A stretch of DNA of 52,338 nt from positions 1 through 52,338 of the IMG/VR virus record IMGVR_UViG_3300006638_000005. One strand, written 5' to 3'. Positions 1-52,338 of this stretch are shown here, piece by piece (positions within the stretch are counted from its first letter, which is position 1; each line of letters opens with the position of its first letter). Source of the stretch: a virus. Taxonomy: Duplodnaviria; Caudoviricetes. Below the pieces are notes generated by a model. That model was not told the origin of the DNA and ran no database searches. It saw only the letters and a program-made list of their open reading frames with translations. The position numbers and the translations under genes were made by a program.

Positions 1-1234
1 GTATCTCTGTTACCCACTCGGGCGCGTCGAACCCGACCGACAGGTGCATGTAGTCTTTGTTCTGCATCGGGCGCGCGCCGACATACGACAGATTCAGCGG
101 GAACGGAGCGCCTGCAGGCGGCGTCGGGTCGCCGGGCCAGTTGGTCGCGACGATATCCTGCATGGCGCCGCCCGTAACGGAAGGCGTGAACGTGAATTTG
201 ATACTGCTGCCTGCGAGTGTCGCGGTAGCCACGTGGTTGCCGACGGTCCAGCAGCGGAAGCTCGGGATGCCGCTTATGGAGTTAGTCGCCGCCCATGTAC
301 CGGCAGTGACGGCGCGAAACGAATAAGACCCGTCCGGGCCGGACGTTACGCTTGTGACGCGCACGTACTCGCCGACCGTCGAGTTGTAAAGCAGCATATT
401 GCGCGCTATGCCAGGTACAGGCACGGACGGGACAATGGTACACGCGCCTGAGGTGCCCGCATCGTAAGCGATGGCGGCGATAGTGAACCCGGTAACAGGC
501 TGGAACGCCTGCTCTATGACGACTTCTTCGGAGTCGATCTCGACGAGCGACCCCTGCGTCATCCAGGCGTTAAAGGAGCTGGACGGGTATACGCAGCACA
601 TGCCGGTAGTGCCGGAGTCGTACAGGACAGCGGTAGCGGTAGTGCCCGACGGCACGCGGGTTACAACGGACGCGGCGCTTGTGGTGCCGCCCGCCGAGCT
701 GCCGCCCGACCAGTAGCCGGAAGTGTCTTTGCCGTCTTCGACTATGGAGTAGAGCGGCTTGATGCGGACAGCGGACGGTTCCTGTACAGGTGACGCGATC
801 CCGATGTTGCGCGTGGTGCCGTCCGTTTTGTAGGCGCGCTGCTTCAAGGAATCGTACGCATAAAGAGACGATTCAGGCGACTGGGCCGGGCGGTACGGTA
901 CGAATGCGAGCGGGTTACCGCTGAAGCCGGTGTCCAGTTGCGTCAGTGCGCCGCCCACGCCCGAGTAAAGTTTGGTGCCCGATCCGACAAACCGCGAGAA
1001 GGCCGCGGCTGCTTCGGGCACCAGGTCGTTAAGACGAACGACCGAATGGACCGGGAGGCCCGAAACGGTAGTGGCGAGAGCGGCGGGGCAGGGACGTAGA
1101 GAGAGTGCGCCGGTCAGGAGGTCGGGTTGCAGGTTCAGCAGAAGCGAGCATTTGTCGGCAGGGAGTAAGTCGGGCGGGTGATGGAGGTCCATACCGCTGA
1201 TCGCGAGCTTACCGGGGATTCGCTGGAACGCCAT
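1..1234 (-). CDS. Virion tail protein, possibly podovirus nozzle-like; runs off the left edge
   Basis: Not in the ORF track. Hand translation of the 5' part from ATG 1234 gives MAFQRIPGKLAISGMDLHHPPDLLPADKCSLLLNLQP...; it starts 6 nt after the stop of the upstream adaptor-like gene. Function inferred from position and N-terminus. Confidence 0.6.
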   Translation of the reverse strand, partial: MAFQRIPGKLAISGMDLHHPPDLLPADKCSLLLNLQPDLLTGALSLRPCPAALATTVSGLPVHSVVRLNDLVPEAAAAFSRFVGSGTKLYSGVGGALTQLDTGFSGNPLAFVPYRPAQSPESSLYAYDSLKQRAYKTDGTTRNIGIASPVQEPSAVRIKPLYSIVEDGKDTSGYWSGGSSAGGTTSAASVVTRVPSGTTATAVLYDSGTTGMCCVYPSSSFNAWMTQGSLVEIDSEEVVIEQAFQPVTGFTIAAIAYDAGTSGACTIVPSVPVPGIARNMLLYNSTVGEYVRVTSVTSGPDGSYSFRAVTAGTWAATNSISGIPSFRCWTVGNHVATATLAGSSIKFTFTPSVTGGAMQDIVATNWPGDPTPPAGAPFPLNLSYVGARPMQNKDYMHLSVGFDAPEWVTEI

Positions 1235-1240
1235 GTCAGC

Positions 1241-2617
1241 TTACATTCTAACGACTTCGATACCGCTGCGCGATGCGTTCTGCTCCATCCGGTCGCGCCA
1301 GAAGCTTACGGCGCTCAGTCTGCTGTTCTGAGCCTTAGCCGACGCGATCAGGTTCTGGTACTGGCGCGTCGTACCCTCAAATTCGGCCCCGCCCATCTGG
1401 AACGACGCGATATGCTGCGCGTAGTCGAGCACCGGGTCCAGTTGGTCGCGCGACACCTGAATCCAGGTAGCCGCACCGGTCGGGTCCGCGACACCCGGTA
1501 CAGGCGCGTTCGCTACGCTCCACAGCACCACAGGGTAGTTGTTGCCGGGGTTGCCGCCCGCAGTGCCGTCGTCAGGTACCTGACCAATACACGCAAGATG
1601 CCGCCCGGCCATGCCGACAAACGATGGTTGCCCGGTCGTCTGCTGCCAGTCCGGCTGGTAAAAGTCCATGTCGAACACGGAGCCGACGCCGCAACTATAC
1701 CCAGCGATCTCCGCTGTGAGCACGGACGGGTACAGACGCGCGATCTGCACGTACTCCTGATAACGCTGCTCCGCGTAGGCGGCGCGTGCGTAGTCGCGCG
1801 ACGGGCCGTCCGTGCCGCATAAGTCAGCTATAACGCCCCACTTGACAGCGGCGGACACGTCGTCGGAGATCCCGAGCACGACCGGCGCCTGCGGGTTCAG
1901 GCTGACCTGCGGCCCGGCCTGTACCGTGATCAGGTCGAGCGTGTAATCGTTGGCTGGCGGCGGGTCCAACCTGATCTGGAGCGGCGGCGTCCCGAACACA
2001 CTGTACGTAAGCGGCTGCTGCGGCGTGAAGCCGCCACCGGGGTCGTAAGCCTGATTGCCCCATTCGTCCATGCGGCCAAGAGGGTACGCGGGTAAGGGTG
2101 GTGACGCGCCGGCTACAGGCAGTGGCATGTAAGCGCAACGGCGCACGTCGGTGACGGCATCGGGTACCGTCACGAGCGGTTCGGGAGGATCGGACCCGTT
2201 GATTGTAGTCTGTACAACGTGACGCCCGGATTCGCCGATAAACCGGTTCAGACGGTTCTGGAGCGACACCTGCAATTGCGCGAACGTGAACTGGCCGGTA
2301 CCGATCCACCCGGACCCGGTGCCGGTAAGCGGCGGTTCGAGCAGCGCCGCGAGTACGTTTTGCGCTACTTCGACATCAGTCGCAACGTCAAGTAGAGTAG
2401 CAGAAGCAAGGCCAAGCGGGTAGTAGACGACATTGGGGCGTGTGTTAAAGGTGACTTTGGCTTTGAAGGAACCGGTTAAGGCCTGGAAGAGACGAACGGA
2501 TTCGACGACACAGTTCAGGAGTTGCGAGGGTTGGTTGAAGTAGACGAGTCCGGAGTCCTGCAAACGTCCGGCAAGTGCGGAGGCGGCACCCGCGAAGGTC
2601 GTATATGCGTACGGCAC
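1241..2617 (-). CDS. Head-tail adaptor-like virion protein (458 aa)
   Basis: Lies between capsid and tail genes; helical TFAxxxxxLxxRL-like segments occur twice; C-terminal LDYAQHIASFQMGGAEF. Confidence 0.5.
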   Translation of the reverse strand: MPYAYTTFAGAASALAGRLQDSGLVYFNQPSQLLNCVVESVRLFQALTGSFKAKVTFNTRPNVVYYPLGLASATLLDVATDVEVAQNVLAALLEPPLTGTGSGWIGTGQFTFAQLQVSLQNRLNRFIGESGRHVVQTTINGSDPPEPLVTVPDAVTDVRRCAYMPLPVAGASPPLPAYPLGRMDEWGNQAYDPGGGFTPQQPLTYSVFGTPPLQIRLDPPPANDYTLDLITVQAGPQVSLNPQAPVVLGISDDVSAAVKWGVIADLCGTDGPSRDYARAAYAEQRYQEYVQIARLYPSVLTAEIAGYSCGVGSVFDMDFYQPDWQQTTGQPSFVGMAGRHLACIGQVPDDGTAGGNPGNNYPVVLWSVANAPVPGVADPTGAATWIQVSRDQLDPVLDYAQHIASFQMGGAEFEGTTRQYQNLIASAKAQNSRLSAVSFWRDRMEQNASRSGIEVVRM

Positions 2618-2629
2618 CGCCTATCCTGT

Positions 2630-2833
2630 TTAAAAGGGCTTGATTACCTTACCACCGGTCTGCGCGGACCTGACACGCGCGGCACCGGTCTTGATGTCAC
2701 CGCGCATCGTGTTCGCGGCAATCGCAGGCTTCAGGTTCACCTTCATGCCCTTGTGCGAGTTCTCGGAAGCGGCCATGGGGGACCGGAGACCACCAAAGGT
2801 GCTGCTGCCGCCGTTCTTTGCGATTTGAGGCAT
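2630..2833 (-). CDS. Small basic protein (67 aa), paralog of 2959..3153
   Basis: RBS AAGGAGACTA, the same string as before the major capsid gene; shared MPxIxKxGGxxxxGGxRSPMAxS motif. Confidence 0.75.
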   Translation of the reverse strand: MPQIAKNGGSSTFGGLRSPMAASENSHKGMKVNLKPAIAANTMRGDIKTGAARVRSAQTGGKVIKPF

Positions 2834-2842
2834 ATAGTCTCC

Positions 2843-2959
2843 TTAAAGATTACCGGTCAACCACAAGATAGGGATGGCTATTGCCATTGTAACGGCAACG
2901 GCAGCAGGTACAACAACGACAAATTCCAGTATCAATTCTTTAAACTCTTCCCAGTCCAT
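2843..2959 (-). CDS. 38-aa single-pass membrane peptide MDWEEFKELILEFVVVVPAAVAVTMAIAIPILWLTGNL
   Basis: Hand translation; AAGGAG RBS; TAATG coupling to the upstream gene; fills the gap exactly. Confidence 0.65.
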   Translation of the reverse strand: MDWEEFKELILEFVVVVPAAVAVTMAIAIPILWLTGNL

Positions 2960-3153
2960 TACACGTTCTCCTTTGCAGGGCGCGGCGACTTGATCGTGCT
3001 GCCCGACGCCGCCGACTTGTGGCTGGTCGCGTTGTCGATGCCGCGACGGTACATGTCGGTCCTGGACCCTACCAGACCGTGACCGGACGTTGCCATGGGG
3101 GACCGGACGCCGCCGATCATACCCGCGCCACCCTTCTTTGTGATTCGAGGCAT
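2959..3153 (-). CDS. Small basic protein (64 aa), paralog of 2630..2833
   Basis: AAAGGAG RBS; shared N-terminal motif. Confidence 0.75.
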   Translation of the reverse strand: MPRITKKGGAGMIGGVRSPMATSGHGLVGSRTDMYRRGIDNATSHKSAASGSTIKSPRPAKENV

Positions 3154-3184
3154 GAGTGATAAATGCTCCTTTCGATACTATACA

Positions 3185-4261
3185 CTACACTGGCGGCAGG
3201 ATCGAACTGAGATCGTGCGATTGCAGGAACTCGCCGCCCAGCGGAAAGCTGTACCCGCCGTTATAAACAAAAGGCTTCGGACTCGGCATGATCTCGTCGT
3301 CTTCCTTAATGCACTGGATCAGAGACAGCTTCCGCTCGCGCTCCATCTCGCCGCAATACTGTACCCAGTTGACACCCGACAGGTCCTTGAACCGCGTCGC
3401 GTTCGCCATCGCCCACTGGCCGGCGAACACCTTTGCCTGAAACGTGACAGCGTCGTCGAGCGCATACGACACTTGAGGCAGTTGCGTCGTCATGGTCAGG
3501 AGCGGACCTTTCGACACGTAGTTCGCCTGATACGTCGCCGGGTTCACCGGGTTCGGATACAGCTCGTACACGGGCTGCCCGAGCGAGTTGTGACCGTAGT
3601 ACGCCAGAATATACGCGTCACCCTGACCGCCGCGCTGCGGATCGATACGATTCAGCTCCTCCTGTGAGAAGTAGAGTTGCTTGCCGGTTATCGCGTACCC
3701 GTCGATCAGGTTCACGAGCGACAGGTAACGAGCAAACTGGCCGTCGTTGCCTGTTGACGTGACAGGTAAGAAAGGTGCCGCATAGTAGCACTTCAGCACC
3801 TGATAGTTGGCTCCGGTCGCCGACTGTTGCCCGTATGGCGCGTCGATGGTCATATTGCCCGCACCGTCCCACGCGACGATAGTGTAGTTCGGGCCTACAG
3901 GCGCGCTCAGACCGGTCGAGGACGTGCCGAGCCTGATCTGGTAGCCGACGCCAAGGACAGGTGACGCGAGCGGCGGGTTACCGAATGCAACCGTGTTAAG
4001 CGCGGCGGTCGCGGCTGCGTTCATTACAACCGCCGTGCTGTTGAAGGTGACGCTACAGGTACCGACGCTGATTACGGCGGGTACAAAAATCTGCCCGTTG
4101 CTTATGATCTGCCACGACCACATACGGTAGTCGTTGATGCGCTTCCAGGCGCGGTTGATAAGGCGTCCGGCCTGCGGGTCAGGTAAGGAAGCGATCTCGC
4201 CGGTCAGTTCCTTATAGAGCTGCTGGAACGTCAGGAGCGACCAGGAAGAAGTTTCAGCCAT
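3185..4261 (-). CDS. Head-tail adaptor / tail tubular protein A-like (358 aa)
   Basis: N-terminal TFQQL...LINRAWKRI...WSW pattern typical of podoviral adaptors; downstream of capsid genes. Confidence 0.55.
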   Translation of the reverse strand: MAETSSWSLLTFQQLYKELTGEIASLPDPQAGRLINRAWKRINDYRMWSWQIISNGQIFVPAVISVGTCSVTFNSTAVVMNAAATAALNTVAFGNPPLASPVLGVGYQIRLGTSSTGLSAPVGPNYTIVAWDGAGNMTIDAPYGQQSATGANYQVLKCYYAAPFLPVTSTGNDGQFARYLSLVNLIDGYAITGKQLYFSQEELNRIDPQRGGQGDAYILAYYGHNSLGQPVYELYPNPVNPATYQANYVSKGPLLTMTTQLPQVSYALDDAVTFQAKVFAGQWAMANATRFKDLSGVNWVQYCGEMERERKLSLIQCIKEDDEIMPSPKPFVYNGGYSFPLGGEFLQSHDLSSILPPV

Positions 4262-4276
4262 GGAGGCCGCCGCCGC

Positions 4277-4663
4277 TTAAGTGGCGAATCCGAAACAGAG
4301 CAGCCGAACCACTTCACCGGAAAGGTTGACAGCCGCCGCTACTTCAGCGCCGGTAGCCGCTACCGACCAGCGCAGAATCCATGTCTGGTTACCTGAACCC
4401 TGTGCGTATGCGCCAGCTTGAAACGCATCGACAGTGTAGGTGCCGCTGGTAGAGCCCGCAACGGATATGATCCCTTCGGGTGTGGTGCCAGGGCCGAGCT
4501 GTAACGTGATACCGGTCAGCGCCTGACCGCCCGTGGGAGCAGCAGGAGCGGCGCTGTTGACTACTTGCGTGTAACTGGCGGGTCCGGCGACTTCCACCAA
4601 TGTGTAAGGCCGGTCTCCCCACGCACCGTTACGCGGGGAATCGGCGAATTGTGTCAGTGCCAT
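4277..4663 (-). CDS. Putative virion structural protein (128 aa)
   Basis: Ala/Gly/Thr-rich, in the head operon. Confidence 0.5.
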   Translation of the reverse strand: MALTQFADSPRNGAWGDRPYTLVEVAGPASYTQVVNSAAPAAPTGGQALTGITLQLGPGTTPEGIISVAGSTSGTYTVDAFQAGAYAQGSGNQTWILRWSVAATGAEVAAAVNLSGEVVRLLCFGFAT

Positions 4664-4669
4664 AGTCGT

Positions 4670-5347
4670 TTACGCTCCAGGATAATACTGCGGCCCGCCG
4701 ATACCAAGGAACACAGGCGAGATCGCGCCGACAACAGGAGGCCGATACCATGCGCGGCCAAGGACCTGCTTCAGGATACCGGCAGTAATCGTGTCCTGAG
4801 ACGCCGCGCTATCCGCGTAGATACCAGGTGTCGCGTCTACGTACACGAGGTCGGCCACTTGCGGCGAGAAGTTGTTGAGCGCACCGGACTTGAATTTGAC
4901 TTCGGCAATACCGGCAATCTGAAAGAACCAGTAGTTGCCTTTGGCCGTGTTCGCAAGCGCGATACCGAGGATCTGTCCCTGCGGCGCAGTGGTGCCGTCT
5001 GGTGTGATCCAGAAGTTTCCGCCCTGAAGGTCGCCGACGCCGGGAACCGCGAATCCAACCTGACCCTGCACGAACGCAGCGGCGGTAGAGTTCGGGTACG
5101 CCTGAAGATACTGGTAGTCGCCTGCGAACAGCAGCGGCCCGTTAATCGGGTCCGATAGTGCAGCAGCCTGAACTTCCCCCAGCGTCAGGATGCCGCCGAC
5201 CATGCCGCCATACGACTGCACGATGGAACCGGACACCTGCGACGTGGACACGAGCACGCCGGGCGCGGGGTCGCCCGCGTAACTTGCCGTGTTCAGGTAA
5301 CGCTGCGTGATAATTGGAGACTGATAAGCGCCTTTGTATGCCGGCAT
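4670..5347 (-). CDS. Putative capsid decoration/cement protein (225 aa)
   Basis: Immediately downstream of the major capsid gene; GNYWFFQIAG motif; AAGGAG RBS. Confidence 0.5.
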   Translation of the reverse strand: MPAYKGAYQSPIITQRYLNTASYAGDPAPGVLVSTSQVSGSIVQSYGGMVGGILTLGEVQAAALSDPINGPLLFAGDYQYLQAYPNSTAAAFVQGQVGFAVPGVGDLQGGNFWITPDGTTAPQGQILGIALANTAKGNYWFFQIAGIAEVKFKSGALNNFSPQVADLVYVDATPGIYADSAASQDTITAGILKQVLGRAWYRPPVVGAISPVFLGIGGPQYYPGA

Positions 5348-5372
5348 AAGTAAACTCCTTCGTTACCTGTTT

Positions 5373-6569
5373 TTAGCTGCCCCAACCGTATCCCTGAACT
5401 CCGGTCCACGGCGCCACGTCTTCCACGTTCACCGCGGCCTTCAATTGGCTCGCGACGCGTGTGTTGTCCGGGGCGCGTATGAAGTCGGTAGGCATGAAGC
5501 CGAACTCCGACGACGCGCTCAACCTGAAGGCGATCCGCGACATGTTGAACATGCAGCCGACTTCGCCGACCGTGATGTTCGTATTGACCGGGAAGTTGCT
5601 CAACGTAGTCGGCGGCGTCACAAACGTTCCGGTCAGGTTGCTGCCGCCCGGATTGTTGGTCTTGCCGTACGCCGTAAAGCTGCTGGGGAAGTAGTCGTCC
5701 ACCATCACGATTAAGTTCTTGAACCGGAACCCCATCGCGCCGAAGAACGGGTCGCGAACCGACGAACCCTCTTGTCCAAATCGCTGCTGCTGCTGAATGC
5801 GGTTCTCGACGAAGTTGTTGAGCGGCTTGTTCATCGTGAACAGGTCGGGCTCGTCCTGGCCGCGTTTGGCTGTGATGTACATCGCGTTGATCTGCGCGTA
5901 CTGGATCGTGCCGACCGCGCCGGATGTCTGTCCGCCCCAGTAAGTGTTGCCGTTCAGGGCCGCGCCGATAGCGCCGTTCCGTTGAGCGGTGCCGTACGTG
6001 GTATACACGTTGCCGTCGTAGCTGGGGTCCACGCCGTTGTTCAGGAACTCGACCCAGCCATTCATGTTGATGGTGCGCGGCGCGATCTGACCGTTCTGTT
6101 GCAGGTCGAGCGCCATGATCGTGGACATGGTGAGGTAAGCGTTAGCCATGTCCGTTTCGAGCAGCGAGAAGACCGCGAGGTCGCCGGTGTTAAGGACCGA
6201 AATGTCTTCAAGGTACTCGATAACCATCACGACGTAGTAGCGAGGGTCGAACACGTTTGAGCTGATGGTCAGTGGCTTCGTCAGGTTAAACCCGCCGATG
6301 CCCTTGGCGTAAGCGCCGCCGTTCAGCGGCCCGTATAGTTGCAGGTTGCGCATGAATGCGCCGCCTTCGAACGGGACGAGACACTTGGAGCGCAGGTGAG
6401 CCTGGAAGACGGAGGACAGGAAAAATTCGTCCTCAATAGCATCCTGATTGACCTCGGGAAGCGTGGTCTCGTTAATCGGGTCCAGGAGCGGATCGGCGGC
6501 ACCGCGAATGGTCCCGTGGACCGCGAGCCACGCGATCAGTTGTTCATGTGTATAACGCGTCCGCATCAA
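5373..6569 (-). CDS. Major capsid protein (about 398 aa)
   Basis: Size, position after the scaffold gene, strong RBS, and capsid-like segments (DEPDLFTMN, MGFRFKNLIVMVDDY). Confidence 0.8.
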   Translation of the reverse strand: MMRTRYTHEQLIAWLAVHGTIRGAADPLLDPINETTLPEVNQDAIEDEFFLSSVFQAHLRSKCLVPFEGGAFMRNLQLYGPLNGGAYAKGIGGFNLTKPLTISSNVFDPRYYVVMVIEYLEDISVLNTGDLAVFSLLETDMANAYLTMSTIMALDLQQNGQIAPRTINMNGWVEFLNNGVDPSYDGNVYTTYGTAQRNGAIGAALNGNTYWGGQTSGAVGTIQYAQINAMYITAKRGQDEPDLFTMNKPLNNFVENRIQQQQRFGQEGSSVRDPFFGAMGFRFKNLIVMVDDYFPSSFTAYGKTNNPGGSNLTGTFVTPPTTLSNFPVNTNITVGEVGCMFNMSRIAFRLSASSEFGFMPTDFIRAPDNTRVASQLKAAVNVEDVAPWTGVQGYGWGS

Positions 6570-6578
6570 TAGTCTCCT

Positions 6579-7616
6579 TTAAGCTGCTTTTGTACCGCGC
6601 GATGCAAGGAACTTCGCCGCCGCCCGCTGCGCCCCGGTCGGGCCGCGATCACCGGTCTGCCTGACATGCTCACCCGGCTTGACACTCAAACTCGGGACCC
6701 CGCCGTGATCCGCAATAGCGGGCTTCTGCGGGTCCATGTCGAAAGTGCGGAACTGTGTTTTGAAAGCGCCGCTGATGCCGGGTCCGGTACCAAGGTCGGG
6801 TTGGTCGCGCTGACCGGTGACAACGTTGAGCGCGTCTTTCGAGCGCTTCTCCGCGTCCACCTTTTCGCGTTCCGACTCCCATCCGGCCTTCATAGCTTCG
6901 TCGCGCTTCTTCATGCGCAGGCCGGTGTCGCCGACAATCTCATACTTCTTTTCCCACACGTCGCGCAGCGACCCTTCGCCGGCGCGCGCCGACTTCAAGA
7001 TATCCTGCTGTTCGGCGAACGTCAGGTTCTTGCCGGTCAACTCGAAGTGTTCGCGTCCAATGTCGTTCCAGATAATAGGGAGCGACGCCATGGAGCCGAG
7101 TTCGGGGATCAGGGTCTTCGTAAACTTCTCTTCGACCTCTTTGGTGATGTCGGCGCGAAGAGTGGCGAGGCGTGTTTCGAGATCGTCGGTCGAGTCCACA
7201 ACCTTGCCTTTCTTGGCTGTCTCGATCAGGTCGGACATACCGGGCAGGTCGTCGTCGGTCAGCTCGTACTTTTCCTTGAGGATCGTGAACAGTTCCTTGG
7301 CGCGCGCGGTCGAGACCCGGTGCGTCGCAAGGTCTTTCATGATCTGCGCCTTTTCGGTGTCGGCGGCCTGAAGCTGCGTGCGGGTGGCGGCGAGTTGCTT
7401 TTCGAGGTCGGCGGATTTGGTACCAAGCTCTTTCTCTTTCGCGCTCAACGCCTGCGTTTTTTGCGTGTAATCGGCGGTGCGCGTGAAACCGCCAACGAAC
7501 CGGGTGGCCAGCGCCTCGTTCTTCGCGTACCGATCGCGCAGGAAGGTTGCCATTTCCGCGTCGTCGCCCGCCGCTTCCGCGATACAGCTTTCGAGAAGTG
7601 CCTTGTCTATTGCCAT
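6579..7616 (-). CDS. Capsid scaffolding protein (345 aa)
   Basis: RTADYTQKTQAL motif, coiled-coil charged sequence, directly upstream of the capsid gene. Confidence 0.7.
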   Translation of the reverse strand: MAIDKALLESCIAEAAGDDAEMATFLRDRYAKNEALATRFVGGFTRTADYTQKTQALSAKEKELGTKSADLEKQLAATRTQLQAADTEKAQIMKDLATHRVSTARAKELFTILKEKYELTDDDLPGMSDLIETAKKGKVVDSTDDLETRLATLRADITKEVEEKFTKTLIPELGSMASLPIIWNDIGREHFELTGKNLTFAEQQDILKSARAGEGSLRDVWEKKYEIVGDTGLRMKKRDEAMKAGWESEREKVDAEKRSKDALNVVTGQRDQPDLGTGPGISGAFKTQFRTFDMDPQKPAIADHGGVPSLSVKPGEHVRQTGDRGPTGAQRAAAKFLASRGTKAA

Positions 7617-7743
7617 TGTGTTTTCCTTTCAGTCGCCCGGATCGTACCCGGTCGGTTGCTGAGTAGTGCAAATGCAAAGAAATGTTGTGCCCCGCCGCCT
7701 GCGTTTCCGGATTGTCGCGTTCGCTTATCCATACAGTCGCCTG

Positions 7744-8112
7744 TCACGCTAAAGTGTTGGGCTTCGGCGGTTCGGCCATGCCGGGGCTGGACACAATCGA
7801 CCTTTGTGCGCTGCGGATCGCTTCCGACGCGGCCCGTAAGGCTTTGGATGCCGTGGGGTAAGACTGCCCCATTTCGAGAAGCTGCGCTTCTATCGCCCGG
7901 AGCCCCTGAATGTCACCTTTGAGCTTCGCGTCGGCGGGGCTGGCGCCGTTACCGCCAGGTTGTCCGCCCTCCGCGCCCGAGCTGTCGGGAGAACCGCTGC
8001 CGGGAATACGTCCCGACGAGTTGGACCCGTCATCCTGCCCTTGAGCGGATGGAGCGTTCATGCCCGCGAGCATCGAGGGGGAGGCCGAAGCGGGAGAGTT
8101 GAGTTCAGGCAT
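7744..8112 (-). CDS. Hypothetical head-module protein (122 aa)
   Basis: Low-complexity Gly/Ser N-terminal half followed by two predicted helices. Confidence 0.6.
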   Translation of the reverse strand: MPELNSPASASPSMLAGMNAPSAQGQDDGSNSSGRIPGSGSPDSSGAEGGQPGGNGASPADAKLKGDIQGLRAIEAQLLEMGQSYPTASKALRAASEAIRSAQRSIVSSPGMAEPPKPNTLA

Positions 8113-8218
8113 CGCAAGTAAACGTTGACGTTATACAAAGGGCCAGAGTTAAAGTTAAGGCTGAGCGTGATGGAGTCGAATCACCACGTCCAGCCTTGTC
8201 CCGAAGCGGCAGACAATA

Positions 8219-8263
8219 CTACCGCTTCTTCATTCGGCGCATGCCACGGCGTTTCTTTGCCAT
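8219..8263 (-). CDS. 14-aa basic micropeptide MAKKRRGMRRMKKR
   Basis: Hand translation; similar to the adjacent peptide; no clear RBS of its own. Confidence 0.45.
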   Translation of the reverse strand: MAKKRRGMRRMKKR

Positions 8264-8278
8264 AACGATGCGACGCAG

Positions 8279-8341
8279 TTACCGCTTTTTGTGGCGCTTG
8301 CGCCCGCCGCGTTTGTTCGCGACGAATCGTTCGGTAAACAT
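8279..8341 (-). CDS. 20-aa basic micropeptide MFTERFVANKRGGRKRHKKR
   Basis: Hand translation; strong GAAGGAG RBS 8 nt before the ATG. Confidence 0.65.
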   Translation of the reverse strand: MFTERFVANKRGGRKRHKKR

Positions 8342-8437
8342 TGCGTCTACTCCTTCCCCGACCGTCCCGGATTGGAGTCCGGCTATCGGTACTAAGATAC
8401 GGGCGGCCACTTTAGCCTTAAACGCGCCCTGAAACGC

Positions 8438-8480
8438 AAAAAGGCCCGGCAACAGAGGGTGAGGTCTGTTGCCGGGCCTT
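8438..8480 (-). terminator. Intrinsic terminator/attenuator
   Basis: Perfect 16-bp inverted repeat (8441-8456 / 8465-8480) with an 8-nt loop, ending in TTTTTGCGTTT on the minus strand. Confidence 0.8.
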
Positions 8481-8554
8481 CAGCTTTTCGAATCCGGAGG
8501 AATCCGAAGCGTCCGGGGAACGTCTCGTGCCGCGATGAACGTCCTTCAGAGAAG

Positions 8555-8583
8555 AGAATACAGGTAGAGTGGCAGAATGTCAA
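8555..8583 (-). promoter_or_regulatory. Sigma70-type promoter facing the capsid operon
   Basis: TTGACA-N17-TATTCT in an intergenic region. Confidence 0.75.
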
Positions 8584-8589
8584 ATAATA

Positions 8590-8946
8590 CTATTGGTATT
8601 CGATATGGAAAGTGCCGCCGCCAACCATCAGCACCTGAAGGTCGCCGACAGGCGAATGAGCGCCGGGGAAGCCGGAACGGTAGGTTCTGGAGGACCCGCC
8701 CGCCGGGAGATTATAACCATAATTGGTGCTGGACAGCGCACCACCCAGTGCGCTCTGCCGCCCTACGTACAGCGCGCCGGAAGCATCCGATTGCAGGTTG
8801 ACTTCATATCCGGCCCCTGCTGCGTTATGGTCCAGTTGCGCCTGTACGAGCGCCAGGAGTTGATGCGGTAAGGAGTCGGACAACGTGATTGTACCGGCTA
8901 CATAGCCGGAAGGCATAAGAGGAAAGCCGGTTGCAGATGCGCCCAT
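8590..8946 (-). CDS. Hypothetical, probably structural beta-rich protein (118 aa)
   Basis: ORF track; composition resembles small virion proteins. Confidence 0.55.
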   Translation of the reverse strand: MGASATGFPLMPSGYVAGTITLSDSLPHQLLALVQAQLDHNAAGAGYEVNLQSDASGALYVGRQSALGGALSSTNYGYNLPAGGSSRTYRSGFPGAHSPVGDLQVLMVGGGTFHIEYQ

Positions 8947-8997
8947 GCCGATATACTACACCAAGAGGCCGTAACTATGTGCGGCCCGGCCAGAGCG

Positions 8998-9477
8998 TCA
9001 TGGCGCGGCTGGAGCGACCACAGGCGCGGCTGGAGCGACCGGTGGCACAAACCCCGCGAGCTGCGCGGGCGTCTGAAAGATAAACAGTATGTACGACACC
9101 GGCGGCGTCGGAGGTACCGGATTTGTGCAACACGTAGTCTCCGGCCAATACTGCCCCTGCGCGGCACCGGCCATGATCGAGGCGAGTCTGGGGATGCACT
9201 GCGGGCAGGCGTTTGTCGTTGCGGTGACATCCGCGTTTTGCGTGGTCAGCGTCGCAATGGTGTTATTGGCCGCCGTAAGTTGAGTTGTCAACGTCGCATT
9301 CTGGCTGGTCAGCGTTGCATTCTGGGCGTTCTGGGAAATTCCCTGGGCTTGCAGCGCTGCGATAGTTGCAGCATCCGTAGTGGCGTCGGCCACAACCTTT
9401 TGGGCGTCAGGTACGGTCGTGGACTGGGCGAAAAGGAAGAAACAGGAGAACAACAGTAAAGCGAATGTATTTTTCAT
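8998..9477 (-). CDS. Signal-peptide protein with Thr/Asn/Gln coiled coil and Pro/Ala tail (159 aa)
   Basis: Start reassigned to ATG 9477, which overlaps the upstream stop as ATGA; begins MKNTFALLLFSCFFLFAQ. Confidence 0.7.
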   Translation of the reverse strand: MKNTFALLLFSCFFLFAQSTTVPDAQKVVADATTDAATIAALQAQGISQNAQNATLTSQNATLTTQLTAANNTIATLTTQNADVTATTNACPQCIPRLASIMAGAAQGQYWPETTCCTNPVPPTPPVSYILFIFQTPAQLAGFVPPVAPAAPVVAPAAP

Positions 9478-12400
9478 TGAATCCCCGTCATGGCACCGCC
9501 GCTTACCGCCCCGAATCCACAGCACCCCAAAGGTCCGGTGGTCGAACTTGCCGTCGCATAAGTCGGGTTTGTCGGGCGGAAACCGTACCTGATCCATGTA
9601 AGCGCCCCGGTAATCAGAGATGGGTAGCTGGCCGGGTTGTTTGCGAGGAACAAAGCCAGTACCCCGGAACCAGCCGATCCGGGGTAGCCTTGCGATGTCG
9701 CCCATGTGTTGATGTTTCGCGTGGTCTGGACGAAATCGGGGTTGCTCGTGATCGAGTGGCTGTCGACCGTGCCTGTCGAGTTGCACTCATTAACCGCCGT
9801 GCCGTTTGTCGTTGATGGGTTACATCCCGAGTTCCCGCTGGCGAAAGAGCTGCTGGTCGCCATCTTATAGAGTCCGTTGTAATCGATGCCGGAAGCTTTG
9901 ACTGTGTTCGCCGTGACGGTGGACTGGTAATCCGCGATCGCCGCGCTGTTGACTCCGACCGAGTAGGAATTCGTGCTGTCCGGGGCCGCTTCCTGGTAAT
10001 TGATGTTTCCTGTGTAGGACACAAGGGCCTGATTCGTCGGGCAAAGTGACACCGTAGGAGGGTGGCAATCCCAGTACCCGCCCGCTCCTACCGACGCCAC
10101 ACCGCTGCCTGTCGAAACAAACGTGCTATTGGCAATGCTCTTGACCGACGTGGCCGAACTGGTTCCGACACTAATGGCGCCGGTACATGCCTGAACGCCT
10201 GTTACAGGAGAAGGAAGAGCGAGAAATCCGGTGATGGTGATACTGGGGGTGTAGCCGCTCGTGGTATTCAGATCCTCAAAGCAGTGCGCTTCCGCAACAG
10301 CATAGTCGGCCTCGAAAATCCCATTTGCAAATGTAAGGTTAACGCCGTTGCTCAACGCACCTGACATCTTGTCATTGGCGGCTGAGGATTCCAGAAGAAA
10401 GTTGGAGGCCGACCCTCCCCACGAAGCCACAAATGCAGGGAGCCCGTTGTCGATGATGATGAAATTGGTCGCGCTGGCCCATTTATAGGTCGAGGCGATT
10501 GTGCCTCCGAATATAAGTTGATTTCCGAGAACGTAATTGGTCAAAGTGCAGCCGTTCGCTACATCGTTGCGTCCAATCCCCACATCTGAATAAAACTCCT
10601 CCATGTCGCAGACCGTTCCGCCCGTATAAGCGCCGGAAGCCATATAGGGCGATATGGAAACCGACCCGAGGCTGTTTGAGTACTGAACGTTAAAGCGTTT
10701 GAAATATGTGCTGGCAACAGCCATCTGCCCGGCAGGAGCCTCGCCGCCGGTGAAGTTGAACGTCGAATACTCAATGTCGCTCCGGTCTTCGAGAATCGAG
10801 CCTCCCAAATTGTTCAGCAGGTAAACAGGGGCGCATGAAACGCTCGCGCTCCCGCAATGATCCGCCTTCAAACCAAAGAGCACAAGACTGACACTCGAAT
10901 AGGTAGAGTTCGGATTATCAATCACACCGTTCGCGCCTGTATTATTCGTGCTCGACCAGATCGAAGGCGTCGCCCCGGCTGCGTTGGGCCATACCTGTGA
11001 GTTGGCCTCGGCTGTCAGCATCACATACCCGGAGTGCGTGCCGAGAGATGCGCTGGCCGTGCAGCTCGTAGCCGACGCGCAACTGTTGATCGTCACCGCA
11101 GCACCTCCGATGTTCGACGCGAAGGGTGTGCTGGTAACCGTAAATTGCCGGCCGCTCTTCCACGTTATTGCAGTTCCCAGCGTGTCCACGTCCGAGGTGT
11201 CCACTCCCGCCGTAATGAAGTTGTACCCATTGCTGTTTGTCCCGAACGGACCCGTGTTGACCGTCCCGTTGCAGGTGTCCTGGATGATCGTTGCCCCATT
11301 CGAAATCTGAAAGATTGGCGGGTATGCGGTCGTGTTCGACGCTCCAGCCATCTGTGGGTTGCCCTGCAAATGAATTGTCGATCCAGGGTCCGCAATAACC
11401 GCTCCCTCGTTGGCGATTATCAGATCGGCGTTTGTTGCGGAACCCGGACAACTTCCGATAACGGCGGTGTAGCCGCCTGTAATGTGGATCGTGCTGTTCG
11501 CCGGGACTGTAGCGGAATCGCCACTGGCGGGAATCCCGACTGCGCCCCAGCTTGCCGCGCTGTTCCATACATTGTAGCCGGACGATCCGGTATACGCCAC
11601 GGGGGTTACCTTGGTAACCACATCGTTGGACGGCGCGGTGATCGTCACCCCGGTCATAGGCTGAAGAGTGAGAATAAAGCTCCCGATGAGCGCCGGGGTA
11701 TAAGTAAAGGTGAAACTCGATGCGCCGGTACACGGAACCCCTACCACCGACGTGCCCGGACTTCCGAGCGATGGGGTAAAGGTACCTCCATTCAGCCATC
11801 CGTTTCCGGTCGTGGAGTCGCTCAGGTAGCAGGTAGAGGGAAAGTTCCCCGGGCTGATTGATACCGTGCAGGCGCTGGAAGCCCCTCCCCCGAGGCTCTG
11901 TGTTGTGGGGCAACCGGAAAACGTGATCGCCGGTTGCGATGGGCTGAATGCCCCTATTGCAGGCGCGGATGACTGGTTGGCGTATTCGGTGTTGATCCAG
12001 TCCGCGGACCGGAGTGCGTTTGAAATGCGGAACTCGTCTATCCGGCCTGTGAAGAAACCGCCGTTCGCTAATTCCTGGCCAATCGTCAGCGGCGTCGGGA
12101 TACTGGCGACTACCGTTCCCGTATGAGTACCTATCGATACGCCGTTGGCATACAGCGTTGTCGTGCCGGTGCTCGTCCAGGTGAGGTCATAGCGCACCCA
12201 GGTATTCTGTGGCCATGTCAGCGCGGTAGAAGCCACCACTACGCGATGGTCACCGCTTACTGACCATCCGGCATAAAAGTTGCCGTCCGAATATTTCTGG
12301 AAGGAAAACTCCCCGGCGCTGGATTGTCCGAAAAGGAACATGTCAGAGCCGTCGTTGTAGGCCGTGCCGGGATACGCCCACAAACTCACCGTGCCGTTTG

Positions 12401-13022
12401 TGTAAGAAAGATTACTCAGAGGCGTCGCCACGTATTGAGTGCTGGCGCTCACGAATCCGACGGCACCGTCTAATTTACCGGCGACCGCCGTCGTGAGGGT
12501 ATTAGTCGCGTTGTTCGCGTTCGCCGAGAAATCCAGATAGCTCGCCGTGGTGCCGTTCGGGAAATGATAAGCCACCTGCGTGTACGTGTCGAACTCGGCC
12601 CCCGCCGCACCGCCCTGATATGTGCTGATTGCCGCGTTGCCTATGCAGACGGTGATGGATACGCTCGCGCCGGTCGTCAGACTCGGGACCATTACCCAGC
12701 CGTTCAGCGTGCCGGCCGCGGCACTGTAGGTTTCGATGCCCCACGTGTATCCGCCCGCCTGCGTCGCACACGTTGCATCGCTGGTGAGGATCAGGTCAGT
12801 AGGTACTACAACTCCGACACGCGTTACCGTGTTGTAAATTTCTCCGCCGTTGGCCGTTGTTTTAAGCTTCGCATCGGAAGCCGAGAACGCCAGGGTAATG
12901 TTCGTATCGGTGGTCGCGCCGGAAGCCGCGGGGAAGGTGAGCGTGGCCACGCTGGTATATGCCTTGATCGCGCTTGGCAGCAGGCATATAACCGATATTC
13001 CGATAAGTTTCTTTATCGACAT
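9474..13022 (-). CDS. Large Ser/Thr/Gly-rich protein with signal peptide, DUF2341-like region and LamG/concanavalin-like domain (1182 aa); adhesin or fibre-like
   Basis: MSIKKLIGISVICLLPSAIKA leader; WVMVPSL; FTGRIDEFRISNALRSADWINTEYANQ is a typical LamG ending. Confidence 0.7.
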   Translation of the reverse strand: MSIKKLIGISVICLLPSAIKAYTSVATLTFPAASGATTDTNITLAFSASDAKLKTTANGGEIYNTVTRVGVVVPTDLILTSDATCATQAGGYTWGIETYSAAAGTLNGWVMVPSLTTGASVSITVCIGNAAISTYQGGAAGAEFDTYTQVAYHFPNGTTASYLDFSANANNATNTLTTAVAGKLDGAVGFVSASTQYVATPLSNLSYTNGTVSLWAYPGTAYNDGSDMFLFGQSSAGEFSFQKYSDGNFYAGWSVSGDHRVVVASTALTWPQNTWVRYDLTWTSTGTTTLYANGVSIGTHTGTVVASIPTPLTIGQELANGGFFTGRIDEFRISNALRSADWINTEYANQSSAPAIGAFSPSQPAITFSGCPTTQSLGGGASSACTVSISPGNFPSTCYLSDSTTGNGWLNGGTFTPSLGSPGTSVVGVPCTGASSFTFTYTPALIGSFILTLQPMTGVTITAPSNDVVTKVTPVAYTGSSGYNVWNSAASWGAVGIPASGDSATVPANSTIHITGGYTAVIGSCPGSATNADLIIANEGAVIADPGSTIHLQGNPQMAGASNTTAYPPIFQISNGATIIQDTCNGTVNTGPFGTNSNGYNFITAGVDTSDVDTLGTAITWKSGRQFTVTSTPFASNIGGAAVTINSCASATSCTASASLGTHSGYVMLTAEANSQVWPNAAGATPSIWSSTNNTGANGVIDNPNSTYSSVSLVLFGLKADHCGSASVSCAPVYLLNNLGGSILEDRSDIEYSTFNFTGGEAPAGQMAVASTYFKRFNVQYSNSLGSVSISPYMASGAYTGGTVCDMEEFYSDVGIGRNDVANGCTLTNYVLGNQLIFGGTIASTYKWASATNFIIIDNGLPAFVASWGGSASNFLLESSAANDKMSGALSNGVNLTFANGIFEADYAVAEAHCFEDLNTTSGYTPSITITGFLALPSPVTGVQACTGAISVGTSSATSVKSIANSTFVSTGSGVASVGAGGYWDCHPPTVSLCPTNQALVSYTGNINYQEAAPDSTNSYSVGVNSAAIADYQSTVTANTVKASGIDYNGLYKMATSSSFASGNSGCNPSTTNGTAVNECNSTGTVDSHSITSNPDFVQTTRNINTWATSQGYPGSAGSGVLALFLANNPASYPSLITGALTWIRYGFRPTNPTYATASSTTGPLGCCGFGAVSGGAMTGIQ

Positions 13023-13447
13023 GTCAAAACCGCCGTGATCGTGGAAACCGTACCCGATACGGCAGTCACGGTCATGACGATCATGTCGTTCGTGGCAACC
13101 GCCGTAGTCGTAAAGTCAGTAACGGTGGAGGACGTAATCGCCGTCCCGCTGGCTATCGACAGCCCAACCGTGCTGATGAGATTCGATATCGTGGGAACCG
13201 CCGTCCCGGTTGCCACTTTCCAGAACTTGACAGTGATCGTACCGGAGTCTCCCGAAGCCATCGCGAGCTGGTAGCCCCGAATCGTACAAGAAGCTACCAC
13301 GGGGAGTGTCGGGCTGATTGAGGAAGTCGTCAATGAGCCGCCAGGCCCACCGGCCACAAGAACCAGACCGCGAGCGGATGGGATGTTAATCTGAGCCGAC
13401 GCCGCGCCCGCCAACAGCGCCGCAAAAGCCAGCAACTTAAATGTCAT
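13013..13447 (-). CDS. Signal-peptide beta-sandwich protein (144 aa)
   Basis: Start reassigned to MTFKLLAFAALLAGAASAQ, which has an AxA cleavage motif. Confidence 0.65.
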   Translation of the reverse strand: MTFKLLAFAALLAGAASAQINIPSARGLVLVAGGPGGSLTTSSISPTLPVVASCTIRGYQLAMASGDSGTITVKFWKVATGTAVPTISNLISTVGLSIASGTAITSSTVTDFTTTAVATNDMIVMTVTAVSGTVSTITAVLTCR

Positions 13448-13697
13448 TGGGCCTGGTTTCCTTCTTATCAACCCAGTTCATGTCCATTGCGCGCCCCTTA
13501 TGGAAGTTTACTTCGAGCTTCCCTGTGTAGCTTAACCGGTCGATTGTAGCGAGTACATCGGACATGGAGGAAGCGGGCAGGCGGACTTCGGTGACGACGC
13601 GGGCGGCGACGGATGCGCCGGTCAGGTGCGACAGGGACGACCCGTTAAGCAACGGCTTACCGGGATTTCGCGCGTCCTTTCCGTTTACGTCCGCCAC
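13437..13697 (-). CDS. Small hypothetical protein (86 aa), YezD/DUF2292-like C-terminus
   Basis: YTGKLEVNFHKG motif; family assignment tentative. Confidence 0.5.
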   Translation of the reverse strand: MADVNGKDARNPGKPLLNGSSLSHLTGASVAARVVTEVRLPASSMSDVLATIDRLSYTGKLEVNFHKGRAMDMNWVDKKETRPNDI

Positions 13698-13830
13698 CCT
13701 TGCCTTCCTTTCGCTTCTCGGACAACATGATAGCGACAGCCTGTTTGCGATTCTTTACCTTCGGCCCCTTCTTCGAGCCGGACCGCAACTTACCGGATTT
13801 GAACTCGTGCATTACCTCACTTGACGGCAT
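13657..13830 (-). CDS. DUF6496-like basic protein (57 aa)
   Basis: Hand translation MPSSEVMHEFKSGKLRSGSKKGPKVKNRKQAVAIMLSEKRKEGKGGGRKRKGRAKSR. Confidence 0.75.
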   Translation of the reverse strand: MPSSEVMHEFKSGKLRSGSKKGPKVKNRKQAVAIMLSEKRKEGKGGGRKRKGRAKSR

Positions 13831-13844
13831 AACTGTGTGCTACC

Positions 13845-16049
13845 TCAATGCGCCGATGTCCTCACGGTGCTGTCGCCGCCTGGCTTCTGCTCCAGTTTAG
13901 GTGCGCGCGAGAACGTTTCCGGGCGGCCACGATTACCACCCTTGCCCTTGCCGCCGCCGCCCTGACCCTGTAGTGCGCCCTGCACACGCGCCTGGATCTC
14001 AAGCTGCGCGATCCATTTCTCTATCTCATTTCGCGCCTCTCTCATACCGCCTGTTTCAGGGTCCGGCACCATGCAAGGCCCGAAATTCTTGATGTCGAAG
14101 GTTTCGGCGAGCGTCCACCAGGACAGCGGGAACTGCACCTTCATGAGCTGGAGCATGAACAGCTTGCGGGTAGTCGAGTTGAACTCGTTCAGCGAGTAAG
14201 GCGTGACTTCGAAGTTGAAGTTACCTTTGTGCCACCGGGCACGCTCGAACTGCGCGACAGCCATAGGTTGCAGGTAGTTGTTGGTACCCTGTTCCTGACG
14301 CCACATGCCTTCCGGGTCCTGCGTCATGTCGAGCGTGACAACTTTGCCGTCGGAGTCTTTCATGCGTGTAAGCGGCACGAGCGTTCCGGGCTCGAAGTCG
14401 AAGTCTTCCTCGGTTACGCCGTCCGGCCCGAGCATCTGCATACGGCGCGCGGCGGTCGCGAACTGGAACCAGTCGGACTTCCACATTTCGCCGAGGTCCC
14501 GGATCGCCGCTTCCATGTTGCGCGACTCGTCTTTCACAAGCGGACCCATTGCTTCAAGCAGTTTCTCCGTGCTGTCGCCGGCCGGCGTCTGGCGGGCGCG
14601 CGCCAAAGCCGTTACATCGGCCACGCCCATCTGCTCTTTCATCATTGCAGGGAGGATCTTGGCCGCGACTTCGGCTATGGCGGGGTCCACGCGGTACCAG
14701 TCGCGCGGCAGCATCGGAACGAACTGACCAGCGGCGTTGTTGAGCGTCATGTCGAGACCGACGCGCAGACCAGGCATACGCGGGTTAGTGGTCTGAAGCA
14801 TGGACTGTGCGCTGCTGCCACGGTCGTAGAACGCAGACGGGTTCAGCGACAGGTTCATCTGGTCGCCGAGACCGCGCCATAGTTCTATCGCGAGCTTCTC
14901 CAGAGACTGCCCGTAGCGCGTGACCGGCATACCAAGGAAGTTCCACGCCTGATCGTCACAGCGCATCTGGACACATGGCACCATGCCGTCCCAGCGGTAG
15001 CTCGACTGGTGCTCGGGCGCGGGGTTAACGATACAGGAGTCCGTCGCGATAATCAGGCGCCGGTTCGGGTACAGCATGCAGTCTTCGCGGTGCGCCGTTC
15101 GCTTCTCAGGGCGGCCACCCTGTAAGACTCGGCCGGTTTCTATTTCCTGACCGACAAACGGTACCGTGTAGGACCACGACGTACCCCAGATACCGTCCGG
15201 CCCCATTATCTGACGCGGCGACCCGGTTTCGTTCACCGAGTCGTCGTCCACGTAAATGTAGTACACGTCCACGGTGTCCCAGGTGGAGGCTTCTTCGGGT
15301 TGCCGCGCGCCTTGGCCGAAACGCTTCAGAACGGCTGAAGCGAACTTGACAGCCTGCGCGATCACCATGCCCTTACCGAGAGTATTGACGCGGTTAGCCT
15401 TAATGTTGTCGCGCTGCAGCGGGAACATACGCCAGACCTGGTGGATCGGCATTTTCTTGCGCATAGCGACCGCGTAGGCGGTCTGGATTTGCAGGTCGGG
15501 TGCGAGCCCGAGCGGGAGTACGTCCAAAGGTCCGTAAGCGTCCCAGACGATGTCGCCTTTGCGCCTGTACTTGGGGTCGTAGCGCGGCCCAAGGTAGCCT
15601 GTGCCGGTAGCGCAGGCGTACTGCCACGCGGCACGCACGCGACGGTCGGCGAACGTCATATTCTGCCACGCCATGAAACCTTTGTTCAGGATCTGGTTCT
15701 GTTCGCGGTAGATTTCCGAGGACTTGAAGGAAGGGATGATACGGAGGTTCGTTTGCGCGGCTACGATCTCACGGTAGTTGCGGACCGTACTCTCAGTCTT
15801 GACGCTGCTGAGAGACTGCACGTCGGTGACGGCGAAGTCGCCGTTTATGATGTCGAATCCGTCAGGAATGTATTTGTAGGCGGGTTGCAGGCGGAGGTAA
15901 GAGCGCGCGTCGGACAGCATCTGCTGCGACCACGCGAAGATTTCATCGGGGGAACAAGGCAGCCATTCCTGACGGGAGTGGTTGAGTTCGAATGGAGCCG
16001 GGCACAGGTAGGCGGTGTCGATAGGCGAGTGTCCGGGGTGACGGTTCAC
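13845..16049 (-). CDS. Portal protein (734 aa)
   Basis: Size, position between terminase and scaffold/capsid, and the YACATGTGY segment. Confidence 0.75.
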   Translation of the reverse strand: MNRHPGHSPIDTAYLCPAPFELNHSRQEWLPCSPDEIFAWSQQMLSDARSYLRLQPAYKYIPDGFDIINGDFAVTDVQSLSSVKTESTVRNYREIVAAQTNLRIIPSFKSSEIYREQNQILNKGFMAWQNMTFADRRVRAAWQYACATGTGYLGPRYDPKYRRKGDIVWDAYGPLDVLPLGLAPDLQIQTAYAVAMRKKMPIHQVWRMFPLQRDNIKANRVNTLGKGMVIAQAVKFASAVLKRFGQGARQPEEASTWDTVDVYYIYVDDDSVNETGSPRQIMGPDGIWGTSWSYTVPFVGQEIETGRVLQGGRPEKRTAHREDCMLYPNRRLIIATDSCIVNPAPEHQSSYRWDGMVPCVQMRCDDQAWNFLGMPVTRYGQSLEKLAIELWRGLGDQMNLSLNPSAFYDRGSSAQSMLQTTNPRMPGLRVGLDMTLNNAAGQFVPMLPRDWYRVDPAIAEVAAKILPAMMKEQMGVADVTALARARQTPAGDSTEKLLEAMGPLVKDESRNMEAAIRDLGEMWKSDWFQFATAARRMQMLGPDGVTEEDFDFEPGTLVPLTRMKDSDGKVVTLDMTQDPEGMWRQEQGTNNYLQPMAVAQFERARWHKGNFNFEVTPYSLNEFNSTTRKLFMLQLMKVQFPLSWWTLAETFDIKNFGPCMVPDPETGGMREARNEIEKWIAQLEIQARVQGALQGQGGGGKGKGGNRGRPETFSRAPKLEQKPGGDSTVRTSAH

Positions 16050-16063
16050 AGGACTAGTCTAAC

Positions 16064-16183
16064 TTAAGACTCGTACTTTCGCTCTCCGCACTGAAGGCAA
16101 ACGCTGAAGACACGCCCGTCATCATCGCGTATTCGCAAATAATCGAAATGGTGCTCATGGTTTATCTCTGGTGCCGCATCCAT
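16064..16183 (-). CDS. 39-aa HxH...CxxC putative zinc-binding peptide
   Basis: Hand translation MDAAPEINHEHHFDYLRIRDDDGRVFSVCLQCGERKYES; fills the gap before the portal gene. Confidence 0.45.
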   Translation of the reverse strand: MDAAPEINHEHHFDYLRIRDDDGRVFSVCLQCGERKYES

Positions 16184-16188
16184 AATAA

Positions 16189-17034
16189 CTACTTCGCCCG
16201 CTGACTTTTCCATCCCGTATCCTCCGCGCAGAAGTCCTGCATATTACCCTGGTTGAACTCAATCAACTGAGCATGAAAGTTGGCGTTCAGCGCCTTCCCG
16301 TACCGTTCCGCCGACTTCCGGTCGCTCCGGGCGCGCATAAGTTGCCGCAGCCCCAGGTACCGGCTGGACTGGCTGAAACGCGCGTTCACGTCGTCGCGGA
16401 CCTTCTTGCGCTGTTCCGCAAAATACTCGCGATGCGTCTCCCGGCGCGCGCTCATCAGGTTCGTCTCCCAGCCGCTGATCTCTTTCTGGACACGGTTGTA
16501 CGAATGTATGTCGGTCAGCTCTATCCGCTTCATGCCCGGTTCGGTCGGTTCGTTGTTGCGCCCCGGTATGTAGTATCGGTTCAGGCCGCGCGCGAGCTGA
16601 TCGACAGTGTAGTTAGCGCGCTCATAGATCACGAGCGGTTCGAACCGGCGCGCGTTCAGCGGGACGCCTTCGCCGGGTAAAGTGACGCGTCGCAACGCAG
16701 GCGCGGTGCAGGTGGTCAGGTTGCCTTCCGCGTCTTCGAGCGCGCTGCCGCAGACCTTGGCGTAGGGTAAGTTACGTGGGTTCTGCCGGTACTCTTCGTG
16801 TTCACCGGCGCAGTGCAGGCAGCGATACACGGCGGTGCGCTGGAAGGTAGTGGAGTGCGTGTCGTAGTCCATTGCCCAGACAGGTAAGGTGTCGAGCGCA
16901 GCGTGGAACAAGCCGGCGTGCTCGTGTACCGGCTGCGCGACCCCGGCGTCGTCCAGCACCTGAATGACACGGACGGGCGCGGTAGCGACCGGCGACAGCG
17001 CGTTCAGGACTTCAGTCGTGGTTGCGGTTGGCAT
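16189..17034 (-). CDS. Hypothetical protein with zinc-ribbon-like motif (about 281 aa)
   Basis: YRCLHC...C...C; start reassigned to ATG 17034. Confidence 0.6.
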   Translation of the reverse strand: MPTATTTEVLNALSPVATAPVRVIQVLDDAGVAQPVHEHAGLFHAALDTLPVWAMDYDTHSTTFQRTAVYRCLHCAGEHEEYRQNPRNLPYAKVCGSALEDAEGNLTTCTAPALRRVTLPGEGVPLNARRFEPLVIYERANYTVDQLARGLNRYYIPGRNNEPTEPGMKRIELTDIHSYNRVQKEISGWETNLMSARRETHREYFAEQRKKVRDDVNARFSQSSRYLGLRQLMRARSDRKSAERYGKALNANFHAQLIEFNQGNMQDFCAEDTGWKSQRAK

Positions 17035-17162
17035 AGTCTCTTCATTAAAGCATCGGCGGTCAGGACGGCGCAGTCGGCAAGGTGCTCCGGGTCGATATTG
17101 TCCGGGTTCGCTTTCTGCAACAGTACAATAAGCAAATCGCGCGCCAGTTCGTCTCTGTTCAT
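17004..17162 (-). CDS. Small hypothetical protein (52 aa)
   Basis: Hand translation MNRDELARDLLIVLLQKANPDNIDPEHLADCAVLTADALMKRL...; ATGA coupling to the KTSC gene. Confidence 0.55.
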   Translation of the reverse strand: MNRDELARDLLIVLLQKANPDNIDPEHLADCAVLTADALMKRLCQPQPRLKS

Positions 17163-17425
17163 CCACGTCTCCTGAACGTATTAGTGCTCCGGCGACCGCT
17201 CTTTGTGGTGCCGGATACCATCCTGACCTCCGGGTAGTTGTCTCTGATCTTATCGTGAAAGTACGAACCCGGCGATCCGGTCTGGAACAGGGTGTCGGCT
17301 ACGGTCTGCGGGACGCGGGTATAGGTGTAGACGGCGCCGTTTACAAACTGGATCGCAAGGGTCTGCGCTTCAGGGTCGTAGTCGGCGCCGTTCAAATGAC
17401 GGGACTGGAGGCCACGCCATGCCAC
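17159..17425 (-). CDS. KTSC domain protein
   Basis: YDPEAQTLAIQFVNGAVYTYTRVP...SPGSYFHDKIRD. Confidence 0.9.
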   Translation of the reverse strand: MAWRGLQSRHLNGADYDPEAQTLAIQFVNGAVYTYTRVPQTVADTLFQTGSPGSYFHDKIRDNYPEVRMVSGTTKSGRRSTNTFRRRG

Positions 17426-17430
17426 GACGG

Positions 17431-17850
17431 TTACGCCGCGGGTGCCACGGTAGCCGCATTCTCAAGGACGCCGATAACGCTCTGTACCTTGGTTGCGGCG
17501 ACACCTACGGCAGCCTGCACCTGCGCGTTCTTGACGCCGATGTCGCCGCTGGTCACAAGCGAAGTAACAACACCGGCTAGATTGGCTGCGTGCGCGGACA
17601 AGTCTGTCGCGGTGGATTCCACCGTAACGCCTTTTTGAACGATACCGATGGCGTCCTGCACCTTGGCGATCTCCGCGACCACCGGAGCCGCGTCGGCGGG
17701 CGACAATGTAATAGCCGCGACCGATGCGGCAACACCGGCGGCGGCGGCGGCTTCGGTAAGGCCAGTCTGGATAGCGCCGCCGTTTTTGGTGAAAAAGTTG
17801 TGCAAAACAGTTCCTATCGAGTGGAAGAAACCACTAATTGAAAAACTCAT
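17431..17850 (-). CDS. Ala-rich helical protein in the lysis region (139 aa)
   Basis: Amphipathic N-terminus; tightly packed with neighbours. Confidence 0.6.
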   Translation of the reverse strand: MSFSISGFFHSIGTVLHNFFTKNGGAIQTGLTEAAAAAGVAASVAAITLSPADAAPVVAEIAKVQDAIGIVQKGVTVESTATDLSAHAANLAGVVTSLVTSGDIGVKNAQVQAAVGVAATKVQSVIGVLENAATVAPAA

Positions 17851-17855
17851 GGCGT

Positions 17856-18107
17856 TTACGTACCTGCTTTCTTCGCCGCCGCGGCGGCGCTTAAGTTAGC
17901 TGCGATGCTCGATTCCTGAACTTCGACCCCGGTGGAATGCGTAGTCGAATCTTTAGCCGCGAAGCCGATCCCGGCCATACCGCCGGCCATAACGTACTTG
18001 GCAACTTCTCCAACCCAGGGCCACCTGGAAAATAACATCGGCGAGAAGAGGACGAACCCGGCAACCGCCGTTATCACGCCGAACAGATTGGTTTTCCAGT
18101 TCTTCAT
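17856..18107 (-). CDS. Putative holin (2 transmembrane segments)
   Basis: MKNWKT start, two hydrophobic segments, AKD motif, near the endolysin. Confidence 0.65.
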   Translation of the reverse strand: MKNWKTNLFGVITAVAGFVLFSPMLFSRWPWVGEVAKYVMAGGMAGIGFAAKDSTTHSTGVEVQESSIAANLSAAAAAKKAGT

Positions 18108-18385
18108 AAGGCTTTGCGCGGTCCTATAAGTTGCGGCAGATTGATACGGTCGAGTATACCGTGGATCGCATCTTCAGCCTGCTTTATGGCTTCCGTGCGC
18201 TCCGCCGTAACGTCGGCGAGCGCGCCACCTGCAACGGTGTTCAGCTCGGTGGTGGCGTCGGAGACGATCTGTTTAAAGGTCGTTTGCAGTTCGGCGAGCT
18301 GCGACGCAATAAAGTCTTTCAGGCCGGGAATCTGCGCCGCGAACTCGTCCGCCGCCGCTTTACCTACCTGATCGCCGATAGCCAT
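18104..18385 (-). CDS. Hypothetical helical protein (93 aa)
   Basis: Abuts the endolysin and overlaps the holin start. Confidence 0.6.
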   Translation of the reverse strand: MAIGDQVGKAAADEFAAQIPGLKDFIASQLAELQTTFKQIVSDATTELNTVAGGALADVTAERTEAIKQAEDAIHGILDRINLPQLIGPRKAL

Positions 18386-18838
18386 TTAAGATGCCACTCC
18401 CGTTCTGAGACGCGCGGCGATGTCATGTCCGCGCTGTTTGACCTGATCGATCCACGGATGCGTGTTTTCAAGTTCGGCGGCGGCGCCGAACCAGGAGCCG
18501 GATGCGGCAAGACCGATAAAGTGAGGCCAGTGAATGAAACCGGGAACGTTGTAATAAAGGTCGATCAGCGCATTCTGACGTACCGGGTCCAGCGTTGTGA
18601 ACCACGGCAGCGCGGCAGTCAGCACGTCCGTCGCTTTCTTTTCCCTGAAGTGCAGACAGAAGTCGCGTTCCTCCGGGTAAAAGAACTCCGCGTTCGTACC
18701 GATGCCGAACGTAGGATGACCCTTGAGTGTGTACCCTGGTACGATACGAGAGCCCGTGGCATCGTCGTACAAATAAAGCTTGTCACCTTCGTCGTTAACG
18801 AGTTCGGCATCGAGCGCGGACTGTTGTGTATCGTCCAT
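18386..18838 (-). CDS. Endolysin, T4-lysozyme-like muramidase (GH24)
   Basis: DEG...YDD...GHPTFGIG and LDPVRQNALIDLYYN motifs. Confidence 0.85.
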   Translation of the reverse strand: MDDTQQSALDAELVNDEGDKLYLYDDATGSRIVPGYTLKGHPTFGIGTNAEFFYPEERDFCLHFREKKATDVLTAALPWFTTLDPVRQNALIDLYYNVPGFIHWPHFIGLAASGSWFGAAAELENTHPWIDQVKQRGHDIAARLRTGVAS

Positions 18839-18847
18839 TCAACGCGC

Positions 18848-19069
18848 CTATTTACCTTTGACCGCCGCTTTGATCTTTTTGCCGGTCGCCTTAGCCGTAG
18901 TCTTAGGGTGACGCACGGCCTTTACGATAGCGTCCGCGTTGACAACTATGGTCGTGACGGCGGCGACGTTGGCAACACTTGCCTTTATGGCAAACAAGGG
19001 AACCGAACACAGAAACATAAACAGGAACAGGAGCGCCGGGACCGTAATATGTTTCACGAAACGTTTCAC
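18848..19069 (-). CDS. Signal/transmembrane peptide with Lys-rich tail (73 aa)
   Basis: Hydrophobic N-terminus and cationic C-terminus. Confidence 0.55.
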   Translation of the reverse strand: MKRFVKHITVPALLFLFMFLCSVPLFAIKASVANVAAVTTIVVNADAIVKAVRHPKTTAKATGKKIKAAVKGK

Positions 19070-19111
19070 GAAACCGATTATAGACTTGTCAGGTACGAAA
19101 CGTCAATGCCG

Positions 19112-19318
19112 TCAACCGCGGCGCGGGAACGAAAACGACGGCGCGGACCCGGACCACGACAGCAGCCAGCCGACCAGGATCAGGACCGCGATCACCACGA
19201 GCACGATGTACACGATACGCCGGATAGGGTCGGGGATGCCGGGGATCTGGGACAGGACCCAGAAGATCAGGCCGACGATGATGAGAAACGCGAGGATGGT
19301 AATGGCTGTGCTAATCAT
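19112..19318 (-). CDS. Small two-TM membrane protein (Thivi_2564-like)
   Basis: LIIVGLIFWVLSQIPGIPDPIRRIVYIVLVVIAVL pattern. Confidence 0.7.
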   Translation of the reverse strand: MISTAITILAFLIIVGLIFWVLSQIPGIPDPIRRIVYIVLVVIAVLILVGWLLSWSGSAPSFSFPRRG

Positions 19319-19341
19319 GCCTTGATGGTACCTCAGACTGA

Positions 19342-19806
19342 TTATCTAAAAGCCGCAGTATTACTCCAGGCAGACTTGGCCGAAAGGACAAACAGCGCAG
19401 CCTCTTTAATGCCGATATCGTTCCAGCGATTTATAATTGCCGTCACTTCGCCCATTGCGGAAACCGCCTTAGCAAGCGCTTCATCCATCGGGGTAGTCTG
19501 GTATACGTCGTTCGGCTGAATACTGATGCTCCATACATACCGGTCTAGCCTGACTTCTTTTTGGAATGTTGTACAAAATAGGCCGAAGTCTGCCAGCTCA
19601 TGTGCTAAGACAAATTTTGCCATACTCTCAATGCGACCATCGGAGCTATGTTCGAACCAGACAATAGGGCGGCGATGTCCGTGCCCGCAGCATGAGGACT
19701 CGGTGACGAAACCGGCGGCGTTGAGCGCATCGCACAGCGGAACAATCTCAATATCCAAAGGCTCTTCATACGACGGATCAAAGCGAACTGTTTGCCAATC
19801 GGCCAT
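19342..19806 (-). CDS. Hypothetical protein with TYW3-like N-terminal motif; lower GC
   Basis: LDIEIVPLCDALN...TESSCCGHG; GGAGG RBS. Confidence 0.6.
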   Translation of the reverse strand: MADWQTVRFDPSYEEPLDIEIVPLCDALNAAGFVTESSCCGHGHRRPIVWFEHSSDGRIESMAKFVLAHELADFGLFCTTFQKEVRLDRYVWSISIQPNDVYQTTPMDEALAKAVSAMGEVTAIINRWNDIGIKEAALFVLSAKSAWSNTAAFR

Positions 19807-19840
19807 TTAACCCTCCACTGTACTCACGTATATAATTCCC

Positions 19841-22150
19841 CTATTTGACCGGGTCCCCTGTGATCCCGGTCGGCACTTCCTGCGCCCCGTACGCCCACTG
19901 CGCGTACTGGCGCTCGCGGCGCGGCTGCTGCATTTGCTTCCCGTCCGCCCCGAGCAGCAGCGACTGGTCGTATGAGGCGTGCGCCGGGTTGCGGCCGCTA
20001 TACGCCATTATCTTGCTGGCGCGCCAGTAGTTCACGTCCCACGAGTAGAAGCTCTTGAGCACGAACCCGAGCGCCATGATCCGGTCGTCTTTGCCGCCGT
20101 ACCCGGCGCGGAGCTGCTGCTCCAGCTCGTCGCCTTCCAGACTCTGCATCTCTTTTACGAAGAACGGCGAACAGATTTCCACTTCTCCGTCGCGCAGCGC
20201 CTTCACGATCATCTCGATCATGGCGGCGCGGAAGTAAAAGTTCGTGAACACGCCCATCTTCTGAGCTTTAGAGAGGTCCGGGCGCCGGTCGTCTATCTTC
20301 CGGTCGTTCCACATGTGAAAGTTCGTCCAGTTCATCAGGCGCAGGATATTCTGGACCACATCGCCTTTGCCCTTGCACTCGATGCACATGCGCGGCTGCT
20401 GCGTCTGGCCGTGGCGGCCCTTGACGCTGTACCATGTACCTATGGCTAACAGGAACGGCCACACGTCGAGCGCGCTCAAATGACCACTGGCGAATTCGAG
20501 AACTTGTTTTGTGGGACCTTCCAGCGAGTATTTCCTTACTCCTTCGATACACGTACTGTCTTTGTCTATACCATCGCCGGTGTCACAACCGAACCCATAT
20601 TCGAAGCCTTCAATGGGCGGCTCCCAAACGTAGAGCTTATCGACGGAACCCTTCTTACTGTCACTTTCGAGACTCCAACCACCAAAGCGTAGCGGCACGA
20701 GTTCGAAGGGTATCCTGACCCCGCCGCCGGCGTCCGCGTCTATGCGGATCGGAGGCAGGTCGTGGTTGATTAAGATGTCGGACGGCTGAATACGAGCGGG
20801 CACAAACTCCAGAGGACCACGGAGGCCAAAGACACCCCAAAGAGGCTGACTATGAGTGTTAGTACGATAAAAGTTAATTGTATCCACGTCAAAGACCGTG
20901 ATGTTCGAGGACTGGAACGCTTCATCGTCATTGGCGGGCATCTCCTGAAAGAACTTGTTGAGTTTGTTCTCGGCCATGTAGCGTCCGCGCTCACACTGGT
21001 AAAACCAGAGTTGTTCGAGCGACAGATGCCAGTTGGAACCCATGTGCTTTGCAAGGTACGGCGTGGAGCGCACGTACTCTTCAGCCATCTTTGCGTGATT
21101 AGTCACCCAGTCCGGGATGTTGGAAGTATAGTCGTCCGGTACCGGGCTGCGTTTAATATCGGCTTCTTTGGGATACAAGCCGCCCGTGAACCACGGGAAA
21201 AACGCGGGGCGCAGCTTTCCTTTTCGTAAAGGCCACTCGGACTTGGCCGTTTCCCACTTGCGGTGCCACTCGTTGTTGATGCCCTCGGCGGTACCTTCAA
21301 GCGCAAGGAAGCTGCGCGGCGAAGAGTGCATGGCGCGGAGCAGCGATGAGTCCACGAGGTTTTCGAGATTGTCGAACTCTGCGACCTCCGACAGATGAGC
21401 CACGTTCGGGGAGTCTCCACGGGCCATGCCGGTAGACTGCTGCCCGTGCTCCATCGTGATCGCGGACCCATTAAAGAACTCCAGCAGCTTTCCGGCCTGA
21501 TCCACTTTGCCTAACTTGCCGGGCTGTGAACTTCCCGGCTGCATCCAGTAGGGCATTCGCACAAGCACGAAGGAAATAAGCTTGAACAGCTTCAAGGTTT
21601 TCTTGTCGGTTGAGCTTGCCAAGTAGGCGTTTATGTTCGAGTCGAATACGACTCTGTGCAGCAGAATCAAGGTAATAATACGCGAGATGCCAAGCTGCCG
21701 CGCCTTCAGAATAATCAGGAAGATCGCGATCTCGTCGTCCTCCATTTCCGCGATCAGGTCGAGGAATATCTTTTGCGACTGCCATAGTTCCATCCTTACG
21801 GTGCGGTTGTCGGTGTCCTTGATCCAGACGGCGCGTTCGACCCAGTACCAGAACGACATTGCGCACATAACGCGCTGCCTGTGAATCCAGTCACGCTCTT
21901 CCTCGGTAAGTGTGTCCTGCCAGCCAAGCAGGGCGCGACCATGCTGGTCATACACAGTGCGGCCGTCAGGTGTAACGCGGCGCGTCGGCAATAACCTGCC
22001 TGACTCCGGGTCCTTCTCCACCAGCGTATCCAGATGCGATACGGCGCGCGCAAATTCAAGACGCGATACTTCTTCCAGCTTCTTGCCCTTATTAGCGGGA
22101 TGAGCCAGCCAAAGGTCGGTGTCTCTCGTTATAATCCTGCTGCAATACAA
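19841..22150 (-). CDS. terL: Terminase large subunit
   Basis: Walker A LKARQLGIS, Walker B AHLSEVAEF, LEGTA coupling motif, nuclease GCDTGDG and KDDRIMA. Likely start is TTG 22150 after GGAG; the ORF extends to 22207. Confidence 0.9.
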   Translation of the reverse strand: MYCSRIITRDTDLWLAHPANKGKKLEEVSRLEFARAVSHLDTLVEKDPESGRLLPTRRVTPDGRTVYDQHGRALLGWQDTLTEEERDWIHRQRVMCAMSFWYWVERAVWIKDTDNRTVRMELWQSQKIFLDLIAEMEDDEIAIFLIILKARQLGISRIITLILLHRVVFDSNINAYLASSTDKKTLKLFKLISFVLVRMPYWMQPGSSQPGKLGKVDQAGKLLEFFNGSAITMEHGQQSTGMARGDSPNVAHLSEVAEFDNLENLVDSSLLRAMHSSPRSFLALEGTAEGINNEWHRKWETAKSEWPLRKGKLRPAFFPWFTGGLYPKEADIKRSPVPDDYTSNIPDWVTNHAKMAEEYVRSTPYLAKHMGSNWHLSLEQLWFYQCERGRYMAENKLNKFFQEMPANDDEAFQSSNITVFDVDTINFYRTNTHSQPLWGVFGLRGPLEFVPARIQPSDILINHDLPPIRIDADAGGGVRIPFELVPLRFGGWSLESDSKKGSVDKLYVWEPPIEGFEYGFGCDTGDGIDKDSTCIEGVRKYSLEGPTKQVLEFASGHLSALDVWPFLLAIGTWYSVKGRHGQTQQPRMCIECKGKGDVVQNILRLMNWTNFHMWNDRKIDDRRPDLSKAQKMGVFTNFYFRAAMIEMIVKALRDGEVEICSPFFVKEMQSLEGDELEQQLRAGYGGKDDRIMALGFVLKSFYSWDVNYWRASKIMAYSGRNPAHASYDQSLLLGADGKQMQQPRRERQYAQWAYGAQEVPTGITGDPVK

Positions 22151-22239
22151 GGCTGTCTCCGTCGTATAATAAACAAACGGGACACGGCAGCGTTGACACG
22201 CCGCCATGCCCCTGACCGCTGCGATCTCAGGAGGATCAC

Positions 22240-22689
22240 ATGGCTCAAATCATCGTACCTTGCTTTCAATGCGGCGTCGAACTCAGACGCTACCCGTACA
22301 GGCTTCGCAAACGCACCAGACAGTTCTGCTCCAACGAGTGCGCCGCTCTCTACAACCAGGGTCCAAGCAACCCAAAATGGAAAGGACGCGACGAAGACGA
22401 CAAGCGCATTTACGATGTGTTCAACGCGATGCACCAGCGATGCGGAAATTTGAAGGACGCAAGTTATAAAAATTACGGCGCGAGAAGCATTTACGTTTGC
22501 GTTGAATGGTCGCGTAAAAAGTTCGACGCCTTCCTCGCATGGTCCAAATGTAACGGGTACAAACAGGGGCTGACGATAGACCGCATCGACAACGACGGAC
22601 CCTACAGCCCCGGCAACTGCCGCTGGACTACACGTAGTGTCAACAACAGCAACACAAGGCGTAGTGCTCATTATGCGGCCAGCAGATAG
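22240..22689 (+). CDS. Free-standing HNH-type endonuclease with N-terminal zinc finger
   Basis: MHQRC, YGARSI, LTIDRIDNDGPYSPGNCRW; AGGAGG RBS. Confidence 0.85.
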   Translation: MAQIIVPCFQCGVELRRYPYRLRKRTRQFCSNECAALYNQGPSNPKWKGRDEDDKRIYDVFNAMHQRCGNLKDASYKNYGARSIYVCVEWSRKKFDAFLAWSKCNGYKQGLTIDRIDNDGPYSPGNCRWTTRSVNNSNTRRSAHYAASR

Positions 22690-22898
22690 TGCGGCGGGCG
22701 CGACGCTTCAGGCAACCGGTCCCATGCTTCCCTGCATTCATCGGCCAGGTACGGCACAGTGAGGTACGCGGCCTTCTGGTCTTCGGTGAGCGGCGCGGGG
22801 TACCCGGATGCCGCGAACATGGAGAGTTCGAGGTAAGCAAGTACGGCGTCGCGGTGCGACGAAACCAAATCAATCAATTCGGTATTCTGATGCGGCAT
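22671..22898 (-). CDS. Hypothetical protein (75 aa)
   Basis: ORF track; co-oriented with the packaging operon. Confidence 0.5.
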   Translation of the reverse strand: MPHQNTELIDLVSSHRDAVLAYLELSMFAASGYPAPLTEDQKAAYLTVPYLADECREAWDRLPEASRPPHYLLAA

Positions 22899-23086
22899 TC
22901 AAATTCCCCGACAGGCACATACAGCACATATATACCGTCGAATTCAATACGAAGCCCGTCGCGACCGGCATCATAGTGCGCATCAGTCACTTTAGCGCCA
23001 ATCCTTTCCTTAAGCCAGTTGCATAGCGCCGTATCCGCCTGCTCTTTAGCAGCCGTTTTACCGTCCGCAATGGTGTCTTTATTCAT
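22874..23086 (-). CDS. Hypothetical protein (70 aa)
   Basis: Start reassigned to MNKDT, overlapping the upstream stop region. Confidence 0.5.
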   Translation of the reverse strand: MNKDTIADGKTAAKEQADTALCNWLKERIGAKVTDAHYDAGRDGLRIEFDGIYVLYVPVGEFECRIRIPN

Positions 23087-24002
23087 CGTCTTCCTCGCTT
23101 TCCGCATCGTTATCGTCGTCGTCGGGCTCATCCACCAACGCTTCCGCCCGCGCCCCTGTCGGCGCGTCCTGACGCTGCATAATGGCGGACAGGTCCACGA
23201 TTTCCTGATCCATGGACTTGAGACCCGATGCGTTGACAGGCGACGACTCCGAGCGAGACCCGGCCAGAGCGACAGCGCCGCTCGACGCAACGGGCACGTT
23301 ATAGATCGTGGTGCCCGCGCCGCGTCCGCCAACGCCCGGCGTCTGAACCAGCCCGGCCTGACGCGAGAACAGCTCGGCGTGCTTGATGTTGTCGGCGGAA
23401 GCCATCGCGAACTCGGCGGTCTTCTCGACTACACGGTCTTTCATGAACGACAGGACCAGCGAGGTTTTGGCGCTCGACTCGACCCAGGCCTGCCGGGTGA
23501 CCCAGGCTATCAGGTCGGCGGCGGGCACATTCGACAACTCACAGAGTTGCTCAGGCACGTGCGACTGCTGCTCTTTACGGGGTAACGACTGCCAGATACG
23601 GACGTACCGTTCCGCATCCTTATTGCCCGTGCGGGCTTCGGCGTCCACGTAAGCGATGTAGTTGCGCCATGTAGGCTCTACAAAACGAAAGGCGGCGGCT
23701 AAAGGTGGACGGACGCCTGCGACGGCGGGTTCATGGATGCATTCCAGATCCTGTACAGGCGGCGGCGGCATAACGGGGCGCGGGTTCTGAGTTTCGATAT
23801 TCACAACGTTGCCCTGTAGTCGCCGCGAACCACCCTTTCGGGTGCCTCGCGGCTTCGCCGCTACCGCTTCAGGTTTAAAGCGCTGCCCCTTGCCGGACGT
23901 TCGCTTCGGCGCGGGCGAGTTTGAACGCGTCGCGGACGATCTGCTCGGCTTCTTCTTCGGTGCGGCCTTCCGCTTCGGCGGCGCGGTAGTTTCCTTCTTC
24001 AT
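23079..24002 (-). CDS. Hypothetical protein, terminase small subunit candidate
   Basis: Upstream of terL; helical core and acidic tail. Start uncertain because it overlaps 23875..24336 by 128 nt. Confidence 0.4.
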   Translation of the reverse strand: MKKETTAPPKRKAAPKKKPSRSSATRSNSPAPKRTSGKGQRFKPEAVAAKPRGTRKGGSRRLQGNVVNIETQNPRPVMPPPPVQDLECIHEPAVAGVRPPLAAAFRFVEPTWRNYIAYVDAEARTGNKDAERYVRIWQSLPRKEQQSHVPEQLCELSNVPAADLIAWVTRQAWVESSAKTSLVLSFMKDRVVEKTAEFAMASADNIKHAELFSRQAGLVQTPGVGGRGAGTTIYNVPVASSGAVALAGSRSESSPVNASGLKSMDQEIVDLSAIMQRQDAPTGARAEALVDEPDDDDNDAESEEDDE

Positions 24003-24336
24003 CCTGTACCTGCTCCATATGTGGCCGCATCAGGTCGTACTTCATCTGCATGATGGTGGTCTGGAAGTCGCGAGACCACGGGGCGACACCAAGAGAAATC
24101 GCGAACGCGGCGTCGCGGGACTGGCGCTGCTGGTACTCTTCACCCGATTCGGCGAATGTGAAACCAGTATCGGGCGGCGCGGATGTTGTCACGACTGAAG
24201 GCAGAGGTGGTGCTATCGGCAGTTCGACGACGCCACCAGCAACGCCCGACTCCAGCGCCAGCACCGTCGCCAGCCGTTCGAACGTGTCCGCTACACGGTC
24301 GAGACGCTTCAACAACTGCTCCTGAAACTCTTTCAT
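23875..24336 (-). CDS. Hypothetical protein (153 aa)
   Basis: ORF track; operon packing. Confidence 0.6.
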   Translation of the reverse strand: MKEFQEQLLKRLDRVADTFERLATVLALESGVAGGVVELPIAPPLPSVVTTSAPPDTGFTFAESGEEYQQRQSRDAAFAISLGVAPWSRDFQTTIMQMKYDLMRPHMEQVQDEEGNYRAAEAEGRTEEEAEQIVRDAFKLARAEANVRQGAAL

Positions 24337-24352
24337 ACCCGTATGCGCCTTC

Positions 24353-24901
24353 TTACTTACGCTCGGTTACCGGCTTGACAGACGGTGCCTTCGCTTCAGA
24401 TGGCGGCGCTGTCGCCAGCGCTTCAAGCGATTCCACACGAGCGGTCAGCGCAGCAAATTCATTTTGAAGCGCGGACCTGAACTCGCGCTGCAACCCAAGT
24501 TGAGCCGCCATCACGCGTGTAACATCCGCTTCAAGATCCAGCATTGCGGCGGGCGAAAACAGCACCTGACCTATATTGCTCTGTAGCACATACTGCTCGC
24601 GCCCCTGCTGCGTGTCGCGCGTCCCGAGGTCCCGGATCGCGTAACCATGCACGAATGCGTTACCGGCGCTCGCGTCCCAGACCAGGGCGTCGATCTCGCC
24701 CTTCGGATCATACTGCGCAAGGACTACGGCGGGCGCGAAGTACTCCTGCTGGTTGGGCGAGCGCGAATGCGCGGCCATGCGCAACAGGATCAGGGTGCCG
24801 GTTTCGAGAGTCTGCGGCGGCTCAAGCGAAGGGCGCGTATGCTGATGTTCAGGCGGCAGCGTCTCAAGCACAGCGGAACCCATCTTGTCATACGTGTTCA
24901 T
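24353..24901 (-). CDS. Hypothetical protein (182 aa)
   Basis: AAAGGA upstream; beta-rich core and coiled-coil end. Confidence 0.6.
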   Translation of the reverse strand: MNTYDKMGSAVLETLPPEHQHTRPSLEPPQTLETGTLILLRMAAHSRSPNQQEYFAPAVVLAQYDPKGEIDALVWDASAGNAFVHGYAIRDLGTRDTQQGREQYVLQSNIGQVLFSPAAMLDLEADVTRVMAAQLGLQREFRSALQNEFAALTARVESLEALATAPPSEAKAPSVKPVTERK

Positions 24902-24934
24902 AAGAGTGTATTCGTTCCTTTCAAGTTCAAAATT

Positions 24935-24966
24935 ATTGTAGCAAAAAATTACGCGAAAAAATTACG
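24935..24966 (-). promoter_or_regulatory. Possible extended -10 promoter with tandem 11-bp repeats
   Basis: TG-C-TACAAT on the minus strand; AAAAAATTACG at 24943 and 24956. Confidence 0.4.
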
Positions 24967-25855
24967 ATCCCCTGTGGCCGTTGCCGAACGACAGGCGCGG
25001 GCGCCCGTCCGTGTAAAGGCCACCCGCACCCCGGCCTGGACGCATCAGGCCACGCGGGCCCGCGTCCAGGACGCCGTTAACACTCTCGTACGCCTGACCT
25101 TTCTGGTCGCCCAGCGTCTTCGCGCTCGATACGTGCGTCCCTGCCGACACGCTGATCCCGGCGTGCTGCACCGCCTGACCATCCATGCGAACCTCGATGG
25201 ACCCGTTGTCCACGGCAATATGCTGATGCGCGGGCGTATGGTCCACGGTCTCGGTCGAGAACACATAGCCTTCGGCCACGTCGCCGCGGCGGCCACCGGT
25301 ACTGTCCTGCGCGGGTGTCGCCGTAAAGACACGCTTCGCTTCCGCCTGTACGTCCGCGTCCACGTTCGGGATGTCGGCCAGAAACATGTGAGACCCGGTG
25401 TCGCGCGATCCGTAGCCGGGGCGCGGCACCGCGAGACCGTGCTGTTCACGCACCTGGTCGGGTGGCAGGCCGCCGGGCATAGGGGCGGCGTTCACTGTAG
25501 CCGTGAAGTCGTGCTCTGTGTGTTTCAAACCGACCTCGCGGTCGCCTTGAAACGTGCCGCGCGCCGCGTCCGGTATGTCATTGCGCAGCGATACAGCCCC
25601 GTTAATGTCTATGTGGTCCGGCGGCGACGCGACAGGCACGGTGCCGCCCACGTACATATCGACGCCTATATGCACCTGAAGGTCGAACACGGCCATCGGC
25701 AGCGTCAGGTGCGGCTGCAGCAGATAATGACCGCGCAGCAGTTGCCGGAACCAGTCAACCAGTATCTCGGTCGCCTCGCGCCCGTTCAGGTCGTTATAAG
25801 GAAGGGACGCGGGCATGCGCTGCGGCAGGGACGGGCGTGAGCCGGAAGGTGTCAT
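24962..25855 (-). CDS. Hypothetical protein (297 aa)
   Basis: ORF track; ATGA coupling with the upstream ORF. Confidence 0.65.
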   Translation of the reverse strand: MTPSGSRPSLPQRMPASLPYNDLNGREATEILVDWFRQLLRGHYLLQPHLTLPMAVFDLQVHIGVDMYVGGTVPVASPPDHIDINGAVSLRNDIPDAARGTFQGDREVGLKHTEHDFTATVNAAPMPGGLPPDQVREQHGLAVPRPGYGSRDTGSHMFLADIPNVDADVQAEAKRVFTATPAQDSTGGRRGDVAEGYVFSTETVDHTPAHQHIAVDNGSIEVRMDGQAVQHAGISVSAGTHVSSAKTLGDQKGQAYESVNGVLDAGPRGLMRPGRGAGGLYTDGRPRLSFGNGHRGS

Positions 25856-26079
25856 ACGCCGATAATACCAGCCTTAAAGGCGACGGCGATCAGGGCGGAC
25901 CAGCCAAATAGCGCCAGCAGGAACCAGAACCAGGCCCAGCCGCACAGCGCGTCACGCTCGCAGACGACCCGGCGGAACTGGGATTCGAGGTAACAGTCTG
26001 CCTTAATGTAAGGCTCCCGAAGATTGTGCATAAATGCGCTCCTGTATGCTCGCAACGCCGCTTCCAGCGTGTTACACAC
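25852..26079 (-). CDS. Small membrane protein (75 aa)
   Basis: C-terminal hydrophobic segment. Confidence 0.5.
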   Translation of the reverse strand: MCNTLEAALRAYRSAFMHNLREPYIKADCYLESQFRRVVCERDALCGWAWFWFLLALFGWSALIAVAFKAGIIGV

Positions 26080-26125
26080 GCTTCGCGCGGGCCTTGCTCG
26101 CGGTCGGCGTCAGCCAACAGGTACG

Positions 26126-26155
26126 AATGTACCCTGTACAAAGCGGGTGTGTCAA
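26126..26155 (-). promoter_or_regulatory. Sigma70-type leftward promoter for the packaging arm
   Basis: TTGACA-N18-TACATT in the divergent intergenic region. Confidence 0.6.
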
Positions 26156-26298
26156 GTCTAAAATAGTGTCATGCGCAGACGTTCAAACAGGAAACGTTCG
26201 GTTAAATGGAAGCGGCCACTCATGGCGCGTCTCAGAAAGAAGGGATTGCTGGCTGCAATGCCAGTGAAATGGCTTGAGTTTATAGCGTCACTTCGTAA

Positions 26299-27312
26299 AT
26301 GAACCCCTACCCCGAACGTATCGCGGAGCTTCACGCGCATCTCGCCGCCGTCTGGTCGCAGCGTGACACCGAGGCTACTGAAGTCCTGCTCGCGGCGCTG
26401 CTGCCTGCGTCACTAACCCGGATGCGCCGTCCGTGGATCGTTCTGGAAACCGATTACCTGTCGCGCGACACGTCGAACGCGTGGTTCAGCTTAGGCATGC
26501 CCGAATACGTACATGCGCGGTCGCTCGCGGTGCCCAGGTCCGTGCGCGCCCGCGACTGCCGCCAGTGGTCGGACAATGTGCTCGCCGAAGACCCGTTCGA
26601 CCAGCCGGGCGTGTTCGTCGATGCCGAGTGGCGGACGTTGCCCAACAAGTCGAAAAGCGTCACGGCCATAGCCAGCTACTATGCGCTGCTGGCGCGGTCG
26701 GTACATCTGAGGGTGGCGCAGCCAAAGAGCGACATCGGCGTGCGGACCATGAACGCGCGGGAGTCGGACAGGCTGGAGCTGGCGCGGCTGGCGCGACGGG
26801 TACTGGATTCGCAACACCGTTCCCCTGTAGCTCACAGCACGCCCTCGGGCGTCCTGCTCGCGGGTCGCGCCGTCACAGTGCCGCAGTCGCTCTATTACTG
26901 GTGCGAACTACTGCAAAAGCTCGCGCCCGTGCAGTGCGACTGGGAGTGTCTGACCGGGTCGTTCGCTGCTGTCGCGCACGGGATCGCGACGCTCTATAAC
27001 GACGGCCGCGCGCCGGACTGGTCCGCTGCAGAACGCGTGTTGCGCGACACCATACCATACGCGACTACACGTCTCATACTGGAGTCGTCGCACGGGCCGG
27101 TCGCGGCGCGTATGGCTCATATACAGTCGGGTGGCGTTATCGGCAGCGGCGAACGCGTGACGGTAGAGCTTAAGCGGCTCGAACAGGAAGGTGTACTGAC
27201 AAAGCGGCGTGGCCACCATAAGGTACTGGCCGGCGCGGTCGCGGAAAGGTATAAGGTCGCGCACCGGGACTGGGTGACGCTGCTCGACAGGAACGAAAGG
27301 ATACTGGTGTAA
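26299..27312 (+). CDS. Hypothetical protein, possible degenerate paralog of the MCM-like ATPase at 35397
   Basis: Similar N-terminal helical pattern and C-terminal winged-helix-like end; no Walker A. Confidence 0.55.
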   Translation: MNPYPERIAELHAHLAAVWSQRDTEATEVLLAALLPASLTRMRRPWIVLETDYLSRDTSNAWFSLGMPEYVHARSLAVPRSVRARDCRQWSDNVLAEDPFDQPGVFVDAEWRTLPNKSKSVTAIASYYALLARSVHLRVAQPKSDIGVRTMNARESDRLELARLARRVLDSQHRSPVAHSTPSGVLLAGRAVTVPQSLYYWCELLQKLAPVQCDWECLTGSFAAVAHGIATLYNDGRAPDWSAAERVLRDTIPYATTRLILESSHGPVAARMAHIQSGGVIGSGERVTVELKRLEQEGVLTKRRGHHKVLAGAVAERYKVAHRDWVTLLDRNERILV

Positions 27313-27511
27313 ACGATGGACATTGGATGGGGAACCCTGATCGGCGTACTGTTGTATCTTGCGTTGAACTGGCGCGGAACGGATAACCGCAGATAGTTGT
27401 CACTGCTGTAAGCGTCGTCCACGCTTTCGCGTGGTACGCCGCGTATCACGATGTCGCGGAGCAAGTCGAAACGCCGCGCGTCACGGAGCAAGTCCAAAGG
27501 AGTTAGTCGAA

Positions 27512-27850
27512 ATGTCGGTCATCAAAGAAGTACAGAAGCTCTGGGGCACGGAGCTGTGGCACCACAACAACACGGACTACTGCATGAAGACGCTGGTGCT
27601 GCATCACGGCGCCCAGTCGTCGCTGCACTACCATAAGGTGAAACGCGAGACGTTTCTCGTAACGGACGGATCGGTGCTGTTGTCGTACGGCTGCGCGTCC
27701 TGGATCATGCAGCGGGGCGACAGCGTTACGATAGAGCCCGGCGTCGTGCATCGCTTCCGGGCGCTCTGCTCCGAAGCCACGGTTATAGAAGCCAGCACCA
27801 CGCACAGCGACGACGACGTTGTAAGGCTCGAACCGTCGAAGCTGCTGTAG
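27512..27850 (+). CDS. Cupin protein, sugar isomerase-like (112 aa)
   Basis: KLWGTE, SSLHYHKVKRETF and PGVVHRF motifs; AAGGAG RBS. Confidence 0.85.
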   Translation: MSVIKEVQKLWGTELWHHNNTDYCMKTLVLHHGAQSSLHYHKVKRETFLVTDGSVLLSYGCASWIMQRGDSVTIEPGVVHRFRALCSEATVIEASTTHSDDDVVRLEPSKLL

Positions 27851-28642
27851 CCTATAGGCTTGCTCCACGCGCAGGGCGTGCAGCGCGCCGGTCAGCGCCC
27901 ACGGCGACACACAACCAACGCGGTAAAATCAAATTGAACTCAAAAAATCAAATATAGTTTTTGGCTTGTAAAAGTCAGGTACGCGGGCGCGGAGGCAGCG
28001 CGCAATCGGCGGCCGCAACCCCTACACTAAGGCGTGGCGCACCTGTAGATACAGGCGTCCGGCGCACACACTACAGGCGTCGCATGCCGATAAGAGACGT
28101 TATCGTGAGTGTGGATACGTGCGTGTCACACCCTATATGCGTCGTCTGAGCTGTCGCTCAGTACGCCGCGCGTCGCTACAGGCACGCGCACGGAGCTGCG
28201 CACGTGCACGAGGCACTATGCGTCGCGGGCTTGGCAGGTCGAGGGCACCGGCCGCTATCGTGCCACACGTATCAACATATCCTGATGCGACGATACGAGC
28301 GCACGTTCCCTCACCCATGCGGCTATAGACAGCTATAAACCACACTTATACCACCATAAGCCACGCTCATGAGCTTATACACGTATAAATAACTCTTATA
28401 CATGCACGCAACTGGCTTTGTTTGCTTACATATGTACGTACGTCTCTACTGTCTCGCGTGCTCCGCACGCTCACCAGGGCGATCCGTCCGTGTGTCGCGA
28501 CCACGTGCCGCTATGCCACACCGTCACTCATACATTAAAGTCTGTTAATACACGTGATAACACGCAAATTAATACTTGACTTGCTACACCCAATATGAGA
28601 CCGTATGAGTGTACCTATACGGTACTAGGAGTCGATATAGTC

Positions 28643-29803
28643 ATGAGTACCGAATGGCATGAACGTGAACGCGCGCGTTTCGACGATGGTACGTACAAAC
28701 CAATCCCGGTAGCACTCAGCTACCCCGCTGAACACTTTGTACACCTGAGTGTCACTGAGACCGAGATCGACACTGTAGCTTATACACCGTCTGACGAGTA
28801 CGGCGCGCGCGACCGTCAGGTGAGACTCAAGTTTGGCCGATACCTGCATAAGACGTTTACTGACCTGACCGACGCGGAGATACAGTCGTACGTTATCGAG
28901 CTGAAGTCCGCGTTGTCTATTGAGTTGTCTGCGCCAACGCTGCATTTCGCAACGGACCGCGCGACCATTAACGATATCTTCGAGACTCGCATGTACGCTT
29001 GCGGCAGCACATACAAGAGCTGCATGCACGGCACGTTCGACGGCGACACCGTCAGGCCATACCACGTTTATGCCGATTCACCTGATGTCCAGGTAGCTTA
29101 CGTCATAGCAAACGGCAACATCAGATCCAGGTCGGTCGTCAGTGTCAAAGATAAGATCTGGGTGCGCGCGTACTCAGTCGCGGACGGAGACAATGACGCG
29201 GACTGCGGAGCGCTCAAGCAATTGCTTAAGGACGCAGGCTACTCGAAAGGCGATCTGTGCGGCAATCGCCTGACGAAGCTGGACACTGGCGACGTGATGC
29301 TGCCTTATGTCGATAATGCAGGTGCGATGGTACGCGACAACGGTGAGTACTGGACCGTTGTAGCCGACGAAGACGAAGCAGACTATACGTGTGACCGCAC
29401 GGATGGTACTGCAAGATCCGTTAACAGGTGCGAAGATTGCGGCAACCGACGTAACGACTGCGAGTGTTACGTGTGTGAGTGCTGCAATGAACGCTCGCCG
29501 GACGGGTGCGAAGAGTGCAGCATATGCGAAGAGTGCAGCCGTTGCACTCAGCATGACGGCTGCAACTGTAACAGGTGCTCCGAATGTAACGAGATAATTA
29601 TGAGACCGCGTCACAGATATATAACGTCATGCAATTGCGACCGATGCTCCGAATGCGGCGAATTAGACGACGAGTGCAACTGTGACAAGTGCGACGAATG
29701 CGGATGCCTGGAAACGGATTGTGAGTGCGAAGACGAGTCGGAAGAGTCGGAAGACGAGACCGAGACTGTTACGGTAGCTGTCGCGGACGAAGAGGCTGCA
29801 TGA
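28643..29803 (+). CDS. Early protein with SCM/PYxD-motif domain and Cys-rich, acidic C-terminus
   Basis: KFGRYL, SCMHG and LPYVD motifs; about 27 Cys in the last 125 aa. Start may be 28595. Confidence 0.75.
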   Translation: MSTEWHERERARFDDGTYKPIPVALSYPAEHFVHLSVTETEIDTVAYTPSDEYGARDRQVRLKFGRYLHKTFTDLTDAEIQSYVIELKSALSIELSAPTLHFATDRATINDIFETRMYACGSTYKSCMHGTFDGDTVRPYHVYADSPDVQVAYVIANGNIRSRSVVSVKDKIWVRAYSVADGDNDADCGALKQLLKDAGYSKGDLCGNRLTKLDTGDVMLPYVDNAGAMVRDNGEYWTVVADEDEADYTCDRTDGTARSVNRCEDCGNRRNDCECYVCECCNERSPDGCEECSICEECSRCTQHDGCNCNRCSECNEIIMRPRHRYITSCNCDRCSECGELDDECNCDKCDECGCLETDCECEDESEESEDETETVTVAVADEEAA

Positions 29804-30651
29804 AAACGAGAATGCCAGGCAACGAAGTAAAGCGTATCCGCGAAATGCTGTCTTACAGGCGGCCTGCACGGTCCAAAACTGAGTCGGAATTTATATCCCG
29901 GTACATCGATAACGTGCCTGACATATACCAGGACGAGTATGGCAATCGTTTGCTGCTTGAGTCTGACAGCAAGGTCATAATATCGTGCCATACCGACTCG
30001 GTACACCATATACCAGGTAAGCAGGTGCTTAACGTGTCGCATCAAAACATTATGTCGCTGCATAAGCACGAGCACGTGTCAAATTGTCTCGGAGCTGACG
30101 ACGCGGCCGGCGTTTACGCCGCATTACGAATGATAGAGGCCGGCGTCAAAGTGAATTACATATTTCATCGCGACGAAGAGTCGGGTGGACGCGGTAGTGC
30201 TTGGCTTGCACAAGAGTATAGCGAATGGTTAAGTACTTTCGACATTTGCCTCGCACTGGACCGACGCGGCACTAACGACGTAATCGTTTCCCAAAGCTGG
30301 GGTATGTCCGCATCCGAAGAGTTTTCCAAAGGTCTCGCGTTGCAGCTCGGTATGGAGCACAAAGCGGCAGACGGTATCTTTACAGATTCCGCAAACTACG
30401 TTGATCTGATACCGGAGTGCTCAAACCTGAGTATTGGCTACCAGCACGAGCATACGACGCGCGAAACGCTTGACTTGAACTATCTGGAACGGGTCATAGG
30501 CGCGCTGGTATCGGTCGATTGGACTAAGGTGCCGGTAGCGCGTGAACCAGGTCAGGAATGGCCTGAAATAGAGTTTGAAGACGAAAGGGAGTTACGCGAC
30601 GCAGATGTGCCGGATTGGTTGTACAGCGGGAAATGGAGCAGGACGCAGTAA
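29800..30651 (+). CDS. Zinc-dependent peptidase/hydrolase (M28/M20-like)
   Basis: HTDSVH, LGADDAAG, DEESGGRGS, LDRRG, FTDSANY and HEHT motifs; ATGA coupling. Confidence 0.85.
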   Translation: MKTRMPGNEVKRIREMLSYRRPARSKTESEFISRYIDNVPDIYQDEYGNRLLLESDSKVIISCHTDSVHHIPGKQVLNVSHQNIMSLHKHEHVSNCLGADDAAGVYAALRMIEAGVKVNYIFHRDEESGGRGSAWLAQEYSEWLSTFDICLALDRRGTNDVIVSQSWGMSASEEFSKGLALQLGMEHKAADGIFTDSANYVDLIPECSNLSIGYQHEHTTRETLDLNYLERVIGALVSVDWTKVPVAREPGQEWPEIEFEDERELRDADVPDWLYSGKWSRTQ

Positions 30652-30774
30652 CACTACGAATTAAGTCTCTCTGACAGTGTGGGACCCTCTCAGGGTCCCG
30701 GTACGGAATGGCGCCCCATGCTCACGACGCGTGTAATGTACGCGACGTGAATCTTGCGCCCGAGAGTCGAAACG

Positions 30775-31134
30775 ATGGCAATAACAATTACACGCGATTT
30801 CGCGCTTGCTGACAGATACCTTTACGATTTCAAGGTGCTGACAATATCAAAAGGCTGGGCGCAACTAGATACGCGACAGGACGCCGGTTATTTTGGTCAG
30901 TGGATCAACCCGACACGTCGCGAAATCTTCTGTTACTGCGAAGGGGACACGATACTGACTCGTTGCGATACGGACGCGGAGCTAGTAGCGGAACTGGAAC
31001 GAATCGAAACTTGGAACCGCGAGCAAGGATACGACGATTTCAGAATAGGGAAGCCTATCGCTATCGATCCGGGCTTCAGTGATGATCTGAAAGCAGCGTG
31101 TAATGCGGCCGGTCTAGCTGTATGGTTGCATTAG
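30775..31134 (+). CDS. Hypothetical phage protein (119 aa)
   Basis: DRYLYDF...GWAQLDTRQDAGYFGQWINP...YCEGD. Confidence 0.7.
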   Translation: MAITITRDFALADRYLYDFKVLTISKGWAQLDTRQDAGYFGQWINPTRREIFCYCEGDTILTRCDTDAELVAELERIETWNREQGYDDFRIGKPIAIDPGFSDDLKAACNAAGLAVWLH

Positions 31135-31730
31135 CGCTTGCAACCGCGCGCGACTCGCTCGAATCGCGCGCGGTCGAATCCTGCCTTACATCGCTCGCGC
31201 CGGCGTCGCGTCGCGTCTATGCGGCTCGCATCCGAGACTACCTTGCATGGTCGCGTGGCTCTCCGCTGGACCGCGAACACGTCCAGCGTTACATGCGCGC
31301 GCTCGAACTACAAGCGGCGTCAGCACAAGTCCGAAACCAGGCTTTAGCGGCACTAAAGAAACTGGCCGGCGAAGCCGCGGAGCTGGCCTGGATAGAACAA
31401 TCCGCGGCGGCGCAAATAGGGCGCATCAAGGCGCGCCGCATCACAGGTATCAGGTCGGGCAAGTGGCTGACGCGCGATCAGGCACAACGGTTGCTCGCGG
31501 CGCCAGACCGCACAACGGTACAGGGCAGGCGTGACAGCGTGGTACTTGCGTTGCTGTTAGGGTGCGGCCTAAGGCGCGACGAAGCTGTAAGGCTGACATC
31601 GGCACAATGTATCGCGATGGACGGGCGCATGGTGCTGCGGAATGTCGAGGGTAAGGGCGGGCGCATCAGGTCCGTCAGCGTGCCCGGGTGGGCACAAACG
31701 ACAATCGAAAACTGGATAAAGGAGCTATAA
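31122..31730 (+). CDS. Tyrosine recombinase, N-terminal part (core-binding domain plus catalytic R and K)
   Basis: SRRVY, RNQALAALK, RRDSVVLALLLGCGLRRDE and GKGGRIRSV motifs; stops before HxxR. Confidence 0.85.
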   Translation: MVALALATARDSLESRAVESCLTSLAPASRRVYAARIRDYLAWSRGSPLDREHVQRYMRALELQAASAQVRNQALAALKKLAGEAAELAWIEQSAAAQIGRIKARRITGIRSGKWLTRDQAQRLLAAPDRTTVQGRRDSVVLALLLGCGLRRDEAVRLTSAQCIAMDGRMVLRNVEGKGGRIRSVSVPGWAQTTIENWIKEL

Positions 31731-31739
31731 GGATACGAC

Positions 31740-31943
31740 ATGAAAAATAGAACAAGCGCGACGGCCAGACGTAATGACCGGATACGTGATGAGCACGAAG
31801 CCAAGCTTGCACGCGGTTACGATCCGGCTGAACCGTGGAGCGATTACGCGTTGGATCAGGCGGCATGGCGCATATCCATCGGTACCGGGACGCAGGCGGA
31901 CAAAGATGCACTGGCACACCAGAGGGCCGAGGTGTCCAAATGA
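31740..31943 (+). CDS. Hypothetical protein between the recombinase halves (67 aa)
   Basis: AAGGA RBS; ORF track. Confidence 0.55.
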   Translation: MKNRTSATARRNDRIRDEHEAKLARGYDPAEPWSDYALDQAAWRISIGTGTQADKDALAHQRAEVSK

Positions 31944-32074
31944 CATCACCTCCATTTGCGGATCGGAATGCACAAACCGTAAAACGCCTGGTGCAAACAG
32001 GTGACGCGGAAATGGCTGGATTACAAGCAAAGTTACTCGTACATGACTGGCGGGTGGCTCTTGGCGAGATATAG
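31940..32074 (+). CDS. Hypothetical 44-aa protein between the recombinase halves
   Basis: MTSPPFADRNAQ...; GAGGT RBS and ATGA coupling. Confidence 0.4.
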   Translation: MTSPPFADRNAQTVKRLVQTGDAEMAGLQAKLLVHDWRVALGEI

Positions 32075-32360
32075 CCTGGTACTGCGCGCCGTCCGACGCG
32101 ACGGCTCCATCAACGGTTCCCTCAGCTCGTCCGCCGTGCGCGACATCGTGCGGCGGTACGGGCGCGCTATTGGCGTGCCTGATCTCGCGCCGCATGACCT
32201 GAGACGGACAATGGCTAAACTTTCTCGCGAAGGTGGCGCGCCGATGGAAACGATCCAGAAGACGTTAGGTCACGCGAGCCTGCGGACGACTGAAATTTAC
32301 ACGGCCACTGGTGAAGAGGCGAACGCCGGCGACTTTCTGCGACTGGAAGGAGCGAAATGA
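32001..32360 (+). CDS. Tyrosine recombinase, C-terminal part (HxxR, H, catalytic Y)
   Basis: LAPHDLRRT...IQKTLGHASLRTTEIY; start uncertain (GTG 32001 or ATG 32043). Confidence 0.8.
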   Translation: MTRKWLDYKQSYSYMTGGWLLARYSLVLRAVRRDGSINGSLSSSAVRDIVRRYGRAIGVPDLAPHDLRRTMAKLSREGGAPMETIQKTLGHASLRTTEIYTATGEEANAGDFLRLEGAK

Positions 32361-32578
32361 ACGAGTATTACACCGAATACCTGAAAACACACGGCACGCC
32401 CGCCGAGCTACGCGAGATCCTCGGTACAGGCTGGGGTATCTGCCGCCCGACACAGCGTAATCTGGAAAGGTACGCACGCTGCATCACCAAAAAGCAATAC
32501 GACGAGGCGAACCGGCTCGCGGTTGCGCGTCGTGTTGTAGCGTGTACATCGCGTCAAGTCAGTAGTCCGCTTCCCTGA
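32357..32578 (+). CDS. Hypothetical protein (73 aa)
   Basis: AAGGAG RBS; ATGA coupling. Confidence 0.55.
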   Translation: MNEYYTEYLKTHGTPAELREILGTGWGICRPTQRNLERYARCITKKQYDEANRLAVARRVVACTSRQVSSPLP

Positions 32579-33416
32579 ACTCGTCTTCGTGCGGCAGCTC
32601 CCGTTCCTGAACATCGTCCAATGGAGCTGCCGTTGTTGCCGTTTGTTCCGGCACAACTTCACCATAAAACAGCGCATGCATTTTCTCTTTGGTTTTAGCT
32701 CGTTTCTCGCGATCCTTGCGCCTGAACCCCGTAATCTTGCTGACGTGCGCATCCTCAAGCGCTTTGAACTCAGGCGAGTCCGGCAGCCCCATGAACGCAA
32801 TGATCGTGCCAAACTTGTCCCGCACAACGTCGCGCTTCGGGTTCGCGTAGTAAGGCACAAGGTTCTCGGGGTCGCCGCGATCCAGCTTCGGCAGTATACG
32901 CGTAACGGTCACTTCCAAGTCCGAGTGCCAGTGGTAATCTTCGTCAACGTAGTAGCGCGGCCTGAAGTTAGGGCAGTTCTCCGCGGCCAGCTTTCGCAGC
33001 AGCCGCGCAGGCTGGTCGCCTCCGGGCATTGTGAACGTCGCGGCACAACATTCGCACAGGTAAATCCACTGTTGCGTCGTCTCATCGCGGCACAATATCT
33101 GGAGCGCGCGACCATGCAGCACTTCGGGACCATCGGGGTCGTTTACGCGCTTCAGTCTGTTGCCCATCGGGCTGTAGAACCGCATTCCGGTCGCGTCAAC
33201 AGCGTTTGAGCGTAGTCGGCGAGCACAACCACAGCTATATCTACTCTTGTAGTAGGCTTGCGGGTAGGCCAGCACTACCTCGGTGCCGCAGTCGCAAACA
33301 CATACGATATCGCTCCACGATCCCGGTCTGGCTTGGCGCACAATTGTAAATAGAGTTCCGGTTAAACGCTGTTTCTCACTGAAAACATTACTGTTAGCTG
33401 CCATAATTGACATCAT
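32559..33416 (-). CDS. Protein with two CxCxC zinc-binding repeats of the kind found N-terminal to HNH/AP2 endonucleases (285 aa)
   Basis: VCVCDCG...SCGC and WIYLCECC motifs; no HNH catalytic motif seen. Confidence 0.65.
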   Translation of the reverse strand: MMSIMAANSNVFSEKQRLTGTLFTIVRQARPGSWSDIVCVCDCGTEVVLAYPQAYYKSRYSCGCARRLRSNAVDATGMRFYSPMGNRLKRVNDPDGPEVLHGRALQILCRDETTQQWIYLCECCAATFTMPGGDQPARLLRKLAAENCPNFRPRYYVDEDYHWHSDLEVTVTRILPKLDRGDPENLVPYYANPKRDVVRDKFGTIIAFMGLPDSPEFKALEDAHVSKITGFRRKDREKRAKTKEKMHALFYGEVVPEQTATTAAPLDDVQERELPHEDEFREADY

Positions 33417-33421
33417 AACAT

Positions 33422-33541
33422 TATATTTAATTATATTGTAGCGCTAAGGTACCTCCGTTCACGCGCGGGCGCATTTTAAAAAGCTCTTTGGCGCGCATAC
33501 GTGAGAGACGGTACCTTAGCGCTACAATATAATTAAATATA
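33422..33541. repeat. Perfect 32-bp inverted repeat with 56-bp spacer
   Basis: TATATTTAATTATATTGTAGCGCTAAGGTACC (33422-33453) and its exact reverse complement (33510-33541). Confidence 0.95.
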
Positions 33542-33575
33542 GATTGATGTTATTCTTGTAGCAGGTACAAACACA

Positions 33576-33791
33576 ATGTCTCCGCAAAGGCAACCACACC
33601 CGAATCCACACTACCCGGAGTTCGTGCCCGGATACCGTATTCCCGGCACATACCTGACCGTGCGCTTTGTATTCGGCACTTGTCTTATGTCGGTGCAGTG
33701 CGATTGCGGCTGGTGGATCGCGATCAGTTGCCGTATAGCGGCAGGAAAGAATTGTCCGAAGCACTGCAACATGTGCAGGGCTCGGGATTGA
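33576..33791 (+). CDS. Small CDCG zinc-binding protein (71 aa)
   Basis: GTYLTV...QCDCG...HCNMC. Confidence 0.6.
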   Translation: MSPQRQPHPNPHYPEFVPGYRIPGTYLTVRFVFGTCLMSVQCDCGWWIAISCRIAAGKNCPKHCNMCRARD

Positions 33792-33800
33792 TTTTGATTC

Positions 33801-33830
33801 TTGACTTGACAGGTCCGATACACGTATCCT
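33801..33830 (+). promoter_or_regulatory. Possible promoter for a leaderless HTH gene transcript
   Basis: TTGACT-N18-TATCCT, 7 nt before ATG 33838. Confidence 0.4.
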
Positions 33831-33837
33831 GAGACGG

Positions 33838-34206
33838 ATGCCCGTGTCAGTACCGCCAAAGCCGCAGCCGCAACCGCCTGTCGCGCCGGTCCCGAGCGCC
33901 ATAGTGCCGCGCCGCGGCGTTAAGGCCGGGAGGCGCCCGAACGCCTACCCGGAGCTTGACTACCAGGTAGTGAGCGCCGCATTAGACGTGCATCCCACCT
34001 GGCTCGGTCGCGTCCTGAACGGGCGGTTCAGGCCGTCGATGCAGATGGCGAGTAAACTGGCCGCGTACATGGGCTGGACTTTAGATCAGGTGAACGCGTT
34101 CTACAAACCGAAACAGAAAGTAACGAAGCAAAAAGGGAAGGTAACAAATGCCGCGAGTCGAAACAATCGTTCTACCAGCAACAGCAAACGAAAACGTAAA
34201 GGCTGA
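33838..34206 (+). CDS. XRE/Cro-like HTH regulator with basic tail
   Basis: VSAALDVHPTWLGRVLNGRFRPSMQMASKLA. Confidence 0.75.
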   Translation: MPVSVPPKPQPQPPVAPVPSAIVPRRGVKAGRRPNAYPELDYQVVSAALDVHPTWLGRVLNGRFRPSMQMASKLAAYMGWTLDQVNAFYKPKQKVTKQKGKVTNAASRNNRSTSNSKRKRKG

Positions 34207-35347
34207 AAGCGTTTACGCCGGTACCGTGTTGCGTATACCGGCGTCGAAGCTGGTGTCGCGCACGAACGCGCGTCCCGGCGACGCGCCCGCCGACGAGCAT
34301 AGGCGCATCGAATCGCTTGCGGCGTCGATGCGCGCAACCGGTCAGATCATGCCGCTCGTGGTGGATCGCGGCGGCGCGGACGAATGGTTCGTGGTGGCGG
34401 GCACGCGCAGGCTGGCGGCGGCGCGCACAATTGACGAACATTACATGCTCGACTGCATCGTGCGGCGCGACGGGACAGATGCGTTGCAGGTCGCCATACA
34501 CGAGAACACGCGGCGTCGCGGCTACAACGCGCTCCAGTACGCGCACCTGATCGCGGCGGTGCGGGCGGAGAAACACTTTACGGGCACAAAAGAGATCGCG
34601 TCATACATGGGCTGCTCGCGGGCTCAGATCAAGCAGCACGAGCGGTTACTGGCGAAACCGGAAAGCATGAACGACGCAGCGTATAAGCTGCTGCTCGCGG
34701 ACCTGACCGGTAGAAACATGCGTGCGGACGCCGCATTCTACGCGCTGACGCACGTGGAACCCGAGCGGACAGGCGAAGTGCTCGAACGGGCGGCTCAAAT
34801 AGCGCGGGAGGAAACTGCCGCCAAGCCGCCACGGAAGCAAAAGCAGACTGTTACCCACGCCAAACCGTCACCGACGACGCCAGCGCCGCAGGAATCGCAG
34901 CAATCGACATCTGAGAGCGAGCCTGAACCTGCCAAAACTACTACCGAAACGCCCGTTGTCCAGAAACGGCACGTGGAACGCGCCGCAAAGGAAGCGAAGG
35001 CCGTGCGTAAGAACGCGCCGAAAGCCCGCGGCCGCGCCGCCGTATCCACTGCCGCCGGTATCACGCGCACGTTGCCGGATCTGCGCAAACTGTTCGACAC
35101 TTTACGCGGTACCTTGTACCCGGACCCGATGCGCGCGTTCATATCGAAAGTGAACTGCTGGTGGTCGGGCGACTGCACCGATAAAGAAGTGATACAGCAA
35201 TGGTCGCAACTGGCAATGCTGGTCGAAGACGGTCTGAAGCATTCGCGACCAACAAATACTGTTAACCGCAAGGCAGCGGCCGATACAAAGCGTATCGCTC
35301 GTCAATCAGGTGTCGGAAGCGGTCGTCGCGGCATGATCAGGACTTAA
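34148..35347 (+). CDS. ParB-like protein
   Basis: LAASMRATGQIMPLVV, VAGTRRLAA and IHENTRR motifs, then an HTH (IASYMGCSRAQI). Confidence 0.8.
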   Translation: MPRVETIVLPATANENVKAESVYAGTVLRIPASKLVSRTNARPGDAPADEHRRIESLAASMRATGQIMPLVVDRGGADEWFVVAGTRRLAAARTIDEHYMLDCIVRRDGTDALQVAIHENTRRRGYNALQYAHLIAAVRAEKHFTGTKEIASYMGCSRAQIKQHERLLAKPESMNDAAYKLLLADLTGRNMRADAAFYALTHVEPERTGEVLERAAQIAREETAAKPPRKQKQTVTHAKPSPTTPAPQESQQSTSESEPEPAKTTTETPVVQKRHVERAAKEAKAVRKNAPKARGRAAVSTAAGITRTLPDLRKLFDTLRGTLYPDPMRAFISKVNCWWSGDCTDKEVIQQWSQLAMLVEDGLKHSRPTNTVNRKAAADTKRIARQSGVGSGRRGMIRT

Positions 35348-35357
35348 GTGTCGCAAA

Positions 35358-35386
35358 TTGACCTTACCGTAACATTCCGATAACCT
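35358..35386 (+). promoter_or_regulatory. Sigma70-type promoter
   Basis: TTGACC-N17-TAACCT, intergenic. Confidence 0.5.
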
Positions 35387-35396
35387 CTTTAACATT

Positions 35397-36710
35397 GTGT
35401 ACAGGGATGCCGCGCCCGCAACACGACCGTCCGGTACTGTCGCTACGCTCAAGCCTTACGAGGTCGAGCGTCCACGCCCGTTCCTGGTCTCCAGCACGCG
35501 CTCGCCGCTTGCGTCGCCACAGACGCCAGTCCATAGACTCGCCGCTGCCGTGCAGCAACTCTTATACTTTCCCGACCCCGGCCCTCTCTACGCCGTATGC
35601 GGCACCGTATGCGCCAACGTCATGCGCGGCTACCCGACGTGGCTCATGCTGATAGGGCCGCCTGAATCCGGCAAGACGGAACTCCTGAAGCAACTCGTTG
35701 GCTTACAGGGCATTAAGGAATGTGGCGACTTATCGGGTAAGGCGGCGCTCATGTCCGGCACGTCTCTCAAGGAACACGCCGCCGACTCTACAGGCGGGCT
35801 CCTGATGGACATGCCGTTATCCGAGCGTGAGAACGGAGTCCGCCGCGGCCTGCTCGTAATGCTGGACTTTGCCCGTACCGTACTGGCCGGCGACCCCGGT
35901 GCCGCGCGCTCCACTATGGGAGCTATCGGTATGTTGCACGATCAGCACTGGCAGCGCGAATTAGGCACGGACGGCGGACGTACTATTGAGTTCAAGGGCC
36001 GCGTCGGTTTCATTGCCGCCTGTACCGACATGATCGACCACCCGGACCACCAGCAAACTAATGCCGAGATGGGCGAGCGATGCCTGTATTACCGGTACCC
36101 TGTATCGGACGGGTATCACGAGATAAACGCTACCCTGGACTCGCCGGACGGTACCGACAAAAGCAAACAACTGCATGAACTGTTCGGCAAATTCTGGGCG
36201 GAACTGGAGTGGCCTGATGCGTGGGACGACGCGGAAGAACCACGGCGGCTGACGGACAAGGAACGTAAAACGGTCGCGGCGCTGGCGCAGTTCGCCGCGC
36301 GGGCGCGGTCGGGTGTGCAGCGCGACAAGTACAAACGCGAAGAGGTGCAGGGTGTTAGCAGGGCGGCGCTGGGACCAAGGCTGGCTAACTCGCTCGCGCA
36401 GTTGTTACGCGGAATGGAACGCGCCGGGTGTACAGAAGCGGAACGGCATCGCGTCGTGGCGCAATGCGCTCTTGATTCGATCCCCGGTATCAGGGCCGCC
36501 GTAATAGACCTGATACGGAAGCTGCCGAGCACCACGACGGAGGTGGCGCGCAGCATCCGGGTGAGCCCGAGCGCGGCGAAACGTACCCTGGAGGACTTGA
36601 GGCTGCACGGGCTGGCCGACTGTACCCAGGGCGACGGGAACGGGAGCTGGCGTCTAAGTGATGTAGCACGTAGTCTCATGAAGGCCGGGTGGGGCGATCT
36701 TGAGGACTGA
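35397..36710 (+). CDS. MCM-like AAA+ ATPase/helicase with C-terminal winged helix
   Basis: Walker A GPPESGKT, GGLL, LLVMLDF, FIAACT, ERCL and GPRLA motifs. Confidence 0.7.
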   Translation: MYRDAAPATRPSGTVATLKPYEVERPRPFLVSSTRSPLASPQTPVHRLAAAVQQLLYFPDPGPLYAVCGTVCANVMRGYPTWLMLIGPPESGKTELLKQLVGLQGIKECGDLSGKAALMSGTSLKEHAADSTGGLLMDMPLSERENGVRRGLLVMLDFARTVLAGDPGAARSTMGAIGMLHDQHWQRELGTDGGRTIEFKGRVGFIAACTDMIDHPDHQQTNAEMGERCLYYRYPVSDGYHEINATLDSPDGTDKSKQLHELFGKFWAELEWPDAWDDAEEPRRLTDKERKTVAALAQFAARARSGVQRDKYKREEVQGVSRAALGPRLANSLAQLLRGMERAGCTEAERHRVVAQCALDSIPGIRAAVIDLIRKLPSTTTEVARSIRVSPSAAKRTLEDLRLHGLADCTQGDGNGSWRLSDVARSLMKAGWGDLED

Positions 36711-36772
36711 AATAACTTTTCACGTTGCCGTTGACAATTTGGACTTTATACGTTAAGAATAGAAGTGCCGCG

Positions 36773-38344
36773 ATGAGTGAGTCGATCTTCAGCAGTATCA
36801 GCCCCGCCGACCTGTCGTTACCTGCGCGCTTCGACCGGTTCCGTCAGACGCAGCGCGAAGCTCTCGACTGGTTCCAGTCGTCCGACAGCGCCGTGATGGC
36901 GGCGCAGCTTCCAACCGGGTCCGGCAAAACCCTGTTCGCCGCTGCCGCTGCCGCGCTGACAGGCGGCAAAGCAACCTACCTGGTCGCGACAAAAGCGTTA
37001 CAGGCTCAAGTCCTGCGCGACTTCGAAGTATCAGGTATGCGCGACATCCGGGGCCGCGCCAATTACGAATGTAACTCGTACAAAAACTGCGACGACGGGT
37101 TCGACAACGATTGCAGCCGCGCTCAAACAGATGCGTGCCCGTACACGCGCGCCGTCACCGCCGCCCAACTATCGCCGCTGCCCGAGACCAACTACGCTTA
37201 CTGGCTGTACTCGCAGGGTGTCAGGAACAAGGCGTTCGAGGGCACACAGCTTCTTATATGCGACGAAGCGCATAACATTGAAAGTCAGTTGAGCGGATTC
37301 GCAAGCGTAAAGTTGTATGCGAAGGAGCTTAAGAAGCTGGATTGCCCTTACGACGGTGGATCGTCGCTGGACTCATCCGGTGTTGTAAATGAAGAGTCGG
37401 ATGAGTGGAAGCGGTGGGCAATTGATTCCGCCGCCGTGTATGCGAGCAAGGGCGACATCGATAACCTGTCCGATGACGACAAAGACTTGTTGGACAGGCT
37501 GCGTCGTATTACTCGTATGCACGCCAACTGGGTCTGGCAGTTCGACGACCGGGGACACGTCACCTTTGAACCGATACGCCTGTCCGGGTTCACGCAGCGC
37601 CTGTTCGCGGGTGTCCCGCGCGTCCTGCTTATGTCGGCGTCGCTGTCCGAGTTCACGCTTAAGCTCCTGTTACCGCCGGACCTCGCGTACGAGTACCGCG
37701 CCTGGCCGCCTGTGTTCCCGCAGGACCATGCGCCCGTCTACCACATACCGACCGTTAAACTTAACTGGAAGAGTACAGATGAAGACTACAGAAAAGTCAT
37801 TGACGCGGCGGATAGAATTATTGATGATCGAAGAGATAGGAAAACTATCGTCCACTCGGTCAGTTACGCTCGCACCAAACGAGCCATTCAGCATTCGCGT
37901 CACGCTGACAGATTCATCTGGAACGAGGACAGCGCATCGCTTGGACGTTGTCTGGAACGGTTCAGAACCGCCGGCCCTGGTGCCGTCCTTGTAACGCCGT
38001 CCGTAGAGGAAGGATTCGACTTCGCCGGTACCCAGTGTGAAGTCCAGATCGTCCTCAAGTTCCCGTTCCCGAACGAAACGCAGCGCGTCGTAAAAGAACG
38101 CTGCGCCCAGATACCAGGGTATCGTCTCCATTACGCCGCGCAAAAGATAGTGCAGATGCGCGGCAGACCTATCCGGTCTTACTACGACCGTGCCGAAATG
38201 TTTGTGCTCGACAATGCAGTCAAACAACTCAGCGGTCCCGAAGGTCGTTCCTATCTTCCATCGGGTTTCAGGATCTTCACTGTCGCCTCAGTCCCTAAAG
38301 CGCCGCCGAAGATCGATCCAGCAACCATCAGAGAGGAAAGTTAA
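36773..38344 (+). CDS. DinG/XPD-like SF2 helicase with Cys cluster
   Basis: PTGSGKT, four Cys (C..C..C..CPY), DEAH, MSASL, EGFDF and QMRGRPIRS motifs. Confidence 0.85.
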   Translation: MSESIFSSISPADLSLPARFDRFRQTQREALDWFQSSDSAVMAAQLPTGSGKTLFAAAAAALTGGKATYLVATKALQAQVLRDFEVSGMRDIRGRANYECNSYKNCDDGFDNDCSRAQTDACPYTRAVTAAQLSPLPETNYAYWLYSQGVRNKAFEGTQLLICDEAHNIESQLSGFASVKLYAKELKKLDCPYDGGSSLDSSGVVNEESDEWKRWAIDSAAVYASKGDIDNLSDDDKDLLDRLRRITRMHANWVWQFDDRGHVTFEPIRLSGFTQRLFAGVPRVLLMSASLSEFTLKLLLPPDLAYEYRAWPPVFPQDHAPVYHIPTVKLNWKSTDEDYRKVIDAADRIIDDRRDRKTIVHSVSYARTKRAIQHSRHADRFIWNEDSASLGRCLERFRTAGPGAVLVTPSVEEGFDFAGTQCEVQIVLKFPFPNETQRVVKERCAQIPGYRLHYAAQKIVQMRGRPIRSYYDRAEMFVLDNAVKQLSGPEGRSYLPSGFRIFTVASVPKAPPKIDPATIREES

Positions 38345-38349
38345 CATCG

Positions 38350-39315
38350 ATGCCAAAAGTATCCAGTGCGCCGGAAGACGCATATAAATTTAAAGGTTCG
38401 TTCGAGGAAGGCTGGGGGGTTGTCACGTCGGCATGCGCCATCGTGTACCAGTTCCCGCCACAAAAGGAAGCGTCGGAAGGTCGTCAGGCCGGTCATCAGG
38501 ACCCGCCCGGACTATTCGCGCAACTGAGTATTCAACGCTACTCGGATGGCGAAGGCAACAAGGCCGCGGCAGCCGAAGAAGAAGTGCTGTTATCCATCGC
38601 GGGCGCCGACAAGATGGACGGACAGCTCAACGCGGTCCATCCCGGAAAGTACGAAGACGGCAACCCGGAGTCGGATGCAACAGATATGGGCGGGTCGCTG
38701 GGCGCAACGGGCGACACCTTGTTCGCGCTCGCCGACGGGTACCAGATCAACGACAATGTCAAGTGGATGCGGTTCTGCGCGTCGCTCGTTGAGAAAGGGT
38801 TCAAGCCCGCGATCCTGAAGCGTACCTACTTTCCCGACATGGTAGGTCTGTATGCGTTCTTCAAGAACGTCACCAAAAAGATGGGGAACTACGACAGCAA
38901 GCTGTTCGTTGTGGACAAGATCGTGCGGTTCCCGTACGAAAAGAGCGCCGGTGCGGCCGGCGACGCGGCGAAGGGGAAGGGCGCTGCCGCGAAACCCGCT
39001 GCTGCCGGTAAGCCTGCCGCCGCCGCTGCACCCGCTGCGACCGCATCCTCATCTGCCGGTACATTCGACGCCGACGAAATCGTCATGGCGGTCCTGACCG
39101 AAACGCTCGCGCCCGCAAAGACCGGACAGACCCTGAAAGACCTGAAGAAAGTCAGGCTGGAGTCGCTTATGGCGCTCAACAAACACAAGCCCGCCGTGGA
39201 CGCGGCCAACAAAAAAGCGGTCATGGACGCAATGACCGAGACCAGGTTACAGGAGATCGGCGAAGCTACCGGCGTGTTCGCGGTAGCCGACGACGGCTCC
39301 GTGACGTTTGCATAG
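38350..39315 (+). CDS. Hypothetical protein, possible ssDNA-binding protein with Ala-rich linker
   Basis: Position in the replication module; composition. Function tentative. Confidence 0.45.
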   Translation: MPKVSSAPEDAYKFKGSFEEGWGVVTSACAIVYQFPPQKEASEGRQAGHQDPPGLFAQLSIQRYSDGEGNKAAAAEEEVLLSIAGADKMDGQLNAVHPGKYEDGNPESDATDMGGSLGATGDTLFALADGYQINDNVKWMRFCASLVEKGFKPAILKRTYFPDMVGLYAFFKNVTKKMGNYDSKLFVVDKIVRFPYEKSAGAAGDAAKGKGAAAKPAAAGKPAAAAAPAATASSSAGTFDADEIVMAVLTETLAPAKTGQTLKDLKKVRLESLMALNKHKPAVDAANKKAVMDAMTETRLQEIGEATGVFAVADDGSVTFA

Positions 39316-39354
39316 GGCGTAGCGACAGGACTTCATCAGGCACCTGTAAACTCT

Positions 39355-39972
39355 ATGCCTACACTCATCTCAGAGACCGACGTGAAGCTGGAGCGCGGCG
39401 ATTTGCTTCGTCGCGTGCCCTTGCCTCGCGCGGTCTCTGCGGATGGGTTCCTGATCGAACCGCCGCGCGCGCCGGGCCTGCACCTGTCCGGGCTGCTGCG
39501 GTACGTGGCGCAAAAAAGTAAGATCACGGCGTACATTAACGACGTAGCCGAAGAAGACCTGCCGATACGCTGGATGCTCGGGCGGGTATTCGAAGAGTTC
39601 GCGGCGTCGCTGTTCCCCGATATGGTCTGGCAGCCGTATGAGTGCCAGTCGCCGTTGATTATGAACTGCGACGGGATCAACGCAGGCGAAAACAACATAA
39701 TTACGATTCGCGAGTTCAAGTTCAACCGCGCGAAGAAATATACGGGCGCGGACCTGCTGAAAAAGAAGACCGTCTGGATGTGGCAGGGCATGGGGTACTG
39801 CCTCGGGTACGGCGCGACGCGCGTCCAGTGGGAAGTCATGTCTGTAATGGAGTGGCCGGACCCGTTGTGGACACAGTATCTGGTCGAGTTCAGCGAAAAG
39901 GAGCTGGAAGGAATGCAGCGCATGATCGACAGCAACAGGGCGGGCGCGATAGAAAGCGGATTCGCAGAGTGA
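39355..39972 (+). CDS. PD-(D/E)XK family exonuclease
   Basis: HLSGL, GRVFEE, CDGI, EFK and WQGMGY motifs. Confidence 0.7.
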   Translation: MPTLISETDVKLERGDLLRRVPLPRAVSADGFLIEPPRAPGLHLSGLLRYVAQKSKITAYINDVAEEDLPIRWMLGRVFEEFAASLFPDMVWQPYECQSPLIMNCDGINAGENNIITIREFKFNRAKKYTGADLLKKKTVWMWQGMGYCLGYGATRVQWEVMSVMEWPDPLWTQYLVEFSEKELEGMQRMIDSNRAGAIESGFAE

Positions 39973-40162
39973 AAGGGTACAGCGAATGAAGATTTACGCC
40001 GATAAGAAAACAATACCGGAAGATCTGCCGTTAAAAGTGGACGTAGTTTGTGTGGACTGCGGAAAGGTACATGCACTTTCCAACTGCGCTACCGGCCAGC
40101 GCTGTATACGCTGCGGTGGACATTGTAAGTGAAGACCACCGCGGAAGGGTACAGCGAATGAA
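39973..40162 (+). repeat. 18-bp direct repeat AAGGGTACAGCGAATGAA (39973-39990 and 40145-40162)
   Basis: Exact match; each copy contains a start codon. Confidence 0.9.
39986..40132 (+). CDS. 48-aa zinc-ribbon protein
   Basis: Hand translation MKIYADKKTIPEDLPLKVDVVCVDCGKVHALSNCATGQRCIRCGGHCK. Confidence 0.6.
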   Translation: MKIYADKKTIPEDLPLKVDVVCVDCGKVHALSNCATGQRCIRCGGHCK

Positions 40163-40313
40163 ACTAAATCTTAATGCAGAGGAAGTTCAACTTGTATACG
40201 ACTGTGTAAAGTCGCGCGCTTTGGAAGCGCTGGAAAAACAGGAAAGCGAAGCTGAATTCGACAGGCTTGACGCTTTACGGGAAAAACTCAGTTATAGAGT
40301 GGAGCGAAAGTGA
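40158..40313 (+). CDS. Hypothetical protein (51 aa)
   Basis: MKLNLNAEE...; GTGA coupling to the next gene. Confidence 0.6.
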   Translation: MKLNLNAEEVQLVYDCVKSRALEALEKQESEAEFDRLDALREKLSYRVERK

Positions 40314-41113
40314 AAACCACCACCGTCACACAGGACAAGCGTGTTGAGTTCGAAGTGCTGACTCCCGGCGCTCCCGACAAGCTATTCATCGGCGTGTTCG
40401 GACGCGCCGGTACGGGTAAAACGCGCCTGATGGCGACAGCGCCGGGGCTCGGCGTGATCCCGTTGCAGCGTAAGACGCGCCCGACTATCGAACAGGTGCA
40501 GCGCGAACTCTACCCGGATCGCAAAATCTACTGGCCTAAGAACGCCGACGAGTTCTACAAGTACAAAAACCCGATGGCTATGTCCCTGATGGACCTGGCC
40601 GAGTCGAAGGCGTTCTATCGCGAGTTAGTCGATAAGGTCAAGTACGCCTGCTGGTCGCTTCTGGACATGCCCGAGGTCCAGACAATAGGGATCGACAGCG
40701 GCTACACCCTGTACCAGATGATTGTCGCCGCACATTACGGACGTAGCAGCAGGTTCAGCGCGGAGAAGACCGCATGGGAGCCGCCGAACACCGAAATGCG
40801 TACCCTGCTCGAATCGCTGCAACGTAAACACATTGTGTTCACGACCGAGTCGAAGGAAGCTTACAACAACAAGGTGGCGCTCGGGTTCGATGAGCCCAGT
40901 GGTTATAAGCAACTCGGGTATGAAACCAATGCGCTCGTGGAGACGCATTACAGCGTCGCGGAAGGCTTCTGGCTCGATGTCCGCATGTCGCAGGACCGGG
41001 CCGCGCTGATGGGCGAGGAAGGACAGCGTCTGCTTATGGGCGAGTTGGTCGAATTCAAGCATCTGGCCGCCGCCCTACGGCCTGAAACCAGTTACGAAGA
41101 TTGGGAGAGTTGA
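40310..41113 (+). CDS. AAA_24 / Sak4-like ATPase
   Basis: Walker A GRAGTGKT, Walker B IGIDS; near a nuclease and an SSB candidate. Confidence 0.7.
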   Translation: MKTTTVTQDKRVEFEVLTPGAPDKLFIGVFGRAGTGKTRLMATAPGLGVIPLQRKTRPTIEQVQRELYPDRKIYWPKNADEFYKYKNPMAMSLMDLAESKAFYRELVDKVKYACWSLLDMPEVQTIGIDSGYTLYQMIVAAHYGRSSRFSAEKTAWEPPNTEMRTLLESLQRKHIVFTTESKEAYNNKVALGFDEPSGYKQLGYETNALVETHYSVAEGFWLDVRMSQDRAALMGEEGQRLLMGELVEFKHLAAALRPETSYEDWES

Positions 41114-41116
41114 CAT

Positions 41117-41317
41117 ATGGCACGCAAGGAACAGGTCACGTGTGACGTTTGCGGCGCGCAGAAGCAAGTCAGCAACCATTGGTTTGTAGCGACGCCGTAT
41201 AAAGGCGGCCTGTTCGTGCAACGCGCAGGTGGTGACCTGATGTCAACGGAAGGTATTGTAGACCTGTGCGGAGAAGGATGCGTTCTTAAGAAAGTAGCGG
41301 AGTTTACAAGTAAATGA
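41117..41317 (+). CDS. Small zinc-binding protein (66 aa)
   Basis: CDVCG...NHWF...DLCGEGC. Confidence 0.65.
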   Translation: MARKEQVTCDVCGAQKQVSNHWFVATPYKGGLFVQRAGGDLMSTEGIVDLCGEGCVLKKVAEFTSK

Positions 41318-42597
41318 CACGAACGGACACGGCAAGACTCAAAGACGAACAGTATCTGGAGCGGTTAAGCGCCGCCATCAACCTGCGCCGACAGGGTTAT
41401 TACCCGGAAGCTCTGAAGGTGGCGCGCGACCTCGTGAAGCTGCGTCCTGAAGAATCGTCGGTCTGGCATACGCTCGGGCAGATCGCCACGTCCACGGGCG
41501 ACTGGCAGGCCGCGCTCGACTGTTTCGGTAATGCCTTACGTTTGCTCGTGGAACACGGCACCGTTTCGACGCATGCGAATCAGTATCAGGCTACGGCGCT
41601 CGGGTACGCGCAGAGTCTGATGCGATTCGGCAGGTTCGGCGAGGCGATGCAGTGCTGGGAGGTTGGCAGGCTGAATGTGAGCTGGAGCCCATGGCCGGCG
41701 ACGAAGTACTGGGATGGCGAATATACCGCCGTGTCAGGAACGCCGAACTCGCTGCTCGTGCAGTGCGAAGGCGGCTACGGCGACGTGTTCATATTCATGC
41801 GGTGGCTGCCGTTGCTGAAGAATCAGTTACTCATCAGGCGCGTCGGCCTTATGATATTCGCGCCCCTGGCCGACTTCTGTGACTGGACCGCCCTGGGAGT
41901 CGATGAAGTCTACAAGGTAGGGCTCGACAAGATCCCGTTCGGGCGCTGGGAGTATAGCTGCTCGATCATGAGCATGCCCGCGGTGTTCGGCGCGCAAGGG
42001 TGGGACGACATACCGGAACCCGGCATATTAGATCCGGGTACTGGCTGCTTTTGGGCAGGGTTGCAGCGTTCGTCGCAACGTGCCGCTGGCCCGTTCAGGC
42101 TTGGCTTCTGCTGGCGCGCCGAAGAGAACTCGTCGCCGATCCGTACCAAGAGCCTGCCGGTCGAAACGGCGAACGATGTCGTGTACCAACTTGAGCAGAA
42201 TCTGTCCAGGTTGGTAACCAGTTTTGAGATTTACTCACTGTCGCCGGAACGCAAAGACTTGTACAACACCGACTCGTTCGAGCATCCTGAAGGCGTCGCG
42301 CTCGAATTCGAGCGCATGCGCGAGTGGCGCGACACGGCGGCGTACCTGTGCAGTATGGACTTCGTACTGACGGTCGATACCGCTGTCGCGCATCTGTGCG
42401 GGCTGCTCGGTGTCCCGGCGCTGGTGCTGGTGCCAAAAGGCGGGTGCTGGCGCTGGCAGACTACGGACGTTACAAAGTCGGTATGGTATGAGTCGCTGAC
42501 CTTGTACCGGCAGCCTGTCGCGCTCGAATGGGATGCAGCAGACATCGTTAAGACTTTGCTTGAAAGGATCGAACCGTTACATGCCGCAAACGCCTGA
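41314..42597 (+). CDS. TPR-repeat glycosyltransferase, GT9-like (GT-B fold)
   Basis: N-terminal TPR helices; EGGYGDVFIFMRWLP; DFVLTVDTAVAHLCGLLG; CWRW...WY. Confidence 0.85.
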   Translation: MTRTDTARLKDEQYLERLSAAINLRRQGYYPEALKVARDLVKLRPEESSVWHTLGQIATSTGDWQAALDCFGNALRLLVEHGTVSTHANQYQATALGYAQSLMRFGRFGEAMQCWEVGRLNVSWSPWPATKYWDGEYTAVSGTPNSLLVQCEGGYGDVFIFMRWLPLLKNQLLIRRVGLMIFAPLADFCDWTALGVDEVYKVGLDKIPFGRWEYSCSIMSMPAVFGAQGWDDIPEPGILDPGTGCFWAGLQRSSQRAAGPFRLGFCWRAEENSSPIRTKSLPVETANDVVYQLEQNLSRLVTSFEIYSLSPERKDLYNTDSFEHPEGVALEFERMREWRDTAAYLCSMDFVLTVDTAVAHLCGLLGVPALVLVPKGGCWRWQTTDVTKSVWYESLTLYRQPVALEWDAADIVKTLLERIEPLHAANA

Positions 42598-43219
42598 ACT
42601 TTACAAGACCGTCCCGAGTGAATGGTCGGATTTCTTCCCTATTTACGACGAGGCCGTTCGTACCGCCCCGCGCGGCTCTATCCTCATAGAGGTCGGGTCT
42701 TTCTGGGGCAAGAGCGTTATTTACCTCGCCGAAGCCGCCAAACTCGCCGACAAAGACCTGCGCGTCTACTGTATCGACATATGGGCCGCGAACCCTTCCA
42801 ACAACCCCGGCATGTTCGACCCGGAGCATGGCGCGAAAGGCCACATTGAACCCGTGATCCACGCGCAGCACCACGACTCGCTGTTCGAAACCTTCGCTTA
42901 CTTCGTGGACAAGACACGATTGTCGCCGGACCCGTTAAGGATCATGCGTATGGACTCGCTCGAAGCCGCCACTATGTTCAGGGGCATCGAAGCCGCGGGC
43001 GGCGACATCCACTTTCTGTTTCTGGACGACGACCACGAGTACGCGCACCTGAAGCGAGAACTCGAAGCGTGGGAGCCCATCATGGGCAAAGACAGCATCA
43101 TCGCCGGCCACGACGTTACCGAGGAGTTTCATGGCGTCGAGGAAGCCGTGCGTGAGTACTTTGGCGAAGGCAATTACAAAGTGGAGTGCGGGCGCTCCTG
43201 GGTGGTGAGGCTGAAATGA
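42581..43219 (+). CDS. Class I SAM methyltransferase (Methyltransf_24-like)
   Basis: IEVGSFWGKS, CIDIW, FLDDDHEY and IAGHD motifs. Confidence 0.85.
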   Translation: MPQTPELYKTVPSEWSDFFPIYDEAVRTAPRGSILIEVGSFWGKSVIYLAEAAKLADKDLRVYCIDIWAANPSNNPGMFDPEHGAKGHIEPVIHAQHHDSLFETFAYFVDKTRLSPDPLRIMRMDSLEAATMFRGIEAAGGDIHFLFLDDDHEYAHLKRELEAWEPIMGKDSIIAGHDVTEEFHGVEEAVREYFGEGNYKVECGRSWVVRLK

Positions 43220-44496
43220 AAGCTCTTATAACCGGTATCACAGGCCAGGACGGGTCGTACCTCGCCGAACTCCTGCTCTCAAAAGGCTACGAGGTTCATG
43301 GCATCGTCCGTCGTATCTCGCAGCCTAACCTGTCGAATATCGACGCGATCCACGACAATCCGTCACTGACGCTGCACACAGGCGACATGACGGACGGGTC
43401 CAGCCTGTTTCGTATCGTCGAGCACGTCCAGCCCGACGAAATCTACAACCTGGCCGCCATGTCGCAGGTACGCGATTCCTACGACCACCCGGAAGTGACG
43501 CAGGACATCAACGCGGGCGGGTTGCTCCGTATTATGGAGAGCTGCCGAACGCTCGGACTGCGTGCAAAAATATACCAGGCGTGTTCTTCAGAAATGTTCG
43601 GGCGTGTACAGGAGACCCCACAGACCGAGACCACGCCGTTCTATCCGCGTTCGCCGTATGGCGCGTCCAAGATCGCGGCGTTTAACCTGGCCCGCGTATG
43701 GCGCGAAGCCTATGGAACGCGCGTCTACTGCGGCATACTCTTTAACCACGAGAGCCCACGCCGAGGCTCCGCGTTCCTGAGCCGCAAGGTTTGTATCGCT
43801 GTGGCTGAGATCGCCACAGGTCGCCGCGACAAGCTGGTGCTCGGGAACCTGTCAGCGAAACGAGACTGGGGCTACGCGCCCGAGTACGTGGAGTGGATCT
43901 GGCGCATAATGCAGTACCTGGTTCCTGACGACTTTGTGATCGCGACGGGAGAGACACATTCGGTGAAAGAGTTCGTCGCGGCCGCGTTCCTGTGCGCGGG
44001 CATACCGGACTGGCGGCGTTACGTGGAGTACGACCGCGACCTGACCCGGCCCGCCGAAGTGGACCTGTTATGCGGCGATGCGTCCAAAAGCAGACGCGTT
44101 CTCGGGTTCGAACCGAAGGTAAAGTTCGCGGAGCTGGTGAAGATCATGGTTGACGCCGAACTTCGAAAGTTGTCGCCGTTATCGGTGCCGTCGGGCCATA
44201 GCGACGACCGCCGCTACCTGTATACGTTTCCCGAAGCGAAGCTGATAACGGTAAAACAGGATTGCACGCTGGGCGCGCATTACCACAAACGAAAGACCGA
44301 GTTGTTCATGCTGTCCGAAGGCTGCGGCACGCTGGTGCTGGAAGCTGAAGAGATCCTGATGGAGATCGGAAAAATATACACCGTCAATCCAGGCACGCTG
44401 CACACTTTCAAGCTGCAGGCGGGCAGCGTACTTGTCGGACTCAACAGCACCGTATACGACCCGTCCGACGACTACAAAGTGGAGTTTACAAAATGA
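43216..44496 (+). CDS. gmd: GDP-mannose 4,6-dehydratase fused to a C-terminal cupin domain
   Basis: GITGQDGSYLAE, YNLAAMS, SSEMFG, YPRSPYGASK, FNHESPRRG and RDWG motifs; tail DDRR...GAHYHKRKTELF...H. Confidence 0.92.
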   Translation: MKALITGITGQDGSYLAELLLSKGYEVHGIVRRISQPNLSNIDAIHDNPSLTLHTGDMTDGSSLFRIVEHVQPDEIYNLAAMSQVRDSYDHPEVTQDINAGGLLRIMESCRTLGLRAKIYQACSSEMFGRVQETPQTETTPFYPRSPYGASKIAAFNLARVWREAYGTRVYCGILFNHESPRRGSAFLSRKVCIAVAEIATGRRDKLVLGNLSAKRDWGYAPEYVEWIWRIMQYLVPDDFVIATGETHSVKEFVAAAFLCAGIPDWRRYVEYDRDLTRPAEVDLLCGDASKSRRVLGFEPKVKFAELVKIMVDAELRKLSPLSVPSGHSDDRRYLYTFPEAKLITVKQDCTLGAHYHKRKTELFMLSEGCGTLVLEAEEILMEIGKIYTVNPGTLHTFKLQAGSVLVGLNSTVYDPSDDYKVEFTK

Positions 44497-45371
44497 ACGT
44501 CGTTACCGTCAACCTGTTTAAACGCCCGTTCCACGCGCGCTTGTGCCTTGAAGCGCTGTCACGTGCGCAGCGCTGGTCGGCGACAGCGGAGTCACGGGGC
44601 TGGGCCGGCGTTATAGCCGTGTGCCTCGCGGCGAACGCATTCGAACACCCGCACGTAATAGCCGAAGCGGAAGGCGTCGTCGCGCGCAACCCGGACGTGC
44701 CGTTCGAGTTCTGGCACGCGTCGCACACGCCCAGTAACCCGCACGCCATGAGCAAATGGATGCTCGACAGGGCGTTCGCGGCGGGCGCGGACATGGCATT
44801 GTATGTGGAAGACGACGCGGTAATGGCGCCGGATGCGTTCCTGATGTGCGAGTGGACGCGCAACGCCGCTAACGGCCTGTTTGCCGGTCCTGCCGGGTTA
44901 CAGCATGACGTGCCTATACTCGGCTGCTGCCTGTATCACGAAACCATTCCGGCGCAGTACATAGCCGAAGGACGCCCTGAAGGCCCGGACGCGCGCCTGC
45001 TCCATATGTCCAATGGGCTTAATACGTGCGGCGGTACCGCGTTCCTGCGCGACCCGTACCTGCACTATCTGCAGAAGAACTGGAACTGCAAGACGCTTGA
45101 GCCTAAAGGGTTTGACTACTCCGCGCATTACCTGATGTATGTGAACAGCCTTTTCATGGTGTGGCCGGACCTGTCACGGTCGCATAACACCGGGTATGAG
45201 CTGGGCTCTATATCGCAGCCGAACTGGGCGCAGTATTTTGGCAAGTCCATCTGGACGCATACACCACAGGCGGCGCGCGACTGGCGCGAGTTCAGGATGG
45301 ATGGCGCGGTGCCGCGGCGTCATATGGAACCGTGGATGGAAGCGGAGCTGCGAAAGGACGGGTTGCTCTAA
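44493..45371 (+). CDS. GT-A fold glycosyltransferase
   Basis: FKRP start, YVEDD, DYS and PDLSRSHNTG motifs; similar layout to 46146..46865. Confidence 0.7.
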   Translation: MNVVTVNLFKRPFHARLCLEALSRAQRWSATAESRGWAGVIAVCLAANAFEHPHVIAEAEGVVARNPDVPFEFWHASHTPSNPHAMSKWMLDRAFAAGADMALYVEDDAVMAPDAFLMCEWTRNAANGLFAGPAGLQHDVPILGCCLYHETIPAQYIAEGRPEGPDARLLHMSNGLNTCGGTAFLRDPYLHYLQKNWNCKTLEPKGFDYSAHYLMYVNSLFMVWPDLSRSHNTGYELGSISQPNWAQYFGKSIWTHTPQAARDWREFRMDGAVPRRHMEPWMEAELRKDGLL

Positions 45372-46144
45372 TGGAAATCATCGACTATCTCGGATCGCCT
45401 CTCAAACTCGACACAGGTGGCCGCGTCACATGGCGCGACGTGCCCGGCTGGATGGACTTTTTCGACCTGTACGATGAGGTCGCCATGACGACGCCGCCTT
45501 ACTCAACCATCGTTGAAGTCGGCGTCTGCTTCGGCAAGTCGCTCCTGTATCTCGCGCAGAAGATACGCGAATCGGGCAAGGACATTAAGCTGGTCGCCGT
45601 GGACGGCTGGCGCGACTATCCCGGTCACAAGTTCATTTACGACCCGGAGGACTCCGACGCCAACGTCGCGGCTGTCAGCGACCTGTCCAAAGCGGAACAG
45701 GATGCCTACGCTTATGCGCGTAAGTTCGGCGGCACCTATCAGGCGTTCATGTACAACCTGCGCTCGTCCGGGTTCGCCGACATGGTGCAGGTGGTCAGGA
45801 GCGACAGCGCCGCCGCCGCGTCCATGTTCACGGAAGCGCCGCCATACTTTGTCTTTATAGACGCGGACCACGAGTACGCGCCCGTCAAGGCTGACATCGA
45901 CGCATGGTGGGCCACAGGACCCGAGTGGATGGCCGGGCACGACTACAATCGCGGCAGCGACATAAACTTCCCCGGCGTCTGGCAGGCGGTACACGAAAAG
46001 TGGGGTGAGCGTAACGTCGGGTGGCGCAACCACACGTGCTGGACGGTGCGGCGCAGTCATCTGGAGCGGCCCGACGCGCTATACAGGCTGTCGCCGCCCG
46101 TACAGGAGTCGATGACGGCACGAGAGTACGCGGAGCGCCCCTGA
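45371..46144 (+). CDS. Class I SAM methyltransferase (Methyltransf_24-like), paralog of 42581..43219
   Basis: VEVGVCFGKS, AVDGW, FIDADHEY and MAGHDY motifs; TAATG coupling. Confidence 0.85.
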   Translation: MEIIDYLGSPLKLDTGGRVTWRDVPGWMDFFDLYDEVAMTTPPYSTIVEVGVCFGKSLLYLAQKIRESGKDIKLVAVDGWRDYPGHKFIYDPEDSDANVAAVSDLSKAEQDAYAYARKFGGTYQAFMYNLRSSGFADMVQVVRSDSAAAASMFTEAPPYFVFIDADHEYAPVKADIDAWWATGPEWMAGHDYNRGSDINFPGVWQAVHEKWGERNVGWRNHTCWTVRRSHLERPDALYRLSPPVQESMTAREYAERP

Positions 46145-46145
46145 C

Positions 46146-46865
46146 ATGAGCGCCCCCGCACCGATCAATACCATCACGATCTGCGCGTACAACCGGCCCG
46201 ACTACCTGCAACAGGTACTGGAGTCGCTGCACGTCGCCTTGCGCCTGTGCCCCGAGTTCAAGGTGGAACGTATCTTCATCGGCGTAGACGACGGCGGTCT
46301 GACTAACCCGATAGAGTTTGACGGTTACAACCTCGAAGTAGTCTACTGGCCCGAACACCTTGGCGTCACGGAGCACCCGCGACGGCTGCTCCAGTACGTG
46401 TTCATAGAGCGCGGCAGCAGCTTCAATCTGCATCTCGAAGACGACACCGTGCTCGCGCCCGACGCGATACGCCTTGTTGAATGGTTTCGTACTCTCATGC
46501 CGGACCCGTCCCATATCCTGTCGCTGCACTCGCGCAGCCTGTCGCCCGGCTGCGACACGAAAGGTGTGATTACGCGCCCGGACTTCGGCGTCTGGGGCTG
46601 GGCCACTACGAGCTACGCGGCACGCAAGTACATCCTGCCCTGGTGGAACCACAGGCGCACGGAACCTTTAGGGTGGGATCATTCGCTGACCGACGTAGTG
46701 CGGAAATATAAGCTTAAAGTACTGTCACCGGCACTGTCGCGCGTCGCCAACATCGGTCGCGAAGGCGGCGCGCATCAGACGCCGGAAGGCTGGGACCTTG
46801 AAATGGAAGGGCTCGTATGCGCCGGGCCGGACCAGATGCAGGAGATTGGAGACTTTCATCTATGA
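46146..46865 (+). CDS. GT-A fold glycosyltransferase
   Basis: AYNRPDYLQQVLESL, HLEDD, WGWAT, GWD and SRVANIG motifs. Confidence 0.8.
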   Translation: MSAPAPINTITICAYNRPDYLQQVLESLHVALRLCPEFKVERIFIGVDDGGLTNPIEFDGYNLEVVYWPEHLGVTEHPRRLLQYVFIERGSSFNLHLEDDTVLAPDAIRLVEWFRTLMPDPSHILSLHSRSLSPGCDTKGVITRPDFGVWGWATTSYAARKYILPWWNHRRTEPLGWDHSLTDVVRKYKLKVLSPALSRVANIGREGGAHQTPEGWDLEMEGLVCAGPDQMQEIGDFHL

Positions 46866-47176
46866 AAGGCCAGAAGCAACGTTTCACTCAAGCCCAGTTC
46901 GATCAGGCGCTCATAGACCAGATCGAGCACGCGCGCAACATCAACCTGCCTGTAAACGCGCTGTCGTCGGCGGCGACCTTCACGGCGCTGGTCGGGCTGA
47001 GGTTGTTCGGCAAAGACTGTAAGCGGTCTGCCGGACTGACTAAGACGTTAGGCGACCTGATCGCGGAAGCTAAAGCGGAACGGGCGCAGGAAGAGATCGC
47101 ACGAGAGAGCACGAGTAGTCTGGCGCTGCCACGCAACCGGATCGTGGTGCCGGGCGATCCGCGCAACCGGAATTGA
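46862..47176 (+). CDS. Hypothetical protein (104 aa)
   Basis: Start at ATG 46862 (ATGA coupling). Confidence 0.55.
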   Translation: MKGQKQRFTQAQFDQALIDQIEHARNINLPVNALSSAATFTALVGLRLFGKDCKRSAGLTKTLGDLIAEAKAERAQEEIARESTSSLALPRNRIVVPGDPRNRN

Positions 47177-47203
47177 TTCCATGTCGCTTTTAGTCGACGA
47201 CTT

Positions 47204-47725
47204 ATGAACAACCCTGCTTTGGACGCAGCTATACGTGGTATGTCGCAGCAGGAGATAGATCGCTTCTGGTCATACGTTTACATTTGTACTGACAGTGAGT
47301 GTTGGCCGTGGTTGGGTGGTACCAGAAACGGTTACGGTGCCTTTAGTCTTGGAACCAGAGCAGAGCGAAAAACAGTTAAAGCCAATAGGGTAGCTGCGTT
47401 TCTGATTCACGGCATACCGGAAGATCCGAAAGCAGAAGCACTGCATACTTGCGACAACCCTCCCTGTTGTAATGGCTTTCATCTGTTTTGGGGTACGCAA
47501 AGCCTTAATATGTGGGATGCTGCTGCAAAAGGCAGGCACAGCGCACAGGTGCATCCCGAGACGCGACAAGGGGAAAGACACGCACGCGCCAAACTTGTAG
47601 AAGCAGATATCGTAGTCATCAGGTCCAGCAGTCTTACGCAATATGAACTATCTCTTGTATATGGTGTGGCACTTAGCACCATAGGACACATCCGAACTAA
47701 CCGTACGTGGAGACATTTGCTGTGA
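47204..47725 (+). CDS. HNH homing endonuclease
   Basis: RFWSYV, CWPWLG, ANRVA and LHTCDNPPCCN..HL motifs; lower GC; C-terminal HTH. Confidence 0.9.
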   Translation: MNNPALDAAIRGMSQQEIDRFWSYVYICTDSECWPWLGGTRNGYGAFSLGTRAERKTVKANRVAAFLIHGIPEDPKAEALHTCDNPPCCNGFHLFWGTQSLNMWDAAAKGRHSAQVHPETRQGERHARAKLVEADIVVIRSSSLTQYELSLVYGVALSTIGHIRTNRTWRHLL

Positions 47726-48501
47726 GTATCCTTTGCGACGACCGCGAGGACTCCCTGCTTGTGCAGCACCTTGAAACCTTCGGCCTGCCTCTGTCTGTAT
47801 GCCGCCTCGACTTCGGCGACTTAGCCATCGAGTCCTGTGACGGACGCCTGATCGGGTACGAGCGCAAACGCCTGTCCGACCTTATAAACTCGATGCAGGA
47901 CAGGCGACTCAGTGGTCATCAGCTCCGCGGCATGTACAGCTTATACGACCGTGTCGAACTCGTAGTGGAAGGCGTATGGCGCCCCGGCGAGGGCGGCGAG
48001 ATCATGGTACCGAACGGGCGCACGGGCACGTGGACTACTTACTATAACCACGCAAGGTCAGGGATCTCGTTCAGGCAGGTGGACTCGTACCTATACTCGC
48101 AGTACGAGTGCGGCGGCGTCGCGGTGTGGCGCACCGGCAGCGTGCAGGAAACGGCGCACCTGTACGCAAGCCGCTGGCACTGGTGGAGAAAGGCTTATCA
48201 CCTGCACAAGTCGCATGACGTGCTGTTTGCGAACGAGCCGAGCGCGCAGCGGCGCGGGGCGGTGACGCTGCACCAGGGCGCACCTAATATAGTGACGCTG
48301 CTCGCGGCGCAGTTACCGGGGCTGGACGCAAAAGCGTGGGACGTAGGAAAGCACTTCGCGTCGGCGTATGACATGGTGAATGCGACTGTCGCGGAGTGGC
48401 GACGCGTCGAATGGACCGATCGCAGCGGAAACGTCAAGCACTTCGGGAAAGAGACGGCCGCTGAGATCGTAAGGTCGCTGAGAGGGTTGAAGCCGGAATG
48501 A
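47722..48501 (+). CDS. ERCC4/XPF-like nuclease
   Basis: DDRE, LDFGD, ERKRLSDL, Q and LVVEG motifs; GTGA coupling. Confidence 0.85.
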   Translation: MSILCDDREDSLLVQHLETFGLPLSVCRLDFGDLAIESCDGRLIGYERKRLSDLINSMQDRRLSGHQLRGMYSLYDRVELVVEGVWRPGEGGEIMVPNGRTGTWTTYYNHARSGISFRQVDSYLYSQYECGGVAVWRTGSVQETAHLYASRWHWWRKAYHLHKSHDVLFANEPSAQRRGAVTLHQGAPNIVTLLAAQLPGLDAKAWDVGKHFASAYDMVNATVAEWRRVEWTDRSGNVKHFGKETAAEIVRSLRGLKPE

Positions 48502-48833
48502 GAGACCACGAACTGTACGTCGCCGACTGCATCGACTGCCATAAGCCAGTCGAGTCGCGCACGCTGCCCGTACCGTTGCGCTGCACACGCTGCCGGACGG
48601 CGCTCGACGATAGCCTTAAGCCTACGGTCCTTAACCCTTTCGACCCGGACCAGATGGAAACGGCTGGCATCAGTGAACTGGGCCGCATGAACAAAGGCCA
48701 GTTGCGACGGTTGTCGGGTCCGCTGCTTGTAACGGAAGGCAAAGAGAAAGAGCGGCGTATCGCTATAGTCATGACTTTCGAACTGTACATGAAGATCCAG
48801 AAGGCAATTACAGATGTTCACAAATCCTTGTGA
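48498..48833 (+). CDS. Zinc ribbon fused to a Phd/YefM-like region
   Basis: CIDC...CTRC, then GISEL...GPLLVT...IAIVMTFELY. Confidence 0.5.
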   Translation: MRDHELYVADCIDCHKPVESRTLPVPLRCTRCRTALDDSLKPTVLNPFDPDQMETAGISELGRMNKGQLRRLSGPLLVTEGKEKERRIAIVMTFELYMKIQKAITDVHKSL

Positions 48834-50202
48834 AACCTGCCCTCGCAAACACCGTGCGATAGGCGGCAATGGCCCGCAGCCCGCACGCGTACTCGCTATC
48901 GCGGAACGTCCGGGTCCGCGCGAGAACGAACGCGGCGAGGTACTGGTGGGACCGACCGGGCAGGAGTGGGACGAACTCTACTTGCCGCTCGCCGGGCTCA
49001 ACAGGTCCGAGATCCGGGTCTGTAATACGGTTATGTGCTGGGCCGACTCGAACAAGACACCGACCGACAAAGAGATTCAGGCTTGTGCGCCGTGTCACGT
49101 GCCCGACGAGATCGAGCGTACGAACCCGGACGTAATCGTGCTCATGGGCGCGACGGCCTGTGCGCTCGTGCCGGGTATCAGGCTTGACTACCAGCATGGA
49201 ATACCTCAATCGACCGCGAAGGTAGGTGACCTGTTCGGTTGGCACGGTTACTTGATTCCTATGTACCATCCGAGCATCGGCCTGCACGAGTCGCGCTTTA
49301 TGACTGTCGCAATGGAAGATTGGGAAGGGCTGAAGGACATCATAGGCGAAGACCACTTCGACGACGACCCGGAACCGGAACCCGTCAGTTACTCTGTATG
49401 GACGCCGCGCCATTCGTGGCTGTCCGGCGAGTACCCTGTAGGCATTGATACTGAGTCGCATGCGGGCGTTCCCTGGAGCGTACAGGTGTCCGGTATGCCG
49501 CGACACGGCGTGCTGTATATGGTTAGCGACAGCGCGGCAATGAAGCACTTGCGACTAATGCTGCCGAGTCAGCATAATATCGTGTTCCACCACGCTGCGC
49601 ACGACCTTGAAGAACTTCGCAAGGTGGGTATCGATATCGCGCCCGACCGGTACCGCGACACCATGCAGGAAGCCTTTCACCTGGGCAACCTGCCGCAAGG
49701 TCTTAAGGCGCTCACATACCGCCTGTTCCGGCACACTATGACATCGTATGAAGAAACGGTGCGCCCGGCCAGTGTCAGGGCGTTGCTCGAATGGATAACC
49801 GAAGCCTACCAGATCGCCGTGCTCGACCTGACGTACGTGTCGCAGCGGTTCAGCCCGAAAACAGGCAAGCGACTGAAGGACGAGACCACCAAGAGCGACC
49901 TGGAGTCGCTGTTGACGCGCCTGTTGCGGCTCACAACGGAAATGTCGGAGTACGACCCGTGGGGGTCTGAAGAGGAACCAAGGCTCAATGCGTTCTGGCG
50001 CGAGCCTGTAAACGAATGGATAGTGCAGCATGTTGAATCGCGTATCGGAACTTACCCCCTGGCAGGAATCGCTAATTGCTCAATGGACGAGGCAGTACGG
50101 TACGCAGTCGGTGACGCCGATTGGACGGGTAGGTGTGCTGTTGAGCTTGCCAGGAGGCGACAGGGAGCTTTCCAGATTTATGAAGGAGACAAAGATGCCT
50201 AA
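48814..50202 (+). CDS. Family-4-like uracil-DNA glycosylase fused to a 3'-5' exonuclease (N-terminal part of a split DNA polymerase A)
   Basis: CETCP, AERPG, VGPTG, NTVMC and YHPS; exonuclease motifs IDTES, HHAAHDL and YAVGDA. Confidence 0.85.
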   Translation: MFTNPCETCPRKHRAIGGNGPQPARVLAIAERPGPRENERGEVLVGPTGQEWDELYLPLAGLNRSEIRVCNTVMCWADSNKTPTDKEIQACAPCHVPDEIERTNPDVIVLMGATACALVPGIRLDYQHGIPQSTAKVGDLFGWHGYLIPMYHPSIGLHESRFMTVAMEDWEGLKDIIGEDHFDDDPEPEPVSYSVWTPRHSWLSGEYPVGIDTESHAGVPWSVQVSGMPRHGVLYMVSDSAAMKHLRLMLPSQHNIVFHHAAHDLEELRKVGIDIAPDRYRDTMQEAFHLGNLPQGLKALTYRLFRHTMTSYEETVRPASVRALLEWITEAYQIAVLDLTYVSQRFSPKTGKRLKDETTKSDLESLLTRLLRLTTEMSEYDPWGSEEEPRLNAFWREPVNEWIVQHVESRIGTYPLAGIANCSMDEAVRYAVGDADWTGRCAVELARRRQGAFQIYEGDKDA

Positions 50203-50341
50203 ACCACCCGAAAGACACTGCTATTCATGCGTCAGGTGTTTGCCTGACGACCCCAAAGAAGTATGGTGGGGTGAATCCGGGCAGCCCTACTGCTCCGAAG
50301 ACTGCATGAACGACAACGATGATGCACCGGAAGAAGACTGA
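50195..50341 (+). CDS. 48-aa zinc-finger peptide between the polymerase parts
   Basis: AAGGAG RBS; CYSC...YCSEDC; TGATG coupling to the polymerase gene. Confidence 0.6.
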   Translation: MPKPPERHCYSCVRCLPDDPKEVWWGESGQPYCSEDCMNDNDDAPEED

Positions 50342-51807
50342 TGGCGCTATACGGCGGCATCGAGCTTCCTAACAAACCGGATTTGGAGAACGTCCGCAAG
50401 CTGGACCTGATGATACTCGGCCAGCTTAACCGGATGTCGCGTTACGGGATCGCCGTGGACGTGCCCTACCTTCAAGAACTTGGGAGCCAGTTCGCCGTTG
50501 AAATGAAGGAACTGCAATATAGCATAGCCAGCTATATTCCGACCGACGCACTGGATCGTTTCAGCGCGGCGGCGGCATCCGTCGAAGAAGAAGAAGGGTC
50601 CGCGCAGATAAACGCCGGGTCCGCCGAACAGATACGTACGTTGCTGTTCGACTTGTTGGACGTTGGGCGCGACCAGAAACTGAAGACTACAGGCACGGGA
50701 GCGATCTCGACAGGCAAAAAGAACCTGGACACGCTACGGTCGGTTAAAGACGCGCATCCCGTGATCCCGCTCATCATGCAGTACCGGGAACGGTCTAAGC
50801 TGAAGTCGGCGTTCTGCGACGCCTTACCAATGAAGGCGCGGCACCATCCGGCAGGAGCGTGTTGCCCGGTATGTGAATTGCCGCATGTAGAGAGTACAAA
50901 CAGGCTGCACACTACATTTACGACGACACGCGCGATCACCGGGCGCCTCAGCAGTAAACAGCCTAACCTCCAGCAGATAAGCGTCAGGACAAAATTAGGA
51001 CGCCGCATCAGAGCCGCTTTTCTGGCTTCACCCGGTACCCGTCTTGTCTCAGTGGACTTTTCGCAAATGGAACTACGCGACCTTGCGCATCTTGCGAACG
51101 CTCGATCCATGCTCTCTATTTACGAGGCGGGCGGCGATATTCATAAAAATACGGCAATGAAGTCGTTTGGCATAACGGACCCTGAACAGGTAGACCAGTA
51201 TATGCATCGGCTTCCAGCTAAGACAGTCAACTTTGCGATCACCAACGGTACAACAAAAAAAGGACTGTACGCGCAGCTTATAGGGTCTTATTGGCTTGCC
51301 GGGATAAAGCCACCCGACTGGCTCACAGAAGACTGGTGCGATGACTTTATACGGTCGTGGCACGTTACATACGACGAGGTTCAGCCTTACTTCGACATAA
51401 CTTATTACAGGGCGCGAAGGTATGGTTTCTGTTGGAACCCGTGGGGCCGCGTCAGGTATATCCCGCAAGTCAAAAGCAGCTTACCGTGGAAAGTACACGA
51501 AGGACTTAGAGAAGCGCAGAATTTCGCGGTAACGTCATCGAATGCAGAGCAAACGAAGCTCGCAATGGCGGAATGCGAAGACTTTTATACGCAAATGCGC
51601 GAATCAGGCATATGGTGCGAGGGGCTTTTGAGTATACATGACCAGGTAATTGCGGAAGTGGAAGAAGACTATGCGGACCTGGTCGGAGCCGAGATGGTAC
51701 GCATATTCGAAGGCGTCATGGACGACCGCGAGACGGGCGAGCGACTTTGGCGTTGCCCTATTAAGAGCGACTGTGAAATTCTGGAACGCTGGAAAGCAAA
51801 GGACTGA
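50341..51807 (+). CDS. polA: Family A DNA polymerase, polymerase domain
   Basis: TGRLSSKQPNLQQI, motif A DFSQMELR, motif B AKTVNF, motif C IHDQ. Confidence 0.92.
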   Translation: MALYGGIELPNKPDLENVRKLDLMILGQLNRMSRYGIAVDVPYLQELGSQFAVEMKELQYSIASYIPTDALDRFSAAAASVEEEEGSAQINAGSAEQIRTLLFDLLDVGRDQKLKTTGTGAISTGKKNLDTLRSVKDAHPVIPLIMQYRERSKLKSAFCDALPMKARHHPAGACCPVCELPHVESTNRLHTTFTTTRAITGRLSSKQPNLQQISVRTKLGRRIRAAFLASPGTRLVSVDFSQMELRDLAHLANARSMLSIYEAGGDIHKNTAMKSFGITDPEQVDQYMHRLPAKTVNFAITNGTTKKGLYAQLIGSYWLAGIKPPDWLTEDWCDDFIRSWHVTYDEVQPYFDITYYRARRYGFCWNPWGRVRYIPQVKSSLPWKVHEGLREAQNFAVTSSNAEQTKLAMAECEDFYTQMRESGIWCEGLLSIHDQVIAEVEEDYADLVGAEMVRIFEGVMDDRETGERLWRCPIKSDCEILERWKAKD

Positions 51808-51808
51808 A

Positions 51809-51976
51809 ATGGACCAGAAAATGATAGTCGAATTCGGCGTGGAAGTAACGCCTAACCAATTGAAAGGTATCATCAACTTCCTGCGGCAGCGCAAGATTCC
51901 GTTCTATGAGGAACCGCCGCGCAAAGACCCGTACCGGACGCTGGATGAACTTGAAGCGGATTGCGAGGGAAAGTAA
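51809..51976 (+). CDS. Hypothetical protein (55 aa)
   Basis: AAGGA RBS; MDQKMIVEFG start. Confidence 0.5.
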   Translation: MDQKMIVEFGVEVTPNQLKGIINFLRQRKIPFYEEPPRKDPYRTLDELEADCEGK

Positions 51977-52338
51977 ATGGCCGAAGAAAAGAAACGTATG
52001 ATAAGCGCAGGCAACTCGAAACTGCCGCAGGCATCCGAGATCCCCGACGAGGACACCTTTCAGGAGGTACGGAAGCTGCTGAAGAAAGCGATATCGCTGC
52101 GCTCCGCGATCTCTGAAAAGGAAGACGAATTATCGGGCATAAAGGAACGTCTGCAAGCGGTCTGCGAGGCGTTCAATATGAAAGGCTTCCGGCAGGGTCT
52201 CGCCGGGTTCCAGTACGACGGGTTCGTGACGCGCAAGTCACTTTCGAAAGAAGCGCTGCTGGCGGCCGGCGTCGCGGCGCAGACCATAGAAGACTGCTAC
52301 CTGGAAGGTAAGCCGTTCGTGAGCGCCAAGATCATAGC
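51977..52338 (+). CDS. Coiled-coil hypothetical protein; runs off the right edge
   Basis: Hand translation MAEEKKRMISAGNSKLPQASEIPDEDTFQEVRKLLKK..., open to the window end. Confidence 0.6.
   Translation, partial: MAEEKKRMISAGNSKLPQASEIPDEDTFQEVRKLLKKAISLRSAISEKEDELSGIKERLQAVCEAFNMKGFRQGLAGFQYDGFVTRKSLSKEALLAAGVAAQTIEDCYLEGKPFVSAKII

Follow-up and report, generated by a model that had tools for sequence, protein, structure and literature searches.

A phage tyrosine recombinase gene split in two, with variable small genes between the halves

INTRODUCTION

To our knowledge, tyrosine recombinases have been studied and engineered as single chains, and split-Cre is an engineered split recombinase. 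In integrons the cassette boundaries carry imperfect inverted repeats of the attC type, and the attI site adjoins the integrase gene.

Genes for other phage enzymes may be divided into pieces, and the T4-type examples are described in a review (PMC2988022). They include nrdA split by mobE in Aeromonas phage Aeh1, the topoisomerase genes 39 and 60 with mobA in T4, and the DNA polymerase genes 43A and 43B of phages 25 and 44RR; such pieces have to reassemble, which according to that review was demonstrated with the Aeh1 reductase and with 43A/43B. The SSV-type ‘suicidal’ integrases of archaeal viruses and plasmids occur as int(N) and int(C) pieces (PMC8371274, PMC7253208), and a phiC31 integrase has been engineered with a split intein (PMC6868429). 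The split forms in the literature that we found are either man-made tools or the inactive leftovers of archaeal integration, and our literature searches returned no natural two-gene tyrosine recombinase.

Here we describe a tyrosine recombinase gene divided into an N-half and a C-half within a virus record of 52,338 bp, the whole of which is called the window below. As in the T4-type genes described in the review (PMC2988022), an enzyme gene is cut in a functionally critical region into two retained ORFs, and a promoterless insert lies within the transcript of its host gene with start/stop overlaps that suggest coupling. The hallmarks of the T4-type genes can be read from the sequence of the present locus too: both pieces are retained and under selection, the junctions appear coupled, and there is no internal promoter-like or terminator-like site. 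By the same account each T4-type case occurs in only a few phages, with either a homing endonuclease or an untranslated spacer as its insert, whereas the genes in the present gap (termed cargo here) have no nuclease domain and vary with the locus, and the int split spans 43 N-half-only and 58 C-half clusters (PMC2988022). The SSV-type gene is likewise a tyrosine integrase found as N and C pieces, but as described (PMC8371274) its attachment site lies inside the gene, so that integration leaves inactive fragments at opposite ends of the provirus, and its int(C) is the whole catalytic domain. In the window it is the catalytic domain that is cut, and the pieces lie ∼300 nt apart in the virus genome with both under selection. 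Engineered split recombinases are also made as two separate fragments and do give recombinase activity, usually with the help of dimerising or intein tags (PMC6868429), while the natural cut in the window has no added domain. The locus resembles integron arrays in having one to three promoterless, co-oriented and variable genes associated with a tyrosine recombinase gene, in this case inside rather than beside it; unlike integrons, a repeat search of the window and five relatives found no attC-like repeats bounding the cargo.

RESULTS

The two halves of the recombinase

The ORF listing and the translation of positions 31122–32363 were used to define the gene, which lies on the + strand. The N-half (31122–31730, 202 aa) comprises a putative SAM-like core-binding domain and then the beginning of the catalytic domain, where Arg151 and Lys178 lie, and it ends in ENWIKEL before a TAA stop codon. 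The C-half (32043–32360, + strand, 105 aa from ATG 32043, from which its residues are numbered) contains His51-x-x-Arg54, His77 and Tyr86; its frame is open from GTG 32001, giving an ORF of 119 aa (32001–32360). The N-half matches positions 1–84 of the 172 in the Pfam Phage_integrase profile PF00589 (37.9 bits) and the C-half positions 103–168 (48.3 bits, cut-off 27.1 for both), and thus the two ORFs are complementary pieces of one catalytic domain. With three stop codons and two ORFs between profile positions 84 and 103, the domain is spread over two predicted polypeptides. The full catalytic set is found across them, with Arg and Lys in the N-half and His-x-x-Arg, His and the Tyr nucleophile in the C-half, as a preliminary description of this DNA had proposed for both pieces. 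From its sequence, the locus encodes a tyrosine recombinase split in two.

Arg151 was placed by comparison with the XerD alignment of an unsplit relative (P0040), and Lys178 is part of a GKG motif. In alignments of 41 N-half rows and 17 C-half rows, Lys178, His51, Arg54, His77 and Tyr86 are invariant and Arg151 nearly so. The putative core-binding domain of the window scores below both cut-offs, with 15.9 bits against PF02899 (cut-off 22.3) and 17.8 bits against PF13495 (cut-off 27), and the N-half of the related locus L008 exceeds the PF02899 cut-off with 23.9 bits.

The fold family, the catalytic residues and their order are common to the enzyme of the window and the XerC/XerD-like recombinases, and the best solved matches of P0040 are the XerC-like 4a8e (E 3e-16) and XerD 1a0p (E 1e-13). 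The XerC/XerD-like enzymes are single chains, whereas that of the window is phage-borne and encoded by two ORFs. The chain breaks in a loop at about XerD residues 193–197, beyond the helix that comes next after the Lys hairpin. The neighbours of the gene are HTH, ParB-like and helicase genes. We identified neither an att site nor a dif-like one, and the window lacks tRNA genes.

Junctions and translation signals

The first junction (31719–31733, + strand) contains AAGGAG at 31719–31724, encoding Lys-Glu, the TAA stop codon at 31728–31730 and AAGGA at 31729–31733, placed six nt before the ATG of cargo ORF 1 (31740–31943, + strand, 67 aa). Cargo ORF 2 (31940–32074, + strand, 44 aa) is joined to it by an ATGA start/stop overlap and has GAGGTG at 31929–31934, 5 nt upstream of its ATG; the last 32 nt of this ORF are shared with the start of the C-half. 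The ORF list and the translation therefore bear out a gap with two small ORFs, their ribosome-binding sites and three in-frame stops. The C-half of the window lacks the M-x-LLRS start seen in its relatives, and on inspection of the sequence there is no clear Shine–Dalgarno element before either ATG 32043 or GTG 32001, so that its translation would depend on reinitiation inside the 32-nt overlap. A small ORF downstream (32357–32578, + strand, 73 aa), the ATG of which overlaps the stop codon of the C-half (ATGA), is probably the last gene of the int operon. No promoter-like site and no + strand terminator-like site was found within 30500–33378.

Comparable junctions between N-half and cargo occur in 15 loci, nine of them with an ATGA stop/start overlap, and the cargo stop codon overlaps the ATG of the C-half in L014, L018 and L045. 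Such overlaps are typical of translational coupling, as judged from their sequences. The NWIKEL end of the N-half had been taken to be recoded, but the Lys-Glu codons (AAG GAG) before its stop are present in unsplit relatives too (P0030, P0043 and P0046, for example); they belong to the native sequence and serve at once as a ribosome-binding site, so that recoding is unsupported.

Conservation of the split

Related loci share a module of int, a minus-strand CxC gene, HTH and ParB. In 15 DNA loci the N-half stops 2–16 codons past a conserved Trp, with that of L020 about 15 codons later, and the C-half was found in all nine loci with enough downstream sequence (the window, L014, L015, L018, L019, L020, L045, L142 and L152). 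Among 70 N-half relatives in the protein database, 43 are of the kind that we label N-half-only, with tails ending at shared stops, and there are 58 stand-alone C-halves of 84–167 aa, most of which begin M-x-LLRS. All but one of the 58 keep HxxR, LGH and Tyr. For ten pairs of N and C clusters the longest contigs are of equal length in both partners.

A tree was built by quick search from 190 columns, and 47 of its 115 inner branches are weakly supported. The subclade that contains the window is well supported, and all 23 of its rows are split-like; the split is kept across lineages that are only 44–60% identical. The clade also includes nested unsplit forms: the tree shows 12 changes of state, of which well-supported branches force at least five, and the phages can hence do without the split. 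Visible decay in one unsplit lineage (L151, L155 and P0052) shows that phages of this group can lose the int gene.

More distant searches gave few close matches. In the GenBank phage collection, blastn with positions 30700–32700 gave no match and tblastn with the N-half a single weak one (37% identity). The best 80 of 174 matches in species-representative bacterial genomes are 35–44% identical and include no member of the split clade, so that none of them offers a prophage integrated by a split enzyme, and from these matches the phage host is probably one of the Acidobacteriota. A search of 50% representatives with the C-half returned the general integrase family (8265 matches at E ≤ 0.001) and had no bearing on the split. 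Two chromosomal relatives from Acidobacteriaceae (L087 and L138) break off at the split residue, L087 with an in-frame stop codon. An attachment site inside the gene, as in the SSV type, was considered for them and rejected; a search of the two genomes for the C-part listed only full-length paralogues and short fragments, and none of these starts at the split point. On their sequences we read both as ordinary pseudogenes.

Taken over the related loci, a constant split point goes with a variable insert, which was one of the checks put forward in the preliminary description. Its suggestion of a settled split is favoured, and that of a recent disruption finds no support. By sequence comparison the split is an old and conserved architecture rather than fresh damage, and the arrangement is common to dozens of related phages.

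Selection on the halves and their predicted association

By the Nei–Gojobori method, comparison of the window with L142 gives dN/dS = 0.090 at dS = 0.58 for the N-half and dN/dS = 0.181 at dS = 0.79 for the C-half. Values for the N-half of the window against L142, L143 and L144 are 0.09–0.14, and the 29 pairs printed all have values of 0.09–0.36. To judge by these ratios both halves are under purifying selection and not in neutral decay, which together with contiguous genes in all close relatives would have spoken against a functional split.

Structure prediction docks the halves into a single fold. Three runs gave ipSAE values of 0.87, 0.87 and 0.88 (best control 0.00), a mark that 58 of 80 solved complexes and 2 of 110 mismatched pairs attain; similarity to recombinases solved as single chains can produce it. 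Between runs at least 89% of contacts agree, the pLDDT of the partners is at least 68, and the C-terminus of the N-half (residues 195–202) is predicted to contact residues 10–15 of the C-half.

These data bear on whether the pieces still form a recombinase. The halves might instead have taken separate jobs, the N-half for example as a DNA-binding regulator and the C-half as something else. The whole DNA-binding domain lies within the N-half, and a phage repressor with an integrase-like fold has been described (10.1101/2025.11.27.690993), which would suit this reading; yet residues needed for catalysis only are invariant or nearly so on both pieces, the pieces travel together wherever this could be checked, and they are predicted to rebuild one domain. 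We regard such a division of labour as unlikely.

Very unlikely, in our judgement, is a dead gene, that is a pseudogene pair created by an insertion and retained by linkage alone. It would agree with the lack of split-form prophages among the best 80 bacterial-genome matches, the weak start context of the C-half in the window and the decay of the related unsplit lineage. Against it, the low dN/dS of both halves (0.09–0.18) has built up over dS of 0.6–0.8 since the window and L142 diverged, when both were already split, the catalytic residues have been maintained in nearly all stand-alone C-halves as in the aligned rows, and the split persists across divergent lineages.

Expression of the halves as one chain

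In the window the two halves are in one frame with exactly three stops between them, and the preliminary description had drawn on this in suggesting an enzyme activated by splicing, excision or bypass of the insert. The shared frame is real but has no meaning as a clue; it is found in five of the nine split loci and differs in the other four, and is thus a coincidence. Rejoining of the halves into a single chain before or during expression, by a self-splicing intron, precise DNA excision or translational bypass, could also draw on the unsplit forms inside the clade, which imply that insert-free genes arise in evolution. However, there is no Rfam match within 30500–33000 at E up to 1, the RNA of the insert folds no better than shuffled sequences (z = −0.87), and the inserts of the relatives are unrelated in sequence, with their ORFs coupled to both flanks. 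The window has no direct or inverted repeats flanking the insert. The insert is present in contigs of two sequencing runs and no contig joins across it, though rare forms can escape contigs. We therefore find rejoining highly improbable. A group I or group II intron is rejected on the same evidence, and an intein is ruled out by the three in-frame stops.

The contigs came from three DNA runs, two of which hold the whole stretch and are possibly its source, and the third covers the two halves only. One contig skips 108 nt within the C-half (32198 to 32307).

The genes in the gap

Across the loci the inserts are 216–1094 nt long and hold one to three ORFs. Cargo ORF 1 of the window has no Pfam, PHROG or PADLOC family and cargo ORF 2 matched no family. 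Only two other protein clusters resemble cargo ORF 1 (∼80% identity, over the C-terminal half), and in the Atlas search it gave no usable feature match, with all structure rows at TM < 0.5. The cargo of the relatives gave sub-threshold matches to DUF6931 and DUF7666 only in Pfam, and families of unknown function only among the PHROGs. The cargo is unlike in every locus examined except for one recurrent domain family (L015, L143 and L154). The N-halves of L142, L143 and L144 are 87–90% identical to that of the window, yet the inserts are different.

Within the window the flanks of the insert contain only repeats of chance size, with no target-site duplication and no direct or terminal inverted repeats, and in the window and five relatives together the repeats are of chance size, coding tandem repeats or copies of the N-half tail. 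Ahead of the third cargo gene in L018 is a 65-nt copy of this tail (98% identical), and ahead of the second in L142 is one of 21 nt (81%). As these copies are of unequal length, we favour homologous and illegitimate recombination over site-specific capture. The 3′ end of the N-half is mosaic among close relatives. Small palindromes occur in Val-Pro-x-Trp codons near the end of the N-half, and are accounted for by the codons themselves.

Delivery of the cargo by a homing endonuclease would account for the architecture shared with the T4-type genes of the review (PMC2988022), a two-piece gene with a promoterless insert and start/stop overlaps, but is extremely unlikely, as none of 15 cargo ORFs from 10 loci matches a nuclease family in Pfam, the PHROG matches are as given above, and the cargo differs between loci, unlike the signature of a single homing gene.

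DISCUSSION

We think it probable that the locus specifies a two-polypeptide tyrosine recombinase, the internal gap of which is a slot for exchangeable accessory genes. A single transcript would carry both halves with at least one small cargo gene between them, and ribosomes would move from ORF to ORF through close or overlapping stop and start codons. The halves would associate without a covalent link, rebuilding an ordinary catalytic domain. We infer this binding, and likewise that the assembled enzyme would recombine DNA, either as an integrase or as the resolvase of a ParB-bearing phage. The prediction of docking proposed as a check in the preliminary description has the expected outcome, although the likeness to single-chain recombinases may explain it.

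The gap between the halves would in this way have been turned into a slot for accessory genes. Since both flanks are conserved coding sequence, recombination in them could swap the cargo between related phages, and occasional illegitimate joins would pile up cargo genes in tandem. The cargo genes have no family of known function and vary between phages with closely similar N-halves, and on that account their sequences make them candidate genes for host interaction or counter-defence in soil phages.

A stronger role for the gap seems improbable to us. It might be an active part of the system rather than a tolerated insertion site, with the enzyme capturing and exchanging promoterless cassettes within its own coding sequence in the manner of an integron; alternatively the nested proteins and coupled translation might set the amount of the C-half, and so gate the assembly of the enzyme or its direction. 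Either way it would be a programmable accessory-gene platform used by a large group of soil phages.

If the two pieces of the proposed recombinase are active, they provide a ready-made and evolution-tested site at which to cut the catalytic domain, between the helix of the lysine hairpin and HxxR, that could guide the design of split recombinases. Activity would also pose the structural question of how active-site residues from two chains assemble on DNA. For the phages themselves, the arrangement is an unusual way to carry variable genes, inside another gene, where the conserved halves may serve as anchors for recombination and the cargo may borrow their transcript and their ribosomes.

Organization of the split recombinase

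The window (52,338 bp, with an estimated completeness of 83%) encodes a tyrosine recombinase in two + strand open reading frames (ORFs). The N-half (31122..31730) comprises 202 aa, and the C-half (32001..32360) comprises 119 aa from a GTG, or 105 aa from an ATG at 32043. On translation the halves lie in the same frame with three stops in between. The N-half matches positions 1–84 of the 172 in the Pfam integrase profile and the C-half positions 103–168, each above the curated cut-off. Alignments, including a comparison of the unsplit relative P0040 with XerD, place Arg151 and Lys178 on the N-half, and His51-x-x-Arg54, His77 and Tyr86 on the C-half. By this comparison the cut would fall at about XerD residues 193–197; the Lys172 hairpin of XerD leads into a helix, and the loop beyond that helix would be the site of the cut.

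The gap contains two + strand cargo ORFs, 31740..31943 (67 aa) and 31940..32074 (44 aa), each with a purine-rich box 5–6 nt before its ATG. They are joined through an ATGA overlap, and the second shares 32 nt with the start of the C-half. Within the locus, neither promoter-like sites nor + strand terminator-like sites were found. The Pfam matches and residue placement confirm the preliminary description of a recombinase in two ORFs with intact catalytic residues; the ORF listing and sequence do the same for the two small ORFs with ribosome-binding-type boxes and for the three stops.

The split point is conserved and the insert is variable

Viral, metagenome and genome contigs were searched, the query being either the halves or an alignment of relatives of the N-half, and P0040 was placed by tblastn on the 222 sequences collected, 216 of which were classifiable. 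The recombinase is contiguous at 178/216 loci. Two pieces are present in 15/216 rows, a count that includes duplicates of the window, L014 and L018 and the plain frameshifts L070, L215 and L220. The N-part stands alone in 23/216, many of these being cut by the contig end. After de-duplication there are 15 loci in which the N-half stops 2–16 codons past a conserved Trp, with the stop of L020 about 15 codons later. A C-half is found in all nine loci with sufficient downstream sequence (the window, L014, L015, L018, L019, L020, L045, L142 and L152); in L143, L154 and L042 the N-half is followed by 700–1000 nt of other genes up to the contig end. Across the loci the gap ranges from 216 to 1094 nt and contains between one and three co-oriented ORFs, which vary with the locus. 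The N-half of L142 is 90% identical to that of the window, but its two cargo ORFs are different. The split point is thus conserved while the insert varies, the pattern for which the preliminary description had proposed a search. The order of a minus-strand Cys-rich gene, an HTH gene and a ParB-like gene downstream is retained in split and unsplit members, so that these are orthologous loci of one phage group.

One cargo family recurs, an Ala-repeat protein (L015:1266-1838, L143:2659-3339 and L154:988-1689). Conserved Cys and Trp residues (…RADW-x-LWW…) mark its N-terminal domain, ahead of long Ala-rich AAxAAxxAA repeats; in Pfam the protein gives only sub-threshold matches to DUF6931 and DUF7666. 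The third cargo gene of L018 (6253-6654; 133 aa) consists of a 9-nt unit repeated ∼24 times (Cys-Ser-Asp/Gly-Cys-Ser repeats), and its protein matches phrog_15341 (E = 6e-13), a family without assigned function. Two chromosomal loci in Acidobacteriaceae assemblies, L087:5992-6516 and L138:5956-6549, break at the exact residue of the phage split, L087 having an additional in-frame stop. The matches listed in a search of both genomes for the C-part are full-length paralogues and short fragments only.

The junctions are compact. The N-half meets the cargo as ATGA at 9/15 loci and as GTGA at two, and at two more the cargo starts just before the stop; in the window it starts 9 nt downstream of the stop. 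GGAG-type boxes are formed by the final N-half codons. The tails often read ...ETAQ, ...EAQ or ...SAQ, which is a conserved GCACAATGA in the integrase frame, retained despite the different cargo behind it. Cargo and C-half are joined by ATGCCTAA in L014, ATGCCTGA in L018 and ATGA in L045, and by GGAG with a 3-nt spacer in L020.

Among 70 N-half relatives in the protein database (E ≤ 1e-10) 43 are N-half-only, as judged by whether HxxR or LGH occurs C-terminally, and several have identical tails. A search for stand-alone C-halves with the C-half as query, limited to 57–184 aa, returned 58 proteins; 57 retain HxxR, LGH and Tyr, and most start M-x-LLRS. For 10 N/C pairs the longest contigs are equal in size.

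In the lake-water DNA run X3, 263 contig pieces of both halves (window 31128-32381) were found at 85–99% identity and high summed depth. The window insert is absent from these contigs, and one loose contig end continues into a different cargo start. This suggests that related phages form a very diverse population, outside soil too.

Both halves are under selection

Between the window and L142 the Nei–Gojobori dN/dS is 0.090 for the N-half (dS 0.58, 189 codons) and 0.181 for the C-half (dS 0.79, 91 codons). For the N-half it is 0.144 against L143 and 0.098 against L144. All 29 reported pairs (dS < 2, L152 omitted) lie within 0.09–0.36. Neutral decay, for which this test had been proposed, is not seen; selection has retained both halves from before the divergence of these split lineages. 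The split is widespread, its cargo turns over and both halves are selected, which supports the earlier leaning towards a settled split.

Two chains or one

Complex prediction for the two halves gave ipSAE values of 0.87, 0.87 and 0.88 in three runs, whereas three controls reached 0.00 at best; contact agreement between runs was at least 89% and partner pLDDT at least 68. The ipSAE mark is reached by 58/80 solved complexes and 2/110 mismatched pairs. The predicted interface is formed by N-half residues 113–202 and C-half residues 10–78, with the chain ends adjacent. The modelling proposed earlier was thus passed in all three runs; since solved single-chain recombinases exist, this shows agreement of the pieces with the known fold, not binding in the cell. 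We infer that the two halves bind and act as a recombinase, and likewise that the cargo has a function.

Rejoining of the halves into a single chain before or during expression, by splicing, DNA excision or bypass, is very improbable. The locus has no Rfam match, the insert RNA does not stand out from shuffled sequence in folding (z = −0.87), the inserts of relatives have no common sequence and the halves are in different frames at 4/9 loci. Read mapping had been suggested as a way to detect a joined form; no run contig bridges the insert, though contigs can miss rare forms. An intein is ruled out by the three stops.

History of the split and movement of the cargo

A quick maximum-likelihood tree was calculated for 123 rows from the 190 columns of the N-domain alone, with eight duplicate loci dropped and 25 random loci from ∼168 as the outgroup. 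Every split form falls within one well-supported 76-row clade, with unsplit forms nested inside. Within the supported subclade that contains the window, each of the 23 rows is split-like, contrary to the possibility raised earlier that all close relatives are contiguous. Binary labels (62 full, 58 split-like, 3 set aside) require 12 changes, at least 5 of them forced by well-supported branches. Splitting or re-fusing thus occurred several times, and either direction may have dominated. The unsplit P0040 group has a linker (AW-HKAAG-x-x-DGYLLRS) similar to the outgroup's. Unusual linkers, such as KEIAQGAMLLRS, KEVDSAQTDRLLRS and, in P0046, a 60-residue filler at the split site, occur in other unsplit forms, which look like re-fusions. 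The L020 group has a second cut point, after LLR-x-x-K, with the same ...ETAQ-stop/ATG junction, which suggests import of a cargo module together with its ribosome-binding region.

Directly before its third cargo gene L018 carries a 65-nt copy of its own N-half tail (98% identical), in frame as a former N-half end with the stop/ATG overlap still readable; in L142 the second cargo gene is preceded by a shorter copy (21 nt, 81%). In an alignment of the window, L142, L143 and L144 (window 31560-31760), the N-half ends in ∼70 nt that are near-identical within the pairs window/L142 and L143/L144, while in the preceding 100 nt all four differ. This mosaic pattern indicates recombination breakpoints within the gene. 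The data fit an exchange of cargo by homologous recombination in the conserved halves, with occasional illegitimate joins. Against site-specific capture of the cargo speak the unequal lengths of the tail copies and a repeat search around the cargo, in which no att-like repeats were seen.

Three further variants were observed. P0010 joins an N-half in frame to a small CxxC...CxxC protein, and P0013 is an N-half whose core-binding domain contains an extra 55 residues, inserted in frame. One lineage without the split, from the same phage group (L151:2960-4207, L155 and P0052), has a decayed look; Gln replaces the His of HxxR, and the frame runs past LGHA into the adjoining HTH gene.

Genomic context and possible role

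Upstream of the operon lie genes for an M28-type peptidase and a PHROG without assigned function, and downstream those for an HTH protein, a ParB-like protein and a helicase. The window has no detected tRNA genes. The operon is flanked by the genes for two Cys-rich proteins without a family match, one of 402 aa (28595-29803, +) whose C-terminal end is rich in CxxC pairs, and one of 285 aa (32559-33416, −) with repeated CxCDCG motifs, homologues of which adjoin the integrase at the same position in relatives. Between the latter gene and the HTH gene, 33379-33553 contains five promoter-like sites on both strands (1.6 expected), and is a possible divergent control region.

Among the best 80 of 174 bacterial-genome matches, the chromosomal relatives are 35–44% identical and nearly all from Acidobacteriota assemblies, which hints at this phylum as host; none belongs to the split clade.

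Split genes are known in T4-type phages, with homing endonucleases behind them (PMC2988022), and in archaeal integrases, where integration itself splits the gene (PMC8371274); split recombinases exist as engineered forms (PMC6868429). Full-text literature searches returned no tyrosine recombinase that is naturally encoded by two genes with cargo nested between them. The putative recombinase may serve in phage integration, or in multimer resolution for a ParB-bearing episome.
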